Sequence record: OP870146.1
From: Escherichia phage vB_Eco_F27
DNA: 64,000 nucleotides
Direction: 5' to 3' (one strand)
Shown here one piece after another: positions 1 to 64,000 of the stretch; position 1 is the first letter of the stretch; every line of letters begins with the position of its first letter. The translations under genes were made by a program, and so were the position numbers. The notes below the pieces were generated by a model. The model did not search any database, was not told where the DNA came from, and was given only the letters and a program-made list of their open reading frames with translations.

Positions 1-352
1 TGCCAATAAAACTACGAACAGAATCAGTAAATAAACGGAATCGAATATCATCGCTAGAATAACGAGAAAATTCTTTTTTAATGTTGCCAGCAGAAATTTT
101 AGCATAAGCTGAAGTATTAGAAAGAACAATAACTGTTCCACCATCATATAGCCAATTAACAGCAAAATTAGTTACTGCGGACGATTTACCTGATTGTCTG
201 CCGCCGTCTAAACGAAGTGTACAGTACTGCTTGAGTACGTCTTCAAATGGTGGGGCATAACCGTTCTTACAAATTTCTTCTACTCTAGCATCAGAATGGT
301 GTGTAAAAGCATTCATCAGGGATAGATAAGGTCCAGTTAAAAATGTTCTCAT
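1..352 (-). CDS. hypothetical protein with Walker A-like motif (GGRQSGKSS); 3' end runs off the window
   Basis: ATG at complement 350-352, frame open to position 1; translation begins MRTFLTGPYLSLMNAFTHHSDARVEEICKNGYAPPFEDVLKQYCTLRLDGGRQSGKSSAV; absent from ORF track because no stop lies inside the window. Confidence 0.4.
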   Translation of the reverse strand, partial: MRTFLTGPYLSLMNAFTHHSDARVEEICKNGYAPPFEDVLKQYCTLRLDGGRQSGKSSAVTNFAVNWLYDGGTVIVLSNTSAYAKISAGNIKKEFSRYSSDDIRFRLFTDSVRSFIG

Positions 353-462
353 TTAGTTTCTCTTTTAGGTTGGGCCATTCCGTGGCGCATGAATTGTCCA
401 TTTCTGTATTTACCCCTCCAAGTAATTATGAATATACTATCACAATTCTAGGAGATGTAAAC

Positions 463-861
463 TTATTTGTAGGTTTTCATCCAATTCTTGAACAAAGCCG
501 CGACGTCTTTCTCTTTAACGTTCAGTTTAATGTCCAACATTTTACCGCCCGCTGCTCTCGTTTGACGAATCTTAGCAGTACCGGTTTCACCATTCCACTC
601 AACATAATATTGCCCAGTGTTCATAGCGATACCGTTGCCAAAGTCTTCGTTATTAGAAGTAGTGAATGCCAACTTCATGGTCTTAGAGACACGGGCCGGC
701 ATGCCTGTCTGAAGGGCATTACGAACGCGAATAACCTGAGGAGTGGCCTGGGTCAGGTTCTCATTCAGTTCTTCGGTGAACTCTTCAGATTCAAACATCG
801 CCAAAAGTTCTTTAGATGCAGGAATTACATTCTCTGCGATAAATTCTTTATATGTTTTCAT
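463..861 (-). CDS. internal head protein-like (capsid-targeting-sequence N-terminus MKTYKEFIAE), 132 aa
   Basis: ORF track; ATG at 859-861 with AAGGAAAC SD; N-terminus matches the T4 IPIII capsid targeting sequence MKTYQEFIAE, which ends in an L/I-x-E prohead protease site. Confidence 0.5.
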   Translation of the reverse strand: MKTYKEFIAENVIPASKELLAMFESEEFTEELNENLTQATPQVIRVRNALQTGMPARVSKTMKLAFTTSNNEDFGNGIAMNTGQYYVEWNGETGTAKIRQTRAAGGKMLDIKLNVKEKDVAALFKNWMKTYK

Positions 862-925
862 TTTTTGTTTCCTTGTTTGTTTTGATAGAGTAATTATACC
901 ATATTAATACTTAAGCGTAAACCGT

Positions 926-1186
926 TTAAGCTTTACCGCCAGAAATAATTCCGAAGTTGTTAAAATCGTATCCAATATCGTCAACATCTACTTTAGGACT
1001 TACTACAACATAAGCAATTTCACTACGTTTTGCATAGGTGTTTATTTCTTTACCATCACCACCTAAGAAAGAATACCCATTACGTTTTAATGAGCCAAAG
1101 TCTTCCGCATCACCAATGAAAGCTTTAACTTTAAATTTAGGACCTTTGGCATCTGCTTCAACGATAAATTCTTGATACATTTTCAT
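926..1186 (-). CDS. internal head protein-like (N-terminus MKMYQEFIVE), 86 aa
   Basis: ORF track; ATG 1184-1186 with AAGGAAAA SD; CTS-like N-terminus. Confidence 0.5.
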   Translation of the reverse strand: MKMYQEFIVEADAKGPKFKVKAFIGDAEDFGSLKRNGYSFLGGDGKEINTYAKRSEIAYVVVSPKVDVDDIGYDFNNFGIISGGKA

Positions 1187-1192
1187 TTTTCC

Positions 1193-1390
1193 TTAGTAAA
1201 TTGATTTACCATAGTATTTGTACCAAGTCGGACGTTGAGCAATTTTTTCATCTAAGCGTGCTTGATTTATCGCAATGGACGCTTCGGACGGGTCATAATT
1301 TCCTCCAAGTAGTTGATGAATGTATAGTATCAAAACCCTTGGAGGAAGTAAACAACTATTTTTCTGAAGCGCCTGAAATATATTTTTCAA
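1193..1390 (-). pseudogene. denV: remnant of denV (endonuclease V, pyrimidine dimer glycosylase): C-terminal ~33 codons only
   Basis: Frame translates ...[33 protein letters not shown], matching the T4 DenV C-terminus ([34 protein letters not shown], from memory); no ATG in frame; stops at 1400-1405 upstream; N-terminal 100 codons absent. Confidence 0.5.
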
Positions 1391-1637
1391 GACGTTGTTT
1401 CATTAAAGAGCCGTTCTTAGCGATTTCTTCCGGTTTATCGCACATACGCAACAAGGCTTCGAGCTTAACGATATCGCTGGTACGTTCAAATTTGCGAGTA
1501 TCTATCTTACTAGCAAGTTCAGAAATACGTGCTAATAGACTTTCGGCTTCAACCAAAGCTGCACCTAGCTTAGTTGCAAATGTGTCAGTAGCTTCGTTAA
1601 GAATAGATTCTGATAAAAATTCACTATATGTTTTCAT
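1356..1637 (-). CDS. internal head protein-like (N-terminus [10 protein letters not shown]), 93 aa
   Basis: ORF track trimmed from TTG at 1652 to ATG at 1635-1637; CTS-like N-terminus; overlaps the denV remnant by 35 nt. Confidence 0.5.
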
Positions 1638-2122
1638 ATATACGCTTTCCAAGTTCCTGTTTTAAATGTTGAGATTACGCGTTTCGCGCGATTAGGTGTC
1701 TGACGATACCATTTAGATTGGGCTAGATTTACTGCCGCTTCGTCCCAACGTTTCTGTTGAAGCATACGAAGAGAATTAGTAAAACCGGCAACGCCTGCTA
1801 CGCCCATTTGGAAGACCATATTGACCAATGCACATCGACGAACAGCATCTAAAGAATCATATACCGGTTTAAGTTTAGCATTACCCAAGATTCCGCGAAC
1901 GGCTTTATCAACGTCTTCATTAAATAGCTTTTCAGCCTCATCAAGGGTAATTGTACCGTTGCATTTACGACCGATCATTCTGTCAAGTTCAGCTTTAGCT
2001 ACGGCTAAAGAAGGGTTCTTTGTTACTAAATGGCCTATGCCAATCGTCCAAAAGCCTTCAGTGTCTTTGTATAAAGTCAGTCTAAGACCTTCGTCATTAC
2101 GAAGCATTTCAAATATATTCAT
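1634..2122 (-). CDS. e: lysozyme (endolysin, T4 gene e homolog), 162 aa
   Basis: Translation [32 protein letters not shown]... is near-identical to T4 lysozyme over the full length; ATG 2120-2122 with GGGAGGTA SD. Confidence 0.93.
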
Positions 2123-2124
2123 AA

Positions 2125-2148
2125 TACCTCCCACGTTTATAGGAGGTA
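2125..2148 (-). promoter_or_regulatory. hairpin in the lysozyme 5' leader that pairs with the Shine-Dalgarno sequence
   Basis: mRNA sense UACCUCC-UAUAAACGUG-GGAGGUA followed by UU-AUG; 7-bp stem, 3' arm is the SD; loop carries a late-promoter-like TATAAAC. Confidence 0.45.
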
Positions 2149-2156
2149 TTTATTAC

Positions 2157-2615
2157 TTATAGGAGGGTAGTGAGCACCTTATATAATGATTTGCCCATTA
2201 CATATTCCCATTGAGAAGGTTTAATTAAAGCGAATGCATCAAATTCAGGAATCTGACGTCCGTCTGGGAATGTATGATAGGAATTACAAACACTGTTTCT
2301 GAATTGCTCGTGCTCTACAGGGATGGTATATAGGAACAGATGAATATTCTTATTGTCTGAGTAATGATGTTCACCTAGGTCTTTCAGGAAGGCAGGGTCA
2401 TATTGTGTAAACCCAGTTTCTTCTTCGCATTCACGAATAGCGGCTTCAATAGGAGATTCGCCAGGTTCGACACGGCCTTTAGGAATATCCCACCGATGAG
2501 CTAATGCACCTTTAGGACGAGAACCAGTTACACGGCCCATGAATAATTCTTTATCTTTTGTCATGAAGATAATACCAGCGGACAACTCTTTCACTTTATT
2601 TTTCTTACTCATCAT
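2157..2615 (-). CDS. nudE: Nudix hydrolase (T4 NudE / e.1 homolog), 152 aa
   Basis: Nudix box GRVEPGESPIEAAIRECEEETGF; position immediately downstream of e as in T4. Confidence 0.8.
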   Translation of the reverse strand: MMSKKNKVKELSAGIIFMTKDKELFMGRVTGSRPKGALAHRWDIPKGRVEPGESPIEAAIRECEEETGFTQYDPAFLKDLGEHHYSDNKNIHLFLYTIPVEHEQFRNSVCNSYHTFPDGRQIPEFDAFALIKPSQWEYVMGKSLYKVLTTLL

Positions 2616-2841
2616 CTCGGTCCCATGATTTGGCCATTAATTCGGACATAAATTCTTCAATGCGCGTTTCTTTAGATGGACTTTCACTATTAGAGACCGC
2701 AAGTTTGTAATCTGCAATAGGACAGAACATATCAAGGTCCATATTAAGGTCGTCTTTGATTTTTTCTTCTGACACATCTTTATCGTATGTGTACAGATAA
2801 CTATCACATGATTCTGATTTAATGTAAATTGCTATACTCAT
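2605..2841 (-). CDS. hypothetical protein (78 aa from ATG 2839-2841; alternative ATG at 2854-2856)
   Basis: ORF track; ATGA overlap with stop of upstream gene; AGGAA SD before the 2841 ATG. Confidence 0.4.
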   Translation of the reverse strand: MSIAIYIKSESCDSYLYTYDKDVSEEKIKDDLNMDLDMFCPIADYKLAVSNSESPSKETRIEEFMSELMAKSWDRDDE

Positions 2842-3329
2842 CTCAAATTCCTGCATTCGGTAATAAAACGTTCAACTTCATTATTCTTGGCCTTTATCTT
2901 GTCTTTACGTTCCTGTAAACTACTTTTAACAAGATTAATAATGATGCCTACAGTACCTCCACCAATAATACCACCAATAATACTTACAATAGTAGATGCT
3001 AATAAGATAGCGATAATATCTAGTACAGCAAAGGCACTTACTTTAGTACTAAAAAACCATACCGACGGTACAAATATAATCCATCCTGTTATCCATTGGC
3101 ACTTATTGAAAAACTTTTCAAGCTCAGCTTGAGTTGTTCGTATTACTTCATCGATAGGTTGATATCCATTAATGTATCTGTTCACAATAATACCTGCTGG
3201 CTGGTCGATTTTAAATTCTTGGCAAATATGTTTCACTAAGTAGGATGGACATCCTGTCCAATCTACCGAATAATACGAAATACCTTCGTTGCCATCGTCT
3301 ATATTAGACCAATATGTTTTGTTAATCAT
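2838..3329 (-). CDS. small membrane protein, C-terminal ERFITECR tail (ENFIKECR-tail family), 163 aa
   Basis: ORF track trimmed to ATG 3327-3329; hydrophobic segment AVLDIIAILLASTIVSIIGGIIGGGTVGIIINLV; conserved C-terminal tail. Confidence 0.5.
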   Translation of the reverse strand: MINKTYWSNIDDGNEGISYYSVDWTGCPSYLVKHICQEFKIDQPAGIIVNRYINGYQPIDEVIRTTQAELEKFFNKCQWITGWIIFVPSVWFFSTKVSAFAVLDIIAILLASTIVSIIGGIIGGGTVGIIINLVKSSLQERKDKIKAKNNEVERFITECRNLR

Positions 3330-4015
3330 TACCAACCTTCCATAGGGAATTCCAGATAAACTTGGGCATTGACACGAATTTCATTGGTAATCTTTTTAAC
3401 TCGGTCTGTATTACGAGATACACGTCCGAACCAACGCCATCCATTACTAATTGCACGAGAACCAGTGTGCCATGTTTGCCAATCAAACTGAAGAAGAGTA
3501 CGATCTGGAGCTTCCCATTTCTCTAGTTCACCTTTTTCAATTTTTTCGAGGACTTCTTTGTGCCACTGGCGATAGATAAGTTCGCCATCAGGAATCTGAC
3601 TGAACTCTGCAGTTCCTGTTGCAAAATGAGTAGGACACACATCAGCGTTAACAAGACCAAGAATATGTTCAGACAAATAGCGAGGATTGTCATAATCAGG
3701 TTGTCCTGCAGTAATAAAATGTTGTCCTGTTGGAATATCTGGGCGTGGTACGTCATCATGGTGATATCCAGGAATAGCAGGGTACCAACCAGGCATCAAC
3801 ATGTGGACTCGTGAATCAAATACTACATCCGAGTCTTTCCAATCGTCAGGGAGATTTTGAATAAAGCTACGAGTAATTGGGCCGCCATTATCAAAAGCAA
3901 AATTCAAATCGCAGTTAAAGAACATAGGCTCGTTTTTAATCTGGTCGTTTTTAATCGCATGAGCAAAACCACCTACTGCACGAGCTTGACTATTAAACAC
4001 TTTAGAACTATTCAT
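3329..4015 (-). CDS. hypothetical protein, 228 aa
   Basis: ORF track; ATG 4013-4015 with GAGGAAAA SD; no motif recognised. Confidence 0.5.
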   Translation of the reverse strand: MNSSKVFNSQARAVGGFAHAIKNDQIKNEPMFFNCDLNFAFDNGGPITRSFIQNLPDDWKDSDVVFDSRVHMLMPGWYPAIPGYHHDDVPRPDIPTGQHFITAGQPDYDNPRYLSEHILGLVNADVCPTHFATGTAEFSQIPDGELIYRQWHKEVLEKIEKGELEKWEAPDRTLLQFDWQTWHTGSRAISNGWRWFGRVSRNTDRVKKITNEIRVNAQVYLEFPMEGW

Positions 4016-4016
4016 A

Positions 4017-4322
4017 TTATTTTCCTCGACATTCTTTAATGAAATTTTCTAGATTGGTAGATTCAATAGCTTTTTTACGAGCTTCAACATGTTCTTCTTC
4101 AGACAATTTACATTTATAATTGACCCAGACATTATGGTCGAAACTAGTCGTGGCATATAATAACAAAGCTCCGACGAATAATAAAAACGGTGATAAGAAT
4201 ATACAACCAGGCACACCATCCATACTGTAAGCCTTTTGTAATACTGCAACAGAAAGAGTTGCGTAAAAAAGTGATGCAAATATTGTTAAAAGACCAATTC
4301 GGTTGGTTTCGCCTAATTTCAT
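4017..4322 (-). CDS. small membrane protein, C-terminal ENFIKECRGK tail, 101 aa
   Basis: ORF track; ATG 4320-4322 with GAGGAG SD; early promoter immediately upstream; hydrophobic segments. Confidence 0.55.
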   Translation of the reverse strand: MKLGETNRIGLLTIFASLFYATLSVAVLQKAYSMDGVPGCIFLSPFLLFVGALLLYATTSFDHNVWVNYKCKLSEEEHVEARKKAIESTNLENFIKECRGK

Positions 4323-4350
4323 AATATTCTCCTCATGTTTTAATAGGACT

Positions 4351-4379
4351 ACTATAACATAGTCCTATAATTGTGTAAA
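4351..4379 (-). promoter_or_regulatory. early (sigma70-type) promoter: -35 TTTACA, 17-bp spacer, -10 TATAGT
   Basis: Minus-strand sense GTTTACAcaattATAGGACTAtgTTATAGTAGTCCTAT; 9-bp inverted repeat around the -10. Confidence 0.55.
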
Positions 4380-4392
4380 CAGTTTTGCGAAA

Positions 4393-5349
4393 TTATTTGA
4401 AAGGTTTTACCATATGGAAATTTTGTTTGAAACGTTTGACGTAATCGTCATGTCCTAAGCTTTGGTACATACTTACTACTTTGCTGTAGTTTTCCCAGGC
4501 GTATTCACGGAACCAACCGGAGGTGATGCTTGTGCAGACTTTTTCTAATGCCATCATGAAACTGGCTTCAGGGTTAATTTTAAAGTCATTAGGAATCTGA
4601 GAACGTTCTAATGCTAGTACACATGATTCTTCATATACACCGGCCAATTTGACCATTTCTGGTAACGATTCGAACTTCTCGCGTGAGGTCATGACTTCAG
4701 AACCGTCTTTCATATAAAATGTATAAGCCGGACGGTCTGTTAGTGCAATGGCTTCATGAATAGTATCATGGTCATATGTATAGATGTCATCTTTAAAGAA
4801 CGCACTTTTAGAAGTGTCAAGAACCGGGTGAGCATAGTTCAAGGTTTCTTTCTGGCGTTTCAGCATAATTTCAGTAAGTTCATCGTTCAGTGTAACACCT
4901 TTACCACGAAGATACTGAATATGGTTCATAGTCTTTAAAAAGAATGGATTATTTTTCTTGAAACGATGAGACATCTTAATTGCAAGACATATCTCAGGAG
5001 TTGCCCAGTAAAACCCGTTCAAACGGTCTTTAGTCAAATTTTTCTTGGCGTATTTTAAAAGGTCATAAGAAGACGTGAAATCTTCAGGAGTGAGTTCACC
5101 GACTAATTCACGGACATTAGTGATTGCCGGAACAATATATGCTTCAAAATGAGTTTCGCGTCCATTATGGAAGCATTTGAAAACTTGGACATCAGGGTTA
5201 TCTTGGTGAACATATACACCCATCATTTGATTTTTGAATGCATTCCAAGAACCTTGGTCCGCAATAAAGTCCCAATCGCTATTTTTGATAGCGCTAGAAT
5301 CAATAAGACCATGATAGTGAAGTGCACGAGAACCAATAACTAACATCAT
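4393..5349 (-). CDS. hypothetical early protein, 318 aa; possible nucleotidyltransferase-like N-terminus
   Basis: ORF track; ATG-ATG start with GAGGAAA SD; N-terminal LVIGSRALHYHGLIDSSAIKNSDWDF resembles a GS...DxD motif (weak). Confidence 0.5.
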   Translation of the reverse strand: MMLVIGSRALHYHGLIDSSAIKNSDWDFIADQGSWNAFKNQMMGVYVHQDNPDVQVFKCFHNGRETHFEAYIVPAITNVRELVGELTPEDFTSSYDLLKYAKKNLTKDRLNGFYWATPEICLAIKMSHRFKKNNPFFLKTMNHIQYLRGKGVTLNDELTEIMLKRQKETLNYAHPVLDTSKSAFFKDDIYTYDHDTIHEAIALTDRPAYTFYMKDGSEVMTSREKFESLPEMVKLAGVYEESCVLALERSQIPNDFKINPEASFMMALEKVCTSITSGWFREYAWENYSKVVSMYQSLGHDDYVKRFKQNFHMVKPFK

Positions 5350-5377
5350 AATATTTTCCTCGGATTAATTCATTAAC

Positions 5378-5629
5378 TTAAATTTCACGACATGCGATAT
5401 TATATTCGTCCCAGAGGTCATCGTGTGAAGCCTCTACCAATGGAACGATTGTACCGTTTATGTCTTCATTATAAGGGCAAATTGTACAGTGCGCATCTTC
5501 GAATCGGATGCCTTTGTGTTCAGATTTTTTATAACGCATATCGAATATCTTTGCAAACTTTTCACGAGTAATGGTTTTAGCAACCACTTTGGTTCCGATA
5601 CTTTCGTAATAAATCATTGTGGACTCCAT
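5378..5629 (-). CDS. hypothetical protein, 83 aa
   Basis: ORF track; ATG 5627-5629; early promoter upstream. Confidence 0.45.
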   Translation of the reverse strand: MESTMIYYESIGTKVVAKTITREKFAKIFDMRYKKSEHKGIRFEDAHCTICPYNEDINGTIVPLVEASHDDLWDEYNIACREI

Positions 5630-5645
5630 TTAATTTGATAGGACT

Positions 5646-5674
5646 ACTATAACATAGCCCTATCTTGTTGTAAA
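5646..5674 (-). promoter_or_regulatory. early promoter (-35 TTTACA / -10 TATAGT)
   Basis: Same architecture and spacing as 4351-4379. Confidence 0.5.
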
Positions 5675-5679
5675 CTGTT

Positions 5680-5877
5680 TTAGCAAGAATAACTAGATGA
5701 TACCCAGCCTTGAACAGTGATACTATTATGGGATAATGAGATCGCGTCCTGGAGATTCAGACCTGCGTTATCTTCAATCCATAATGTAACTTCTTCGCGT
5801 TCTTCTGTTGCAATTTGGAACAGGTTTTCCAGAGCAGCTACTGCCGTACGTACAGCACAATCTAATTCACGAGACAT
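5680..5877 (-). CDS. small protein, tandem paralog A (C-terminal QGWVSSSYSC), 65 aa
   Basis: ATG 5875-5877 with AAGGAAAC SD overlapping the stop of the upstream paralog. Confidence 0.55.
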   Translation of the reverse strand: MSRELDCAVRTAVAALENLFQIATEEREEVTLWIEDNAGLNLQDAISLSHNSITVQGWVSSSYSC

Positions 5878-5886
5878 ATTGTTTCC

Positions 5887-6159
5887 TTAGCAAGTGTGAG
5901 AAGATGCGACCCAACCACCAGTTTCGAGGCTCAGGTTGTAGTCGTATTGGTAAACGTCAGCCCATTCAGCATAGCCGTTTTTTGTACAACGTTCAAGATC
6001 GGCTTTAAGATGTCCGGGTGAATGATAGGTTCCACCCATACCATAAGCTGGATACAAGTCGAATGTTGTGTTTTGTTTATCAGCAATTTCTTTGGCAGCC
6101 TCAATAGCTGCATAGATTTTTGCTACAGCTTCAGCCAGTTCGGTTTGTTCTTTAGACAT
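5887..6159 (-). CDS. small protein, tandem paralog B (C-terminal GGWVASSHTC), 90 aa
   Basis: ATG 6157-6159 with AAGGAA SD. Confidence 0.55.
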   Translation of the reverse strand: MSKEQTELAEAVAKIYAAIEAAKEIADKQNTTFDLYPAYGMGGTYHSPGHLKADLERCTKNGYAEWADVYQYDYNLSLETGGWVASSHTC

Positions 6160-6168
6160 AATGATTCC

Positions 6169-6474
6169 TTAGCACAACGCAGAAGACGAAACCCAAGCAC
6201 CTTCAGTAATAACGTAACCATTACCTTCACGCTTAACATCGCCACCATTATTTTCAATTTCATCTTTCATCCACTGGGATACGATTTCACCCTTAGGATA
6301 ATAAGTACGACCACTACCATAATCACCTACAGAAAATGATACGGCATATTGGTCTGCGATCTTTGTTGCTTCTTCTTCGATACGTTCAGCTTGATTCAGA
6401 AGTTTATAAATTGCATCTGAAGCGGATTTGGCATCATTAAACTCTGGTACTTTAATTTCAATAATCTTACTCAT
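6169..6474 (-). CDS. small protein, tandem paralog C (C-terminal GAWVSSSALC), 101 aa
   Basis: ATG 6472-6474 with AAGGAATG SD; ATGA overlap with upstream gene. Confidence 0.55.
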   Translation of the reverse strand: MSKIIEIKVPEFNDAKSASDAIYKLLNQAERIEEEATKIADQYAVSFSVGDYGSGRTYYPKGEIVSQWMKDEIENNGGDVKREGNGYVITEGAWVSSSALC

Positions 6475-6830
6475 TTTCTACATTCCTTAATAAAGTTTTC
6501 GATTGTTTCATTTTCACGTCTAGCTAGGAGTTCATTATAACTAATCGTTTGAGAAGCGTAAACCTTTTTATTTTTCTTGTTGTGGTTTATAAAATCGTAG
6601 TAAAAATAGACTACAGTACAAAATGATGCGATGGATGCAAAGGCTTGGGTATACCGTAAGTCCTGCCATTGGTCTGTGAATCCACCAGTGTTCCCTATAA
6701 ATCCTAACACAACGCCGTCAATAAGAAATCCAACTAATCCAAAGGCAAATCCCATGCCAATACTCATAATAAAAATTAGAATGTTCTCACCAAGAGAAGG
6801 CCATACGGTTAAGAGTTGAGGCTTTTGCAT
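6471..6830 (-). CDS. small membrane protein, C-terminal ENFIKECRK tail, 119 aa
   Basis: ATG 6828-6830 with AAGGAAAT SD; hydrophobic segments LIFIMSIGMGFAFGLVGFLIDGVVLGFIG. Confidence 0.55.
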   Translation of the reverse strand: MQKPQLLTVWPSLGENILIFIMSIGMGFAFGLVGFLIDGVVLGFIGNTGGFTDQWQDLRYTQAFASIASFCTVVYFYYDFINHNKKNKKVYASQTISYNELLARRENETIENFIKECRK

Positions 6831-7204
6831 CTTATTTCCTTAACGAATTCCATAGCTTCTTCATATTCATACTTTTTAACAGCTTCATCATACTGAGCTT
6901 GGGCTTTTGCGCACTGAACTTTCCATTCGCGTACTCGAGCTCTATAATGACGGCCTTGGTGCCAATATCCTGCCCAATTAATAGGCATTAATAAAAATGG
7001 CACAATAAACGGCCCGGCTATAATAAGTAAAAACACTGCATCAGACGATATAACTTCACTAGAATCTAAAACAGCTCCTATAATCATAAAGATTAAAAAT
7101 GCTAAAGCTAAAATAGGGCCAAATAGTACTTCATTTGGGATTAATTTACGTTTGTATTCGTATGCCCAGGGCTTAATTGGCATGTACAGGGTTGGCTTTG
7201 ACAT
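6809..7204 (-). CDS. small membrane protein (C-terminal EFVKEIRCK), about 131 aa from ATG 7202-7204
   Basis: ORF track trimmed; two hydrophobic segments; start embedded in the ECR-encoding tail of the upstream gene. Confidence 0.45.
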   Translation of the reverse strand: MSKPTLYMPIKPWAYEYKRKLIPNEVLFGPILALAFLIFMIIGAVLDSSEVISSDAVFLLIIAGPFIVPFLLMPINWAGYWHQGRHYRARVREWKVQCAKAQAQYDEAVKKYEYEEAMEFVKEIRCKSLNS

Positions 7205-7775
7205 ATTCTCTACATTCCATAATAAATTGCTCAAGGATTAAATTGTTAGTGAAATTAGGACTAACAACCATAGTTTCATAAAGCGCATCAATAGCACTTA
7301 AAGCATCAACTCTTTTAAGCAAAGGCTTGCCTTCATACATAGTTTCAGAATCGATGATTAACGTAAAGTAATATTTTTTATTATCGACTAGAACTTCCGT
7401 ATCGATATAAAACATATTAGACCTCAGAAGCTTATCTCTAAAACCATAATAATCTTCAGAGCGTTCGCTGATATATTCCCATTCAGTGTTTAAACAACAA
7501 ACAGACCATGTAGGAGCAACGAAATCGGTGAATCTAATATCATGGTCTGCAACTAGTTTAGCAATAGCTCCGATATCATGAATCATAATACCTGGGGCTA
7601 ATAAAGATTTTCTGCTATGGCTAGCCGTTTTCTCAGTAGTCTCATAAGAAGACGACCAGTACCATTTACGTCCAGTTGCAACATATCGTAATGAATCAAC
7701 TAAAGATGTAGGTGGATTTACCTTATCTCGGAACTCTTCGAACATTGAGTCAATATCATTATTTTGGTTTCGCAT
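7173..7775 (-). CDS. hypothetical protein with FIMECR motif near C-terminus, 200 aa
   Basis: ORF track trimmed to ATG 7773-7775 with AAGGAG SD. Confidence 0.5.
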   Translation of the reverse strand: MRNQNNDIDSMFEEFRDKVNPPTSLVDSLRYVATGRKWYWSSSYETTEKTASHSRKSLLAPGIMIHDIGAIAKLVADHDIRFTDFVAPTWSVCCLNTEWEYISERSEDYYGFRDKLLRSNMFYIDTEVLVDNKKYYFTLIIDSETMYEGKPLLKRVDALSAIDALYETMVVSPNFTNNLILEQFIMECREYVKANPVHAN

Positions 7776-7798
7776 GTTAACTCCTTTATTATCCAAAA

Positions 7799-7816
7799 GG
7801 AGGACCGGAGTCCTCC
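7799..7816 (-). terminator. rho-independent terminator hairpin GGAGGAC-uccg-GUCCUCC followed by U-run (minus-strand sense)
   Basis: Perfect 7-bp GC-rich stem directly after the stop of CDS 7825-8418. Confidence 0.6.
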
Positions 7817-7824
7817 GTATTATT

Positions 7825-8418
7825 TTATTTCAAAGAGTTAATATATTCTTGTACATCAGCAGAAGTGGTTTCGACGCCGGCTGGAGTGCCATTGAACGTT
7901 TCAACACGAGTCAGAGTGTCTTCGATATCAACCTTAGTCAGTGCAGCGATTTCAATTACATCATCGGCCGTAGAGATACCAAGGGCATTGGCTGCTCGAG
8001 TTTCACGAATGTATTCGAGTTTGATTGCCAGGTTCTGACGAGCATCGTCAAGTTCAACCACCTTACGAGCAATTTCAATTCGCATAGCGGCATACCCGTC
8101 AGCTTTTGTATTAAGTTGTTCGGCAGTTCGACGATACAGAAGACCAAGCTTAGCATGCATGGTAACATCTTGTCCTTCAGCCAGGAGCTTACGAATTTCA
8201 CGTTCCTTAGAAGCGGCTTGCTTGTTCTTTTCATTAACAAGTTCGCGAATACGTTTTTCTTCATTAATAGATTTAACAGAAGCCGTTTTTAGTTCTTTGA
8301 TTTGGGTAATCAACTTATCTGCAGCTGCGTTATACTGTTCTTCGACAGTCAGATTTTTAGCCATAGCAGTACCAAGTTTAGTGCGGATGAATTCAACAAG
8401 TTTCTTCAGTGTGTTCAT
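7825..8418 (-). CDS. coiled-coil protein, possibly PspA/IM30-like, 197 aa
   Basis: ORF track trimmed from TTG to ATG 8416-8418; heptad-rich, charged sequence; family call is tentative. Confidence 0.4.
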
Positions 8419-8488
8419 ATTATTACCTTTCAATTGGTGGTTTATTATCCAACGAGAGCATTATACTCTGCTCTCAAGAGATTGTAAA

Positions 8489-8716
8489 TTATTTTTTAAT
8501 CAAATTGACATAAAACTCGGCGTCTTCCGGGTGCATGCCTTCGCAGTATTCTTCAACCATGAACTTCTTAACAGCTTCATAAGGACCGCTCAGATTAAGC
8601 TCAGTTGTCCAGAACTTGGAATCTTGGACCGAATCGATACGAACTTCAGGGTGACGGTTGCGAATAACTTCTTCAGTGTATTCATAATCAACGACATCAA
8701 TACTAACTGTAGCCAT
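8489..8716 (-). CDS. hypothetical protein, 75 aa
   Basis: ORF track; ATG 8714-8716; early promoter upstream. Confidence 0.45.
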   Translation of the reverse strand: MATVSIDVVDYEYTEEVIRNRHPEVRIDSVQDSKFWTTELNLSGPYEAVKKFMVEEYCEGMHPEDAEFYVNLIKK

Positions 8717-8745
8717 TTTGTTTCTCCTCTTGATTTGATGTGATT

Positions 8746-8774
8746 ACTATAACATAAACGTACTTAGATGTAAA
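8746..8774 (-). promoter_or_regulatory. early promoter (-35 TTTACA / -10 TATAGT)
   Basis: ATTTACAtctaagtacgtttatgtTATAGT on the minus strand. Confidence 0.5.
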
Positions 8775-8928
8775 TTATTTCAACGTCACCTTTAGCGGCT
8801 TTATAACCTTCAGCCCAAGATACAACAGAGTTTTTATCCGAGGATTCAAATTCAGGCATTGGACTTTCACCAATATTCACACAGTATGTTTCTTCATTTT
8901 CATCGAACCAAATAATTAAAGTAGTCAT
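8764..8928 (-). CDS. small hypothetical protein, 54 aa (MTTLIIWFDENEETYCVNIGESPMPEFESSDKNSVVSWAEGYKAAKGDVEIIYI)
   Basis: Not in ORF track (under 60 aa); ATG 8926-8928 preceded by GAGGAG SD within a promoter-leader cassette identical to the one at 45127-45173. Confidence 0.4.
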   Translation of the reverse strand: MTTLIIWFDENEETYCVNIGESPMPEFESSDKNSVVSWAEGYKAAKGDVEIIYI

Positions 8929-8958
8929 TTTGTTTACTCCTCTGTAGTTGATAAGTCT

Positions 8959-8987
8959 ATAGTATCACCATCCTTGGTGCTTGTACA
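8959..8987 (-). promoter_or_regulatory. early promoter (-35 TGTACA / -10 TACTAT)
   Basis: 17-bp spacing; leader carries GAGGAG SD. Confidence 0.45.
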
Positions 8988-8996
8988 TCATTATTT

Positions 8997-9302
8997 TTAA
9001 TTTTTCCAACTTAACAACTTGTAGTGTCCTTCATTCATACGTGGTTTATCCCAAGAAATACTAATATATGATTCGCTGTCAATAGAAGTCGCCGGGTTTT
9101 TCTCTACCGTAAGACCTTCACTTTCCAGCCATTCAATAGTATTTGCGCATAAATCAGAAGAACACCTAATCGGAAACCGGCAAGATTTTTCACCTTTAGC
9201 TGCAGTGTTATACATCTTTTCTAAAATACGCTTTTGCACGTTTTTAAAAATAGTTTCAGCAGATTCTTCAGATTTTTTATTCAGTTCAGTGTAAAGACTC
9301 AT
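8997..9302 (-). CDS. hypothetical protein, 101 aa
   Basis: ORF track; ATG 9300-9302; leader cataatattctcctcatgtttt is identical to that of CDS 4017-4322. Confidence 0.5.
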   Translation of the reverse strand: MSLYTELNKKSEESAETIFKNVQKRILEKMYNTAAKGEKSCRFPIRCSSDLCANTIEWLESEGLTVEKNPATSIDSESYISISWDKPRMNEGHYKLLSWKN

Positions 9303-9330
9303 AATATTCTCCTCATGTTTTGATAGGTCT

Positions 9331-9358
9331 ATAGTAACACATCTAGGGAAGAAGTAAA
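9331..9358 (-). promoter_or_regulatory. early promoter (-35 TTTACT / -10 TACTAT)
   Basis: Same cassette family. Confidence 0.45.
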
Positions 9359-9411
9359 CAACTTTTTCAGTAAGTTATAAACCCCCTAATGGGGACCGAA
9401 GTCCCCATTCT

Positions 9412-10038
9412 TTACTTACGAGTTTTTGCATATTGAGCAGCGTCAGCAGCCAAACGACCTGCCTGACGAAGTTTTTCTTTAATCGCATCGTGAAGTGGTT
9501 GAGTGTACTTCAAACCTTCGATAGTCAAATAAAGACGATAAAGGTCCGGGGTATCAAGGTTGTTGATATGTTGGCCATTACGAAGAATATTGAATTCACG
9601 AACGAGTGAAGATGTATCGGATTCAATATCACGAACAAGCGAAGATAGTTGTTTATATTTTTTTTCCAGACTAGAAGTATCAAACTTAAGAGCAGGAGCT
9701 TTAGGAGTTGCTTTTACTTCAGGCTTAGGCTCAGGTTTTGCTATTGCTTTAGGGGTCGCAGGTTTAGGAATGGAAGGAGTAGGTTTTACTTTAGGCGAAC
9801 CCGATTTAGCAGAAACACCACCACTAACAATATCTTTGAATGCTTTAGAAGCTCTGTAATATTCTTTTTGGCTGGAAGTGTCGATACCGTACATGGCTTG
9901 AACGTTTTTGAAAAACTCTGTACTAGTTTTTGTACCAGAAATAGCATCGTAAGCAGCTTGCCATTTCTCTTTTGTCATACGTACACCGGCTTCGGTGATT
10001 ACTTCCGTTTCGGCTAAAAATTCATTAAAAGTATACAT
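9412..10038 (-). CDS. internal head protein-like (N-terminus MYTFNEFLAE) with Pro/Lys-rich linker, 208 aa
   Basis: ORF track; ATG 10036-10038; late promoter TATAAATA about 36 nt upstream; PKVKPTPSIPKPATPKAIAKPEPKPEVKATPKAP segment. Confidence 0.5.
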   Translation of the reverse strand: MYTFNEFLAETEVITEAGVRMTKEKWQAAYDAISGTKTSTEFFKNVQAMYGIDTSSQKEYYRASKAFKDIVSGGVSAKSGSPKVKPTPSIPKPATPKAIAKPEPKPEVKATPKAPALKFDTSSLEKKYKQLSSLVRDIESDTSSLVREFNILRNGQHINNLDTPDLYRLYLTIEGLKYTQPLHDAIKEKLRQAGRLAADAAQYAKTRK

Positions 10039-10073
10039 CGATGGTCCTTAGAAAGTAGGTTTATTGTTTACTA

Positions 10074-10081
10074 TATTTATA
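10074..10081 (-). promoter_or_regulatory. late promoter TATAAATA (minus strand)
   Basis: Plus-strand tatttata; T4 late promoter consensus. Confidence 0.55.
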
Positions 10082-10082
10082 C

Positions 10083-10111
10083 AAAAAAGCCCCAACCTTT
10101 CGGAAGGGGCT
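10083..10111 (-). terminator. rho-independent terminator after the RNA gene cluster
   Basis: Minus-strand sense AGCCCCUUCCGAAAGGUUGGGGCU followed by UUUUUU. Confidence 0.65.
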
Positions 10112-10153
10112 ATATACCTTGTCGGGGTTTCCACCTACTAAGGCAAGTGTTTG

Positions 10154-10312
10154 TACGAAACGCCGGGATTCGAACCCGGTTATTGAGTAGTTGACGCTAC
10201 TCAATATTTTTAAAAGGCCATATCTCGACCATATCCGAACGTTCCGTCAAAAACGCTACTCGGCTTACGGCAAAGATATTTCCTCGAATCGATAATTCGG
10301 TGCGCCGTTTCT
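10154..10312 (-). ncRNA. tRNA-like small stable RNA (analogous to T4 rnaC/rnaD species); boundaries approximate
   Basis: 3' end has a canonical T-arm CCGGG-TTCGAAT-CCCGG followed by CGTTTCG, which can pair with GAAACG about 150 nt upstream; internal 8-bp hairpin TTGAGTAG/CTACTCAA; no ORF; sits in the tRNA cluster. Confidence 0.35.
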
Positions 10313-10414
10313 GCTGTGATGTAAGGGGATATTAACAAATCGTAAAGATTTATTAAGACCAGTCCTTACTCAGGGAACATCAGTCCGACGACTTACCGGT
10401 AGCGACCCGGCTTC

Positions 10415-10759
10415 TTATTTTGGCATATCATCAATTTGCTCTCGACGCCGACGCCATAGATTAATCGCTTCATAAACACATTCTGCGTTTGGTATATGAC
10501 GGCAATAATATAATGATTCGCGTTTCTGGAATCGATGTTGCAATGGGATTTCGTTTAAAAGGTCTTTACGGTCAAAGTATTCAAAACTAGTTAACCCGGA
10601 ACGGTTTTTAATGAACTTCCAATGACCAAATTCATTTTGAACATAGATGTAATCTGCATGTTGGTATAACAAATTAATCAATCGGTCTGAAATAACTGTA
10701 TCATGTTCGTTAAAATAAAACGTTAAATCATGAACTACTAAGTAAACATTACCTTTCAT
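10415..10759 (-). CDS. hypothetical protein within the RNA gene cluster, 114 aa
   Basis: ORF track trimmed to ATG 10757-10759 with GAGGAAA SD, 19 nt downstream of tRNA-Arg; no GIY-YIG or HNH motif seen. Confidence 0.45.
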   Translation of the reverse strand: MKGNVYLVVHDLTFYFNEHDTVISDRLINLLYQHADYIYVQNEFGHWKFIKNRSGLTSFEYFDRKDLLNEIPLQHRFQKRESLYYCRHIPNAECVYEAINLWRRRREQIDDMPK

Positions 10760-10777
10760 ATTTTCCTCACTTAAAAT

Positions 10778-10854
<77 letters not shown>

Positions 10855-10954
10855 ATGATGCGGCTTTGGGTGTTTCAGTGTTACTCGTTTGTAGGTTCTA
10901 CTTTTAACCCTTATTCGAACAACTTACCTACCTAAGAGCGTACTCACCGCGAAT

Positions 10955-11029
10955 TGGTGGCCCTGGCTGGTTTCGATCCAGCTACCTATCAGTTATGAGC
11001 TGACAGCTCTCCCATTGAGCTACAGGGCC
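10955..11029 (-). tRNA. tRNA with CAU anticodon (elongator Met, or Ile2 if lysidine-modified), 75 nt, CCA encoded
   Basis: Manual cloverleaf: acceptor GGCCCTG/CAGGGCC, D-arm GCTC-AATGGGA-GAGC, anticodon loop CTCATAA, T-arm GCTGG-ATCGAAA-CCAGC; ends resemble E. coli tRNA-Ile2. Confidence 0.85.
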
Positions 11030-11091
11030 TAAATAAATTTCTATTATGAAAGGCCCTTGAGGGAGCACCTTTGGTAATAGAGGGTAGATTA

Positions 11092-11118
11092 ATAATAACA
11101 CATAATTCTTAAAGCAAA
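11092..11118 (-). promoter_or_regulatory. possible MotA-dependent middle promoter upstream of the tRNA genes
   Basis: Minus-strand sense TTTGCTTTA then 11 nt then TTATTAT. Confidence 0.25.
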
Positions 11119-11125
11119 TTACGTT

Positions 11126-11416
11126 TTACCGTACCATATTAATGTAGTTATATTCAATGCAACGTAATTTCAAAGGGTTCTTGAAAATATCATATTCAAG
11201 AGGGCCTTTTTCTGTTTCAATAAAGAAATCAAAGTTAACTGTGTTAAATTTAACGTCTTCACAGAGTAATTTAACTTGTGAAGATGAACGGTCGATATAA
11301 ACCTTTTCAACCTCAAAGATAGTCAGAATACCGTAGTCATTAACCAGTGCTTTAGCTGCACGTTGGTCGCTTTCATATCCGTTCTCAATGGACGATACTT
11401 TAGCATAAAGAATCAT
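11126..11416 (-). CDS. hypothetical protein, 96 aa
   Basis: ORF track; ATGA overlap with upstream gene. Confidence 0.45.
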   Translation of the reverse strand: MILYAKVSSIENGYESDQRAAKALVNDYGILTIFEVEKVYIDRSSSQVKLLCEDVKFNTVNFDFFIETEKGPLEYDIFKNPLKLRCIEYNYINMVR

Positions 11417-11775
11417 GAATGTTCCACCATTTCAAAGGTATGAGCATCAACAATATGATACCAGTCAAAATTTTCTTCCGCGTTTTTATAAATTTCGCGA
11501 AGAGCTTCAACAGTTTTTCCTGTAGCAACAAGATCGTCAATACCACCAAGAGGATAACAGTAATAACCAGCAAACAGAAGGAAATTAATAGTTTCTGTAG
11601 GTTCTGGATGCAGAACACCGTTATCGTCTACCACTTCAAAGAAAGTGTAAGAAGGAGTACAAGTTTTAATCCAAGCCCATGCTTGAGCTGCTGAATCAAA
11701 TGGTCTGCGTATCAAACGACAATCAGGGTCTTTAGAAGGATTTGCTTCAAAATCCGCATATACGTGATATTTCAT
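11413..11775 (-). CDS. hypothetical protein, 120 aa
   Basis: ORF track trimmed to ATG 11773-11775 with AAGGTGA SD. Confidence 0.5.
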   Translation of the reverse strand: MKYHVYADFEANPSKDPDCRLIRRPFDSAAQAWAWIKTCTPSYTFFEVVDDNGVLHPEPTETINFLLFAGYYCYPLGGIDDLVATGKTVEALREIYKNAEENFDWYHIVDAHTFEMVEHS

Positions 11776-11776
11776 T

Positions 11777-11983
11777 TTACTCACCTTTTGCAATTTTATC
11801 CATAACGATAGCGATTAAGCCGATTAGAAATGCTACTACCAATGAGATAGAGTTTTCAGTTGTTGTCAGTAGTCCACAAATGAATCCTACAAACATCGAA
11901 AAACTAAAAGCCATTGAAGCAATTACTACAGCAACATTACGAATCAGTTCAGCGCGTTTCATTTTATTTCTCCATTTACTCAT
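11777..11983 (-). CDS. small membrane protein, 68 aa
   Basis: ATG 11981-11983; early promoter upstream; two hydrophobic segments. Confidence 0.45.
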   Translation of the reverse strand: MSKWRNKMKRAELIRNVAVVIASMAFSFSMFVGFICGLLTTTENSISLVVAFLIGLIAIVMDKIAKGE

Positions 11984-11999
11984 TTGTTTTGATAGGACT

Positions 12000-12028
12000 A
12001 CTATAACATATCCCTATAGGCTTGTATA
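12000..12028 (-). promoter_or_regulatory. early promoter (-35 TATACA / -10 TATAGT)
   Basis: Cassette family, 17-bp spacer. Confidence 0.45.
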
Positions 12029-12031
12029 CCT

Positions 12032-12295
12032 TTATTTCAAATATATTGCGTATTTTTTATAGCCACCAGGCTCGTGTCGAAGACCTTTATCATTCGCAAA
12101 ACGTTGAATGTTATTGAACTGATTTTCATCAAGTTCGGATGTGTCAAATATGAAAAAGTTTCGTTTGTTGCCAAGCGTGATATGCGGAGTTAAGTCAATG
12201 TTATACAAATTAAGAATATCAGCAATAACCTGATTGACCGCTTTGTTAATTTTCACACCAGACGATTCTGAGATGAATTCGTTGAAAGTTTTCAT
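12032..12295 (-). CDS. internal head protein-like (N-terminus MKTFNEFISE), 87 aa
   Basis: ORF track trimmed to ATG 12293-12295; CTS-like N-terminus. Confidence 0.45.
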   Translation of the reverse strand: MKTFNEFISESSGVKINKAVNQVIADILNLYNIDLTPHITLGNKRNFFIFDTSELDENQFNNIQRFANDKGLRHEPGGYKKYAIYLK

Positions 12296-12327
12296 TTTAG
12301 GTTCCATTTGGTTGTTTTGATAGGACT

Positions 12328-12356
12328 ACTATAACATAATCCTATCGTGTTGTAAA
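12328..12356 (-). promoter_or_regulatory. early promoter (-35 TTTACA / -10 TATAGT)
   Basis: ATTTACAacacgataggattatgtTATAGT. Confidence 0.5.
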
Positions 12357-12668
12357 TTATTTTATGCCTTTAGAAGAAATGGTGTTTTGGCGTTTGGTCC
12401 CTGTTTGTGAAAAATCGTGGTTATCGATTTGGTCGACTCGCATAACACCAAATGCAGATTTAATTTTAGCCTTTGAACCTTTTTTGATACTAATTATCAT
12501 ATAAGTATCATTTTTCTTATATTCGAAATTTGTTACTTCAACGCCTTGATTAGAAATTGACTTAATAATAGCATTAGCGTATTCATCATCTAACGGACCG
12601 GTGGTGTTAATAATAAAATTTTTATCGGCTTTAGTAGCTTCAGCGATAAACTCTTGATAAGTTTTCAT
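12357..12668 (-). CDS. internal head protein (N-terminus MKTYQEFIAE, identical to the T4 capsid targeting sequence), in the ipI map position, 103 aa
   Basis: ORF track trimmed to ATG 12666-12668; adjacent to 57B as ipI is in T4. Confidence 0.6.
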   Translation of the reverse strand: MKTYQEFIAEATKADKNFIINTTGPLDDEYANAIIKSISNQGVEVTNFEYKKNDTYMIISIKKGSKAKIKSAFGVMRVDQIDNHDFSQTGTKRQNTISSKGIK

Positions 12669-12704
12669 TTGTTTTTTCCGTTTGGTTTGAGATTTGATAG
12701 GATG

Positions 12705-12733
12705 ATAGTAACACACCATCATCCTTATGTAAA
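12705..12733 (-). promoter_or_regulatory. early promoter (-35 TTTACA / -10 TACTAT)
   Basis: Arms AGGATGAT / ATCATCCT keep the inverted repeat around the -10 through different bases. Confidence 0.5.
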
Positions 12734-12747
12734 CTGTTTTGTGAAAA

Positions 12748-13433
<686 letters not shown>

Positions 13434-13437
13434 TTTA

Positions 13438-14172
13438 TTACCTTAAGATTGTTTCAATTTTAGAATAAAGCTCTTCTAAAGAGCCGTCGTTTGTAATAAC
13501 TAAATCGCCTTCTTCAATAGGCAACCCAGCTTCTGTAATATGTTTATCAGTGGATTCCGTACCAGAGCGAACCACATGAATAACTGTAGCACCCATCGCT
13601 CTAGCGGTTTCCATTTCATGGACTTGGCGTGTATCGGTTACAACATAGTAATCGAAATCACTTCCAATATAATCCATATAGTTTAATGCAAAAAGCTTAA
13701 CCCAATACATACGGTCAAATAAATTAACGACAACATCCGTACCGAGGGCTTGCATAAGACGGCGGATTGACCATGTGTCGTTGATATTATTTATAGCTTC
13801 ACGCAGGGCTTCATATGGTTTAATATCTAGATATGAATACCCACCTTCTAATGATGATAATACTTTAACATTATTAATTGGTAAATATTGACTTTGTAAA
13901 TAAATTAGCGCTTCTTCCAATAATTCAATAACATCCAACTTATTGATATTTAATGGTGTTTCACGGTCATATCCGACACCTTCAAAGTATTCGTATTTCA
14001 ACTCTGTGAATACATCAGGATCTTCAGCATGTTTACGTCCCCAGGCTATTGCTAGAGCGTCTTTAATCGGATATGCCAATTGGTATTTTACGGATTTAAA
14101 GTTTGAATTGATGTAATCAGCAGTAGTGTCTTTACCACTACGTTTGATGCCGCTTAAAAAGATTAGCTCCAT
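13438..14172 (-). CDS. 1: gp1 deoxynucleoside monophosphate kinase, 244 aa
   Basis: Translation MELIFLSGIKRSGKDTTADY... with P-loop; strong match to T4 gp1. Confidence 0.9.
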   Translation of the reverse strand: MELIFLSGIKRSGKDTTADYINSNFKSVKYQLAYPIKDALAIAWGRKHAEDPDVFTELKYEYFEGVGYDRETPLNINKLDVIELLEEALIYLQSQYLPINNVKVLSSLEGGYSYLDIKPYEALREAINNINDTWSIRRLMQALGTDVVVNLFDRMYWVKLFALNYMDYIGSDFDYYVVTDTRQVHEMETARAMGATVIHVVRSGTESTDKHITEAGLPIEEGDLVITNDGSLEELYSKIETILR

Positions 14173-14225
14173 AGGTTTTCCTCATATAATTTATGAGTGA
14201 TTATAACATACGGAGCTAGAAGCGA

Positions 14226-14810
14226 TTAACGCAAAGAAGGGTGTCTAGAAATGGATTTAGATTCGGCTGCCTGACGTGGTTGTTGAGATACAATGACTTC
14301 ACCATCTTTTTCTATCGTCATATACGCATAGTGAATAGTTGCTACGCACGTAACAGCAGGGTCAGAGTCTTCAGTGTAACTAAATTCAATTTCACTCAAA
14401 TCAGAAATCCATGGTTTATAGAAATTTGCCGTCAAAACGACTTCAGTCTTATTGTTGTTTAAAATGTGCAAAGTAACAAACTCAGGACCATCGGAGTGGG
14501 CTGTATTATGTCCGGTTATATAGTTATTAGTGCTGAGCATCCATTTATACATGTTCATCCAGGACGTCATGTCTTCATCAACTATAAATCGTACAACAAA
14601 AGGGTCATATTCAAATGTGGTGCCTGCACGCATTGCACGCCCTAACCCCATTGTGCCTGTCACAGTTTCAACAACAGGAATTCTCACACCTGGCAATGGT
14701 GCCGTTTGGGCATTGAGCACAAAACCTGAAGTTCGTGTACTATCCGGGATATCCACAACAAAGTTTGTTATATTTGTTTGGTTAAAAATCTGTCTCGTTG
14801 GACGAGTCAT
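14226..14810 (-). CDS. 3: gp3 tail tube terminator / sheath stabilizer, 194 aa
   Basis: ORF track trimmed from GTG to ATG 14808-14810 with GAGGTG SD; T4 order 1-3-2-4. Confidence 0.75.
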   Translation of the reverse strand: MTRPTRQIFNQTNITNFVVDIPDSTRTSGFVLNAQTAPLPGVRIPVVETVTGTMGLGRAMRAGTTFEYDPFVVRFIVDEDMTSWMNMYKWMLSTNNYITGHNTAHSDGPEFVTLHILNNNKTEVVLTANFYKPWISDLSEIEFSYTEDSDPAVTCVATIHYAYMTIEKDGEVIVSQQPRQAAESKSISRHPSLR

Positions 14811-14912
14811 AAGCACCTCAAAAACGCTTTAATAAAAATGCAGTATAATGGTTTTAGGTCTCTTCCATTAATCTGGTTCAACAGAATATCAGAAGAACGG
14901 AAGAGAATAGAA

Positions 14913-15734
14913 TTAAGATTTCCAAACAGTATTCGCAGAGAAACGTTTTCCTTTTGACATAAACTGCTGAGTAGGTAACATGATTATGTTAGCCCAGTCT
15001 TTAGGAGCTATTTCTGTTATTGTTCCTCTAATGTGGCCTGGCAGGTATGCTTTAATCATTTTGTCAGCACCTTGAAATCCTTTCACCTTGCTCCAGTCTA
15101 TCTTCAACTTTGTGTTATTAGTAATAGTAGTTGTGCTAGCGTATTGCTTCAGCAATTCTTCAAGAAACTGTTGACGTGCTTTAGGTGGGATATAGTGCAA
15201 GTTTAACCCGTACATCAAATTATGTTTACCTAATCCCAAATAAATAATTAAAGGATATCGGTCCCAGTATGGCAGAGTATCTTTATGTTTAGCATCATAC
15301 ATGTAAGTATAAATTTTGCCTGGCGTAGGCTTGACTACTTTATGACCCTTTACACTTTTCTTAATTGTTTCAGCAAACCACTTAGATGATTTGTTGTTTA
15401 CTGCTGCGCCTTCATTTCTAATCTTTTCTCGTATTGAACTGCGAAACGAGTTTATCATCAGAAGTTGACGTTCTTGCTTATTGAGTTTATTTTTAGGTTT
15501 AGATTCAAGCGTTTCAATTTTCTGTGCAGTCTTAATAGATGATGCATATCTAGACATTGCGGATGTAAACGACGAGTATTTTATTCCTTTTGATTCTGCA
15601 AATGCTTTTGCAGTGATTCCTTTCTCTTTAGCTTTCTTGTATTCTAATCCTATCTCAATCCATTTTCTTTCATTCATAGACTGAGCAATCTTAGGGGCTT
15701 GTACGCCTTCAGATATAATTTGGAATATGCTCAT
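14913..15734 (-). CDS. 2: gp2 DNA end protector protein, 273 aa
   Basis: Size (T4 gp2 is 274 aa) and position. Confidence 0.8.
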
Positions 15735-15736
15735 AA

Positions 15737-16189
15737 TTACCCCTTGTATCCGAGTTTTCTAAGACCATCTTCGGTTAGAACTCGAAATTTTATATTTCTC
15801 TTTTCAGCAACAGCTGAGGCAGCTTTCCATTTGTCACAGTTCACAGACCACGTGTAGATTTCATTCATATAACGTTTCTTTGCTGCAGTCGTAAGATTTG
15901 CAGGCTTAATAGGTGGTTGAGTTTCTTTCTTTGGTTTTATTTCTACAAAGAACTCTTGACCTGATGCATCTTTCATCCATATGTCCATATAGTATCGACG
16001 TTTCTTACCTTCAGCATTACAAAAATATGGAATTACTGCTGTTTCACTACCCCATGCAATAATTTCTGGATTTTTATCTAACCATTCGAAAAAGAATTTT
16101 TCCCAGTTTGAACGATACGTTATTTTGGTATGGTCTCCACGGTATTTTTTTAAATTTTTTGGGACCCATTTACCAGAGTAGGCCATGTT
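15737..16189 (-). CDS. 4: gp4 head completion protein, 150 aa
   Basis: ORF track trimmed to ATG 16187-16189 with AAGGAGG SD; late promoter upstream. Confidence 0.8.
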
Positions 16190-16197
16190 GTCCTCCT

Positions 16198-16205
16198 TAT
16201 AAATA
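16198..16205 (+). promoter_or_regulatory. late promoter TATAAATA for gene 53
   Basis: Exact consensus about 40 nt upstream of the gene 53 start. Confidence 0.55.
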
Positions 16206-16212
16206 GTATTAT

Positions 16213-16220
16213 TATTTATA
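16213..16220 (-). promoter_or_regulatory. late promoter TATAAATA for gene 4 (divergent)
   Basis: Plus-strand tatttata about 24 nt upstream of the gp4 ATG. Confidence 0.55.
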
Positions 16221-16247
16221 CCAATTTCATATTGGAAGGAGACTATC

Positions 16248-16823
16248 TTGTTATTTACATTCTTCGACCCAATAGGATATAGTGCTAAAACAGTTAATAA
16301 GAATGCACCTACTATTCCTATGACAGACATATTTCGTAATTATAAAGAGTACTTTAAGCGTGTGGCTGCCAATTATAGATTACGTTCTTATTATATTAAA
16401 GGCTCTCCACGTCCTGAAGAACTAGCGAATATCATTTATGGCAACCCGCAATTATACTGGGTTCTTTTGATGTGTAATGATAACTATGATCCGTATTATG
16501 GTTGGATTACATCTCAGGAAGCAGCGTATCAAGCTTCTATTCAGAAATATGCTAATGCCGGCGGCGACCAAATTCTTTATCATATTAACGAGAACCGTGA
16601 GAAATTTTACAATTTAGTTTCATATCCTGACGAGCCTTTAGTGTGGTACGATAAAGGTGATGAAGCTCGTAAGTATCCGCAATATAAAGGACCTTTAGCT
16701 GCAGTAGATATTTATGAAGCGGCTGTATTAGATAACGAAAAACTTCGTAAAATAAAAATTGTTGCAAAAGAAGATATAAACTCGTTTATTACTGATTTGA
16801 TTCGTGAGATGGAGATTGCATAA
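16248..16823 (+). CDS. 53: gp53 baseplate wedge subunit, 191 aa; apparent TTG start
   Basis: MLFTFFDP... N-terminus; GGAAGGAG SD 7 nt upstream of TTG; first in-frame ATG is at codon 25. Confidence 0.8.
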   Translation: MLFTFFDPIGYSAKTVNKNAPTIPMTDIFRNYKEYFKRVAANYRLRSYYIKGSPRPEELANIIYGNPQLYWVLLMCNDNYDPYYGWITSQEAAYQASIQKYANAGGDQILYHINENREKFYNLVSYPDEPLVWYDKGDEARKYPQYKGPLAAVDIYEAAVLDNEKLRKIKIVAKEDINSFITDLIREMEIA

Positions 16824-18556
16824 TGGAAATGATTAGCAGTAGCCTTAATTGGTTCGTGGGTGTTGTCGAGGACAGAATGGACCCATTAAAACAAGGGCGA
16901 GTTCGAGTTCGAGTCGTTGGTCTTCATCCAGCACAGAGAGCACAAGGTGATGTACAAGGTATTCCTACAGAAAAACTTCCATGGATGACTGTTATTCAAC
17001 CTATTACGTCTGCATCAATGTCAGGTATTGGTGGTTCTGTTACAGGTCCTGTTGAAGGAACTCGAGTATATGGTCATTTCTTAGACAAATGGAAAACAAA
17101 CGGGATTGTACTTGGTACATACGGCGGAATCGTACGTGAAAAGCCTAATAGACTTGAAGGTTTTTCAGACCCGACAGGCCAATATCCGCGACGTTTAGGT
17201 AATGATACGAACGTATTAAACCAAGGTGGTGAAGCTGGTTATTATTCGAACTCTAACGTAATTCAAGATAACAACTTGGATTATGGTATAAACCCAGACG
17301 ATACAGATTTAGCAAATATTCCAGAAGATGATGACCCTAATTTTACAATAACAGAAATGTTACGTCGTGACGAAGGTCTTCGTGATAAAGTGTATTGGGA
17401 CCATCTCGGATATCCTACCGTAGGTATTGGACACCTTATCGTAATGGAAAAGACCAGAGATATGTCTCGAATTAATAAATTGTTATCCGATCAAGTAGGG
17501 CGTGAAGTAACAGGAAATCCGGGAACTATTACATTAGAAGAAGCAACAGCGTTATTTGAGAAAGACCTTGCTAAGATGCAGAAAGACATTCGTTCTAATT
17601 CTAAAGTAGGTCCTGTTTATGCTAAAATGAACAGGTCTCGTCAAATGGCATTAGAAAACATGTGTTTCCAAATGGGCGTTGGTGGTGTAGCAAAATTCAA
17701 TACTATGCTTAAAGCAATGGCCACAGGCGATTGGAAAACTGCATACAAATCTGGACGCGATTCATTATGGTTCCAACAGACTAAAGGACGCGCTTCACGT
17801 GTAACAACAATTATTTTAACCGGTAACATGGAATCATACGGTGTTCCTGTTAAAACTCCGCCTTCACCAGGAGTTGGTGCCGATTTAGTTACTAGAAATA
17901 CCGATCCAGAAGACCCGGCCGGTCCTCCTGTTCCATTAGATTCACGTATCCTTTTTAAAGAACCAGAATCAAGTTATCGTGGTGAGTATCCATACGTTCA
18001 TGCTATGGAAACAGAAAGTGGTCATATCCAAGAATTTGACGATACTCCAGGTAATGAACGTTATCGCTTAGTTCATCCAACAGGGTCATATGAGGAAGTT
18101 TCTCCATCCGGCCGTCGTACTCGTAAAACTGTAGAAGACCTTTTTGACATCACTAATGGCGATGGGAACTTTTTGATTTCTGGCGATAAGCTTGTTAACG
18201 TTGGTGCTAATGAAATATATTATAACATGGCAGACCGCCTCCATCAAATAGACGGCAATGACACAATCTTTATTCGTGGTAACCAATCTAAAACTGTTGA
18301 AGGCGATGGAACTCTTTACGTTAAGGGTAATATCAAAATAGTTGTTGACGGAAATGCAGATATTCTTGTTAAAGGTGATGCTAAAACTCAGGTCGAAGGG
18401 AATCATGATTACACCGTCAACGGAAACGTTAAATGGACTGTTAATGGTAATGTTGATATGACTGTTGCCGGGGATTGGGCAGAAACAATGTCTACAATGA
18501 GCTCAGTAGCTTCAGGACAATACACCGTTGACGGATCTCGTATTGATATTGGGTAA
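16823..18556 (+). CDS. 5: gp5 baseplate hub subunit and tail lysozyme, 577 aa
   Basis: Lysozyme-like middle domain (EMLRRDEGLRDKVYWDHLGYPTVGIGHL) and C-terminal VxGxxxxxV beta-helix repeats; TAATG coupling to 53. Confidence 0.9.
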   Translation: MEMISSSLNWFVGVVEDRMDPLKQGRVRVRVVGLHPAQRAQGDVQGIPTEKLPWMTVIQPITSASMSGIGGSVTGPVEGTRVYGHFLDKWKTNGIVLGTYGGIVREKPNRLEGFSDPTGQYPRRLGNDTNVLNQGGEAGYYSNSNVIQDNNLDYGINPDDTDLANIPEDDDPNFTITEMLRRDEGLRDKVYWDHLGYPTVGIGHLIVMEKTRDMSRINKLLSDQVGREVTGNPGTITLEEATALFEKDLAKMQKDIRSNSKVGPVYAKMNRSRQMALENMCFQMGVGGVAKFNTMLKAMATGDWKTAYKSGRDSLWFQQTKGRASRVTTIILTGNMESYGVPVKTPPSPGVGADLVTRNTDPEDPAGPPVPLDSRILFKEPESSYRGEYPYVHAMETESGHIQEFDDTPGNERYRLVHPTGSYEEVSPSGRRTRKTVEDLFDITNGDGNFLISGDKLVNVGANEIYYNMADRLHQIDGNDTIFIRGNQSKTVEGDGTLYVKGNIKIVVDGNADILVKGDAKTQVEGNHDYTVNGNVKWTVNGNVDMTVAGDWAETMSTMSSVASGQYTVDGSRIDIG

Positions 18557-18559
18557 TAT

Positions 18560-19075
18560 ATGGCACAAATACTTCCTTTAAATACCGACTTAGGAGAAGA
18601 CATGGAAGGGGCGTCTATTGACGTCCTTTTTACTCCACAGTTAGAAACAACCGAAACTTTAGTGTCAATAAATATAACAGATTATGAACCGACACAAGGC
18701 ATTACGGTAGATGGTAATCGTTTATATGGAACATATGAAAGTGTGTTTAGCTTTTCTTCGGACGCATTGAAATACCGATTAAATGATGATTTTGAAACTG
18801 CATCTTCATGGGATGATTTACCAAAAGATGAGTCTACACAGTTATATTTGTGGAGAGCTCCTCAGAATCTTCGTAAAGTGTTTAGTTATACGGTTGAAAT
18901 GATTTATAACTACCAAGAAGAAAGTTCATCAGGCGGTTCTAGAAGTGACTCTGGTACAGAACCTCCACCGGCTCCAGTACAAAAAACTCTTACTAAGGTT
19001 TATACAAAAACTATAGTAGGAAATTGGAGCAAATGGGCTCATCAATTACGAAACTATGTTTATGTGAGGCCGTGA
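18560..19075 (+). CDS. 5.1: gp5.1-like hypothetical protein, 171 aa
   Basis: ATG start; position between 5 and 5.4. Confidence 0.6.
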
Positions 19076-19077
19076 AA

Positions 19078-19371
19078 ATGTCTGGCTTAAGTTACGACAA
19101 GTGCGTTACAACAGGTCATAAAGCATGGCCTCCTACTGTAATAAATGCTTCCCAATCTAAAGTGTTCACCGGCGGTATTCCTGTTCTTGTGGCAGGAGAC
19201 CAAATAACACCTCATACAGAAATTAAAAAACCATACGAGACTCATGGAGGTGTTACTGAACCTCGTACATCTAAAGTATACGTCACCGGTAAAAAGGCCG
19301 TTCAAATGGCTGACCCAATTTCATGCGGGGATACTGTTTCTCAGGCCTCGTCAAAAGTCTTTATAAAATAG
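19078..19371 (+). CDS. 5.4: gp5.4 PAAR-repeat spike tip protein, 97 aa
   Basis: ORF track trimmed to ATG 19078; [46 protein letters not shown]... matches T4 gp5.4. Confidence 0.85.
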
Positions 19372-19379
19372 GAATTAAA

Positions 19380-21353
19380 ATGGCAAACACTCCTGTAAAT
19401 TATCAATTAACACGAACAGCGAATGCTATTCCCGAGATTTTTATCGGGGGCACATTTGCCGAAATCAAACAGAACATTATCGAATGGCTCAATGGACAGA
19501 ATGAATTTCTTGATTATGATTTTGAAGGTTCACGCTTAAACGTATTGTGCGACCTTTTAGCATATAACACTCTTTACATCCAACAGTTCAGTAATAGTGC
19601 AGTGTATGAAAGTTTTATGCGTACTGCAAACTTGCGTAGTTCTGTTGTACAAGCGGCTCAAGATAACGGATATCTGCCTTCATCTAAATCAGCAGCACAA
19701 ACAGAAATTATGCTCACATGTACAGATGCATTAAATAGAAACTATATCACCATTCCACGTGGCACTCGTTTCTTAGCATACGCTAAAGATACTTCTGTTA
19801 ACCCGTATAACTTTGTTTCTACTGAAGATGTCATTGTAGTTAAAGACAAAAATAACCAATATTTTCCACGTCTTCGATTAGCTCAAGGACGTATTGTTCG
19901 CACTGAATTAACATTTGATAGATTAAAACCTATCATTATTCGTGATAAGAATATTGACCGTAATTTGGTTAAGTTGTATGTTGACGGAGCAGAATGGATT
20001 AACTGGACTCGTAAGTCGATGGTTCACGCTGGTTCTACGTCAACAATCTATTATATGCGTGAAACAGTTGATGGGAACACCGAATTTTATTTTGGTGAAG
20101 GCGAAATCTCTATTAACACATCAGAAGGTGCGTTAACATCTAACTATATTGGTGGCCTTAAACCTGTTCAGGGTTCTAAAATCGTAATTGAGTATATTTC
20201 TACTAATGGCGCAGATGCTAACGGTGCTGTAGGATTTTCTTATGCTGATACATTAGCTAATATCACGGTAATCGATATTAACGAGAACCCTAGCAATAAC
20301 CCAGACTTTGTCGGGGCCATCGGCGGCGGTGACCCTGAAGATATTGAACGTATCCGCGAATTAGGCACAATTAAACGCGAAACTCAACAACGTTGTGTAA
20401 CCGCTTCCGACTATGACACATTCGTCTCTGAGCGGTTTGGTTCTATTATTCAAGCGGTTCAAACATTCACAGATTCATCTAAACCAGGGTACGCATATAT
20501 TGCTGCTAAGCCTAAATCTGGATTGTATTTGACTTCTGTCCAACGCGATGATATCAAAAACTATTTGAATGATTATAACTTAGGGACTATTACACCTGTT
20601 GTTATTTCGCCTGATTATTTGTTTATCAAAATGAATATCAAAGTTACATACGCGTTGAATAAACTCCAAGAATCAGAACAATATCTTGAAGGGCAGATTA
20701 TTAATAAAATAGACCGTTATTATATTGAAGATGTAGAAATTTTTAACTCATCGTTTGCAAAATCTAAAATGCTAACTTATGTCGATGATGCAGATATTTC
20801 TATTATTGGTTCTTCAGCTACTATTCAAATGGTTCGCGAAGTACAAAACTTCTATAAAACGCCTGAGGCCGGTATTAAATACAATAATCAGATTAAAGAT
20901 AGATCGATGGAATCTAATATATTCTCGTTTGATTCGCACAGACCTAATCCAGAAAATGTAAATGAAACTATTAAATACGGTGTTCGCATAGTATCTTCTG
21001 ACCGTAATGATCGTGGCATAGGTCAAGTTATTATTGGTCCATTTGCAGACGGTGATGTTGTTGAAAACGAAAATATACAACCTTATACAGGTAATGATTT
21101 TAATAAACTTACTGTTACTGACGGACGAAACAAATACTATTCAATTGGTGAAGTGAATTATCCTGCCGATTCGATTTATTGGAACATTGCTAAAATTGAC
21201 CTCACTTCAGACCGTTTTGAAGTTCAAACAATTGAACTTTATTCCGACCCTGCAGATGATATTATTTTTACAAAGGATGGTTCTTTAATCGTATTCGAAA
21301 ATGACTTACGTCCTCAGTACTTAACTATAGATTTGGAGCCTATTTCACAATGA
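19380..21353 (+). CDS. 6: gp6 baseplate wedge subunit, 657 aa
   Basis: ORF track trimmed to ATG 19380 with AGGAA SD. Confidence 0.88.
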   Translation: MANTPVNYQLTRTANAIPEIFIGGTFAEIKQNIIEWLNGQNEFLDYDFEGSRLNVLCDLLAYNTLYIQQFSNSAVYESFMRTANLRSSVVQAAQDNGYLPSSKSAAQTEIMLTCTDALNRNYITIPRGTRFLAYAKDTSVNPYNFVSTEDVIVVKDKNNQYFPRLRLAQGRIVRTELTFDRLKPIIIRDKNIDRNLVKLYVDGAEWINWTRKSMVHAGSTSTIYYMRETVDGNTEFYFGEGEISINTSEGALTSNYIGGLKPVQGSKIVIEYISTNGADANGAVGFSYADTLANITVIDINENPSNNPDFVGAIGGGDPEDIERIRELGTIKRETQQRCVTASDYDTFVSERFGSIIQAVQTFTDSSKPGYAYIAAKPKSGLYLTSVQRDDIKNYLNDYNLGTITPVVISPDYLFIKMNIKVTYALNKLQESEQYLEGQIINKIDRYYIEDVEIFNSSFAKSKMLTYVDDADISIIGSSATIQMVREVQNFYKTPEAGIKYNNQIKDRSMESNIFSFDSHRPNPENVNETIKYGVRIVSSDRNDRGIGQVIIGPFADGDVVENENIQPYTGNDFNKLTVTDGRNKYYSIGEVNYPADSIYWNIAKIDLTSDRFEVQTIELYSDPADDIIFTKDGSLIVFENDLRPQYLTIDLEPISQ

Positions 21354-24300
21354 CAGTAAAAGCGCCAGCAGTCACAAGTCTCAGAATATCCAAGTTGTCC
21401 GCTAACCAAGTTCAAATACGCTGGGATGACGTTGGTGCTAATTTCTACTATTTTGTAGAAATCGCTGAGACTAAAACGGCAGACGGGGAAATAATTCCCA
21501 CTGCCAGCTACAGATGGATAAATTTAGGATATACTCCTAATAGCAACTGGTTCGAAAGTAGCTTAGACCCATTAACTTCTTATATTATTCGTGTATCAAC
21601 TGCCGCCGAAGGCTTCGAGAGATCTGATTGGGTATATACCGAAATATTTGAATCATTTCAGACTAACGCGTATACATTTCAACATATGATTGAAATGCAA
21701 TTGGCTAACACTTTTATTAGAGAAAAATTTACAAATAACAACATGGCTTATGTCGATTTTAATACCGACACTATAATGGCAGCTCTAATGAATGAATCGT
21801 TCCAATTTAGCCCTGCTTATGCGGATATTTCATCTATTAAAAATTTCATTATTGGCGAAAATGAGTATCATGAAATTCAAGGTTCGATTCAACAGGTGTG
21901 TCATGATATAAACCGTGTTTATTTGATGGAATCCGAAGGAATTCTTTATTTGTTTGAACGGTATCAGCCTGTGGTTAAAGTCTCTAATGATAAGGGACAA
22001 ACCTGGAAATCGGTTAAATTGTTTAATGACCGTGTAGGGTACCCTGTATCAAGAACAGTGTATTACCAGACAGATTATACCACGTATGTTCTTGGGTACG
22101 ATAAATTATTTTACGGTCGTAAATCAACTGACGTTCGTTGGTCTGCTGATGATGTGAGATTTAGTTCTCAAGATATAACATTTGCTAAAATTGGTGACCA
22201 GTTAAATTTAGGATTTGATGTAGAAATATTTGGTAACTATGCATCATTACCTGCTAACGTATCACGTATTGCAGAAGCTATCGTTTGCAATGACGATTAT
22301 GTATACGTTGCTGCTCGAGATAAAGTTCGTTTTATTAAAACTAGTAATGCCCCTATTGATTCAGACCCGTTATCTCCGACATATTCCGAACGTTTGTTTG
22401 AACAAGAAACATTTAACATCACAGGTAACCCTAAGGCAGTTTGCTATAAAATGGATTCTGTCGGTGGTAAGATATTTGCACTGATTATCGGTGAAGTTGT
22501 TAATCTTAACGATGACCCGAGGACTACTCCTATTGTTGATTCTTCTGATAAGGGTATTTACGTTCTAGACCATGACGCTGGCACATTTAAACGTGTGTTT
22601 GGTAATACTGAAGAAGAACGTCGCCGTATTGAACCAGGGTACACCAGTATGTCTACTGATGGTGTTGAGTTATCTATTTCATCTAGTAATTTTAAATTTC
22701 TAGAATCAGATATTGTTGATGACCCAAAAACACAAGTCAAGTACGGTTTAATCGGTGCTGTTAAATATGAGTATCCTCGTGAATGGCTGGCTGATAAACA
22801 TTACCATATGATGGCATTTATTTCAACTGAAGACTCTCAATGGGAATCGTTCACTCCCCAACCGATGGAATACTATGCCGAGCCGTTCTTTAGTTATTCT
22901 AGAAAGTCTGGTACTCGTTGTTGGATTAATAACTCAGACAAGGCCGTTGTAATTTATTCTGATTTACTTTACACTAAGGTTATTGAGAATCATCCACTTA
23001 GTTCTTCAGACCGTGAAGTTCATGAATATTGGAAGGACGGTGACTGTACAATAGTGATGCCTAACGTAGATTTCACCGGATTTAAAAAATATGCATCCGG
23101 CATGATTTTCTATAAATCATCAGGTGAGATTATTTCTTATTATGATTTTAGTTATCGTGTTAGAGATAATGTTTCTATAATTTGGAAGCCTACTAATATA
23201 TTCTTAACAGCATCATTACAAAACCAAGAAAAAGATACCACATGGACTCCTGTGGAAGAGAATGGTATTGCGGACCCAGATTTACGACCATTGCTCACTA
23301 CAATGATGCCGGAGTCTTATCTTTTAGATAATACAAACTTCGAAGCATTCTGCGAGGCTTATATTCAGTATCTTTCTGACGGTTATGGGACCCATTATAA
23401 CAACCTTTTGAATCTTATTAAAAATCAATATCCGCGCGAAGAACATGCGTGGGAATACTTATGGTCTGAGATTTATAAACGAAACATTTACTTAAACGCC
23501 GAAAAACGCGATTTAGTGTCTCGTTTCTTTGAATCAAGAAGTTATGACTTCTATTCAACTAAAGGAACTGAAGCATCGTATAAATTCTTGTTTAAAGTGC
23601 TTTATAACGAAGATGTTGAAATTGAAATTGAATCTAGTTCCGGGACCGAATATGATATCATCATTGAATCTGATTCGCTGACAGAAGATTTGGTCGGACA
23701 AACCATATACACCGCGACAGGACGTTGTAATGTGACGTATATCGAGAGAAGTTACTCTAAAGGTAAATTACAATGGACTGTAACAATTCACAACCTCTTA
23801 GGTCGTTTAATCCAAGGACAGGAAGTTAAAGCTGAAAGACTCCCTGGTTTTGAAGGTGAAATTGTTCGTGGTATTAAAGGTAAAGAGCTTTCTCAGAACA
23901 ACATCGATTACATAAATCGTGGTAGAGCATACTACGTAATGAAGATTAAATCTAAACTTCCATCATCTCGTTGGAAATCAGACGTATTACGTTTTGTTCA
24001 TCCGGTTGGATTTGGATTTATCGCAATTACACTTCTCACAATGTTTATTAACACCGGTTTAACACTTAAACATGTTGAAACCATTATTAATAAATACAAA
24101 AACTATAAGTGGGATTCTGGATTACCGACTAAATATGCAGACCGAGTGGCTAAATTAGACCCACAAGGAAATGTTGAGTTTGACCCTATTACAGGTAAAG
24201 CGATATATGAAATAGGCCCTATGGCTGGTCAAGATTATCCATTACCTGAAGATTATAACGCTGAAAACAATAACTCCATATTTCAAGGTCAACTTCCATC

Positions 24301-24448
24301 GGAACGACGTAAACTGATGAGCCCATTATTTGATGCGTCCGGAACAACATTCTCTAGATTTAGAGATTTGGTTGAACAACGGTTAATCGATAATGTAGGA
24401 AATCCAAGAGACCCCGTGAATCCACCACAGGTTAAATTAGATGAATGA
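21350..24448 (+). CDS. 7: gp7 baseplate wedge initiator, 1032 aa
   Basis: Same length as T4 gp7; ATGA overlap with gene 6. Confidence 0.9.
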   Translation: MTVKAPAVTSLRISKLSANQVQIRWDDVGANFYYFVEIAETKTADGEIIPTASYRWINLGYTPNSNWFESSLDPLTSYIIRVSTAAEGFERSDWVYTEIFESFQTNAYTFQHMIEMQLANTFIREKFTNNNMAYVDFNTDTIMAALMNESFQFSPAYADISSIKNFIIGENEYHEIQGSIQQVCHDINRVYLMESEGILYLFERYQPVVKVSNDKGQTWKSVKLFNDRVGYPVSRTVYYQTDYTTYVLGYDKLFYGRKSTDVRWSADDVRFSSQDITFAKIGDQLNLGFDVEIFGNYASLPANVSRIAEAIVCNDDYVYVAARDKVRFIKTSNAPIDSDPLSPTYSERLFEQETFNITGNPKAVCYKMDSVGGKIFALIIGEVVNLNDDPRTTPIVDSSDKGIYVLDHDAGTFKRVFGNTEEERRRIEPGYTSMSTDGVELSISSSNFKFLESDIVDDPKTQVKYGLIGAVKYEYPREWLADKHYHMMAFISTEDSQWESFTPQPMEYYAEPFFSYSRKSGTRCWINNSDKAVVIYSDLLYTKVIENHPLSSSDREVHEYWKDGDCTIVMPNVDFTGFKKYASGMIFYKSSGEIISYYDFSYRVRDNVSIIWKPTNIFLTASLQNQEKDTTWTPVEENGIADPDLRPLLTTMMPESYLLDNTNFEAFCEAYIQYLSDGYGTHYNNLLNLIKNQYPREEHAWEYLWSEIYKRNIYLNAEKRDLVSRFFESRSYDFYSTKGTEASYKFLFKVLYNEDVEIEIESSSGTEYDIIIESDSLTEDLVGQTIYTATGRCNVTYIERSYSKGKLQWTVTIHNLLGRLIQGQEVKAERLPGFEGEIVRGIKGKELSQNNIDYINRGRAYYVMKIKSKLPSSRWKSDVLRFVHPVGFGFIAITLLTMFINTGLTLKHVETIINKYKNYKWDSGLPTKYADRVAKLDPQGNVEFDPITGKAIYEIGPMAGQDYPLPEDYNAENNNSIFQGQLPSERRKLMSPLFDASGTTFSRFRDLVEQRLIDNVGNPRDPVNPPQVKLDE

Positions 24449-25445
24449 TTCAAGTGTTATCTATCGTGCAATAGTTACATCAAAATTTAGAACAGAAAAA
24501 ATGCTGAATTTTTATAATTCAGTTGGGGATGGAGATGATAAGAACTCCATTTATATTACGTTTGGACGTTCAGAGCCTTGGGCGTCAAATGAAAATGAGG
24601 TGGGCTTCGCCCCACCTTATCCTACAGATTCTGTTCTTGGTGTTACTGATATGTGGACCCATATGATGGGTACCGTTAAAGTTTTACCTTCAATGTTAGA
24701 TTCTGTTATTCCTAGACGTGATTGGGGAGATGTGCGATATCCAGACCCTTACACGTTTAGAATTAATGATATAGTCGCATGTAATACTGCTCCGTACAAC
24801 GCGACAGAAGTTGGAGCCGGTTGGTTAATTTACCGTTGTTTAGATGTCCCTGACGTAGGGCTCTGTTCAATAGAATCTTTAGATAATAAAGATGAATGTC
24901 TTAAATTGGGTGGTAAATGGACTCCGTCTGTTCGTTCTATGTCTCCTCCTGAAGGCAGAGGCGATGCTAATGGGGTTATCGAAACCGGTGATGGATATAT
25001 TTGGGAATATCTTTACGAGATTCCTGCCGATGTGTCAATTAACCGTTGCACTAATGAATATCTTGTAGTTCCGTGGCCGGAAGAAATTAAAGAAGACCCC
25101 ACCCGTTGGGGATATGAAAATAACTTAACTTGGCAACAAGACGACTACGGCTTGATTTACCGTGTTAAAGCTAATACGATGCGGTTTAAAGCATATTTTG
25201 ATTCTGTTTATTTCCCTGAGGCAGCTTTGCCTGGTAACAAGGGTTTTAGACAGATATCAATTATCGCAAACCCGTTAGAAGCTAAGAAAAATCCAAATGA
25301 CCCTAATGTTAAAGCAGAAAAGGATTATTATGACCCTAGAGACCTGCAACGTCATTCTGGTGAAATGATTTATATGGAAAACCGACCACCTGTTATTATG
25401 GCAATGGACCAAACAGAAGAAATTAACATTTTGTTTATGTTTTAA
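24441..25445 (+). CDS. 8: gp8 baseplate wedge subunit, 334 aa
   Basis: Length and order as T4. Confidence 0.9.
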   Translation: MNDSSVIYRAIVTSKFRTEKMLNFYNSVGDGDDKNSIYITFGRSEPWASNENEVGFAPPYPTDSVLGVTDMWTHMMGTVKVLPSMLDSVIPRRDWGDVRYPDPYTFRINDIVACNTAPYNATEVGAGWLIYRCLDVPDVGLCSIESLDNKDECLKLGGKWTPSVRSMSPPEGRGDANGVIETGDGYIWEYLYEIPADVSINRCTNEYLVVPWPEEIKEDPTRWGYENNLTWQQDDYGLIYRVKANTMRFKAYFDSVYFPEAALPGNKGFRQISIIANPLEAKKNPNDPNVKAEKDYYDPRDLQRHSGEMIYMENRPPVIMAMDQTEEINILFMF

Positions 25446-25448
25446 TTA

Positions 25449-25472
25449 GGGAGCCTTCGGGCTCCCATTTTT
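25449..25472 (+). terminator. rho-independent terminator GGGAGCC-UUCG-GGCUCCC then UUUUU
   Basis: Directly after the gene 8 stop. Confidence 0.7.
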
Positions 25473-25477
25473 GTATC

Positions 25478-25485
25478 TATAAATA
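25478..25485 (+). promoter_or_regulatory. late promoter TATAAATA for gene 9
   Basis: Exact consensus. Confidence 0.6.
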
Positions 25486-25517
25486 GAATATAATATCGGA
25501 CAACAAAAGGCAGAATT

Positions 25518-26390
25518 ATGGCATTTTTTAAGCAAACTCCTAAACAATTAATCGATACCGGCGAAATTGGTAATGCCTCAACAGGTGATATCTTATTCGA
25601 CGGTGGTAATAAAATAAATGACGATATCAACGCTATTTACAATGCATTTGGCGATCAACGTAAAATGGCCGTGGCAGATGGAACCGGACCTACAGGTCAA
25701 ACTATTCATGCCACAGGTTATTATCAAAAAGGAAAGGCGGTCGATTATCAAACTCCTATTAAACCAGGCACTATGCATGATATTGATGCTTCTGATGGTG
25801 GTGTGATTGTTATTATTGACCGTCCTGAATTAGGTGACTCTGTAGAATTCATAAACTCTAATGGGTCTATTTCTGTTAACAATCCTTTAAGTATCCAAGT
25901 AACCGATGGTTCGATTAAAGGTGTTCTTAATAATCTTGTTATTTCCACCCCTTATACCCATGTTGTTCTTCGTTGTGTTGAAATTAATGGGCCAACTTCA
26001 GTATGGAATTATTCTACTGATAGCATGTTTGGGCAGAAAGAATCTCCTGTTGATGGGACTTGGAGTCTTACAGGAAACTCAGTTTCTATTCCTCTGTTTT
26101 ATCGCACAGATTATAACATGGCTAAATTGCTTGTTACATGCCAATCCGCCGACGGTAGAAAAATAAAAACATGTGAAATAAATATTCTAATAGATACAAT
26201 TAACTCAGAAGTTCTTTCTACCGAATTTGCAGTAATGCGAGTTGGTAATGTAGATGAAACCGACGAGATTGCTAATATTAGCTTTAGTATTATTAACAAC
26301 TTTGCTACTATGACGATTACATCCGATATTATTGGATTACGTTCAGCAGTTAAAATTATCTCAACTCAGAAAATTGGGGTCGCTCAATAA
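25518..26390 (+). CDS. 9: gp9 baseplate wedge / long tail fiber socket, 290 aa
   Basis: Length and order. Confidence 0.88.
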   Translation: MAFFKQTPKQLIDTGEIGNASTGDILFDGGNKINDDINAIYNAFGDQRKMAVADGTGPTGQTIHATGYYQKGKAVDYQTPIKPGTMHDIDASDGGVIVIIDRPELGDSVEFINSNGSISVNNPLSIQVTDGSIKGVLNNLVISTPYTHVVLRCVEINGPTSVWNYSTDSMFGQKESPVDGTWSLTGNSVSIPLFYRTDYNMAKLLVTCQSADGRKIKTCEINILIDTINSEVLSTEFAVMRVGNVDETDEIANISFSIINNFATMTITSDIIGLRSAVKIISTQKIGVAQ

Positions 26391-28195
26391 TGAAACAAAA
26401 TATTAAAATTGGTAACGTCGTTGATGACGGACAAGGCGATTACCTTCGTCGAGGTGGTGAAAAAATAAATGAGAACTTTGACGAAATCTATTATGAATTA
26501 GGTGATGGTGAAGTTCCTTATGCCGCTGGTGCATGGAAGACTTATGATGCGGCTGATGGTCTTAATCTTAAGGCTGCTTGGGGTAAATCTTATGCAATTA
26601 ATACTACTTCTGGGCGAGTTTCGGTAAATCTTCCTAAAGGGACAATTGCAGACTATAATAAAGTTATTCGTGCTCGTGACGTATTTGCAACTTGGAACAT
26701 TAACCCTGTTACTTTAATTCCGGCAAACGGAGACACGATTAAAGGTTCTTCATCTCCGGTAGAAATTAACGTTCAGTTCTCTGATTTAGAATTAGTTTAT
26801 TGTGCTCCTGGACGTTGGGAATACATCAAGAACAAACAAATTGACAAAATAGTTAGCTCTGACATTAGTAACGTTGCTCGTAGAGAATATCTGGTTGAAA
26901 CCCAAGGTCAGACCGATTTCATGGATGTTTTTAACGGGACCTCTTATAACGTTAACAACATTCGCGTAAAACATCGTGGCAACGAATTGTACTATGGTGA
27001 TGTATTCAGTGATAACAGTGATTTTGGTTCTCCAGGCGCTAATCCTGGTGAACTGGTTGCACTTGATGGATTTAATATTAGATTACGCCAACCATGTAAT
27101 GTTGGAGACACTGTACAAATTGAGACATTCCTAGATGGTGTTTCTCAGTGGCGTAGTTCATATACTCGTCGCCAAGTTCGCATTTTAGATAGTAAATTGA
27201 CTGCTAAAAAGTCTATTGACGGAAGTATTTACGTCACCGATTTGAGTACTTTCCGGTCTATTCCATTTACAGCATTTGGTATTAATCCTACGGAACCACC
27301 TAACCCAAATTCATTAGAAGTTCGCTTCAATGGTATTCTCCAAGAATTAGCTGGTACTGTTGGAACTCCTATTTTCCGTTGTGAAGGTGTGGATGCTGAT
27401 TCTGAAGAGTCATGCGCTAATCTCGGTGGGACATGGACCCAATCATATACAGATTATGCGATTGAATATACTGATAATATCCCTAGCGCAATTCTGTTTG
27501 ACCGTCAATTTGAAGACCAAGACATTATTACCATCACATGGTTTAATAACGATTTAGGAACTCTTCTTGAAATGGAAGAAATCCTTGATGTCGCTGATGA
27601 GAAATATGTTTCTCAAGGGTCTAACATTGAAATTACTGGTGACGTTGCATTAACCGATTTCGATAAAATTGGATGGCCTAATGTAGAACCTGTTCCTAAG
27701 TATGAACGTGAATTCTCGACTATCTCAGCAATATTTGACACAATTTATCCTGTCGGGACTATTTACGAAAATGCGGTTAACCCTAATAATCCGGCCACTT
27801 ATTTAGGTTTTGGTTCGTGGAAAATTTGGGGACAAGGCAAAGTATTAGCAGGTTGGAATGACGACGCGGCGGATCCTAATTTTGCATTAAATAATAATGA
27901 CCTTGACGTCAATGGTAACCCTACTCATACCGCAGGTGGTACTGTTGGTGTAACAACTATCACATTAGAAAATGCTGATTTACCAGCTACACAAACCGAT
28001 GAAAAGGTTCTTATTTCTGATGATAATGGTACGGTAATTATAGGCGGTTGCCAATATGACCCGGATGCAGAAGGTCCTATTTACACTAAATATCGTGAAG
28101 ACCATGCAAAGACTAATGGATCTCATGTTCCAGCGCGTTCTATAACTAATATTCAGCCATCTATAACTGTATACCGTTGGGTAAGGATTGCATAA
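26390..28195 (+). CDS. 10: gp10 baseplate wedge subunit and tail pin, 601 aa
   Basis: Length and order. Confidence 0.88.
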
Positions 28196-28854
28196 TGACT
28201 GTACTTAATACAAAGGCTGGAGTTATTTCCCGTCATGCTGATTTTTTGAATTACAGAAAAAATCCAGCTCAAATTGATGTTTTAAACAACCAAGCTGTAG
28301 GTTCCGTGACTATTTCTCAGTTAGCTCGCGGTTTTTATGATGCTAACGTAGAATCTGCAATAAATGATGTCCATAATATGGCACGAGCTGATATTGGTAC
28401 TGTTGTCACAAACACTTCAGGCATATCGCCTGAAGGTACAGCACAAGTTGATTATTGGACTTTTTCTGGTGATGTTCTCGACGATACTTTGGCCCCTGGA
28501 ACGCCGGTCGTTATTAACGTATTTGGACTTGCTGTTAAAGCAACAATCGGTATGACTGATAACGAATTAACGGCACAAGTTCGTATAGCTTTACAAGAAG
28601 CCATTGCTAATCAAATCGCTATTTCTTCTTATAAAGACCATCCGTCTGAAGGTAATAAACTTCAGGTGACATATTTAGATAACCAACGTCATGTGTTGCC
28701 AACATATGCTTCGTTTGGTGTAACAATTTCGCAAGAAATTTTGTCTGAAGCAAAATCCGGATACGGAACATGGAATTTATTGGGTGCCCAAACGGTTACT
28801 CTTGATAACCATGATACTCCTACCGTTTTCTACCACTTTGTGAGAGCCTCATGA
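28195..28854 (+). CDS. 11: gp11 baseplate wedge subunit and tail pin, 219 aa
   Basis: ORF track trimmed from TTG to ATG 28195 (TAATG coupling to gene 10). Confidence 0.88.
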
Positions 28855-30434
28855 GTAATAACAATACATACCAACACGTTTCAAACGAATCCATTTACGT
28901 TGAATTCGACCCTACGGGGTCGAATTTTCCAGATACAGTCACTAATGTCCAAGCCGCATTAGCTGCTATTTCTCCTTCAGGTGTTAATGGCGTACCAGAA
29001 GCAACAACTACCACACCTGGAATTATTCAAATAGCTACTCCACAAGAAGTTATTGATGGATTAGATAATAGTAAAGCTGTTACTCCGGCAACACTGAATG
29101 CTCGTCTACAATATCCTAATGCAACCGAAACTCAATATGGCTTAACTCGTTATGCTACTGAAGATGAAGCAGTAACAGGAACTATTGACGATGCATCAAT
29201 TACTCCGCTTAAATTGAATCAAAAAATAGACGATGTATTTCAGACAAAAGTGTCAACAGAAGCAACAAATGGTGTAATTAAAATTTCAACTTCTGCTGCG
29301 GCATTAGCTGGTTCTGATGATACAACGGCAATGACCCCGTTAAAAACACAACAATTAGCAATTAAACTTATTTCACAAATTGCTCCAAATAATAGTGACG
29401 CCACCGAATCTATTACCGGTGTTGTTCGTTTAGCTACAGTTGCACAAGCACAACAAGGCACCCTGCGTGAAGGCTATGCAATTTCACCTTATACCTTTAT
29501 GAATTCAGTAGCATCAGAAACTAATAAAGGTGTCGTTAAACTAGGGACCCAGACTGAAGTAAATAGTAACAACTCTTCAGTTGTAGTGACCGGCGCAACA
29601 TTAAACGGGCGTGGGGCTACAACTTCTTTACGTGGAGTTGTTCGTTTAACTACACAAGCGGGTAACCAATCAGGTGGTGATGGTTCTTCTGCCCTTGCTT
29701 GGAATGCTGATGTTATCCACCAACGAGGCGGACAAACTATTAATGGCACGCTTCGCGTTAATAATACGTTGACGGTTGGTTCTGGCGGTGCTAATATAAC
29801 GGGTAATGTCAATATGACTGGTGGTTATATTCAAGGCAATCGTATTGTGACTCAAAACGAATTAGACCGAATTCTTCCAGTTGGCGCTATTACAATGTGG
29901 GCTGCAGATAGTTTACCAAGTTCTGATTGGCGCTTCTGCCACGGTGGGACCGTTTCTGCTTCAGAATGTCCGGTATATGCTTCCAGAATTGGGACACGAT
30001 ATGGTGGTAGTTCTTCTAACCCAGGCTTGCCTGATATGCGTGGATTATTTGTTCGCGGCTCAGGTCGTGGTAACCATTTAACTAACCCTAATGTTAATGG
30101 TAATGACCAATTCGGTAAGCCTCGACTGGCAGTAGGTTGTACTGGTGGATATGTCGGTGAAGTGCAAAAACAACAGATGTCGTATCATAAGCATGCTGGT
30201 GGTTTTGGCGAACATGACGATTCCGGTGCATTTGGTAATACTCGTCGTTCAAACTTTGTTGGTACTCGTAAAGGACTTGACTGGGATAACCGTTCATATT
30301 TTACTAACGAAGGATATGAAATTGATCCAGCGTCTCAGCGTAACTCTAAATATACCATGAATCGTCCAGAATTAATTGGAAATGAAACTCGTCCATGGAA
30401 TATTTCTTTAAACTATATCATTAAGGTAAAATAA
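28851..30434 (+). CDS. 12: gp12 short tail fiber, 527 aa
   Basis: Same length as T4 gp12. Confidence 0.9.
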
Positions 30435-31882
30435 TGGCTGATATAACTCTGGTAGATTTACCATATGTTGACGGCCCGCCAGACGCGGGTCAGAGTCGTA
30501 TTGAATGGATTAAAAACGATGAAGAAATAACAGGTGCTGACACAAAATACGGTTCTGAAGGTGTAATGAACCGTCCTATTGTTGAAGTTCAACGTAACGT
30601 AGAAGCGTTAGATGTTAATATTAAAACTATAGCATCTTCTTTGAATACGGCCAATGAAGATATCAAAGTTATTCAAGGTATTTTAGATGTTTCTGGGGAT
30701 GTTGATGCTCTTGCACAGATAGGCCAGAACACCCAAGATATCGATGTCATTAAAGTCACAGTTCAAACCCATGCCAGTGAATTGAATGATTTGAATGAAC
30801 ATATTGATGCGAATACTGATGATATTGGTGTTTATAATCAGGAAACAGATTCAGTTTATAGAACGGTTCGTAACGACCTGCTTTGGATTAAAAATGAATT
30901 AGGACAATATACTGGTCAAGATATTAATGGGGTTCCTACTCCAGGAAATGATAGCACTGGTATGAAACGCCGTATTATGTCTAATAGCTCCGTAATTGTT
31001 GACCATGGTGTTCGATTAACTGATTTAGAAACTAAATTTGCTGATTCTGATGTTGGCTCTTTAACTACTGAAGTCGAACACTTGCGTGAAGAAATGGGAC
31101 CTCGCACTTCTTTCACTACTCCAGTGTTTAGTCGTCTTTCTAGTATTGATTTAACTTTGTCGCGTCAAAATGCTGACTTGGATGGCATTAAACAGTCTAT
31201 TGGGTATCCTAATATGACTTCTATTATTACTACCACTAATGCAAATAGTTCAGCAATAAATGACATTAATCTTGAGCTCAATCAATCCGGTGGTATTAAA
31301 CCTCGTTTGACTACAGTAGAAACTGCCATTGGCGCCGATGATTTGCCTACTACAATCCAAGGACGTATTAAACTAAATACTGATGCTATCGGAGCATTGA
31401 ACACTGTTGTCGGCTCTGATTCTTCTTCAGGATTGCGTTTTAATGTGTCATGGTTAAATAACGTAGTTGGTGTTGACGCTTCAGGTGGGAAACCGGAACC
31501 AGACGGCTCTTTGCTTTATCGTACTCGAGAGCTTGAAGGAACTATCAGTGGGATGAGTAATGACATCCAGAACATTCAAACTGATGTTGGGACTAATTCC
31601 ACAGGAATTAAGGGTTCTGTAAACACATTAAATACTCTTATAAACGGCACCCACCCAAATGGTTCGACTGTTGAAGAACGCGGTATATTGCCTACAGTTA
31701 AAAGTCATGATACGACAATTAATGGTTTAACTTCTAGAATTGCTACTCTTGAAACTGATTTGGCCGCTGCAGAAGCTGAAATCCAAACTCTTAAGGACGC
31801 TGGATATATTGAAGATGCTCCTTCAGACGGTAAATTCTATGTTCGCAAAGATGGTGCATGGGTTGAACTTCCTACAGCTTAA
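30434..31882 (+). CDS. wac: fibritin (whisker, wac), 482 aa
   Basis: Coiled-coil-rich; position after gene 12. Confidence 0.88.
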   Translation: MADITLVDLPYVDGPPDAGQSRIEWIKNDEEITGADTKYGSEGVMNRPIVEVQRNVEALDVNIKTIASSLNTANEDIKVIQGILDVSGDVDALAQIGQNTQDIDVIKVTVQTHASELNDLNEHIDANTDDIGVYNQETDSVYRTVRNDLLWIKNELGQYTGQDINGVPTPGNDSTGMKRRIMSNSSVIVDHGVRLTDLETKFADSDVGSLTTEVEHLREEMGPRTSFTTPVFSRLSSIDLTLSRQNADLDGIKQSIGYPNMTSIITTTNANSSAINDINLELNQSGGIKPRLTTVETAIGADDLPTTIQGRIKLNTDAIGALNTVVGSDSSSGLRFNVSWLNNVVGVDASGGKPEPDGSLLYRTRELEGTISGMSNDIQNIQTDVGTNSTGIKGSVNTLNTLINGTHPNGSTVEERGILPTVKSHDTTINGLTSRIATLETDLAAAEAEIQTLKDAGYIEDAPSDGKFYVRKDGAWVELPTA

Positions 31883-31914
31883 TGAAAAGGGCCTTCGGGC
31901 CCTAAAGGATTTAT

Positions 31915-32841
31915 ATGTCAGGTTATAACGCACAAAACCCTAAAGAATTAAAGGATGTAATATTACGTCGTTTAGGCGCTCCTATTGTAAATGTTGAATT
32001 AACTACAGATCAAATTTATGATTGTATTTCACGAGCGTTAGAACTTTATGGTGAATACCATTTTGACGGGTTGAATAAAGGTTTCCATGTATTTTTTGTT
32101 GATGACGAAGAAAAATACCGTCACGGCGTATTTGATATGCGTGGTTCTAACGTATTTGCTGTAACAAGAATTATAAGAACAAACGTTGGCTCTATTACTT
32201 CAATGGATGGTAATGCAACTTATCCATGGTTCACTGATTTCCTTTTAGGAATGGCTGGTGTTTCAGGTGGTATGGGTAGTAATTGTGGTAAATTCTACGG
32301 CCCGAACGCTTTTGGCGCTGACCTTGGGTATTATTCTCAATTAGTATCTTATATGGGTATGCTTCAAGATATGATTGCTCCTCTTCCAGATTTTTGGTTT
32401 AACTCTGCAAACGAGCAATTAAAAGTAATGGGTAACTTTAGACAGAAAGATGTCATTATCGTTGAATCGTATGTTCGCTCTTATATCGAGACCCATAAGA
32501 TGGTAGGAAATACAGTAGGGTACGGTCAGGTAGGTCCTCGTGATTCATGGTCTATTTCTGAACGTTATGATAATCCAGACCATAATTTGGTCGGACGCCG
32601 AGTTGGTGAAGATCCTGCAACCAAACAAGGCGCATATAACAACCGCTGGGTTAAAGATTATGCAACTGCATTAGCTAAAGAGCTTAATGGACAAATTCTT
32701 GCTAAACATCAAGGTATGATGTTACCCGGTGGCGTTACTGTTGATGGTGTTCGATTAATTGAAGAAGCTCGTTTAGAGAAAGAAGCTTTACGAGAAGAGT
32801 TATATTTACTGGACCCTCCTGCAGGTATTTTGGTAGGTTAA
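31915..32841 (+). CDS. 13: gp13 neck protein, 308 aa
   Basis: Length and order. Confidence 0.88.
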
Positions 32842-32842
32842 T

Positions 32843-33607
32843 ATGGCAACTTATGATAAAAATCTTTTCGCCAAGCTAGAAAATCGTGGTGGGTATTCTA
32901 AAACCAATGAAACCGAGATTTTAAACAAATACGTGAACTTCAACAAATACGAAAATAGTCAAACCCTAGCTGATGTTCTAGTGGCAGAAAGCATACAAAT
33001 GCGCGGTATTGAATGTTTTTATGTTCCACGTGAATATGTTGCCGTGGACCTTATCTTTGGTGAGGACCTTAAAAATAAATTTACTAAAGCATGGAAATTT
33101 GCTGCATATCTGAACTCTTTTGAAGGTTATGAAGGAGCGAAATCGTTCTTCAGCAACTTCGGAATGCAAGTTCAAGACGAAGTTACATTATCTATTAACC
33201 CAGGTCTTTTCAAACACCAGGTCAACAATCAGGAGCCCAAGGAAGGTGATTTAATATACTTCCCAATGGACAACAGTTTGTTTGAGATTAACTGGGTTGA
33301 ACCATATGACCCATTCTATCAAGTAGGTAAAAATGCGATTCGTAAAATTACTGCAGGCAAGTTTATTTACTCTGGCGAAGAAATCAATCCGGTGCTTCAG
33401 AAAAATGAAGGTATCAATATACCTGAATTTAGTGACTTGGAACTTAACCCTGTTAGAAATCTTGACGGTATCCATGACATTAATATCGATGAATATTCTG
33501 AAGTTGAGCAAATCAATTCAGAGGCAAGTGAATACGTTGAACCGTATGTAGTAGTTAACAACCGTGGTAGACAAAATTCACCATTTGACGATGGGTTTAT
33601 GAATTAA
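32843..33607 (+). CDS. 14: gp14 neck protein, 254 aa
   Basis: Length and order. Confidence 0.88.
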
Positions 33608-33656
33608 TAAATAGATAAGATAAAGCAAACACCGGTCGAAAGGCCGGTTAGGAGAA

Positions 33657-34481
33657 ATGATGTTTGGTTATTTTTACAACTCGTCGTTCAGGCGATATAT
33701 CACAATGATGGGCGATTTGTTTTCAAATATCCAAGTTAACCGTCAATTGTCTACAGGCAATAAATTAATTAGAGTTCCTATTACGTATGCATCTAAAGAG
33801 CACTTTATGATGAAACTTAATAAATGGACCTCTATAAACTCACAAGAAGATGTGGCTAAAGTCGAAACTATTCTACCACGTATAAATCTCCAAATGGTAG
33901 ATTTCGTTTATAACCCAACGTTTAAAACGAATATATTGAATAACTCTCTTTTGAGTAAATCGACTAAGGATATTGTAGACCAATACAACCCATCACCAAT
34001 TAAAATGATTTTTGAACTGAGCATCTTTACTCGTTATGAAGATGATATGTTCCAAATCGTTGAGCAAATTATTCCATATTTTCAGCCGCATTTTAATACG
34101 ACTATGATTGAGCAATATGGGCAGGATATTCCATTTGAAAGGGATATTAAAGTCGTATGGATGGCAGCAGCAATGGATGAACAAATAGACGGTGATAATT
34201 TATCTCGTCGACGTTTAGAGTGGTCATTAACATTTGAAGTAAATGGATGGATGTATCCTCCGGTAGGCGCAGCTGAAGGCCTTATTAAAACGACTTATCT
34301 TGATTTTCATGCTAACGAACGAGACCTTCAAACAGCCGCCAGTGTTTTTGAATCAGTTGATACAGAAATTAAACCGAGAGACGTTGAAGCACAAGATTGG
34401 AATGGCGAAGTTGAACAAACTTATACTCATGATATTCCAATCCCGACTCCACCAACCCCTCCTGGTCCTAGAAAACAATAA
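33657..34481 (+). CDS. 15: gp15 tail sheath stabilizer and completion protein, 274 aa
   Basis: Length and order. Confidence 0.88.
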   Translation: MMFGYFYNSSFRRYITMMGDLFSNIQVNRQLSTGNKLIRVPITYASKEHFMMKLNKWTSINSQEDVAKVETILPRINLQMVDFVYNPTFKTNILNNSLLSKSTKDIVDQYNPSPIKMIFELSIFTRYEDDMFQIVEQIIPYFQPHFNTTMIEQYGQDIPFERDIKVVWMAAAMDEQIDGDNLSRRRLEWSLTFEVNGWMYPPVGAAEGLIKTTYLDFHANERDLQTAASVFESVDTEIKPRDVEAQDWNGEVEQTYTHDIPIPTPPTPPGPRKQ

Positions 34482-34490
34482 GAGGTAAAT

Positions 34491-36807
<2,317 letters not shown>

Positions 36808-36834
36808 AAATAAAGCAAATTAAGAGGAATTAAA

Positions 36835-38817
36835 ATGGCACTTCTCTCTCCGGGCGTTGAGCTCAAAGAAACTACCGTACAGAGTACTGTAGTTAATAAC
36901 TCCACTGGTACTGCTGCCCTGGCTGGAAAATTCCAATGGGGACCTGCATTCCAGATTAAACAAATCACTGATGAAGTTGCATTGGTTGATATGTTTGGTA
37001 CTCCTAATACAGATACAGCAGATTATTTCATGTCTGCTATGAACTTCCTTCAATATGGTAATGACCTTCGTGTTGTACGCGCAGTTGATCGTGATACTGC
37101 TAAGAACTCATCTCCTGTAGCAGGCAATATTGAATTCACAATCTCTGCTGCTGGTAGTAACTATGCAGTTGGTGATAAAATTATCGTTAAGTATTTGACC
37201 GAAACTGTTGAAGCAGATGGTTATGTCACTTCAGTTGATGTCGATGGTAAAATTCTTAACATTTATATCCCAACCGGTAAAATTATTGCTCGTGCAAAAG
37301 AAATTAATGAATATCCGGCATTGGGTTCTAACTGGACCGCCGAAGTTGCCAGTTCTTCTTCTGGACTCTCTGGCGTTATTACAATTGGTTCTATCGTAAC
37401 CGATTCAGGTATTCTGTTAACTGAAGTTGAAACTTCTGAAGAAGCTATTACTTCTCTAACTTTCCAAGAATCTATTAAAAAATATGGTGTCCCGGGCGTA
37501 GTTGCTCTTTATCCTGGTGAACTTGGCGACCAGCTCGAAATTGAAATCGTATCTAAAGCAGACTATGACAAAGGTGCTTCAGCCCAGTTAAAAATTTATC
37601 CTGATGGTGGTACTCGTGCATCTACGGCTAAAGCAATCTTTGGGTATGGCCCACAAACTGATGACCAATATGCAATTATCGTTCGTCGTAACGATGCTGT
37701 AGTTCAGAGCGTAATTCTTTCTACTAAACGCGGTGAACGCGATATTTATGGTAGTAATATCTTTATTGATGATTTCTTTGCTAAAGGCGCAAGCAATTAT
37801 ATTTTCGCTACTGCACAAGGTTGGCCAAAAGGTTTCTCTGGCGTAATCAAACTGGGTGGTGGCTTATCATCTAATGAAACGGTTGACGCTGGTGATTTAA
37901 TGGAAGCTTGGGATTTGTTTGCTGACCGCGAATCTGTTAATGCGCAGTTGTTTATTGCCGGTTCTTGTGCAGGTGAATCTTTAGAAGTTGCTTCTACAGT
38001 TCAGAAACATGTTGTAGCAATTGGTGATTCTCGCCAAGATTGCTTGGTTCTTTGCTCACCACCACGTGCAACTATAGTCGGTATTCCTGTTAATCGTGCA
38101 GTTGATAATCTGGTTGATTGGCGTACTGCGTCAGGAACTTACACTGATAATAACTTTAATGTAAGTTCTACTTACGCGGCTATTGATGGTAACTATAAAT
38201 ATCAATATGACAAATATAATGATGTGAATCGTTGGGTTCCATTAGCTGCTGATATTGCTGGTCTTTGTGCTCGCACAGACAATATTTCTCAGCCTTGGAT
38301 GTCTCCTGCCGGTTATAACCGTGGACAAATTCTTAACGTTATTAAGCTTGCAATTGAAACTCGCCAAGCGCAGCGTGATCGTTTGTACCAGGAAGCTATT
38401 AACCCTGTTACTGGTACAGGTGGTGATGGGTATGTTCTGTACGGTGATAAAACTGCCACTTCTGTTCCTTCACCATTTGACCGTATTAACGTTCGTCGTT
38501 TGTTCAATATGGTTAAAACGAACATTGGTTCAGCATCTAAATATCGTCTGTTTGAATTGAACAACGCATTTACCCGTTCTTCTTTCCGTACAGAGACTTC
38601 TCAATATCTACAGGGTATTAAAGCTCTCGGTGGTGTATATAACTTTAAAGTTGTTTGTGATACTACCAATAACACCCCAGCAGTTATCGACCGTAATGAA
38701 TTTGTAGCTACTTTCTACTTACAACCTGCCCGCTCGATAAATTATATTACGTTGAACTTTGTAGCAACAGCAACTGGTGCCGATTTCGACGAACTGATTG
38801 GTGCTGTAGGTAGTTAA
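36835..38817 (+). CDS. 18: gp18 tail sheath protein, 660 aa
   Basis: Length and order. Confidence 0.92.
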   Translation: MALLSPGVELKETTVQSTVVNNSTGTAALAGKFQWGPAFQIKQITDEVALVDMFGTPNTDTADYFMSAMNFLQYGNDLRVVRAVDRDTAKNSSPVAGNIEFTISAAGSNYAVGDKIIVKYLTETVEADGYVTSVDVDGKILNIYIPTGKIIARAKEINEYPALGSNWTAEVASSSSGLSGVITIGSIVTDSGILLTEVETSEEAITSLTFQESIKKYGVPGVVALYPGELGDQLEIEIVSKADYDKGASAQLKIYPDGGTRASTAKAIFGYGPQTDDQYAIIVRRNDAVVQSVILSTKRGERDIYGSNIFIDDFFAKGASNYIFATAQGWPKGFSGVIKLGGGLSSNETVDAGDLMEAWDLFADRESVNAQLFIAGSCAGESLEVASTVQKHVVAIGDSRQDCLVLCSPPRATIVGIPVNRAVDNLVDWRTASGTYTDNNFNVSSTYAAIDGNYKYQYDKYNDVNRWVPLAADIAGLCARTDNISQPWMSPAGYNRGQILNVIKLAIETRQAQRDRLYQEAINPVTGTGGDGYVLYGDKTATSVPSPFDRINVRRLFNMVKTNIGSASKYRLFELNNAFTRSSFRTETSQYLQGIKALGGVYNFKVVCDTTNNTPAVIDRNEFVATFYLQPARSINYITLNFVATATGADFDELIGAVGS

Positions 38818-38849
38818 TAAGACGCCTGATGGGCTATTTCGGTAGCCCA

Positions 38850-38857
38850 TATAAATA
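38850..38857 (+). promoter_or_regulatory. late promoter TATAAATA for gene 19, preceded by hairpin 38829-38850
   Basis: Exact consensus; 8-bp stem ATGGGCTA/TAGCCCAT just upstream. Confidence 0.55.
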
Positions 38858-38929
38858 TACTATATCGTTTAAAAATTAATTCTATGGGCATCCGGTTAAT
38901 CCTAAGCCCATATTACTACAGAGGCTAAT

Positions 38930-39421
38930 ATGTTTGTAGATGACGTAACTCGCGCCTTCGAATCTGGTGATTTCGCTCGCCCTAACCTGTTCGAAGTAGA
39001 AATCTCTTATCTTGGGCAAAACTTTAGCTTCCAGTGTCGTGCTACGGCTCTTCCTGCTGCGATCGTTGAAAAGGTTCCTGTTTCTTATATGAACCGTAAA
39101 ATTAACGTGGCCGGTGATCGTACATTCGATGATTGGACTATTACAGTAATGAACGATGATGCTCATAGCATTCGTCAGAAATTTGTTGATTGGCAAGGTA
39201 TTGCAGCAGGACAAGGTAATGAAATTACCGGTGGTAAACCTGCTGAATATAAAAAGTCTGCTATCGTTCGTCAATTTGCTCGTGATGCTAAAACGGTCAC
39301 TAAAGAAGTTGAAATTGTCGGCTTGTGGCCTACTAACGTTGGCGAAGTATCTCTTGATTGGGATTCGAATAACGAGATTGAAACGTTCGAAGTAACTCTT
39401 GCTCTTGATTGGTGGGAATAA
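38930..39421 (+). CDS. 19: gp19 tail tube protein, 163 aa
   Basis: Same length as T4 gp19. Confidence 0.92.
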   Translation: MFVDDVTRAFESGDFARPNLFEVEISYLGQNFSFQCRATALPAAIVEKVPVSYMNRKINVAGDRTFDDWTITVMNDDAHSIRQKFVDWQGIAAGQGNEITGGKPAEYKKSAIVRQFARDAKTVTKEVEIVGLWPTNVGEVSLDWDSNNEIETFEVTLALDWWE

Positions 39422-39469
39422 TCTGGTTGGGGAGAAATCCCCAGCTTCCCGTGATGACGGAGAAGTCCA

Positions 39470-39477
39470 TATAAATA
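39470..39477 (+). promoter_or_regulatory. late promoter TATAAATA for gene 20
   Basis: Exact consensus 29 nt upstream of ATG. Confidence 0.6.
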
Positions 39478-39505
39478 TAACTATAATTCCCATTCGGAGA
39501 ATACA

Positions 39506-41077
39506 ATGAAATTTAATATCTTAAGTTTGTTTGCTCCATGGGCAAAAATGGACGAACGTGATTACAAAGACCAAGAAAAAGAAAATTTAGAATCTATCAC
39601 CGCACCAAAATTAGATGACGGCGCTAAAGAATACGAAGTATCTGAAAATGAAGCACAGCAAACATATAATGCTATGTTTCAGAGAATGTTCGGTAGTCAA
39701 GAACCAGGGCTCAAATCAACCCGTGAATTAATCGATACGTATCGAAATTTGATGACGAACTATGAAGTGGATAATGCAGTCTCCGAAATAGTTTCCGATG
39801 CTATCGTATATGAAGATGATACAGAAGTCGTTTCTATAAATTTAGACAACACAAAATTTAGTCCAAATATCAAATCAATGATGTTGGATGAATTTAACGA
39901 AGTGTTAAATCATTTATCTTTCCAACGTAAAGGTTCAGATCATTTTAGACGTTGGTATGTGGATTCTCGAATTTTCTTCCATAAAATTATTGACCCTAAA
40001 CGCCCCAAAGAAGGTATTAAAGAGCTTCGTCGTTTAGACCCACGTCAAGTTCAATATGTCCGTGAAGTTATTACAACCACTGAAGCCGGTGTTAAAATAG
40101 TCAAGGGTTATAAAGAATATTTCATTTATGACACATCACACGAATCTTATGCTTGTGATGGTCGCATATATGAAGCTGGCACAAAAATAAAAATCCCTAA
40201 AGCCGCGATTGTTTATGCCCATTCTGGTTTAGTTGATTGTTGTGGTAAAAATATCATCGGTTATTTGCATCGGGCTATTAAGCCAGCGAACCAATTAAAA
40301 CTTCTTGAAGATGCTGTCGTAATTTATCGTATTACTCGTGCTCCCGATCGTCGTGTATGGTACGTTGATACAGGTAATATGCCTTCAAGAAAAGCAGCCG
40401 AACATATGCAACATGTTATGAATACGATGAAAAACCGTATTGCATATGATGCTACTACAGGCAAGATTAAAAACCAGCAGCATATTATGTCGATGACCGA
40501 AGATTATTGGTTACAACGACGTGATGGTAAAGCAGTAACAGAAGTTGACACATTACCAGGTGCAGATAATACTGGAAATATGGAAGATGTACGTTGGTTC
40601 CGTAATGCGCTTTATATGGCTTTACGTATTCCTATTACCCGTATTCCAAGTGACCAAGGTGGTATACAGTTTGATGCTGGTACTTCTATTACACGAGATG
40701 AATTGACATTTGGTAAATTTATTCGTGAGCTGCAACATAAATTTGAAGAGATATTCCTAGACCCGCTTAAAACTAATTTAATTCTTAAAGGAATTATTAC
40801 AGAAGATGAGTGGAATGATGAAATAAATAATATTAAGATAAAATTTCATCGGGATAGTTATTTCTCGGAATTAAAGGATGCTGAGATTCTGGAGCGTCGC
40901 ATTAATATGCTTCAGATGGCCGAACCATTTATTGGTAAATATATTTCTCACAGAACAGCTATGAAAGATATTCTTCAGATGTCTGACGAGGAAATTGAAC
41001 AAGAGGCTAAGCAAATTGAAGAAGAGTCGAAAGAGGCTCGTTTCCAAGACCCCGACCAAGAACAAGAGGATTTTTAA
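39506..41077 (+). CDS. 20: gp20 portal vertex protein, 523 aa
   Basis: Length and order. Confidence 0.92.
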
Positions 41078-41313
41078 TGGACGATTTAATTCAAGCTATT
41101 AAATCAAACGACCTCGTTGCTACTCGAAAGTTTTTTGAAAGTGCAATGGCAGAAAAAACGGTTCGTTTGATTGAAGCACGCAAAGCAGAAATCGCTTCTC
41201 AATTTTTGATTGAAGGCGAAGAACCTGAAGAAGAAAAGAAAGCTAAAGCTTCGGAAGACGACGCTGATGAAGGCGATGACGACGAAGACGAAGATGATGA
41301 GGACGATGAATAA
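41077..41313 (+). CDS. 67: gp67 prohead core protein, 78 aa, acidic C-terminus
   Basis: Poly-Asp/Glu tail; position after 20. Confidence 0.8.
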
Positions 41314-41738
41314 TGTATCTTATCCCTGAATCTTATGAATTGGTACTCGAAAATGTCGAAGCACTTATTCCTGAAGCACAGGGCCGAATCGATGCATTGT
41401 CTTCTGCTCTCGATATTGACGATATAAATACTATTATCGAGAACATGCTTGAAACTGAAACGGATTTAGCTGTTGCAATGGCTTCCATTATTAATGAAGA
41501 ACAGTTAAATGAGTTTATCGTTAAACATGTTTCTTCTCGTGGTGAAGTCACCCGCACTAAAGACCGTAAAACTCGTGAACGTAACGCGTTCCAAACCACT
41601 GGTCTTTCTAAAGCAAAACGTAGACAAATCGCTCGTAAGGTCGTTAAAGCTAAAAAAGCTAACCCTTCAGGCCAAGTTAAAGGCTTGCGTAAGCGTAAAA
41701 AGGCTCTTAAACGTCGTAAAGCATTAGGATTAAGCTAA
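41313..41738 (+). CDS. 68: gp68 prohead core protein, 141 aa
   Basis: Position; basic C-terminus. Confidence 0.8.
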
Positions 41739-42379
41739 TGAATAAACCCGAGTTACTTATTGAAACTTGGGGTCAACCCGGTGAGATTATTGATGGCGTT
41801 CCAATGTTGGAATCTCATGATGGAAAAGATTCTGGCTTAAAACCAGGGCTTTATATAGAAGGTATTTTTCTTCAGGCAGAGGTTGTTAACCGAAATAAAC
41901 GTTTATATCCTAAACGCGTTTTGGAAAAAGCAGTAAGTGACTATATTAAAGAACAAGTCGCAACCAAACAAGCCCTTGGAGAATTAAACCATCCACCTCG
42001 TGCAAATGTTGACCCTATGCAAGCCGCTATCATTATTGAAGATATGTGGTGGAAAGGAAACGATGTATATGGACGTGCTAGAATTATTGAAGGCGACCAT
42101 GGTCCCGGTGATAAATTAGCTGCTAATATACGAGCTGGTTGGATTCCAGGTGTTTCCTCTCGTGGTCTTGGTTCTTTAACCGACACCAATAAAGGGTACC
42201 GTATCGTGAACGAAGGATTTAAATTAACCGTCGGCGTAGATGCCGTATGGGGACCTTCTGCTCCAGATGCTTGGGTTACTCCTAAACAAATATCAGAATC
42301 AGAAAATTCGGTGGAAATCACCAAAAACAGTGCTGACGAAGCATTTAAAGCTCTCGCAGAGAGTTTAAAAGCATTATAA
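41738..42379 (+). CDS. 21: gp21 prohead core protein and protease, 213 aa
   Basis: Length and order. Confidence 0.9.
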   Translation: MNKPELLIETWGQPGEIIDGVPMLESHDGKDSGLKPGLYIEGIFLQAEVVNRNKRLYPKRVLEKAVSDYIKEQVATKQALGELNHPPRANVDPMQAAIIIEDMWWKGNDVYGRARIIEGDHGPGDKLAANIRAGWIPGVSSRGLGSLTDTNKGYRIVNEGFKLTVGVDAVWGPSAPDAWVTPKQISESENSVEITKNSADEAFKALAESLKAL

Positions 42380-42382
42380 ATA
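42375..42382 (+). promoter_or_regulatory. late promoter TATAAATA for gene 22
   Basis: Exact consensus overlapping the gene 21 stop. Confidence 0.6.
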
Positions 42383-42412
42383 ATAATGTAATCTAAACCA
42401 CAGGACACTAAA

Positions 42413-43225
42413 ATGATCAAAGAACAACTTTTGAAAGAAGCTCAGAATATCGAGACTTCAGTTGCTCTTAATAGTGTTTTCGAATCAGTAGAACTGTCTC
42501 CGGACGTTAAAGCTAATTTCAGCACTGTATTCGAAGCCACCGTTAAGCAGGAAGCAGTCAAACTGGCTGAATCTCATATCAAAGCCATCGCCGAAAAGGC
42601 CGAAGAAGAAGTTGAAAAGGCTAAAGAAGATGCTGAAGAGAAAGCTGATAAAAAATTGGCTGAACAAGCTTCTAAATTCCTAGACCATCTTGCAAAAGAA
42701 TGGCTCGCAGAAAACCAAATCGCAGTTGATAAAGGCATTAAAGCTGATTTGTTCGAATCCATGCTTGGTGGTCTGAAAGAACTGTTTGTTGAACATAACG
42801 TTGTTGTTCCAGAAGAATCTGTAGATGTTGTAGCAGAAATGGAAGAAGAGCTGGCCGAACATAAAGAAGAAACCGCTCGTTTGTTCGAAGAAGTTACCAA
42901 ACGTGATGCATATATCAATTACGTTCAGCGTGAAACCGCTATTAATGAAAGCGTAAAAGACCTGACTGAATCTCAGAAAGAAAAAGTTATTGGCCTGGTT
43001 GAAGGTATGGATTATTCTGACGCATTTGGTACTAAGTTAACTGCTATTGTAGAAATGGTTAAAGGTTCTACTAAAGAAGAAGCCGCTATTACCGAAAGTA
43101 TAAATACAGTTGACAATGACGCTGCCGGTCTTAATTTTGTTGCCGAAGCAGTTGACACTACCACAACTCAGGTAGAACAGAATTCTAATGTAAGTTTATA
43201 TGCGAAAGTCGCATCTCGTTTCTAA
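42413..43225 (+). CDS. 22: gp22 prohead core scaffold protein, 270 aa
   Basis: Acidic coiled-coil; length as T4 gp22. Confidence 0.9.
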   Translation: MIKEQLLKEAQNIETSVALNSVFESVELSPDVKANFSTVFEATVKQEAVKLAESHIKAIAEKAEEEVEKAKEDAEEKADKKLAEQASKFLDHLAKEWLAENQIAVDKGIKADLFESMLGGLKELFVEHNVVVPEESVDVVAEMEEELAEHKEETARLFEEVTKRDAYINYVQRETAINESVKDLTESQKEKVIGLVEGMDYSDAFGTKLTAIVEMVKGSTKEEAAITESINTVDNDAAGLNFVAEAVDTTTTQVEQNSNVSLYAKVASRF

Positions 43226-43242
43226 TTTAAAGGTTAACACAA

Positions 43243-44811
43243 ATGACTACTATCAAAACTAAAGCTCAGCTCGTAGACAAATGGAAAGAACTGCTGGAAG
43301 GTGAAGGCCTGCCGGAAATCGCTAATAGCAAGCAGGCTATTATCGCTAAAATCTTCGAAAACCAGGAAAAAGATTTCGAAGTATCCCCTGAATATAAAGA
43401 CGAGAAAATCGCTCAGGCATTTGGTTCTTTCTTGACCGAAGCTGAAATTGGTGGTGACCATGGTTATAATGCTCAGAACATCGCAGCAGGTCAAACCTCT
43501 GGTGCAGTAACCCAAATTGGGCCGGCAGTTATGGGTATGGTTCGTCGTGCTATTCCTAATCTGATCGCTTTTGATATTTGTGGTGTTCAGCCTATGAACA
43601 GCCCGACCGGTCAGGTATTTGCTCTCCGTGCAGTATATGGTAAAGACCCTATCGCTGCTGGCGCTAAAGAAGCTTTCCATCCGATGTATGCTCCAGATGC
43701 GATGTTCTCTGGTCAGGGTGCTGCTAAGAAATTCCCAGCTCTGGCTGCTGACACTACTACTGTTGTAGGTGATATCTATACTCACTTCTTCCAAGAAACT
43801 GGTACTGTATATCTGCAAGCTTCTGCTGTCGTAACACTTGATTCTGGTGCAACTGACGCATCTAAATTAGATGCCGAAGTTAAGAAACAAATGGAAGCTG
43901 GTGCACTGGTAGAAATCGCTGAAGGTATGGCTACTTCTATCGCTGAACTCCAGGAAGGTTTCAACGGTTCTACCGATAACCCATGGAATGAAATGGGCTT
44001 CCGTATCGATAAACAAGTTATCGAAGCTAAATCTCGCCAGCTGAAAGCTGCTTACTCTATCGAATTAGCACAAGACCTCCGTGCAGTACACGGTATGGAT
44101 GCTGATGCTGAACTGAGCGGTATTCTGGCTACAGAAATTATGCTAGAAATCAACCGTGAAGTTGTTGATTGGATTAACTACTCTGCACAGGTTGGTAAAT
44201 CTGGTATGACCCTGACTCCGGGTTCTAAAGCTGGTGTATTTGACTTCCAGGACCCGATTGATATCCGTGGTGCTCGTTGGGCCGGTGAAAGCTTTAAATC
44301 TCTGTTGTTCCAGATTGATAAAGAAGCAGTTGAAATTGCTCGTCAAACCGGTCGTGGTGAAGGTAACTTCATTATCGCTTCCCGTAACGTAGTTAACGTA
44401 CTGGCTTCAGTTGATACTGGTATTTCTTACGCTGCACAGGGCCTGGCTTCTGGTTTTAATACCGACACTACTAAGTCTGTATTTGCCGGTGTACTTGGTG
44501 GTAAATACCGCGTATACATCGACCAGTATGCTAAACAGGATTACTTCACCGTTGGTTACAAAGGCGCTAACGAAATGGATGCAGGTATTTACTATGCTCC
44601 TTACGTTGCACTTACCCCACTGCGTGGTTCCGATCCTAAGAACTTCCAGCCGGTAATGGGCTTTAAAACTCGTTACGGTATCGGTGTTAACCCGTTTGCT
44701 GAAAGTTCCCTGCAGGCTCCAGGTGCTCGCATCCAGTCCGGTATGCCGTCTATCCTGAACAGCCTTGGTAAGAACGCTTACTTCCGCCGTGTATATGTAA
44801 AAGGCATCTAA
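43243..44811 (+). CDS. 23: gp23 major capsid protein, 522 aa
   Basis: Length and order; high-expression codon usage. Confidence 0.93.
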   Translation: MTTIKTKAQLVDKWKELLEGEGLPEIANSKQAIIAKIFENQEKDFEVSPEYKDEKIAQAFGSFLTEAEIGGDHGYNAQNIAAGQTSGAVTQIGPAVMGMVRRAIPNLIAFDICGVQPMNSPTGQVFALRAVYGKDPIAAGAKEAFHPMYAPDAMFSGQGAAKKFPALAADTTTVVGDIYTHFFQETGTVYLQASAVVTLDSGATDASKLDAEVKKQMEAGALVEIAEGMATSIAELQEGFNGSTDNPWNEMGFRIDKQVIEAKSRQLKAAYSIELAQDLRAVHGMDADAELSGILATEIMLEINREVVDWINYSAQVGKSGMTLTPGSKAGVFDFQDPIDIRGARWAGESFKSLLFQIDKEAVEIARQTGRGEGNFIIASRNVVNVLASVDTGISYAAQGLASGFNTDTTKSVFAGVLGGKYRVYIDQYAKQDYFTVGYKGANEMDAGIYYAPYVALTPLRGSDPKNFQPVMGFKTRYGIGVNPFAESSLQAPGARIQSGMPSILNSLGKNAYFRRVYVKGI

Positions 44812-44835
44812 TCTTAATTGATTAAATCTTATTTT

Positions 44836-44859
44836 GGGAGACTTCGGTCTCCCATTTTT
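44836..44859 (+). terminator. rho-independent terminator GGGAGAC-UUCG-GUCUCCC then AUUUUU, after gene 23
   Basis: Perfect 7-bp stem with UUCG tetraloop. Confidence 0.7.
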
Positions 44860-44863
44860 GGTT

Positions 44864-45133
44864 TTATTTCTGTGCAATTTCGATGTAAGTTTTCAAAATA
44901 TTTTGCCAATTAGGCATACCTTCTTGGACATATGCCGGAGAACCATCTTTGTTTTTGAATGATGCAAGTTTATCAGTGGCCCAATAACCTTTAGCTCGAG
45001 CTTCAGAATCAACTTTCATCCATACTTTGTTGAAGGCATTACCATTAACTTTTGCACCATATTTTTCTACTAACTTAACCGCTTCAGCTTCCAGAACTTT
45101 TAAAGTATCTCGTAAGAAACGTGCTTTAGTCAT
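44864..45133 (-). CDS. hypothetical protein, 89 aa, antisense insert between genes 23 and 24 (T4 segD position)
   Basis: ATG 45131-45133; driven by an early promoter-leader cassette identical over 47 nt to the one at 8922-8968. Confidence 0.5.
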   Translation of the reverse strand: MTKARFLRDTLKVLEAEAVKLVEKYGAKVNGNAFNKVWMKVDSEARAKGYWATDKLASFKNKDGSPAYVQEGMPNWQNILKTYIEIAQK

Positions 45134-45163
45134 TTTGTTTACTCCTCTGTAGTTGATAAGTCT

Positions 45164-45192
45164 ATAGTATCACATACCAAATACGTTGTAAA
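45164..45192 (-). promoter_or_regulatory. early promoter (-35 TTTACA / -10 TACTAT)
   Basis: 17-bp spacer; GAGGAG SD in leader. Confidence 0.5.
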
Positions 45193-45199
45193 CAATCTT

Positions 45200-45207
45200 T
45201 ATAAATA
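45200..45207 (+). promoter_or_regulatory. late promoter TATAAATA for gene 24
   Basis: Exact consensus 27 nt upstream of ATG. Confidence 0.6.
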
Positions 45208-45234
45208 ATCTATATCACATAAGGAAAAAATGCA

Positions 45235-46518
45235 ATGAGTAAAATCCAAAAATTATTGCGTGAATCTACAACGTCTACTAGCAACTCAATCGGTCGCCCA
45301 AATCTCGTTGCTTTGACTCGCGCTACGACTAAATTAATATATTCTGACATTGTAGCAACACAAAGAACTAATCAACCTGTTGCTGCTTTTTATGGTATCA
45401 AATATCTTAACCCAGACAACGAATTAACATTTAAAACTGGTGCTACTTATGCAGGCGAAGCTGGATATGTAGACCGAGAAAAAATTACCGAACTCACAGA
45501 AGAATCAAAAGTCACATTAAATAAAGGCGATTTTTTCAAATATAATAATATCGTCTATAAAGTGTTAGAAGATGCACCATTTGCAGATATTCAAGAAAGT
45601 GATCTAGAATTAGCTCTTCAGATTGCGGTCGTTCATTTAAAGGTACGGTTATTTTCGGATGCAGCGGTAACAAGCAAATTTGAAAGCTCTGGTAGCGAAA
45701 TTTCTGATGCAAGATTCCAGATTAATAAATGGCAAACTTCAGTCAAATCTCGTAAACTTAAAACCGGCCTCACGGTTGAATTAGCGCAAGATTTGGAAGC
45801 AAATGGATTTGATGCCCCTAACTTCTTAGAAGATTTGCTTGCTACTGAAATGGCTGATGAAATTAATAAAGATATTCTTCAGTCTTTAATTACTGTATCG
45901 AAACGTTATAAAGTTACTGGAATTACTGACACTGGATTTATTGACTTGAGCTATGCGTCTGCTCCAGAAGCAGGCCGTTCGTTATACCGAATGGTATGTG
46001 AAATGGTTTCGCATATCCAAAAAGAGTCAACTTATACTGCAACGTTTTGCGTAGCTTCAGCTCGTGCAGCTGCTATTCTTGCTGCTTCTGGTTGGTTAAA
46101 ACATAAGCCAGAAGATGACAAGTATCTTTCACAAAATGCTTATGGATTCTTGGCAAATGGATTACCTCTTTACTGCGATACCAACAGTCCGTTAGATTAT
46201 GTTATTGTGGGTGTTGTAGAAAATATCGGTGAAAAAGAAATTGTAGGGTCCATCTTTTATGCTCCATACACTGAAGGAGTAGATTTAGATGACCCGGAAC
46301 ATGTTGGTGCTTTTAAAGTTGTAGTTGATCCAGAAAGCTTGCAACCGTCTATCGGATTATTGGTTAGATATGCTTTATCAGCAAATCCTTACACAGTAGC
46401 AAAAGACGAAAAAGAAGCGAGAATAATTGATGGCGGGGACATGGATAAAATGGCAGGACGTTCAGACTTGTCTGTTTTACTCGGTGTTAAATTGCCTAAA
46501 ATTATTATAGATGAATAA
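45235..46518 (+). CDS. 24: gp24 head vertex protein, 427 aa
   Basis: Same length as T4 gp24; gp23-like fold expected. Confidence 0.9.
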   Translation: MSKIQKLLRESTTSTSNSIGRPNLVALTRATTKLIYSDIVATQRTNQPVAAFYGIKYLNPDNELTFKTGATYAGEAGYVDREKITELTEESKVTLNKGDFFKYNNIVYKVLEDAPFADIQESDLELALQIAVVHLKVRLFSDAAVTSKFESSGSEISDARFQINKWQTSVKSRKLKTGLTVELAQDLEANGFDAPNFLEDLLATEMADEINKDILQSLITVSKRYKVTGITDTGFIDLSYASAPEAGRSLYRMVCEMVSHIQKESTYTATFCVASARAAAILAASGWLKHKPEDDKYLSQNAYGFLANGLPLYCDTNSPLDYVIVGVVENIGEKEIVGSIFYAPYTEGVDLDDPEHVGAFKVVVDPESLQPSIGLLVRYALSANPYTVAKDEKEARIIDGGDMDKMAGRSDLSVLLGVKLPKIIIDE

Positions 46519-46526
46519 ACGAAAAA

Positions 46527-46551
46527 GGGACCGTAAGGTCCCTTTTTTTTT
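46527..46551 (+). terminator. bidirectional rho-independent terminator GGGACC-GUAA-GGUCCC flanked by A-run and U-run
   Basis: Between convergent genes 24 and rnlB. Confidence 0.7.
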
Positions 46552-46552
46552 G

Positions 46553-47551
46553 TTATGATACTAATTCAATCCATGCAGGACGCAGAACATCTTGCACCAT
46601 TCGGACTAATTCTTTCTTAACAAGATTCGGATTATCGGATGATGTTAATACAATACCTTCACGAGAAGTTTCTTCCAGAATATCTTGAACAGTCAATCCC
46701 ATCACTTTGCCAAAATCTTTTGGCGTTACAGTCCCAATCTTAGAAATCACATTATTAACACGATTTAATGTAACATAACAAGCTAGAACATCAAGCAAGT
46801 TTTTGTCAATTTCGGTTAATGGAAGCTGAGTTTTAATAGGCTTATCAGACTTTTTCTTTTCACTGAATTTAGAGTTCTTGCACTTAATAGCTACACGAGT
46901 ACCGTTTGGCAGCCATTTAGGGAAACAAGGCTTCAGAACATAACCTTCTGCTGTATTATCGCCAATAACATTAGCATCAAATACACAATTATTTGCTTCT
47001 ACAAGGTCTTCTGACGCAGTAGCATTATAAGCGGCTAAAACGGAATCAAGGTCATTTGGAATCGCGATAAGAGCATCGAATGTTCCACGTCCGAGCATTG
47101 GTGCCATTTTAAAACCGAATTCATTACAGAAATCTTGCATTTCGTAATCGGTCAAATACGTATTATCACCACTTTCTGTATTGATAAGGATATCGAACAC
47201 ATAAAAATCTTTTTCACCATAGTCAACACCTTTCTGTATTCCACCACCAGCGAATTCACCGAATACTTGATATGATACGGCTCGAGCTGTGTACATGAAT
47301 TCCTGAACGGCTTTAATAGCTTTATCATACTTCTTAAGTACGATTTCATAACCATAAAAATCTTCTGCTGGAAGAATAGGGCCTGTGCGCTTGGCGCATG
47401 TGACGTTGTCACGTTCAATTATTAACGAGAAGTTGGTCCCGTGGATTTTCTCACGTGCTACCCAAACACCAGTAGTCAAACCATTAGTGTAGAGTTTTTC
47501 AATAAACTTGTTGTTGTAGTGGTTTTCAAGACTGCTGTATTTCTTAAACAT
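46553..47551 (-). CDS. rnlB: RNA ligase 2 (RnlB), 332 aa
   Basis: Nucleotidyltransferase motif I KIHGTN; length and position as T4 rnlB (24.1). Confidence 0.85.
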
Positions 47552-47670
47552 AAATCACCATTATAAATAATAATATCAAAATAATTAGCAGAGACTCTGT
47601 CTCCGACCGGATGTTTAATTTGAATGGATAGAACCTAGATTCATTATACCATCAAAAAATGTAAAGCATA

Positions 47671-47922
47671 TTAGAACTTGATTTCTATCCAATGTCCGTC
47701 ACGTTGGTCATGATTAATTTTATACTGAAAGCCGTTATCACGAAGCCATTGACCGACTTGTTCAGTTATAGTTAAATCGTTCTTTGACGGGTAGTATGTA
47801 AATTGTGTCTGGCCTTTGTCAGCGGCTTTCTCTGCCATCGCAGAGAAGTTAGTAATAAAATCACTCAACAAATTGGCTTTAGTGGCCAGAGCCCTTTCTC
47901 TTAATTCCTGTGCAAAACTCAT
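47671..47922 (-). CDS. hypothetical protein, 83 aa
   Basis: ORF track; ATG start. Confidence 0.45.
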   Translation of the reverse strand: MSFAQELRERALATKANLLSDFITNFSAMAEKAADKGQTQFTYYPSKNDLTITEQVGQWLRDNGFQYKINHDQRDGHWIEIKF

Positions 47923-48113
47923 TTCTTCACCTTTTTATTAATCAGACGTTTACGGTATACAACTTTTTCTTTTGCTTTAAACTTTGACCGAGCTGTCTCG
48001 GCTTTAGTCCATAGTAATCCAACTTCTTTAGGTTGTAAACCGATTTTTTGAGCAATTTCTACGAATGAAAATCCCGCCTCATGTAATGTATAAACTTCAA
48101 CTTCAGCTCTCAT
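47919..48113 (-). CDS. hypothetical protein, 64 aa, possible helix-turn-helix
   Basis: ORF track trimmed from TTG to ATG 48111-48113. Confidence 0.4.
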   Translation of the reverse strand: MRAEVEVYTLHEAGFSFVEIAQKIGLQPKEVGLLWTKAETARSKFKAKEKVVYRKRLINKKVKK

Positions 48114-48181
48114 AATCAATCCCGTATTATTTGGTTTGTGCCATTATACACATCAATCTCAAGTTGTGTTTTGTATGCTTT

Positions 48182-48209
48182 AAAAACGAAGAAAGGGGCC
48201 GAAGCCCCT
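48182..48209 (-). terminator. terminator hairpin AGGGGC-uucg-GCCCCU then U-rich tract (minus-strand sense), after hoc
   Basis: Plus-strand aaaggggccgaagcccct. Confidence 0.6.
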
Positions 48210-48214
48210 TACGA

Positions 48215-49345
48215 TTACGGATATGTATAGATGATACCAGTTTCCAAAGCAGTTTTATGGATGATGTATCCATTACGTGATTCTTGAACATCAACTTCCG
48301 GATAGTCTTTCATCATCTTCTGAAGAGTGTAACGATGCAGGTAGTATTTACTATCTGGATCTTCAGTTTTCCAATCTTTACCTTCTTCAGTCATTTTTTG
48401 GATTTCATCCATAACCCACCAACCGCACCAGATGTAAGCTGAAGTACGATGTGGAAGAGGATGAACATAAGGTAGTTCACCTTCTGGTTCTGGAGCAACT
48501 TTATCAGTCACTTGAACTTGGCCTTCTGCTGTAATAGTTTTGCTATCATAGTCATCTGCAGTAACGACGGCAGTCACTTCAATAGTTTGACTTCCAACAG
48601 ATGAAGTATCAACAGTATATACATTAGTTGACCCTTCTACAGGAGAAGAATCTTTCTTCCATGAATAAGTAATTTGTGCCGGTTCTGGTGCACCAGTGAC
48701 ATTAGCGGTAAATGTAGCTGAAGCATCTTGCTGAACGTTAATAGAAGGAGGAGTCAATGTAACCTGTGGATTCATTGTCTTTTTATTAACAGTCAGTGAC
48801 ACTTCATTAGAAGTAACGCTTAGTGCGTCATAATCTGTTGCGGTTACTTGGGCTACACATTTAATTCTTTTTACCCCGCTTTCAGCAGGAGTGTAATTGA
48901 ATGTAGCGTTAGTTGCTTCGCCAACAGGAGAATCATCTACATACCATTGATAAGTAGCAGACGCTCCAACCGGTTGAGAAGCTAAGGCCGCAGTAAATTG
49001 AACTGGGGTTCCAATTACTCCAGCTGAAGGGCTATTAGGAGTTACAGCTAAGGTAGTCGTTTGTGTCTTATTTTTAACCGTGATAGTCGTAGTAATTTCT
49101 GCTGTTTCAGCATCAGTATCAGGAATAGTATTTGTTGCAACAACTTTAATTGTTTTTGTTCCAGCGGGTCCTTTTAACACATAATCAAAAGTTTCTGCCG
49201 ATCCTACTTGAGGAGCATCGTCTACACTCCATGCATAGGTAATAGTTCCACCTCCAGTTTCACCACTGGGAGTAGCAGTAAACTGCTTAGTCTCATCTAT
49301 AACCCCAGTAGGTGTTTTAGGAGTTATATCAACTGTAAAAGCCAT
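48215..49345 (-). CDS. hoc: Hoc, highly immunogenic outer capsid protein with tandem Ig-like domains, 376 aa
   Basis: Same length as T4 Hoc; three repeated modules of the type ITYAWSVDD / ATYQWYVDD / ITYSWKKD. Confidence 0.85.
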   Translation of the reverse strand: MAFTVDITPKTPTGVIDETKQFTATPSGETGGGTITYAWSVDDAPQVGSAETFDYVLKGPAGTKTIKVVATNTIPDTDAETAEITTTITVKNKTQTTTLAVTPNSPSAGVIGTPVQFTAALASQPVGASATYQWYVDDSPVGEATNATFNYTPAESGVKRIKCVAQVTATDYDALSVTSNEVSLTVNKKTMNPQVTLTPPSINVQQDASATFTANVTGAPEPAQITYSWKKDSSPVEGSTNVYTVDTSSVGSQTIEVTAVVTADDYDSKTITAEGQVQVTDKVAPEPEGELPYVHPLPHRTSAYIWCGWWVMDEIQKMTEEGKDWKTEDPDSKYYLHRYTLQKMMKDYPEVDVQESRNGYIIHKTALETGIIYTYP

Positions 49346-49354
49346 AAGTTATCC

Positions 49355-50023
49355 TTATTTTAATGTTACGAAAGAAGAATTACGAGTTTCACGAATTAGA
49401 ACTGATCCATCGCGATTAATATAATAAATTAAGCTAAATAATGTTTGGTGAGCAGAAGCGTGCACAAAACTGGTTGGACGAGATTTCCAATCTGGAGTTT
49501 CGGCTATCCATTGATAAATCCACCAAGGAACAGTAACATACCCTGGGCCTTTGCCTAATTTAATGAGTGTAGGACTAAAATTTTCAGGCAGAACAAATTT
49601 TACTTCTTTATTTACCTCTGACTCGGGCTCTTTTTCGGATTCAACAACCTGAGTAATTGCTTCTTCGAATTTATCGTGGTCGAATTCTTTTTCTTGTTCG
49701 ACAACTTCTAATACTTCAACTTGTTCTGTTGGAGAATCAAACAACAGAATAGCTTCTTCTTTAACTTCTTCGTTGGTGAAATTAACACCGTCTACATCAT
49801 CTGCGGCAGTAATTAAATCGGTGATAGATAATCCATCAGTTTCAGGTAATGGTTCATCAGCCAGTGCGTTAAGAGCTTCTTCGATATCAATAACAATATT
49901 ATCGAATGATTTTGTTTTCTTAACACTAATACCAAATTGTGCCGCGTATTCAAACAGTTTAGCTTTGGCTTCCTTTTTATCAGAAAGAGCACGTAACTCT
50001 TCAATATAGTCTTTATCGATCAT
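49355..50023 (-). CDS. inh: Inh, inhibitor of prohead protease gp21, 222 aa
   Basis: Position next to hoc; acidic middle region; size close to T4 Inh. Confidence 0.7.
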   Translation of the reverse strand: MIDKDYIEELRALSDKKEAKAKLFEYAAQFGISVKKTKSFDNIVIDIEEALNALADEPLPETDGLSITDLITAADDVDGVNFTNEEVKEEAILLFDSPTEQVEVLEVVEQEKEFDHDKFEEAITQVVESEKEPESEVNKEVKFVLPENFSPTLIKLGKGPGYVTVPWWIYQWIAETPDWKSRPTSFVHASAHQTLFSLIYYINRDGSVLIRETRNSSFVTLK

Positions 50024-50036
50024 GTTATTTCCTCAT

Positions 50037-50044
50037 TATAAATA
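50037..50044 (+). promoter_or_regulatory. late promoter TATAAATA for uvsW
   Basis: Exact consensus 30 nt upstream of ATG. Confidence 0.55.
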
Positions 50045-50073
50045 TAACTATATTTATTACATGGTAATTTGAC

Positions 50074-51588
50074 ATGACTGACATTAAAGTACATTTTCAT
50101 GATTTTAGTCACGTGCGCATTGAATGCGACGAAAGTACGTTTTACGAACTTCGTGACTTTTTTAGCTTTGAAGCCGATGGGTACAAATTCAACCCGCGTT
50201 ACAAATATGGGAACTGGGATGGTAGAATTCGACTTTTAGATTACAATCGTTTGTTACCATATGGACTTGTAGGACAAATAAAAAAGTTCTGTAACAATAT
50301 GAGTTATTCTGTATGGATTGACCCTAAAATCTTTGAGACCGAAGACCTTACCAGGGAAGATTTTGACGCATGGCTTTCTAAACAAGAAATTTATTCCGGC
50401 AATGCCAAAATCGAACCACATTGGTATCAAAAAGATGCAGTATATGAAGGACTAGTTAATCGTCGTAGAATTTTAAACCTTCCGACATCAGCAGGTAAAT
50501 CACTAATCCAAGCACTTTTAGCTCGATATTATCTAGAGAACTATGAAGGTAAAATTCTCATTATTGTCCCTACAACAGCATTGACAACCCAGATGGCTAA
50601 TGATTTTGTTGATTATCGCTTGTTTAGTCATTCGATGATTAAGAAAATTGGCGGTGGCGCTGATAAAGCGGACAAATCTAAAAACGACGCTCCAATTATT
50701 GTTGGCACATGGCAAACGGTAGTTAAGCAGCCTAAAGAATGGTTCTCGCAGTTCGGTATGATGATGAATGATGAATGCCACTTAGCAACAGGCAAAAGTA
50801 TTTCTTCAATCATCTCAGGATTAAATAATTGCATGTTTAAATTCGGTTTATCCGGCTCATTAAGAGACGGAAAAGCCAATGTAATGCAGTACGTAGGTAT
50901 GTTCGGCGAAATCTTCCGTCCTGTTAGCACGTCTAAATTAATGGAAGACGGTCAGGTAACTGAGCTTAAGATTAATAGTATTTTCCTTCGTTATCCAGAC
51001 GAATTCACTGTTAAATTAAAAGGTAAAACATACCAAGAAGAAGTTAAAATTATTACCGGACTAAAACGACGTACAAAGTGGATTGCTCAACTTTCAGTCA
51101 AATTGGCTAAGAAAGACGAGAACGCCTTTGTAATGTTTAAACACGTTACACACGGTAAAGAAATATTTGAAGCTATTAAAGAGCTTGGATACGAAAAAGT
51201 TTATTACGTATCAGGTGAAGTTGATACTGAAACACGTAACGCGCTTAAAGTCATGGCAGAAAATGGTAAAGGCGTTATTATTGTCGCATCATATGGAGTA
51301 TTCTCTACTGGTATTTCAGTAAAGAATCTTCATCATGTTATTTTTGCCCATGGTGTTAAATCAAAAATTATCGTACTTCAAACCGTAGGTCGCGTGCTTC
51401 GTAAGCATGGTTCTAAAGCTGTTGCTACAGTTTGGGATCTCATCGATGACGCAGGTGTAAAACCTAAATCATTAAATACTAAAAAGAAGTATACTCATCT
51501 TAATTACTTGTTAAAACACGGTATTGATCGTATCCAACGTTACGCTGATGAGAAATTTAACTATGTAATGAAAACAATTAATTTATAA
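50074..51588 (+). CDS. uvsW: UvsW DNA/RNA helicase (SF2), 504 aa
   Basis: Walker A PTSAGKS, DECH box (MMMNDECHLA); length as T4 UvsW. Confidence 0.9.
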   Translation: MTDIKVHFHDFSHVRIECDESTFYELRDFFSFEADGYKFNPRYKYGNWDGRIRLLDYNRLLPYGLVGQIKKFCNNMSYSVWIDPKIFETEDLTREDFDAWLSKQEIYSGNAKIEPHWYQKDAVYEGLVNRRRILNLPTSAGKSLIQALLARYYLENYEGKILIIVPTTALTTQMANDFVDYRLFSHSMIKKIGGGADKADKSKNDAPIIVGTWQTVVKQPKEWFSQFGMMMNDECHLATGKSISSIISGLNNCMFKFGLSGSLRDGKANVMQYVGMFGEIFRPVSTSKLMEDGQVTELKINSIFLRYPDEFTVKLKGKTYQEEVKIITGLKRRTKWIAQLSVKLAKKDENAFVMFKHVTHGKEIFEAIKELGYEKVYYVSGEVDTETRNALKVMAENGKGVIIVASYGVFSTGISVKNLHHVIFAHGVKSKIIVLQTVGRVLRKHGSKAVATVWDLIDDAGVKPKSLNTKKKYTHLNYLLKHGIDRIQRYADEKFNYVMKTINL

Positions 51589-51613
51589 GGGCTTCGGCCC
51601 TTAGGAGATAAAA

Positions 51614-51844
51614 ATGGTACTTGAATTTAAACAATTTTTATACGAAGCATCTATTGACGAATTCATGGGTAAAATTGCTAGTTGCCATACCCTAGAAGGG
51701 CTTGAAGAATTGGAAGCTTATTATAAGAAACGTATAAAAGAAACGGAATTAAAAGATACAGATGATATTTCTGTCAGGGATGCCTTAGCAGGTAAGCGTG
51801 CCGAACTTGAAGGCGATGATGAGGATGCGGAAGAAGACTTCTAA
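51614..51844 (+). CDS. uvsW.1: UvsW.1 accessory protein, 76 aa
   Basis: Size and position; SD AGGAG. Confidence 0.7.
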   Translation: MVLEFKQFLYEASIDEFMGKIASCHTLEGLEELEAYYKKRIKETELKDTDDISVRDALAGKRAELEGDDEDAEEDF

Positions 51845-51846
51845 TT

Positions 51847-51876
51847 AAAAAAAGGCCCGACCTTTTTGGAAGGGCC
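51847..51876 (-). terminator. bidirectional terminator hairpin GGCCC...GGGCC flanked by A-runs on both sides
   Basis: Between convergent uvsW.1 and the small minus-strand gene. Confidence 0.55.
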
Positions 51877-51902
51877 AAAAACCATAGGCAAAAAAGGTAA
51901 CA

Positions 51903-52070
51903 CTATAGTAAAAGTTGGGTTTCGTTCAATTGCTCTTCTGAACTTTCTGAAACCGGCAATTGTTGGACATAGTTATAACAAGGACCAGGATGTGCTGGGC
52001 CTTTGTCTGTTTCAACAACCAATGCAGAATCGATTGGAGTTTTACAGACAACACAAATCTTATCTGACAT
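51903..52070 (-). CDS. small Cys-containing protein, 55 aa (MSDKICVVCKTPIDSALVVETDKGPAHPGPCYNYVQQLPVSESSEEQLNETQLLL); uvsY.-2 position
   Basis: Not in ORF track; ATG 52068-52070 preceded by strong GGAGG SD; hand translation. Confidence 0.5.
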   Translation of the reverse strand: MSDKICVVCKTPIDSALVVETDKGPAHPGPCYNYVQQLPVSESSEEQLNETQLLL

Positions 52071-52102
52071 GATTGCCTCCTAAGTTGAAATTACATATCT
52101 AT

Positions 52103-52327
52103 TTATACAACTCTCATATGCATATCAATGCCCATATCTTTAGAATAAAAATATTCATCAAGATATCCGGCAAATTTTCCTTTAATATAAAGGACGTCTT
52201 CACCACACGGGTGGTCTGCCAGGATACGAATATCCTGACGACGTAGACGATACTTTTCCATTAAGAATTTAATTTCAGTTTCAAATTCTTCGTCATTATT
52301 AAAGGCATCTTCAATTGAATAACGCAT
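52103..52327 (-). CDS. UvsY.-1-like small protein, 74 aa
   Basis: Position immediately downstream of uvsY with overlapping stop/start. Confidence 0.55.
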   Translation of the reverse strand: MRYSIEDAFNNDEEFETEIKFLMEKYRLRRQDIRILADHPCGEDVLYIKGKFAGYLDEYFYSKDMGIDMHMRVV

Positions 52328-52740
52328 TATTGCCCCGCTTCAAATTCTCGCATATCCTGGATATGTTTAAGTGCAAAACTACGAGACTTAACTGCGTCAA
52401 GTGCACCACTACAGAACTCAAGTAAAATTCCCCAGTATTGTAAAGTAGTCTCTATTTTAAGCACATCTTTATCTGCAGCCAGGACAGTTTTCATTTCAGA
52501 TTTCTCGTATCGGTCCATACTGAATTCATCACCGTCACCTCGTCCCGAGTAGTAGTCTAATCTTGCTTTTAGAGCAGTTTTCTTCTGAGTCTCTATACGC
52601 AACATTTCTTTACGAATAAATGAGTGCTTACGTAGCCATTTGCTGTATAACTTAACATTATTCGCTGTCTCATATTGCAACTTTGTTGTATCAATAGCTA
52701 AGTCTGCGTCTAACTCTTCCTGTAAATCTTCCAGCTTCAT
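52327..52740 (-). CDS. uvsY: UvsY recombination mediator protein, 137 aa
   Basis: ORF track trimmed to ATG 52738-52740; MKLEDLQEEL... closely matches T4 UvsY. Confidence 0.88.
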   Translation of the reverse strand: MKLEDLQEELDADLAIDTTKLQYETANNVKLYSKWLRKHSFIRKEMLRIETQKKTALKARLDYYSGRGDGDEFSMDRYEKSEMKTVLAADKDVLKIETTLQYWGILLEFCSGALDAVKSRSFALKHIQDMREFEAGQ

Positions 52741-52820
52741 AATATTCTCTCTTTTAACTAATAATCTCCCGGCTGTATCGGAAGGACCTAAAACCATTAT
52801 ACATAGGTTGCCTTGAAGCA

Positions 52821-53219
52821 TTACACTCTATTGCTTGACGCTAACTGAAGTTTAATTTGTTCAATATCGTCAGGGTTGTCTACGACCGAAAATCTAATCT
52901 CTACTATAACCGTATAGTCATCATATACTGGCGTTACACTTACAGAAAGTTTGTCGATGCGTGGCTCATAGTTACGGACAGCTGCCTGGATATTACGCTC
53001 AATCGTATCGGCTGTAAGTGGTGTCATGTTCTCGAAAAGTTCGTCGACCAAATCACATCCAAATTCAGGGTCGAAGGGGCGTGAGCCTTTTCTAGTTGTC
53101 ACTATGCCAAGAAGACTATTTTTAATAGAACGAAGTCCTACAGAACGAGCAACGTCCTTGTTCCAATCCATACGCATTTCTGGGTCGATATCTGAATAAA
53201 GTTTATTGATATTAGACAT
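52821..53219 (-). CDS. 25: gp25 baseplate wedge subunit, 132 aa
   Basis: Same length as T4 gp25. Confidence 0.9.
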   Translation of the reverse strand: MSNINKLYSDIDPEMRMDWNKDVARSVGLRSIKNSLLGIVTTRKGSRPFDPEFGCDLVDELFENMTPLTADTIERNIQAAVRNYEPRIDKLSVSVTPVYDDYTVIVEIRFSVVDNPDDIEQIKLQLASSNRV

Positions 53220-53845
53220 TATAGTAACTCAAAGAATTCTTTGAGGCCTCGTATTGTGTGAACGTGTGACGCCCCACATTTGGGACATTTAATAGGGGTT
53301 GCCAGATAAATCGATGGCGATACCAAAAGATTTTTAATATTGATCATGTCATCTTCTGTTATAAGGCCGTAAAGGTCGTTTATTTCTGCTTCAGTTAAAT
53401 CTTCAACAGGGATGGACTCTCCATTGACAAAAACGGCCTCAATACATGAAGCAATCATTAATGCGATATTTTTATCGTCAAATAATTTAGGTTGACGGAA
53501 CTTAATTTTAATACCACTAAACGAATACCAGGGATCGGCCTGTTCATCTAATTGAGTGTGCAATAAATTCATATAGACTTGAAATGAATGCCCACAGGAA
53601 CAATTCCAGGTGTGTTCTTGATTCACTTCACCTAATGAGTGTGCCCAAAGATTTACCAACAATAACTCGGCTTCTTGTTTAGTCAAGTTTTTAGCGTTAG
53701 AACAATTAGTGATAATATTGTTCACTGCGGATTCAATAGTACCGGTAGCCCGCGCACCTATGAGTCCTAAATATTCTTTTAAAGTAAAGGCTCTACAATT
53801 CACTTCTTTATCGCCTAAACGTACTGTAAACGTATATTTGTACAT
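53219..53845 (-). CDS. 26: gp26 baseplate hub subunit, 208 aa
   Basis: Same length as T4 gp26; AAGGAG SD. Confidence 0.85.
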   Translation of the reverse strand: MYKYTFTVRLGDKEVNCRAFTLKEYLGLIGARATGTIESAVNNIITNCSNAKNLTKQEAELLLVNLWAHSLGEVNQEHTWNCSCGHSFQVYMNLLHTQLDEQADPWYSFSGIKIKFRQPKLFDDKNIALMIASCIEAVFVNGESIPVEDLTEAEINDLYGLITEDDMINIKNLLVSPSIYLATPIKCPKCGASHVHTIRGLKEFFELL

Positions 53846-53863
53846 GTTAACTCCTTTATTGTG

Positions 53864-53875
53864 TATTTATAAATA
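53864..53875. promoter_or_regulatory. overlapping divergent late promoters TATTTATAAATA for gene 26 (minus) and gene 51 (plus)
   Basis: Both orientations of TATAAATA share the central TATA. Confidence 0.5.
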
Positions 53876-53892
53876 ATAGAAAAGGAGTAATT

Positions 53893-54645
53893 ATGGCTAA
53901 TATAATTCGTTGTAAATTACCGGATGGTGTTCATCGTTTTAAGCCGTTCACTGTGGCGGATTATAGAGACTTTTTACTAGTTAGAAATGATATCGAACAT
54001 CGTTCGCCGCAAGAACAAAAAGAAATAATTGCCGATCTGATTGATGATTATTTTGGCGAGTACCCTAAAACATGGCAACCATTTATATTCCTGCAAGTTT
54101 TTGCAGGCTCTATAGGCAAAACAAAAGTTCCCGTTATTTTCACTTGCCCTAAATGCTCTAAAGAAAAAACTGCACCATTTGAGATATATCAAAAAGAACT
54201 AGTCGAACCTGAACTTGATGTTGCTGGTATAAAAATACGTTTTTCTTTCCCTGAAAAATTTTATGACAACAAGGCATTAATGATAAGTGAAAACATAAAA
54301 GAAATATATTATAATAACGAATGGTACCCATGGAATGATTTGACTGAAGAGAACCAAATCCAAGTAATAGAAGCAATAGACATTGACTCGCTCGAGAAGG
54401 TTATTGCTTCTATGAACCCTATTAATTTGACCCTTAGATTAGGTTGTTGTGAACGTCATGTTAAAACATATACTGATATCTTAGAGGTTTTTAAATTGTT
54501 AGTTAACCCTGATGAGATTTTTACATTCTATCAGATAAACCATTCACTAGTAAAGAGTCAATACACATTGGATTCTATTATGCAAATGATTCCTGTTGAA
54601 CGTGGTATTGCTTTAACATTAGTAGAAAAGGACCATAAAAAATGA
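53893..54645 (+). CDS. 51: gp51 baseplate hub assembly catalyst, 250 aa
   Basis: Length and order. Confidence 0.85.
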
Positions 54646-55814
54646 CAGTATTCCAACGTCCAGGATATCCTAACTTAAGCGTTAAATTATACCAAGATTA
54701 TTCGGCTTGGCACGAAAATAGATACGTTGAACTCGCAGCAACAATAACAACTTTAACCATGCGAGATTCACTATATGGAAGAAATGAAGGGATTCTTCAA
54801 TTTTATGACACTAAAAACATCCACACTAAAATGGATGGTAGACAGATAGTCCAAATCTCTGTTTCAAATTCAAACACACCTCTCCAAGTTAGAACTCGAA
54901 TTTACGGATGTAGACATTATTCTGTGTCTGTGGACTCAAAAGGTGACAATATTATTGCAATTGAGCTTGGAACAATACATTCTATAGAGAACCTTAAATT
55001 TGGGCGACCATTCTTCCCAGACGCAGGAGAATCTATACGTGAAATGTTAGGTGTCATATATAAAGACCGTACGTTAATTACTCCGCCAATAAACACTATT
55101 AATGCTTATGTTCCTGATATTCCTTGGACAAGCACATTTGATGATTATTTGGCATATGTCAGAGAATTAGGACTTGCTACAGCGAGTGATAAGTTCGTAT
55201 TCGTATGGCAAGATATTTTAGGCGTAAACATGATTGACTACGATACTCTTATTGGTCAGGAAGGCATTAAGATGGTTGTAGGCGAGCCAAATACCGTAGG
55301 TCAGTATATTCAAGAGCTTGAGTATCCATTAGTATGGGATTTCACCTGGATGACTAAAGCTAACCAATTTACAAGAGACCCTATTAAAAACGCCACGATA
55401 TTCGCCCATTCATTTTTAGATACATCTATTCCGGTTATTGTTACAGGCGATGGTGATAATGCTATTGTTGTGTCAAGATCCGGTGGATATTCCGAAATGA
55501 CCTATCGTAATGGATTTGAAGAAGCAAGTCGTCTTCAGACAATGGCTCAATATGACGGATATGCTAAATGCACTACTACCGGTAATTTTAACATAACGCC
55601 TGCTACTAAAATTATATTTGTTGACCAAAAGAACCAATTCAAATCCGAATTTTACGTCGATGAAGTTATTCATGAGTTATCAAATAACAACTCACAAACT
55701 CATCTGTACATGTTTACCAACTCAATGGTGTTAGAACCTGTTAACCCAGTTAAGGTTAAAAATGAACTTAAATCTGATTCTACCTCTAAAGAAAATAATT
55801 CTACCACAGTCTAA
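54642..55814 (+). CDS. 27: gp27 baseplate hub subunit, 390 aa
   Basis: Length and order. Confidence 0.88.
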
Positions 55815-56295
55815 TAAAAAGGTAATGATTCCCAAATTAGGGCTCAAACATTATAATCTTTTAAAGGACGTTAAAGGCCCTGATGAAAACATGAAAATCT
55901 TAGCTGATTCTATTTGTAAAAATATGAGTCCCGCAGATTTTGATTTTGCATGTCTACACATATTGGAATTTAATAACAAACTTAAGTCTGAAGTTGAAAA
56001 AGACGGATTCACTTATAAACTAGACGACGTCTATGTATGCCAACGAACAGAATTCCAATTCCAAGGCAATACTTTTTATTTTAGACCCCCAGGCAAATTT
56101 GAACAATTCGCTACAATCAGTGAAATGCTATCAAATTGCTTAATAAAAGTTAATGACGAAGAGAAAGAAATTTCTTTCCTTGAGATGCCTGCTTTTGTAA
56201 TCAAATGGGCAGAAGACCTTTCGACAACTATTGCTATTACAGGCCCTAATGGTCCTATTAAGGGTATAGCAGAAATTATTGGATTGCTTGAATGA
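55762..56295 (+). CDS. 28: gp28 baseplate hub distal subunit, 177 aa (overlaps 3' end of gene 27)
   Basis: Same length as T4 gp28; [12 protein letters not shown]-terminus. Confidence 0.8.
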
Positions 56296-58064
56296 AACCT
56301 GAAGAAATGAAATCCATGCGTAGAAATAAGGTCATTGCCGATAATAAACCACAAAAAGTAGCTGCTGTTGCAGCTACCGATTCATTAGAAGCATTGAATA
56401 ACATTTCATCAAAACTAGACGATGTCCAAGCCGCGTCTGAACTCACATCACAAAGTGTAGAAGATAAAGGCAATGGAATCATTGAATCAATTGGAGACTT
56501 AAAGAATTCGACAGATAATACTGCTGAAGGCACAGAGCTTATCGCAGAAGTTATTGAAAAACAAACTGAAGTCACTAAAAGTATAAACGAAGTTTCTAGT
56601 GCAATAAGCTCTAAGTTAGACCGATTAGCTACATTATTAGAGCAAAAATTACAAACATCTACCGCTATTCAAAATACAGGAGGCACCTCTCTTGAAGTAA
56701 TTGAGAACGCAATACCTGTTAAAGTGGTTGAGAATGAAACTTCTGATGAGTTGTTTAAAGCATTCCCTACACCTGAAAAGATTGATAATAAGCCAGACGA
56801 AGATTTCTTCCCAGCGCCGGTTCAAGAAAGTGCTAATTCTACTTCCGATTCTAAAGGCGGAATTAGCTTTAAATTGAGCGATAAAATTGCAATGCTCACC
56901 AAAACAGTTCAAACCGGGTTTAATAAATCAATATCAATTTCAGACAGAATTGCTGGAATGCTTTTCAAATACACTATAACGGCTGCTATTGAAGCAGCAA
57001 AAATGGCCGCACTTATTCTTGGTATTGTTATCGGTATTGATTTATTGATAGTCCATTTCAAATATTGGACAGACAAGTTCACTTCTGCCTGGGATTTATT
57101 TGATGAAAACTTTACTAAATTCTCCGATGAAGCTAAAGAGTGGGGTAAATTCTTAAGTGATATATTCACTTCTATTGACTCGATAAAACAAATGTGGGAA
57201 GCTGGAGACTGGGGTGGTTTAACCGTTGCTATTGTCAAAGGTGTAGGAACAGCATTAATGAACTTAGGTGAACTAATTCAATTAGGAATGGCTAAACTCT
57301 CTGCGTCTATATTGCGTGCTATAGGTTTTGGCGATACCGCAGACGAAATAGAAGGACGTGCTTTAGAAGGATTCCAAGAAACTACTGGGAACAAATTAAA
57401 GAAAGAAGACCAAGAGAAAGTCGCTAAATATCAAATGAAGCGTGACGATGGGGAATTAGGAACCGTTTCTAAAGGTCTTGATATGTTACAACGTGGCAAA
57501 ACATTCGTTACTAACTGGGTTCGTGGTAATGACAATAAAGAAGAGTTTAGTACAAGCGATGAGCGTGCTGCGGAATCGGCAAAATTAAAAGAGTTACCTG
57601 AAGAGGAGCGTAAAGAGGCGTATATAAAAGCTAATGAAACTCGTGCGGCACTGGTTAGATTTGAGGATTATATCGATAAAATCGATATGACTAATCCGGA
57701 AAATGCTAAAAACGTCGAGAAGTCTTATGCTGATTTAAGTAAACTTATTAAAGACCCTGAACTTAATAAAACTCCTGTTGTTAAAAAGGAATTAGATGCT
57801 AGATTTGAAAAGCTAAATAATAAAATGGCTGAAGCCAAAAAGGCTCAGACAACAGTTAAGCCTGAATCTTCGTCTAAATCTCCGGAAGCAAAACAAGTTC
57901 AGTCAATAGAGAAAGGACGTGCTTCTGAATCTAAACAACAGCAACCGGTAGCGGCGATTAGTAACACAAATAATGTCGTCAAAAAGAATACCGTAGTCCA
58001 GAATATGACCCCTGTAACAAGTACAACGGCTCCTGGAATTTTCCATGCCACCGGTGTTAATTAA
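56292..58064 (+). CDS. 29: gp29 baseplate hub subunit / tail length determinator, 590 aa
   Basis: Same length as T4 gp29. Confidence 0.88.
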   Translation: MKPEEMKSMRRNKVIADNKPQKVAAVAATDSLEALNNISSKLDDVQAASELTSQSVEDKGNGIIESIGDLKNSTDNTAEGTELIAEVIEKQTEVTKSINEVSSAISSKLDRLATLLEQKLQTSTAIQNTGGTSLEVIENAIPVKVVENETSDELFKAFPTPEKIDNKPDEDFFPAPVQESANSTSDSKGGISFKLSDKIAMLTKTVQTGFNKSISISDRIAGMLFKYTITAAIEAAKMAALILGIVIGIDLLIVHFKYWTDKFTSAWDLFDENFTKFSDEAKEWGKFLSDIFTSIDSIKQMWEAGDWGGLTVAIVKGVGTALMNLGELIQLGMAKLSASILRAIGFGDTADEIEGRALEGFQETTGNKLKKEDQEKVAKYQMKRDDGELGTVSKGLDMLQRGKTFVTNWVRGNDNKEEFSTSDERAAESAKLKELPEEERKEAYIKANETRAALVRFEDYIDKIDMTNPENAKNVEKSYADLSKLIKDPELNKTPVVKKELDARFEKLNNKMAEAKKAQTTVKPESSSKSPEAKQVQSIEKGRASESKQQQPVAAISNTNNVVKKNTVVQNMTPVTSTTAPGIFHATGVN

Positions 58065-58072
58065 GGATTATT

Positions 58073-59182
58073 ATGATTAGTGTAAAAGAAATAGTAGTAG
58101 ATGCAAAGGATTTAAATAAAGCAATCCCAGTCTCAGAAAGTGCCGGGCAAAGCACTAAAACCGAAACAACTACTAAAACTTATGTTGCTCAATTTCCTAC
58201 AGGAAGAGCAGCCGGAAATGACTCCACAGGAGACTTCCAGGTAACAGACCTTTATAAGAATGGATTATTATTTACCGCGTACAATATGTCTGCACGCGAT
58301 TCAGGATCCCTCAGGAATTTACGTCCGGCGTATGCCGGTACTTCATCTAATGGTATCATATCAGATTTAACTGATAATGTGAAAGATGCAGTGACTAAAT
58401 TCTCAAACGGATTGCTTCCTGCCGGAGCTAATAAGTCTACTATAAATAAAACTCCTGTTGCCAATATCCTTTTGCCACGTTCCAAATCTGACGTTGATAC
58501 AACTTCACATCGTTTTAATGATGTCGGTGATAGCCTTATTACTAAAGGTGGAGGTACTGCTACAGGTGTTTTAAGTAACATTGCTTCTACTGCAGTTTTT
58601 GGTGCATTAGATTCTATTACTCAAGGGCTTATGGCCGATAATAACGAACAGATTTATACGACTTCTCGTAGTATGTATGGCGGTGCTGAGAACCGTACTA
58701 AAGTCTTTACATGGGATTTAACTCCGCGTTCAACTGAAGACCTTATGGCTATTATAAACATTTACCAGTATTTTAACTATTTCTCTTATGGTGAAACTGG
58801 TAAATCACAGTATGCCCAAGAGATTAAAAGTTATTTAGACGAATGGTACCGTTCAACGTTTATTGAGCCTATGACACCAGACGATGCAGTAAAAAATAAG
58901 ACATTGTTTGAAAAGATTACTGCGTCATTAACAAACGTATTAGTTGTAAGCAACCCTACAATTTGGATGGTTAAAAACTTTGGTTATACATCTAAATTTG
59001 ATGGATTAACTGACGTATTTGGCCCGTGTCAAATTCAAAGCGTACGTTTTGATAAAACTCCAAATGGACAATTTAATGGTCTCGCTGTTGCTCCTAACTT
59101 ACCATCAACATTTACGTTAGAGATAACAATGCGAGAAATTATTACATTAAACCGTTCTTCACTTTATGCGGGGACTTTCTAA
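58073..59182 (+). CDS. 48: gp48 baseplate tail tube cap, 369 aa
   Basis: Length and order. Confidence 0.88.
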   Translation: MISVKEIVVDAKDLNKAIPVSESAGQSTKTETTTKTYVAQFPTGRAAGNDSTGDFQVTDLYKNGLLFTAYNMSARDSGSLRNLRPAYAGTSSNGIISDLTDNVKDAVTKFSNGLLPAGANKSTINKTPVANILLPRSKSDVDTTSHRFNDVGDSLITKGGGTATGVLSNIASTAVFGALDSITQGLMADNNEQIYTTSRSMYGGAENRTKVFTWDLTPRSTEDLMAIINIYQYFNYFSYGETGKSQYAQEIKSYLDEWYRSTFIEPMTPDDAVKNKTLFEKITASLTNVLVVSNPTIWMVKNFGYTSKFDGLTDVFGPCQIQSVRFDKTPNGQFNGLAVAPNLPSTFTLEITMREIITLNRSSLYAGTF

Positions 59183-60144
59183 TGTACTCTTTAGAAGAAT
59201 TTAATAACCAAGCTATAAATGCAGATTTCCAACGAAACAATATGTTTAGTTGTGTATTTGCTACTACCCCATCGACCAAATCATCTTCACTAATTTCGTC
59301 AATTGGTAGTTTTGCTTATAATAACTTAGGGTTGGATTCTGATTGGCTAGGATTGTCTCAAGGTGATATCAATCAGGGCGTAACAACCCTGATTACAGCA
59401 GGAACACAGAAATTAATTCGAAAATCGGGTATAAGTAAATATCTGATTGGAGCAATGAGCCAACGTACGGTACAAAGCTTGTTAGGTGAGTTCACAGTAG
59501 GAGCTTATCTGATAGACTTCTTCAATATGGCATATAATAATACAGGTTTAATGATTTATTCTGTAAAAATGCCTGAGAACCGATTATCTTATGAAACGGA
59601 TTTCAACTATAACTCACCGAACATCCGAATTACCGGTCGTGAAATGGACCCGTTAGTAATAAGCTTTAGAATGGATTCTGAAGCATCTAACTTTAGAGCA
59701 ATGCAAGACTGGGTAAACTCAGTCCAAGACCCTGTAACAGGTCTTCGTGCTTTACCACAAGACGTCGAAGCAGATATTCAGGTTAATTTACATGCACGAA
59801 ATGGTTTACCACATACCGCTGTCATGTTCACTGGATGTATTCCTGTTAGTGTCTCTTCTCCTGAGTTAACGTATGATGGTGATAATCAGATAACAGTTTT
59901 TGATGTAACATTTGCTTATCGCGTTATGCAATCAGGTGCTGTAAATAGACAGGCTGCTTTAGAATGGCTGGAATCAGGACTTATTAGTAGTGTTTCAGGA
60001 ATGTTTGGAAATAATCAGAATGATTCTGGACTAGGAAGTGCAGTATCAAGACTTTCTAGATTAGGTGGGACTGCTGGTGGTGTGTCTAATATAAACACAT
60101 TGACAGGTGTGGTGAATTCTGCGTCAAGAGTTTTAGGACTATAA
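59182..60144 (+). CDS. 54: gp54 baseplate tail tube initiator, 320 aa
   Basis: Same length as T4 gp54. Confidence 0.88.
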   Translation: MYSLEEFNNQAINADFQRNNMFSCVFATTPSTKSSSLISSIGSFAYNNLGLDSDWLGLSQGDINQGVTTLITAGTQKLIRKSGISKYLIGAMSQRTVQSLLGEFTVGAYLIDFFNMAYNNTGLMIYSVKMPENRLSYETDFNYNSPNIRITGREMDPLVISFRMDSEASNFRAMQDWVNSVQDPVTGLRALPQDVEADIQVNLHARNGLPHTAVMFTGCIPVSVSSPELTYDGDNQITVFDVTFAYRVMQSGAVNRQAALEWLESGLISSVSGMFGNNQNDSGLGSAVSRLSRLGGTAGGVSNINTLTGVVNSASRVLGL

Positions 60145-60150
60145 GAAAAA

Positions 60151-60170
60151 GGGAGACAACGTCTCCCTTT
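60151..60170 (+). terminator. rho-independent terminator GGGAGAC-aac-GUCUCCC then UUU
   Basis: After the gene 54 stop; A-run on the other side makes it bidirectional. Confidence 0.65.
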
Positions 60171-60176
60171 AGGGGT

Positions 60177-60470
60177 TTATTTACGGAATGAAAGGAATGC
60201 TGGTGCTCGGAATGGAGTATCATCTTTAGAGTATTTAACTAATACGACCATTGGTACCTCTGTTTCTAAATGACCTGTCACCACACCGATAAAAATTTGA
60301 TCAGTGTGCTCAGGGTCACGAAAGTTTTTAAGAGGTTCCATAGCAATATGGAATGCACCTGGGAATACTCGATTCAATTCGTCAATCACAGCTTCGTTAA
60401 AAGCATCATCCGCCGGGATAGCATCTTCAACTACTAGTTCTTGACCGTTAAAGCGAAGCATAGATTTCAT
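60177..60470 (-). CDS. hypothetical protein, 97 aa (alt-adjacent)
   Basis: ORF track trimmed to ATG 60468-60470 with GAGGAAA SD; early promoter upstream. Confidence 0.5.
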   Translation of the reverse strand: MKSMLRFNGQELVVEDAIPADDAFNEAVIDELNRVFPGAFHIAMEPLKNFRDPEHTDQIFIGVVTGHLETEVPMVVLVKYSKDDTPFRAPAFLSFRK

Positions 60471-60499
60471 AACGTTTTCCTCATGTTGTTGATGGGATG

Positions 60500-60528
60500 A
60501 TAGTATCACACATCCATGTGTTTGTAAA
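60500..60528 (-). promoter_or_regulatory. early promoter (-35 TTTACA / -10 TACTAT)
   Basis: AGTTTACAaacacatggatgtgtgaTACTAT on the minus strand. Confidence 0.5.
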
Positions 60529-62616
60529 CTATCCTTGGACAAATTTAAACGGAACTGATTCTAAATCCATTAAAGATGCTAACAATTTCAAACCTTTAGG
60601 TGCACTAGTTTTTTCTACAAATGAGGAGAACGATACCGGCTCAACTGATTCGATTTCACCCGTCATAGCAACCACCTCGCCTGTTTCCATGAGAACATCA
60701 CCATCGTAAATGACAGCTTCATCTAACTGGTCTGAGGACATGACTTCAGCTTGAATAAATTTAAGGTTGGATTCTAAACCTGCACCAGTGTCAGATGACG
60801 CATCTGTAATTTTATTTATCTGCAAGAGAATGCCTCTAGGCAAAATAATTTCTTGCTCATTAGGGTGATTACTCAACTGTCCCGGATAAATCACGTTAAC
60901 TTTATGGGCGCCATCAATAGCCCATCCAACGTTAACACGGATTTGTTCTGGTGCATGCATAGCTGTTCTTACTTGACTAGGAGAAATAGTAACACCTTCG
61001 TCATTATTGTCAATGTTAAGCTCTTTGCGAACTTCTTCAGGAGCAAGTCCAAGGGCAACGTTCTCTTTAAACCCACCGAAAATAATAGGAGCTAGTGAAG
61101 TGGAAACATAGTTTCTGAAATAGAATACCTTATTTTTAACCATTGCTTCGTAAATAGGCATTCTGATAGACTGAGCTCTATATAACGTTAGTCCTTCAGG
61201 TAAACGGTCTCCATTTAAAAACGCCGAATCAAGACCATCAATAGCGCGTTTAACTTCATCTTCATCTGCAACATCGTAAAAATCTGGTTTATAACGACCT
61301 AACAACATATTATTGATATCGGTATACGCAGAAGAGGCATATTCACGAATAGCTCGTTTTTCAGCAACAGAGTATTGTTTAGGGTCCCGATTCATTGTTA
61401 TATTAAAGGTGCCTCTAGCCGATTCTCGTGCATAAGTATACATCACATTAGACAAGAACGCTGATTTACGTTGTTTCCAAGTTTTTTCAGATACTTCAGC
61501 TAAAACATCGTCGGCCAGTTGGAAATTATCACGTCTAAAATCTTCAAACCATTCGTCTTTAATAGAGTCTGCAATTTCATTTGCAGCTTCAACAAAAGCA
61601 GCTAATGCTTTAACAGATGTTGTTTTTTCAGTTTTAATTTTCTTAGCAAACTTTTCTAAAGTTGGCTTAATAACACTACCATAAGAAACTTCATCAGCAA
61701 ATCTAAAGGATTCATCAATACGATTATAAATCTTATTTTCGATATCAGCAACTAAAGTGCCTTTTGCTGTGGATGATGCTTGGGCCAGTACGATTTCATA
61801 TGCTTCAGGAAGTAATTCGGCTGTAGCTGGGCCGCTAACTTCTTTAGCAGAATTTTCGTATTTCTGGAATAACTCACCTTCTTGGCGGTCAGCTTCTAAA
61901 GATTGACTTGCTGCAATAGCACGACGAGAAATTTTAGTACGAGCAATAACAGGCTTATCTTTACGTTTTTCTTCTACAGCAGCAATAGAACCAGCGATAG
62001 CCGTTTCTTTGGTGACCTTTTCGCCGGTCTTTTTACTCACATAAACTTCGCCAACATCAGAATCTACTTTCGCGTACAACTCTGTGTTAATGTTAGGGAT
62101 GCCTTTAATATCTTCAATGTTGGCATTTTTACGAACCATCATCACATAGGTGTGTTTACCTGTGAATTGATACATTGCCGACAATACTTTAAAACGACCA
62201 CTGGTTTTAGTAGAAACTAAACGAGCAAGAAGAGTTTGAAGCTGCTGTCCGCGTCCTTTCAATTTCTTGGTAGGGAATCGGAACAGAACCGCATCCATAC
62301 GAAGAGCTTTAACCTGTTCATACACTGTATTGAAAATGGTGTTGATTGCATCAATAGGAGCAGGACCAAGGCCATTTTTCAATTCAGCTAGATTACCCTT
62401 TTCAGACAGACTCATAATAACAACATGAGCGTATTTGTCGCCAAGTTTAACTTGTTTTACAGCGTCGCCTTCGGAAAGGTAAGAGAATAAACGAACTACA
62501 ATATTTGTATCGATATCACCAATTTTCCAGACTTGTGGAACTTTAGCTTTAGGGTTCAAATTGACGACAGGAAGACTGCCTTCAGATTCAAACACTTCAT
62601 TTAATTGTTCAGACAT
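60529..62616 (-). CDS. alt: Alt ADP-ribosyltransferase (head-packaged, injected), 695 aa
   Basis: Size and position between 54 and 30 as in T4; AAGGAAA SD; family call from synteny. Confidence 0.75.
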   Translation of the reverse strand: MSEQLNEVFESEGSLPVVNLNPKAKVPQVWKIGDIDTNIVVRLFSYLSEGDAVKQVKLGDKYAHVVIMSLSEKGNLAELKNGLGPAPIDAINTIFNTVYEQVKALRMDAVLFRFPTKKLKGRGQQLQTLLARLVSTKTSGRFKVLSAMYQFTGKHTYVMMVRKNANIEDIKGIPNINTELYAKVDSDVGEVYVSKKTGEKVTKETAIAGSIAAVEEKRKDKPVIARTKISRRAIAASQSLEADRQEGELFQKYENSAKEVSGPATAELLPEAYEIVLAQASSTAKGTLVADIENKIYNRIDESFRFADEVSYGSVIKPTLEKFAKKIKTEKTTSVKALAAFVEAANEIADSIKDEWFEDFRRDNFQLADDVLAEVSEKTWKQRKSAFLSNVMYTYARESARGTFNITMNRDPKQYSVAEKRAIREYASSAYTDINNMLLGRYKPDFYDVADEDEVKRAIDGLDSAFLNGDRLPEGLTLYRAQSIRMPIYEAMVKNKVFYFRNYVSTSLAPIIFGGFKENVALGLAPEEVRKELNIDNNDEGVTISPSQVRTAMHAPEQIRVNVGWAIDGAHKVNVIYPGQLSNHPNEQEIILPRGILLQINKITDASSDTGAGLESNLKFIQAEVMSSDQLDEAVIYDGDVLMETGEVVAMTGEIESVEPVSFSSFVEKTSAPKGLKLLASLMDLESVPFKFVQG

Positions 62617-62650
62617 AGTGTTTTCCTTTTAGTAATAATTTATATTTATG

Positions 62651-62672
62651 CCAAAAAGAGCCCGAAGGCTCT
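62651..62672 (-). terminator. terminator hairpin AGAGCC-uucg-GGCUCU then UUUUUGG (minus-strand sense)
   Basis: Plus-strand agagcccgaaggctct preceded by an A-run. Confidence 0.6.
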
Positions 62673-62860
62673 TAATCCACAATCGGAAGCAAAGTACGAT
62701 AAACTTCAAAATTAGAGCCTTTTTCGTACTTATCGAAATTGTCCATAAAAATATGATAGGAATCGTTATTAGGAAAATCTAATATAATCTGAGAGCAAGA
62801 GGTGGAAACATCTCCACCATCCTTCTTAGCTACAATAACTGTTTCTAAATAAGCTTTCAT
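62672..62860 (-). CDS. hypothetical small protein, 62 aa
   Basis: ORF track trimmed to ATG 62858-62860 (TAATG coupling with gene 30 stop). Confidence 0.45.
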   Translation of the reverse strand: MKAYLETVIVAKKDGGDVSTSCSQIILDFPNNDSYHIFMDNFDKYEKGSNFEVYRTLLPIVD

Positions 62861-64000
62861 TATAAACCTGTCTGGGACCACGGTCCAAATACGTCTTCAA
62901 ACGAATCCGCTTCTGTTTTATCAAAACGGAACCCTTTAATAATTGGGAGGAAAATACCTACAGTGCCTTCACGTCCTTTAGAATGAACCCAACCATTGCA
63001 TTCACAATCAGCAATACGTCCAATCAATTTACCTTCACGAGCTTCGGTCATTAATCGTTCACGGTCCAAATCATGTCGCTCATCTAAAGGAATAAGAACC
63101 TTTACACCATCAACTGTTTTATGAGTTGTATCTTTAAACCCTGAACCACAATCGGTTGTAATACGACGACAACGTGATACGAGTTCGACACCACCTAATT
63201 TGTTAGGGTCTTTAGAGTGTTCATAGTATCCTACAACTTCTAAAGCGATATCAATAACTTCTTTAAATTTAATTAGGTTCTTAGAACGTTTGTTTTCCCA
63301 ATATGAATCACGGTTTTTAAGGATAATACCTTCAAGACCTTGGTCAACATATTTTTTATAAACCACTTTAGCTTCGTCAAGATTACGAACTAACTGATTT
63401 TCAATTGGCTCAATTCGTTTAAAGCCTTCAGCCATATTTTCAAGAGCAGCAAAACGAACATCGTATTTCTGACCTTTAATTTTGCCATCAGAATAGACTT
63501 CATCTAAAGGAACATAGTCCCAGGCTTGAAGAACCATACCTTCAGCTTCTTTAGGAGAAATAGTCCCTTGAAGAGATTTATTTGCTAAACCGTTTGAAGT
63601 GCTACGGTCTGCAACTTGTACTTCTTCGGATTCTTCATTATCACCAAATAAGAACGACAGGTCATTTCCTGAGCTCACAGCCTTTTTAATATCGAATGAA
63701 TGATAAACTAATTCACCGTCGATTAAAACCCCATTAGGGTGTCTTTCACGAGCTTCTTTAGTCATTTCCATTAGTTCATCCGCTAATAGGGTAAGACCAT
63801 GGTATTCATTACCAGCACGAGAAAAGAATTGAACACCATCATCGCGAACTTCAGCGAAACAACGAGCACCATCTGCTTTTAATTGAGCAAATGCAGGCCA
63901 TTTAATATTTTTAGTAATCAATTTCTCATCATATGCAGATGCTAACATCTGTGGTTGCAATTGAATAAGTCCAGGCCACACCTTATTCGCGATAGACACT
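62860..64000 (-). CDS. 30: gp30 DNA ligase, C-terminal ~380 codons; 5' end lies beyond the window
   Basis: Contains adenylation motif KADGAR and ...IANKVWPGLI... CECNGW...; matches T4 DNA ligase from about residue 110 onward. Confidence 0.9.
   Translation of the reverse strand, partial: VSIANKVWPGLIQLQPQMLASAYDEKLITKNIKWPAFAQLKADGARCFAEVRDDGVQFFSRAGNEYHGLTLLADELMEMTKEARERHPNGVLIDGELVYHSFDIKKAVSSGNDLSFLFGDNEESEEVQVADRSTSNGLANKSLQGTISPKEAEGMVLQAWDYVPLDEVYSDGKIKGQKYDVRFAALENMAEGFKRIEPIENQLVRNLDEAKVVYKKYVDQGLEGIILKNRDSYWENKRSKNLIKFKEVIDIALEVVGYYEHSKDPNKLGGVELVSRCRRITTDCGSGFKDTTHKTVDGVKVLIPLDERHDLDRERLMTEAREGKLIGRIADCECNGWVHSKGREGTVGIFLPIIKGFRFDKTEADSFEDVFGPWSQTGL

Follow-up and report, generated by a model that had tools for sequence, protein, structure and literature searches.

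Introduction

T-even phages encode small early accessory proteins that bind host factors, for example IPI*, Arn, Dmd and Acb2. In T4, the gap between the capsid genes 23 and 24 holds segD, the gene of a 223-aa GIY-YIG homing endonuclease. A review of 2010 stated that no segD-specific promoter was identifiable and that its transcript levels were probably vanishingly low (PMC2988022), whereas time-resolved omics of 2022 classed segD as early-RNA/middle-protein (PMC9697503, supplementary files 4-6) and detected the SegD protein from the earliest post-infection samples (PMC9697503). The T4/PST early promoter consensus is TTTACW-N17-TAYWAT (PMC4122927), and T4-type phages contain mobile regulatory cassettes known as PeSLs (Arbiol et al., 2010, PMC2839356; Comeau et al., 2014, PMC4122927), such regulatory cassettes being implicated in module shuffling (PMC2839356, PMC4122927).

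Here we analysed a window of 64,000 nucleotides from Escherichia phage vB_Eco_F27 (OP870146.1), in which an 89-aa ORF lies on the minus strand between genes 23 and 24. The window derives from a T4-type, RB69-like phage that belongs to Mosigvirus, and the 701 bases around the ORF are 99.4-99.7% identical to PhAPEC2, ST0, APCEc01 and about 100 further records. RB69ORF188c, JS98 orf173 and VR7ORF190c all match the window ORF in family, slot, strand and promoter arrangement. An initial annotation, made from the sequence of the window, had described the ORF as an early gene inserted in place of segD at a recurrent insertion hotspot with different cargo in this phage.

Results

The ORF and its neighbours

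The ORF list and the sequence confirm that the ORF is flanked by the gene 23 terminator on one side and by the late promoter of gene 24 on the other (Table 1); it stands antisense in the interval that separates two late transcription units. The protein matches the phrog_6003 profile over residues 1-89 (E = 2.1e-45), a family of unknown function that was matched by all 16 aligned homologues, and PhAPEC2_170 is annotated as similar to RB69ORF188c. The ORF is an already annotated hypothetical T-even ORFan in a known plastic gap. Neither an Rfam family within the 23-24 slot nor a paralogue of the ORF within the window was detected.

Table 1. Features of the 23-24 region of the window, with their coordinates
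Feature	Position	Strand	Basis or remark
89-aa ORF	44864..45133	-	ATG start; RB69ORF188c homologue, phrog_6003 member
Gene 23 (major capsid protein), delimits the slot upstream	43243..44811	+	522-aa ORF; gp23 annotation in 99.4%-identical PhAPEC2
Gene 23 intrinsic terminator, GGGAGAC-TTCG-GTCTCCC + T-run	44835..44864	+	8-bp stem, TTCG loop
Gene 24 (capsid vertex protein), delimits the slot downstream	45235..46518	+	ORF and annotation
Shine-Dalgarno sequence (SD) GAGGAG, 8 nt before the ATG	45142..45147	-	Read from the sequence
Gene 24 late promoter motif TATAAATA	45200..45207	+	Sequence; gap of 6 nt to the -35 of the early promoter, which is divergent
Early-type sigma-70 promoter G-TTTACA, 17 nt, TG-a-TACTAT	45164..45193	-	Promoter scan; -35 45192..45187, -10 45169..45164
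47-nt segment (-10, 5'UTR, SD, ATGACT)	45127..45173		100% identical to 8922-8968

Terminators with a UUCG tetraloop are the usual type for T-even late genes. The T-run of the gene 23 terminator abuts the stop codon of the antisense ORF, and an equivalent of its hairpin is kept in T4, LF82-7, JS98 and VR7. Two terminators of the window, at 25431-25480 and 44818-44867, are 78% identical across 50 nt (GGGAGxCTTCGGxCTCCC plus T-runs).

All homologues keep the start M-[TNK]-K..F and a length of 84-93 aa, and since the N-terminus is conserved in all of them, the ATG assignment is right; the SD, a strong one in the window, is conserved among them as well. By the Nei-Gojobori method, dN/dS was 0.10-0.14 for pairs with unsaturated dS, with dN 0.037 and dS 0.294 between the ORFs of JS98 and LF82-7. 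A ratio near 0.1 argues for a real, selected gene, and judged by this substitution pattern the ORF is a genuine protein-coding gene under purifying selection. In phage mogra (L028, MN850579; 301-569) a frameshift divides the ORF into two annotated pieces of 38 and 51 aa, which would be either a natural pseudogene or a sequencing error.

Predicted fold and candidate function

An AlphaFold2 model built from 14 sequences (pLDDT 89, pTM 0.76) predicts a helix at residues 3-25, a helix at 31-48, a beta-hairpin at 56-70 and a helix at 76-88. The family is basic (pI about 9.6), and a G-N-x-x-N motif at the start of helix 2 is invariant across the homologues. Scans of the ORF and its family with Pfam, NCBIfam and PADLOC returned nothing above threshold; DUF4859, at 17.9 bits against a cutoff of 22.6 and matched by just two of the 16 members, was rejected. 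The best match of a sequence-profile search of the PDB had E = 0.026, the proteins returned being unrelated. No Foldseek match in the PDB had an E value below 0.49, winged-helix domains being among the highest-ranking of these non-significant matches, and a structure search of BFVD returned one family member and nothing else.

An exhaustive HMM search of 1.84 billion representative proteins produced nine matches, among which P0021 and P0023 are the only true distant relatives. P0022 and P0024, giant Ig-like proteins with Big_2-type repeats, were rejected as repeat-inflated (2-12 bits per repeat) and as all-beta against the helical model, and P0020 was set aside as the probable product of a chimeric contig. 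The contigs of P0021 and P0023 belong to enterobacterial phages that are not T4-like, and both genes stand in accessory positions, one among small same-strand genes that include a T7 0.6-like gene and the other just after a GpJ-type tail-tip gene. The family is hence small, phage-restricted, horizontally mobile and confined to accessory positions.

The protein is small, basic, early, dispensable, fast-diverging, purified by selection and horizontally exchanged, and it carries an invariant polar loop; this profile is best matched by a binding protein. We therefore put forward tentatively, at somewhat less than an even chance, that its target is a macromolecule of the host or of a rival phage, with counter-defence, host take-over or nucleic-acid binding as the possible roles. 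It resembles IPI*, Arn, Dmd and Acb2 in size class, early expression, dispensability, patchy distribution and fast divergence; however, no sequence or structural similarity to these four was detected, and the likeness is one of functional analogy only.

Distribution and allele classes

A tblastn search found the family in 240 phage records, half of them (120) at 80% identity or more and the other 120 below 60%. The window ORF is 99-100% identical to many Mosigvirus records and 30-38% identical to the JS98 and VR7 versions, and as a typical type A allele it is set apart from the RB69ORF188c family by nothing substantial. Divergent copies occupy the 23-24 gap on the matching strand in Dhakavirus (JS98 orf173), in Gaprivervirus (VR7ORF190c) and in phage 04086, and the metagenomic T4-like contigs L021, L023 and L025 hold a homologue in the identical slot and strand, so that the slot homologues diverge from about 70% to about 30% identity. 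Since slot and orientation are shared by no fewer than three genera, namely Mosigvirus, Dhakavirus and Gaprivervirus, as well as by metagenomic relatives, the ORF is an old resident of the slot rather than a recent insertion. It is absent from T2 and most Tequatrovirus, in which the gap is an empty 83 nt, and this absence, together with the frameshifted copy of mogra, indicates that the ORF is dispensable.

The homologues can be divided into type A, comprising the window ORF and relatives at 61-71% identity, and type B, comprising the JS98 and VR7 versions at 30-37% identity to the window. LF82-7 is 99.8% identical to the window in gp23 and 98.8% in gp24, yet its ORF is of type B with 31.5% identity, and L021 and L025 have a JS98-like gp24 (about 69%) but a type A ORF (61-70%). 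By these identities, the family falls into two deeply diverged allele classes that are discordant with the capsid-gene backbone. Gene 24 itself is tandemly duplicated in JS98 (L002), VR7 (L003), L021, L023 and CGG4-1 (L027), and single in the window, T4 and L025.

In LF82-7 (L006, PV660450; 1985-3030, compare window 44784-45147) a Mosigvirus backbone carries a SegD-like endonuclease gene and a JS98-type ORF allele. Its gene 23 is almost identical to that of the window save for the last 28 nt, which hold nine substitutions, all synonymous; at the other junction, identity to the window resumes inside the SD of the ORF, and the sequence between the junctions matches JS98-type phages. Homing with co-conversion of flanking markers is expected to leave short conversion tracts. 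From its sequence, the LF82-7 segment looks like such a short, homing-associated conversion tract, which would have brought the endonuclease and the type B allele together; nuclease genes at exchange boundaries have been described (PMC10448857). Near the 3' end of the gene 23 sequence, a codon variant (TTTAGA versus TTCCGC) was considered as a mark of SegD carriers or a hint at the target and was rejected: T2 and VR25 have TTTAGA without the endonuclease, and IME341 has the endonuclease with TTCCGT.

A further-reaching reading can be built on these data, namely that this uncharacterised small fold serves early in infection as an effector of counter-defence or host takeover, that unrelated enterobacterial phages trade it, that it is maintained as two ancient specificity classes, A and B, and that in T4-type phages homing of the neighbouring SegD-family gene drives the exchange of one class for the other. 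The LF82-7 tract, which reaches from the final 28 nt of gene 23 as far as the SD of the ORF, fits the homing-driven replacement. As a whole, however, we regard the reading as unlikely.

SegD-family genes and the plastic gap

T4 does carry segD in the 23-24 gap, as had been claimed, and there too the gene is antisense. In Tequatrovirus, 53 records contain an antisense gene with at least 95% identity to T4 SegD, located in the gap in those checked, and a SegD-family gene lies antisense in the 23-24 gap of the Gelderlandvirus CGG4-1. In Klebsiella phage Matisse (Slopekvirus, L026; 1801-2439) the gene 23 terminator is followed by a sense-strand GIY-YIG gene that is SegD-like, with about 40% identity to T4 SegD; the gap can therefore accept members of the SegD family in both orientations.

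The ORF and a SegD homologue can also occur together. LF82-7 has a SegD homologue, with 57% identity to the T4 protein, that stands 3 nt downstream of the type B ORF, with one promoter for both, and such a pair is likewise present in phage 04086 and, by coordinates, in AV109 and IME341. The ORF is unrelated to SegD and can adjoin a SegD-family endonuclease gene in one early transcription unit. In the 04086 record (L004, OR842557), the intact 223-aa SegD-like ORF (2771-3442) is left unannotated, and the major head protein is annotated in truncated form although a full 519-aa gp23 ORF exists (3502-5061).

The slot was accordingly found empty (T2), with segD, with an ORF of type A or B, with the ORF plus a segD-like gene, or with a sense-strand segD-like gene, and the presence of SegD-family genes in several settings marks the gap as plastic. 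The hotspot proposed by the initial annotation holds in so far as the contents of the slot do vary among T4-type phages; the recurrent mobile cargo, however, is the endonuclease, and the ORF is a long-standing resident. In other words, segD is a sporadic selfish element and the ORF is conserved across genera. The window ORF and T4 segD have in common the gap, the antisense orientation and the gene 23 terminator as boundary, as well as a TTTACA-17-TAnnAT site equally far from the gene 24 late promoter, but differ in their products, a 223-aa nuclease in T4 and 89 aa without a nuclease motif in the window.

That the ORF is recent foreign cargo, inserted in a hotspot where it takes the place that segD has in T4, would agree with the differing cargo of the slot among phages, and also with the relationship to T4, which is nearer to the window (gp23 94.6%, gp24 95.1%) than JS98 is and yet lacks the ORF. 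In addition, the -10, UTR and SD are an exact 47-nt copy of a segment elsewhere in the genome, similar to the cassettes implicated in module shuffling. Against this, homologues down to 30% identity hold the same slot and strand in several genera, and the ORF and a SegD homologue coexist, findings that do not support an insertion in place of segD; moreover, the -35 and the coding sequence lie outside the duplication. T4 retains the early/late promoter pair without the ORF, and T2 has neither the ORF nor the early promoter. Because T4 keeps the promoter pair, loss or replacement in Tequatrovirus fits better than a gain in Mosigvirus, a polarity that we infer rather than prove. A recent insertion is therefore improbable, and an early gene long resident in the slot is preferred.

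The duplicated cassette

The ORF had been described as driven by a duplicated cassette. The exact 47-nt copy is real, but it covers the -10, UTR, SD and ATGACT only; it leaves out the -35 and the coding sequences, which differ between the copies. The copy at 8922-8968 heads a 54-aa ORF at 8764..8928 (-), and a related copy is present at 9294-9340, with 30 nt common to the JS98 slot promoter; three copies of the motif TACTATAGAC(C/T)TATCAA are present in the window, where 0.02 would be expected. The module of the 54-aa ORF (window 8764-8996 with its upstream region) is an indel, present in some Mosigvirus and missing from others. RB3 and other Tequatrovirus have a homologue with about 86% identity but another UTR, and the exact 47-nt identity therefore reflects conversion inside the Mosigvirus lineage.

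When compared with the PeSLs, the slot is similar in that its early promoter fits TTTACW-N17-TAYWAT, in that near-identical copies are found at several loci (three in the window, and the 30 nt shared with the JS98 slot), and in that the copies stand at indel or replacement boundaries between close relatives. However, the slot promoter (45140-45195, minus strand) forms no significant stem-loop (DNA-fold MFE -1.4 kcal/mol, z = +0.99), whereas a member of repeat family D1 at 5630-5685 has a 10-bp stem (z = -2.15), and the repeated unit of the slot consists of -10, UTR, SD and ATG, not of a terminator plus promoter. As the stem-loop is missing, the slot cassette is PeSL-like in behaviour and not a canonical PeSL. 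Family D1 itself comprises six 65-nt copies on the early-gene strand of the window (4332-4396, 5627-5691, 8727-8791, 11981-12045, 12309-12373 and 12686-12750), each with GTTTACA and a 10-bp inverted repeat enclosing the -10 (TAGGACTA...TAGTCCTA); these repeats are PeSL-like promoter stem-loops.

The early-type promoter

The promoter scan of the slot region yielded two sites against a shuffle mean of 2.5, which in this AT-rich stretch is not above chance, and the call consequently rests on positional conservation, fit to the consensus and the early RNA of T4 segD. TTTACA-17-TAnnAT occurs at the matching position in LF82-7, JS98 and VR7 and upstream of T4 segD, and in T4, JS98, VR7 and LF82-7 the early promoter is also back-to-back with the late TATAAATA. 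The slot promoter itself, TTTACA-17-TACTAT, conforms to the consensus. In T4 (L005, MT984581; 2782-2754, minus strand), TTTACA-17-TATTAT with a TG stands directly upstream of segD and, with 10 of 12 matches plus the TG, is the best match in that region. The early-type promoter of its own that had been attributed to the ORF is supported on these grounds, and early transcription of the window ORF, predicted from promoter match and conservation together with the RNA class of T4 segD, is a well-supported inference. Literature searches with the locus tags and protein accessions found no transcript or protein report for the ORF in any Mosigvirus, and matches to 'ORF188c' concerned only ORFs of other phages.

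The same geometry could be taken to mean that the function resides in RNA or DNA, either as an antisense ('anti-late') RNA against gene 23 or as occlusion of the gene 24 late promoter at the early stage of infection, the ORF being incidental. The gene 23 hairpin also forms when read on the minus strand but without a U-tract, which makes read-through antisense to gene 23 probable; only 6 nt separate the early -35 from the late TATAAATA, and the promoter geometry persists in T4 before a different gene. On the other hand, the dN/dS near 0.1, the conserved SD and start codon and the confident fold indicate that the protein itself is selected, a bidirectional terminator in VR7 would block the read-through, and T2-type phages manage without the promoter. 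A function exerted through RNA or promoter occlusion, rather than through the product of an early accessory gene, is thus a secondary and improbable reading.

Virion protein or endonuclease remnant

Position between genes 23 and 24, small size and basic charge would also suit a capsid-associated or internal virion protein, and three of the 16 members weakly match phrog_8765, 'internal virion protein', with a best E of 0.0015. This match is, however, limited to residues 52-83, and the ORF is antisense with an early-type promoter only. The PhAPEC2 record notes gp21, gp22, gp23 and gp24 as structural virion proteins and not PhAPEC2_170, and where a gp21-type cleavage motif, which we take to be L-x-E, would call for E, the N-terminus of type B has D. 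A virion protein is hence very improbable.

A degenerate remnant of SegD or of another homing endonuclease is effectively refuted, since the shared slot and strand with T4 segD and a 17-residue BLASTP match to T4 SegD (E = 0.022 for a single pairwise comparison) are outweighed by an hhalign probability of 1.1%, by the absence of a GIY-YIG or HNH domain from the ORF and its family in the Pfam scan (as the initial annotation had stated for the ORF), by strong purifying selection at a conserved length, by the intact SegD homologue beside the ORF in LF82-7 and 04086, and by a predicted helical bundle with hairpin instead of the GIY-YIG alpha/beta fold.

Discussion

Based on these findings, we propose, with a probability of about 0.55, that the ORF, a member of the RB69ORF188c / JS98 orf173 / VR7ORF190c family, is a free-standing early accessory gene that is non-essential for T4-type phages. 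Host RNA polymerase would transcribe the ORF in the first minutes of infection, after which the early promoter would be shut off and the abutting gene 24 late promoter would take over; part of the ORF transcript probably continues antisense to gene 23. The product would be a small basic protein of three helices and a beta-hairpin with an invariant N-G-N-x-x-N loop, and most likely its task early in infection would be to bind a macromolecule of the host or of a competitor, whether for counter-defence, for host take-over or as a nucleic-acid-binding protein.

The ORF itself carries little weight, being one more conserved T-even ORFan that is hypothetical in more than 200 genomes. Nevertheless, the combination of a confident, relative-less fold, purifying selection and two backbone-hopping allele classes is a pattern typical of proteins in host-phage or phage-phage conflict, and reasonably recommends the gene for knock-out or defence-panel screening. 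The comparison also corrects a T4-centred picture, in that SegD-family endonucleases have repeatedly invaded the 23-24 gap, which is an early-gene slot of long standing. Possibly worth more than the ORF are three side results: the promoter-like site of T4 segD, the finding that the ORF and SegD-like genes can coexist, and the LF82-7 tract. With the first of these, a conserved promoter-like site is exposed before T4 segD, for which the review of 2010 (PMC2988022) reported none and the omics of 2022 (PMC9697503) show early RNA.
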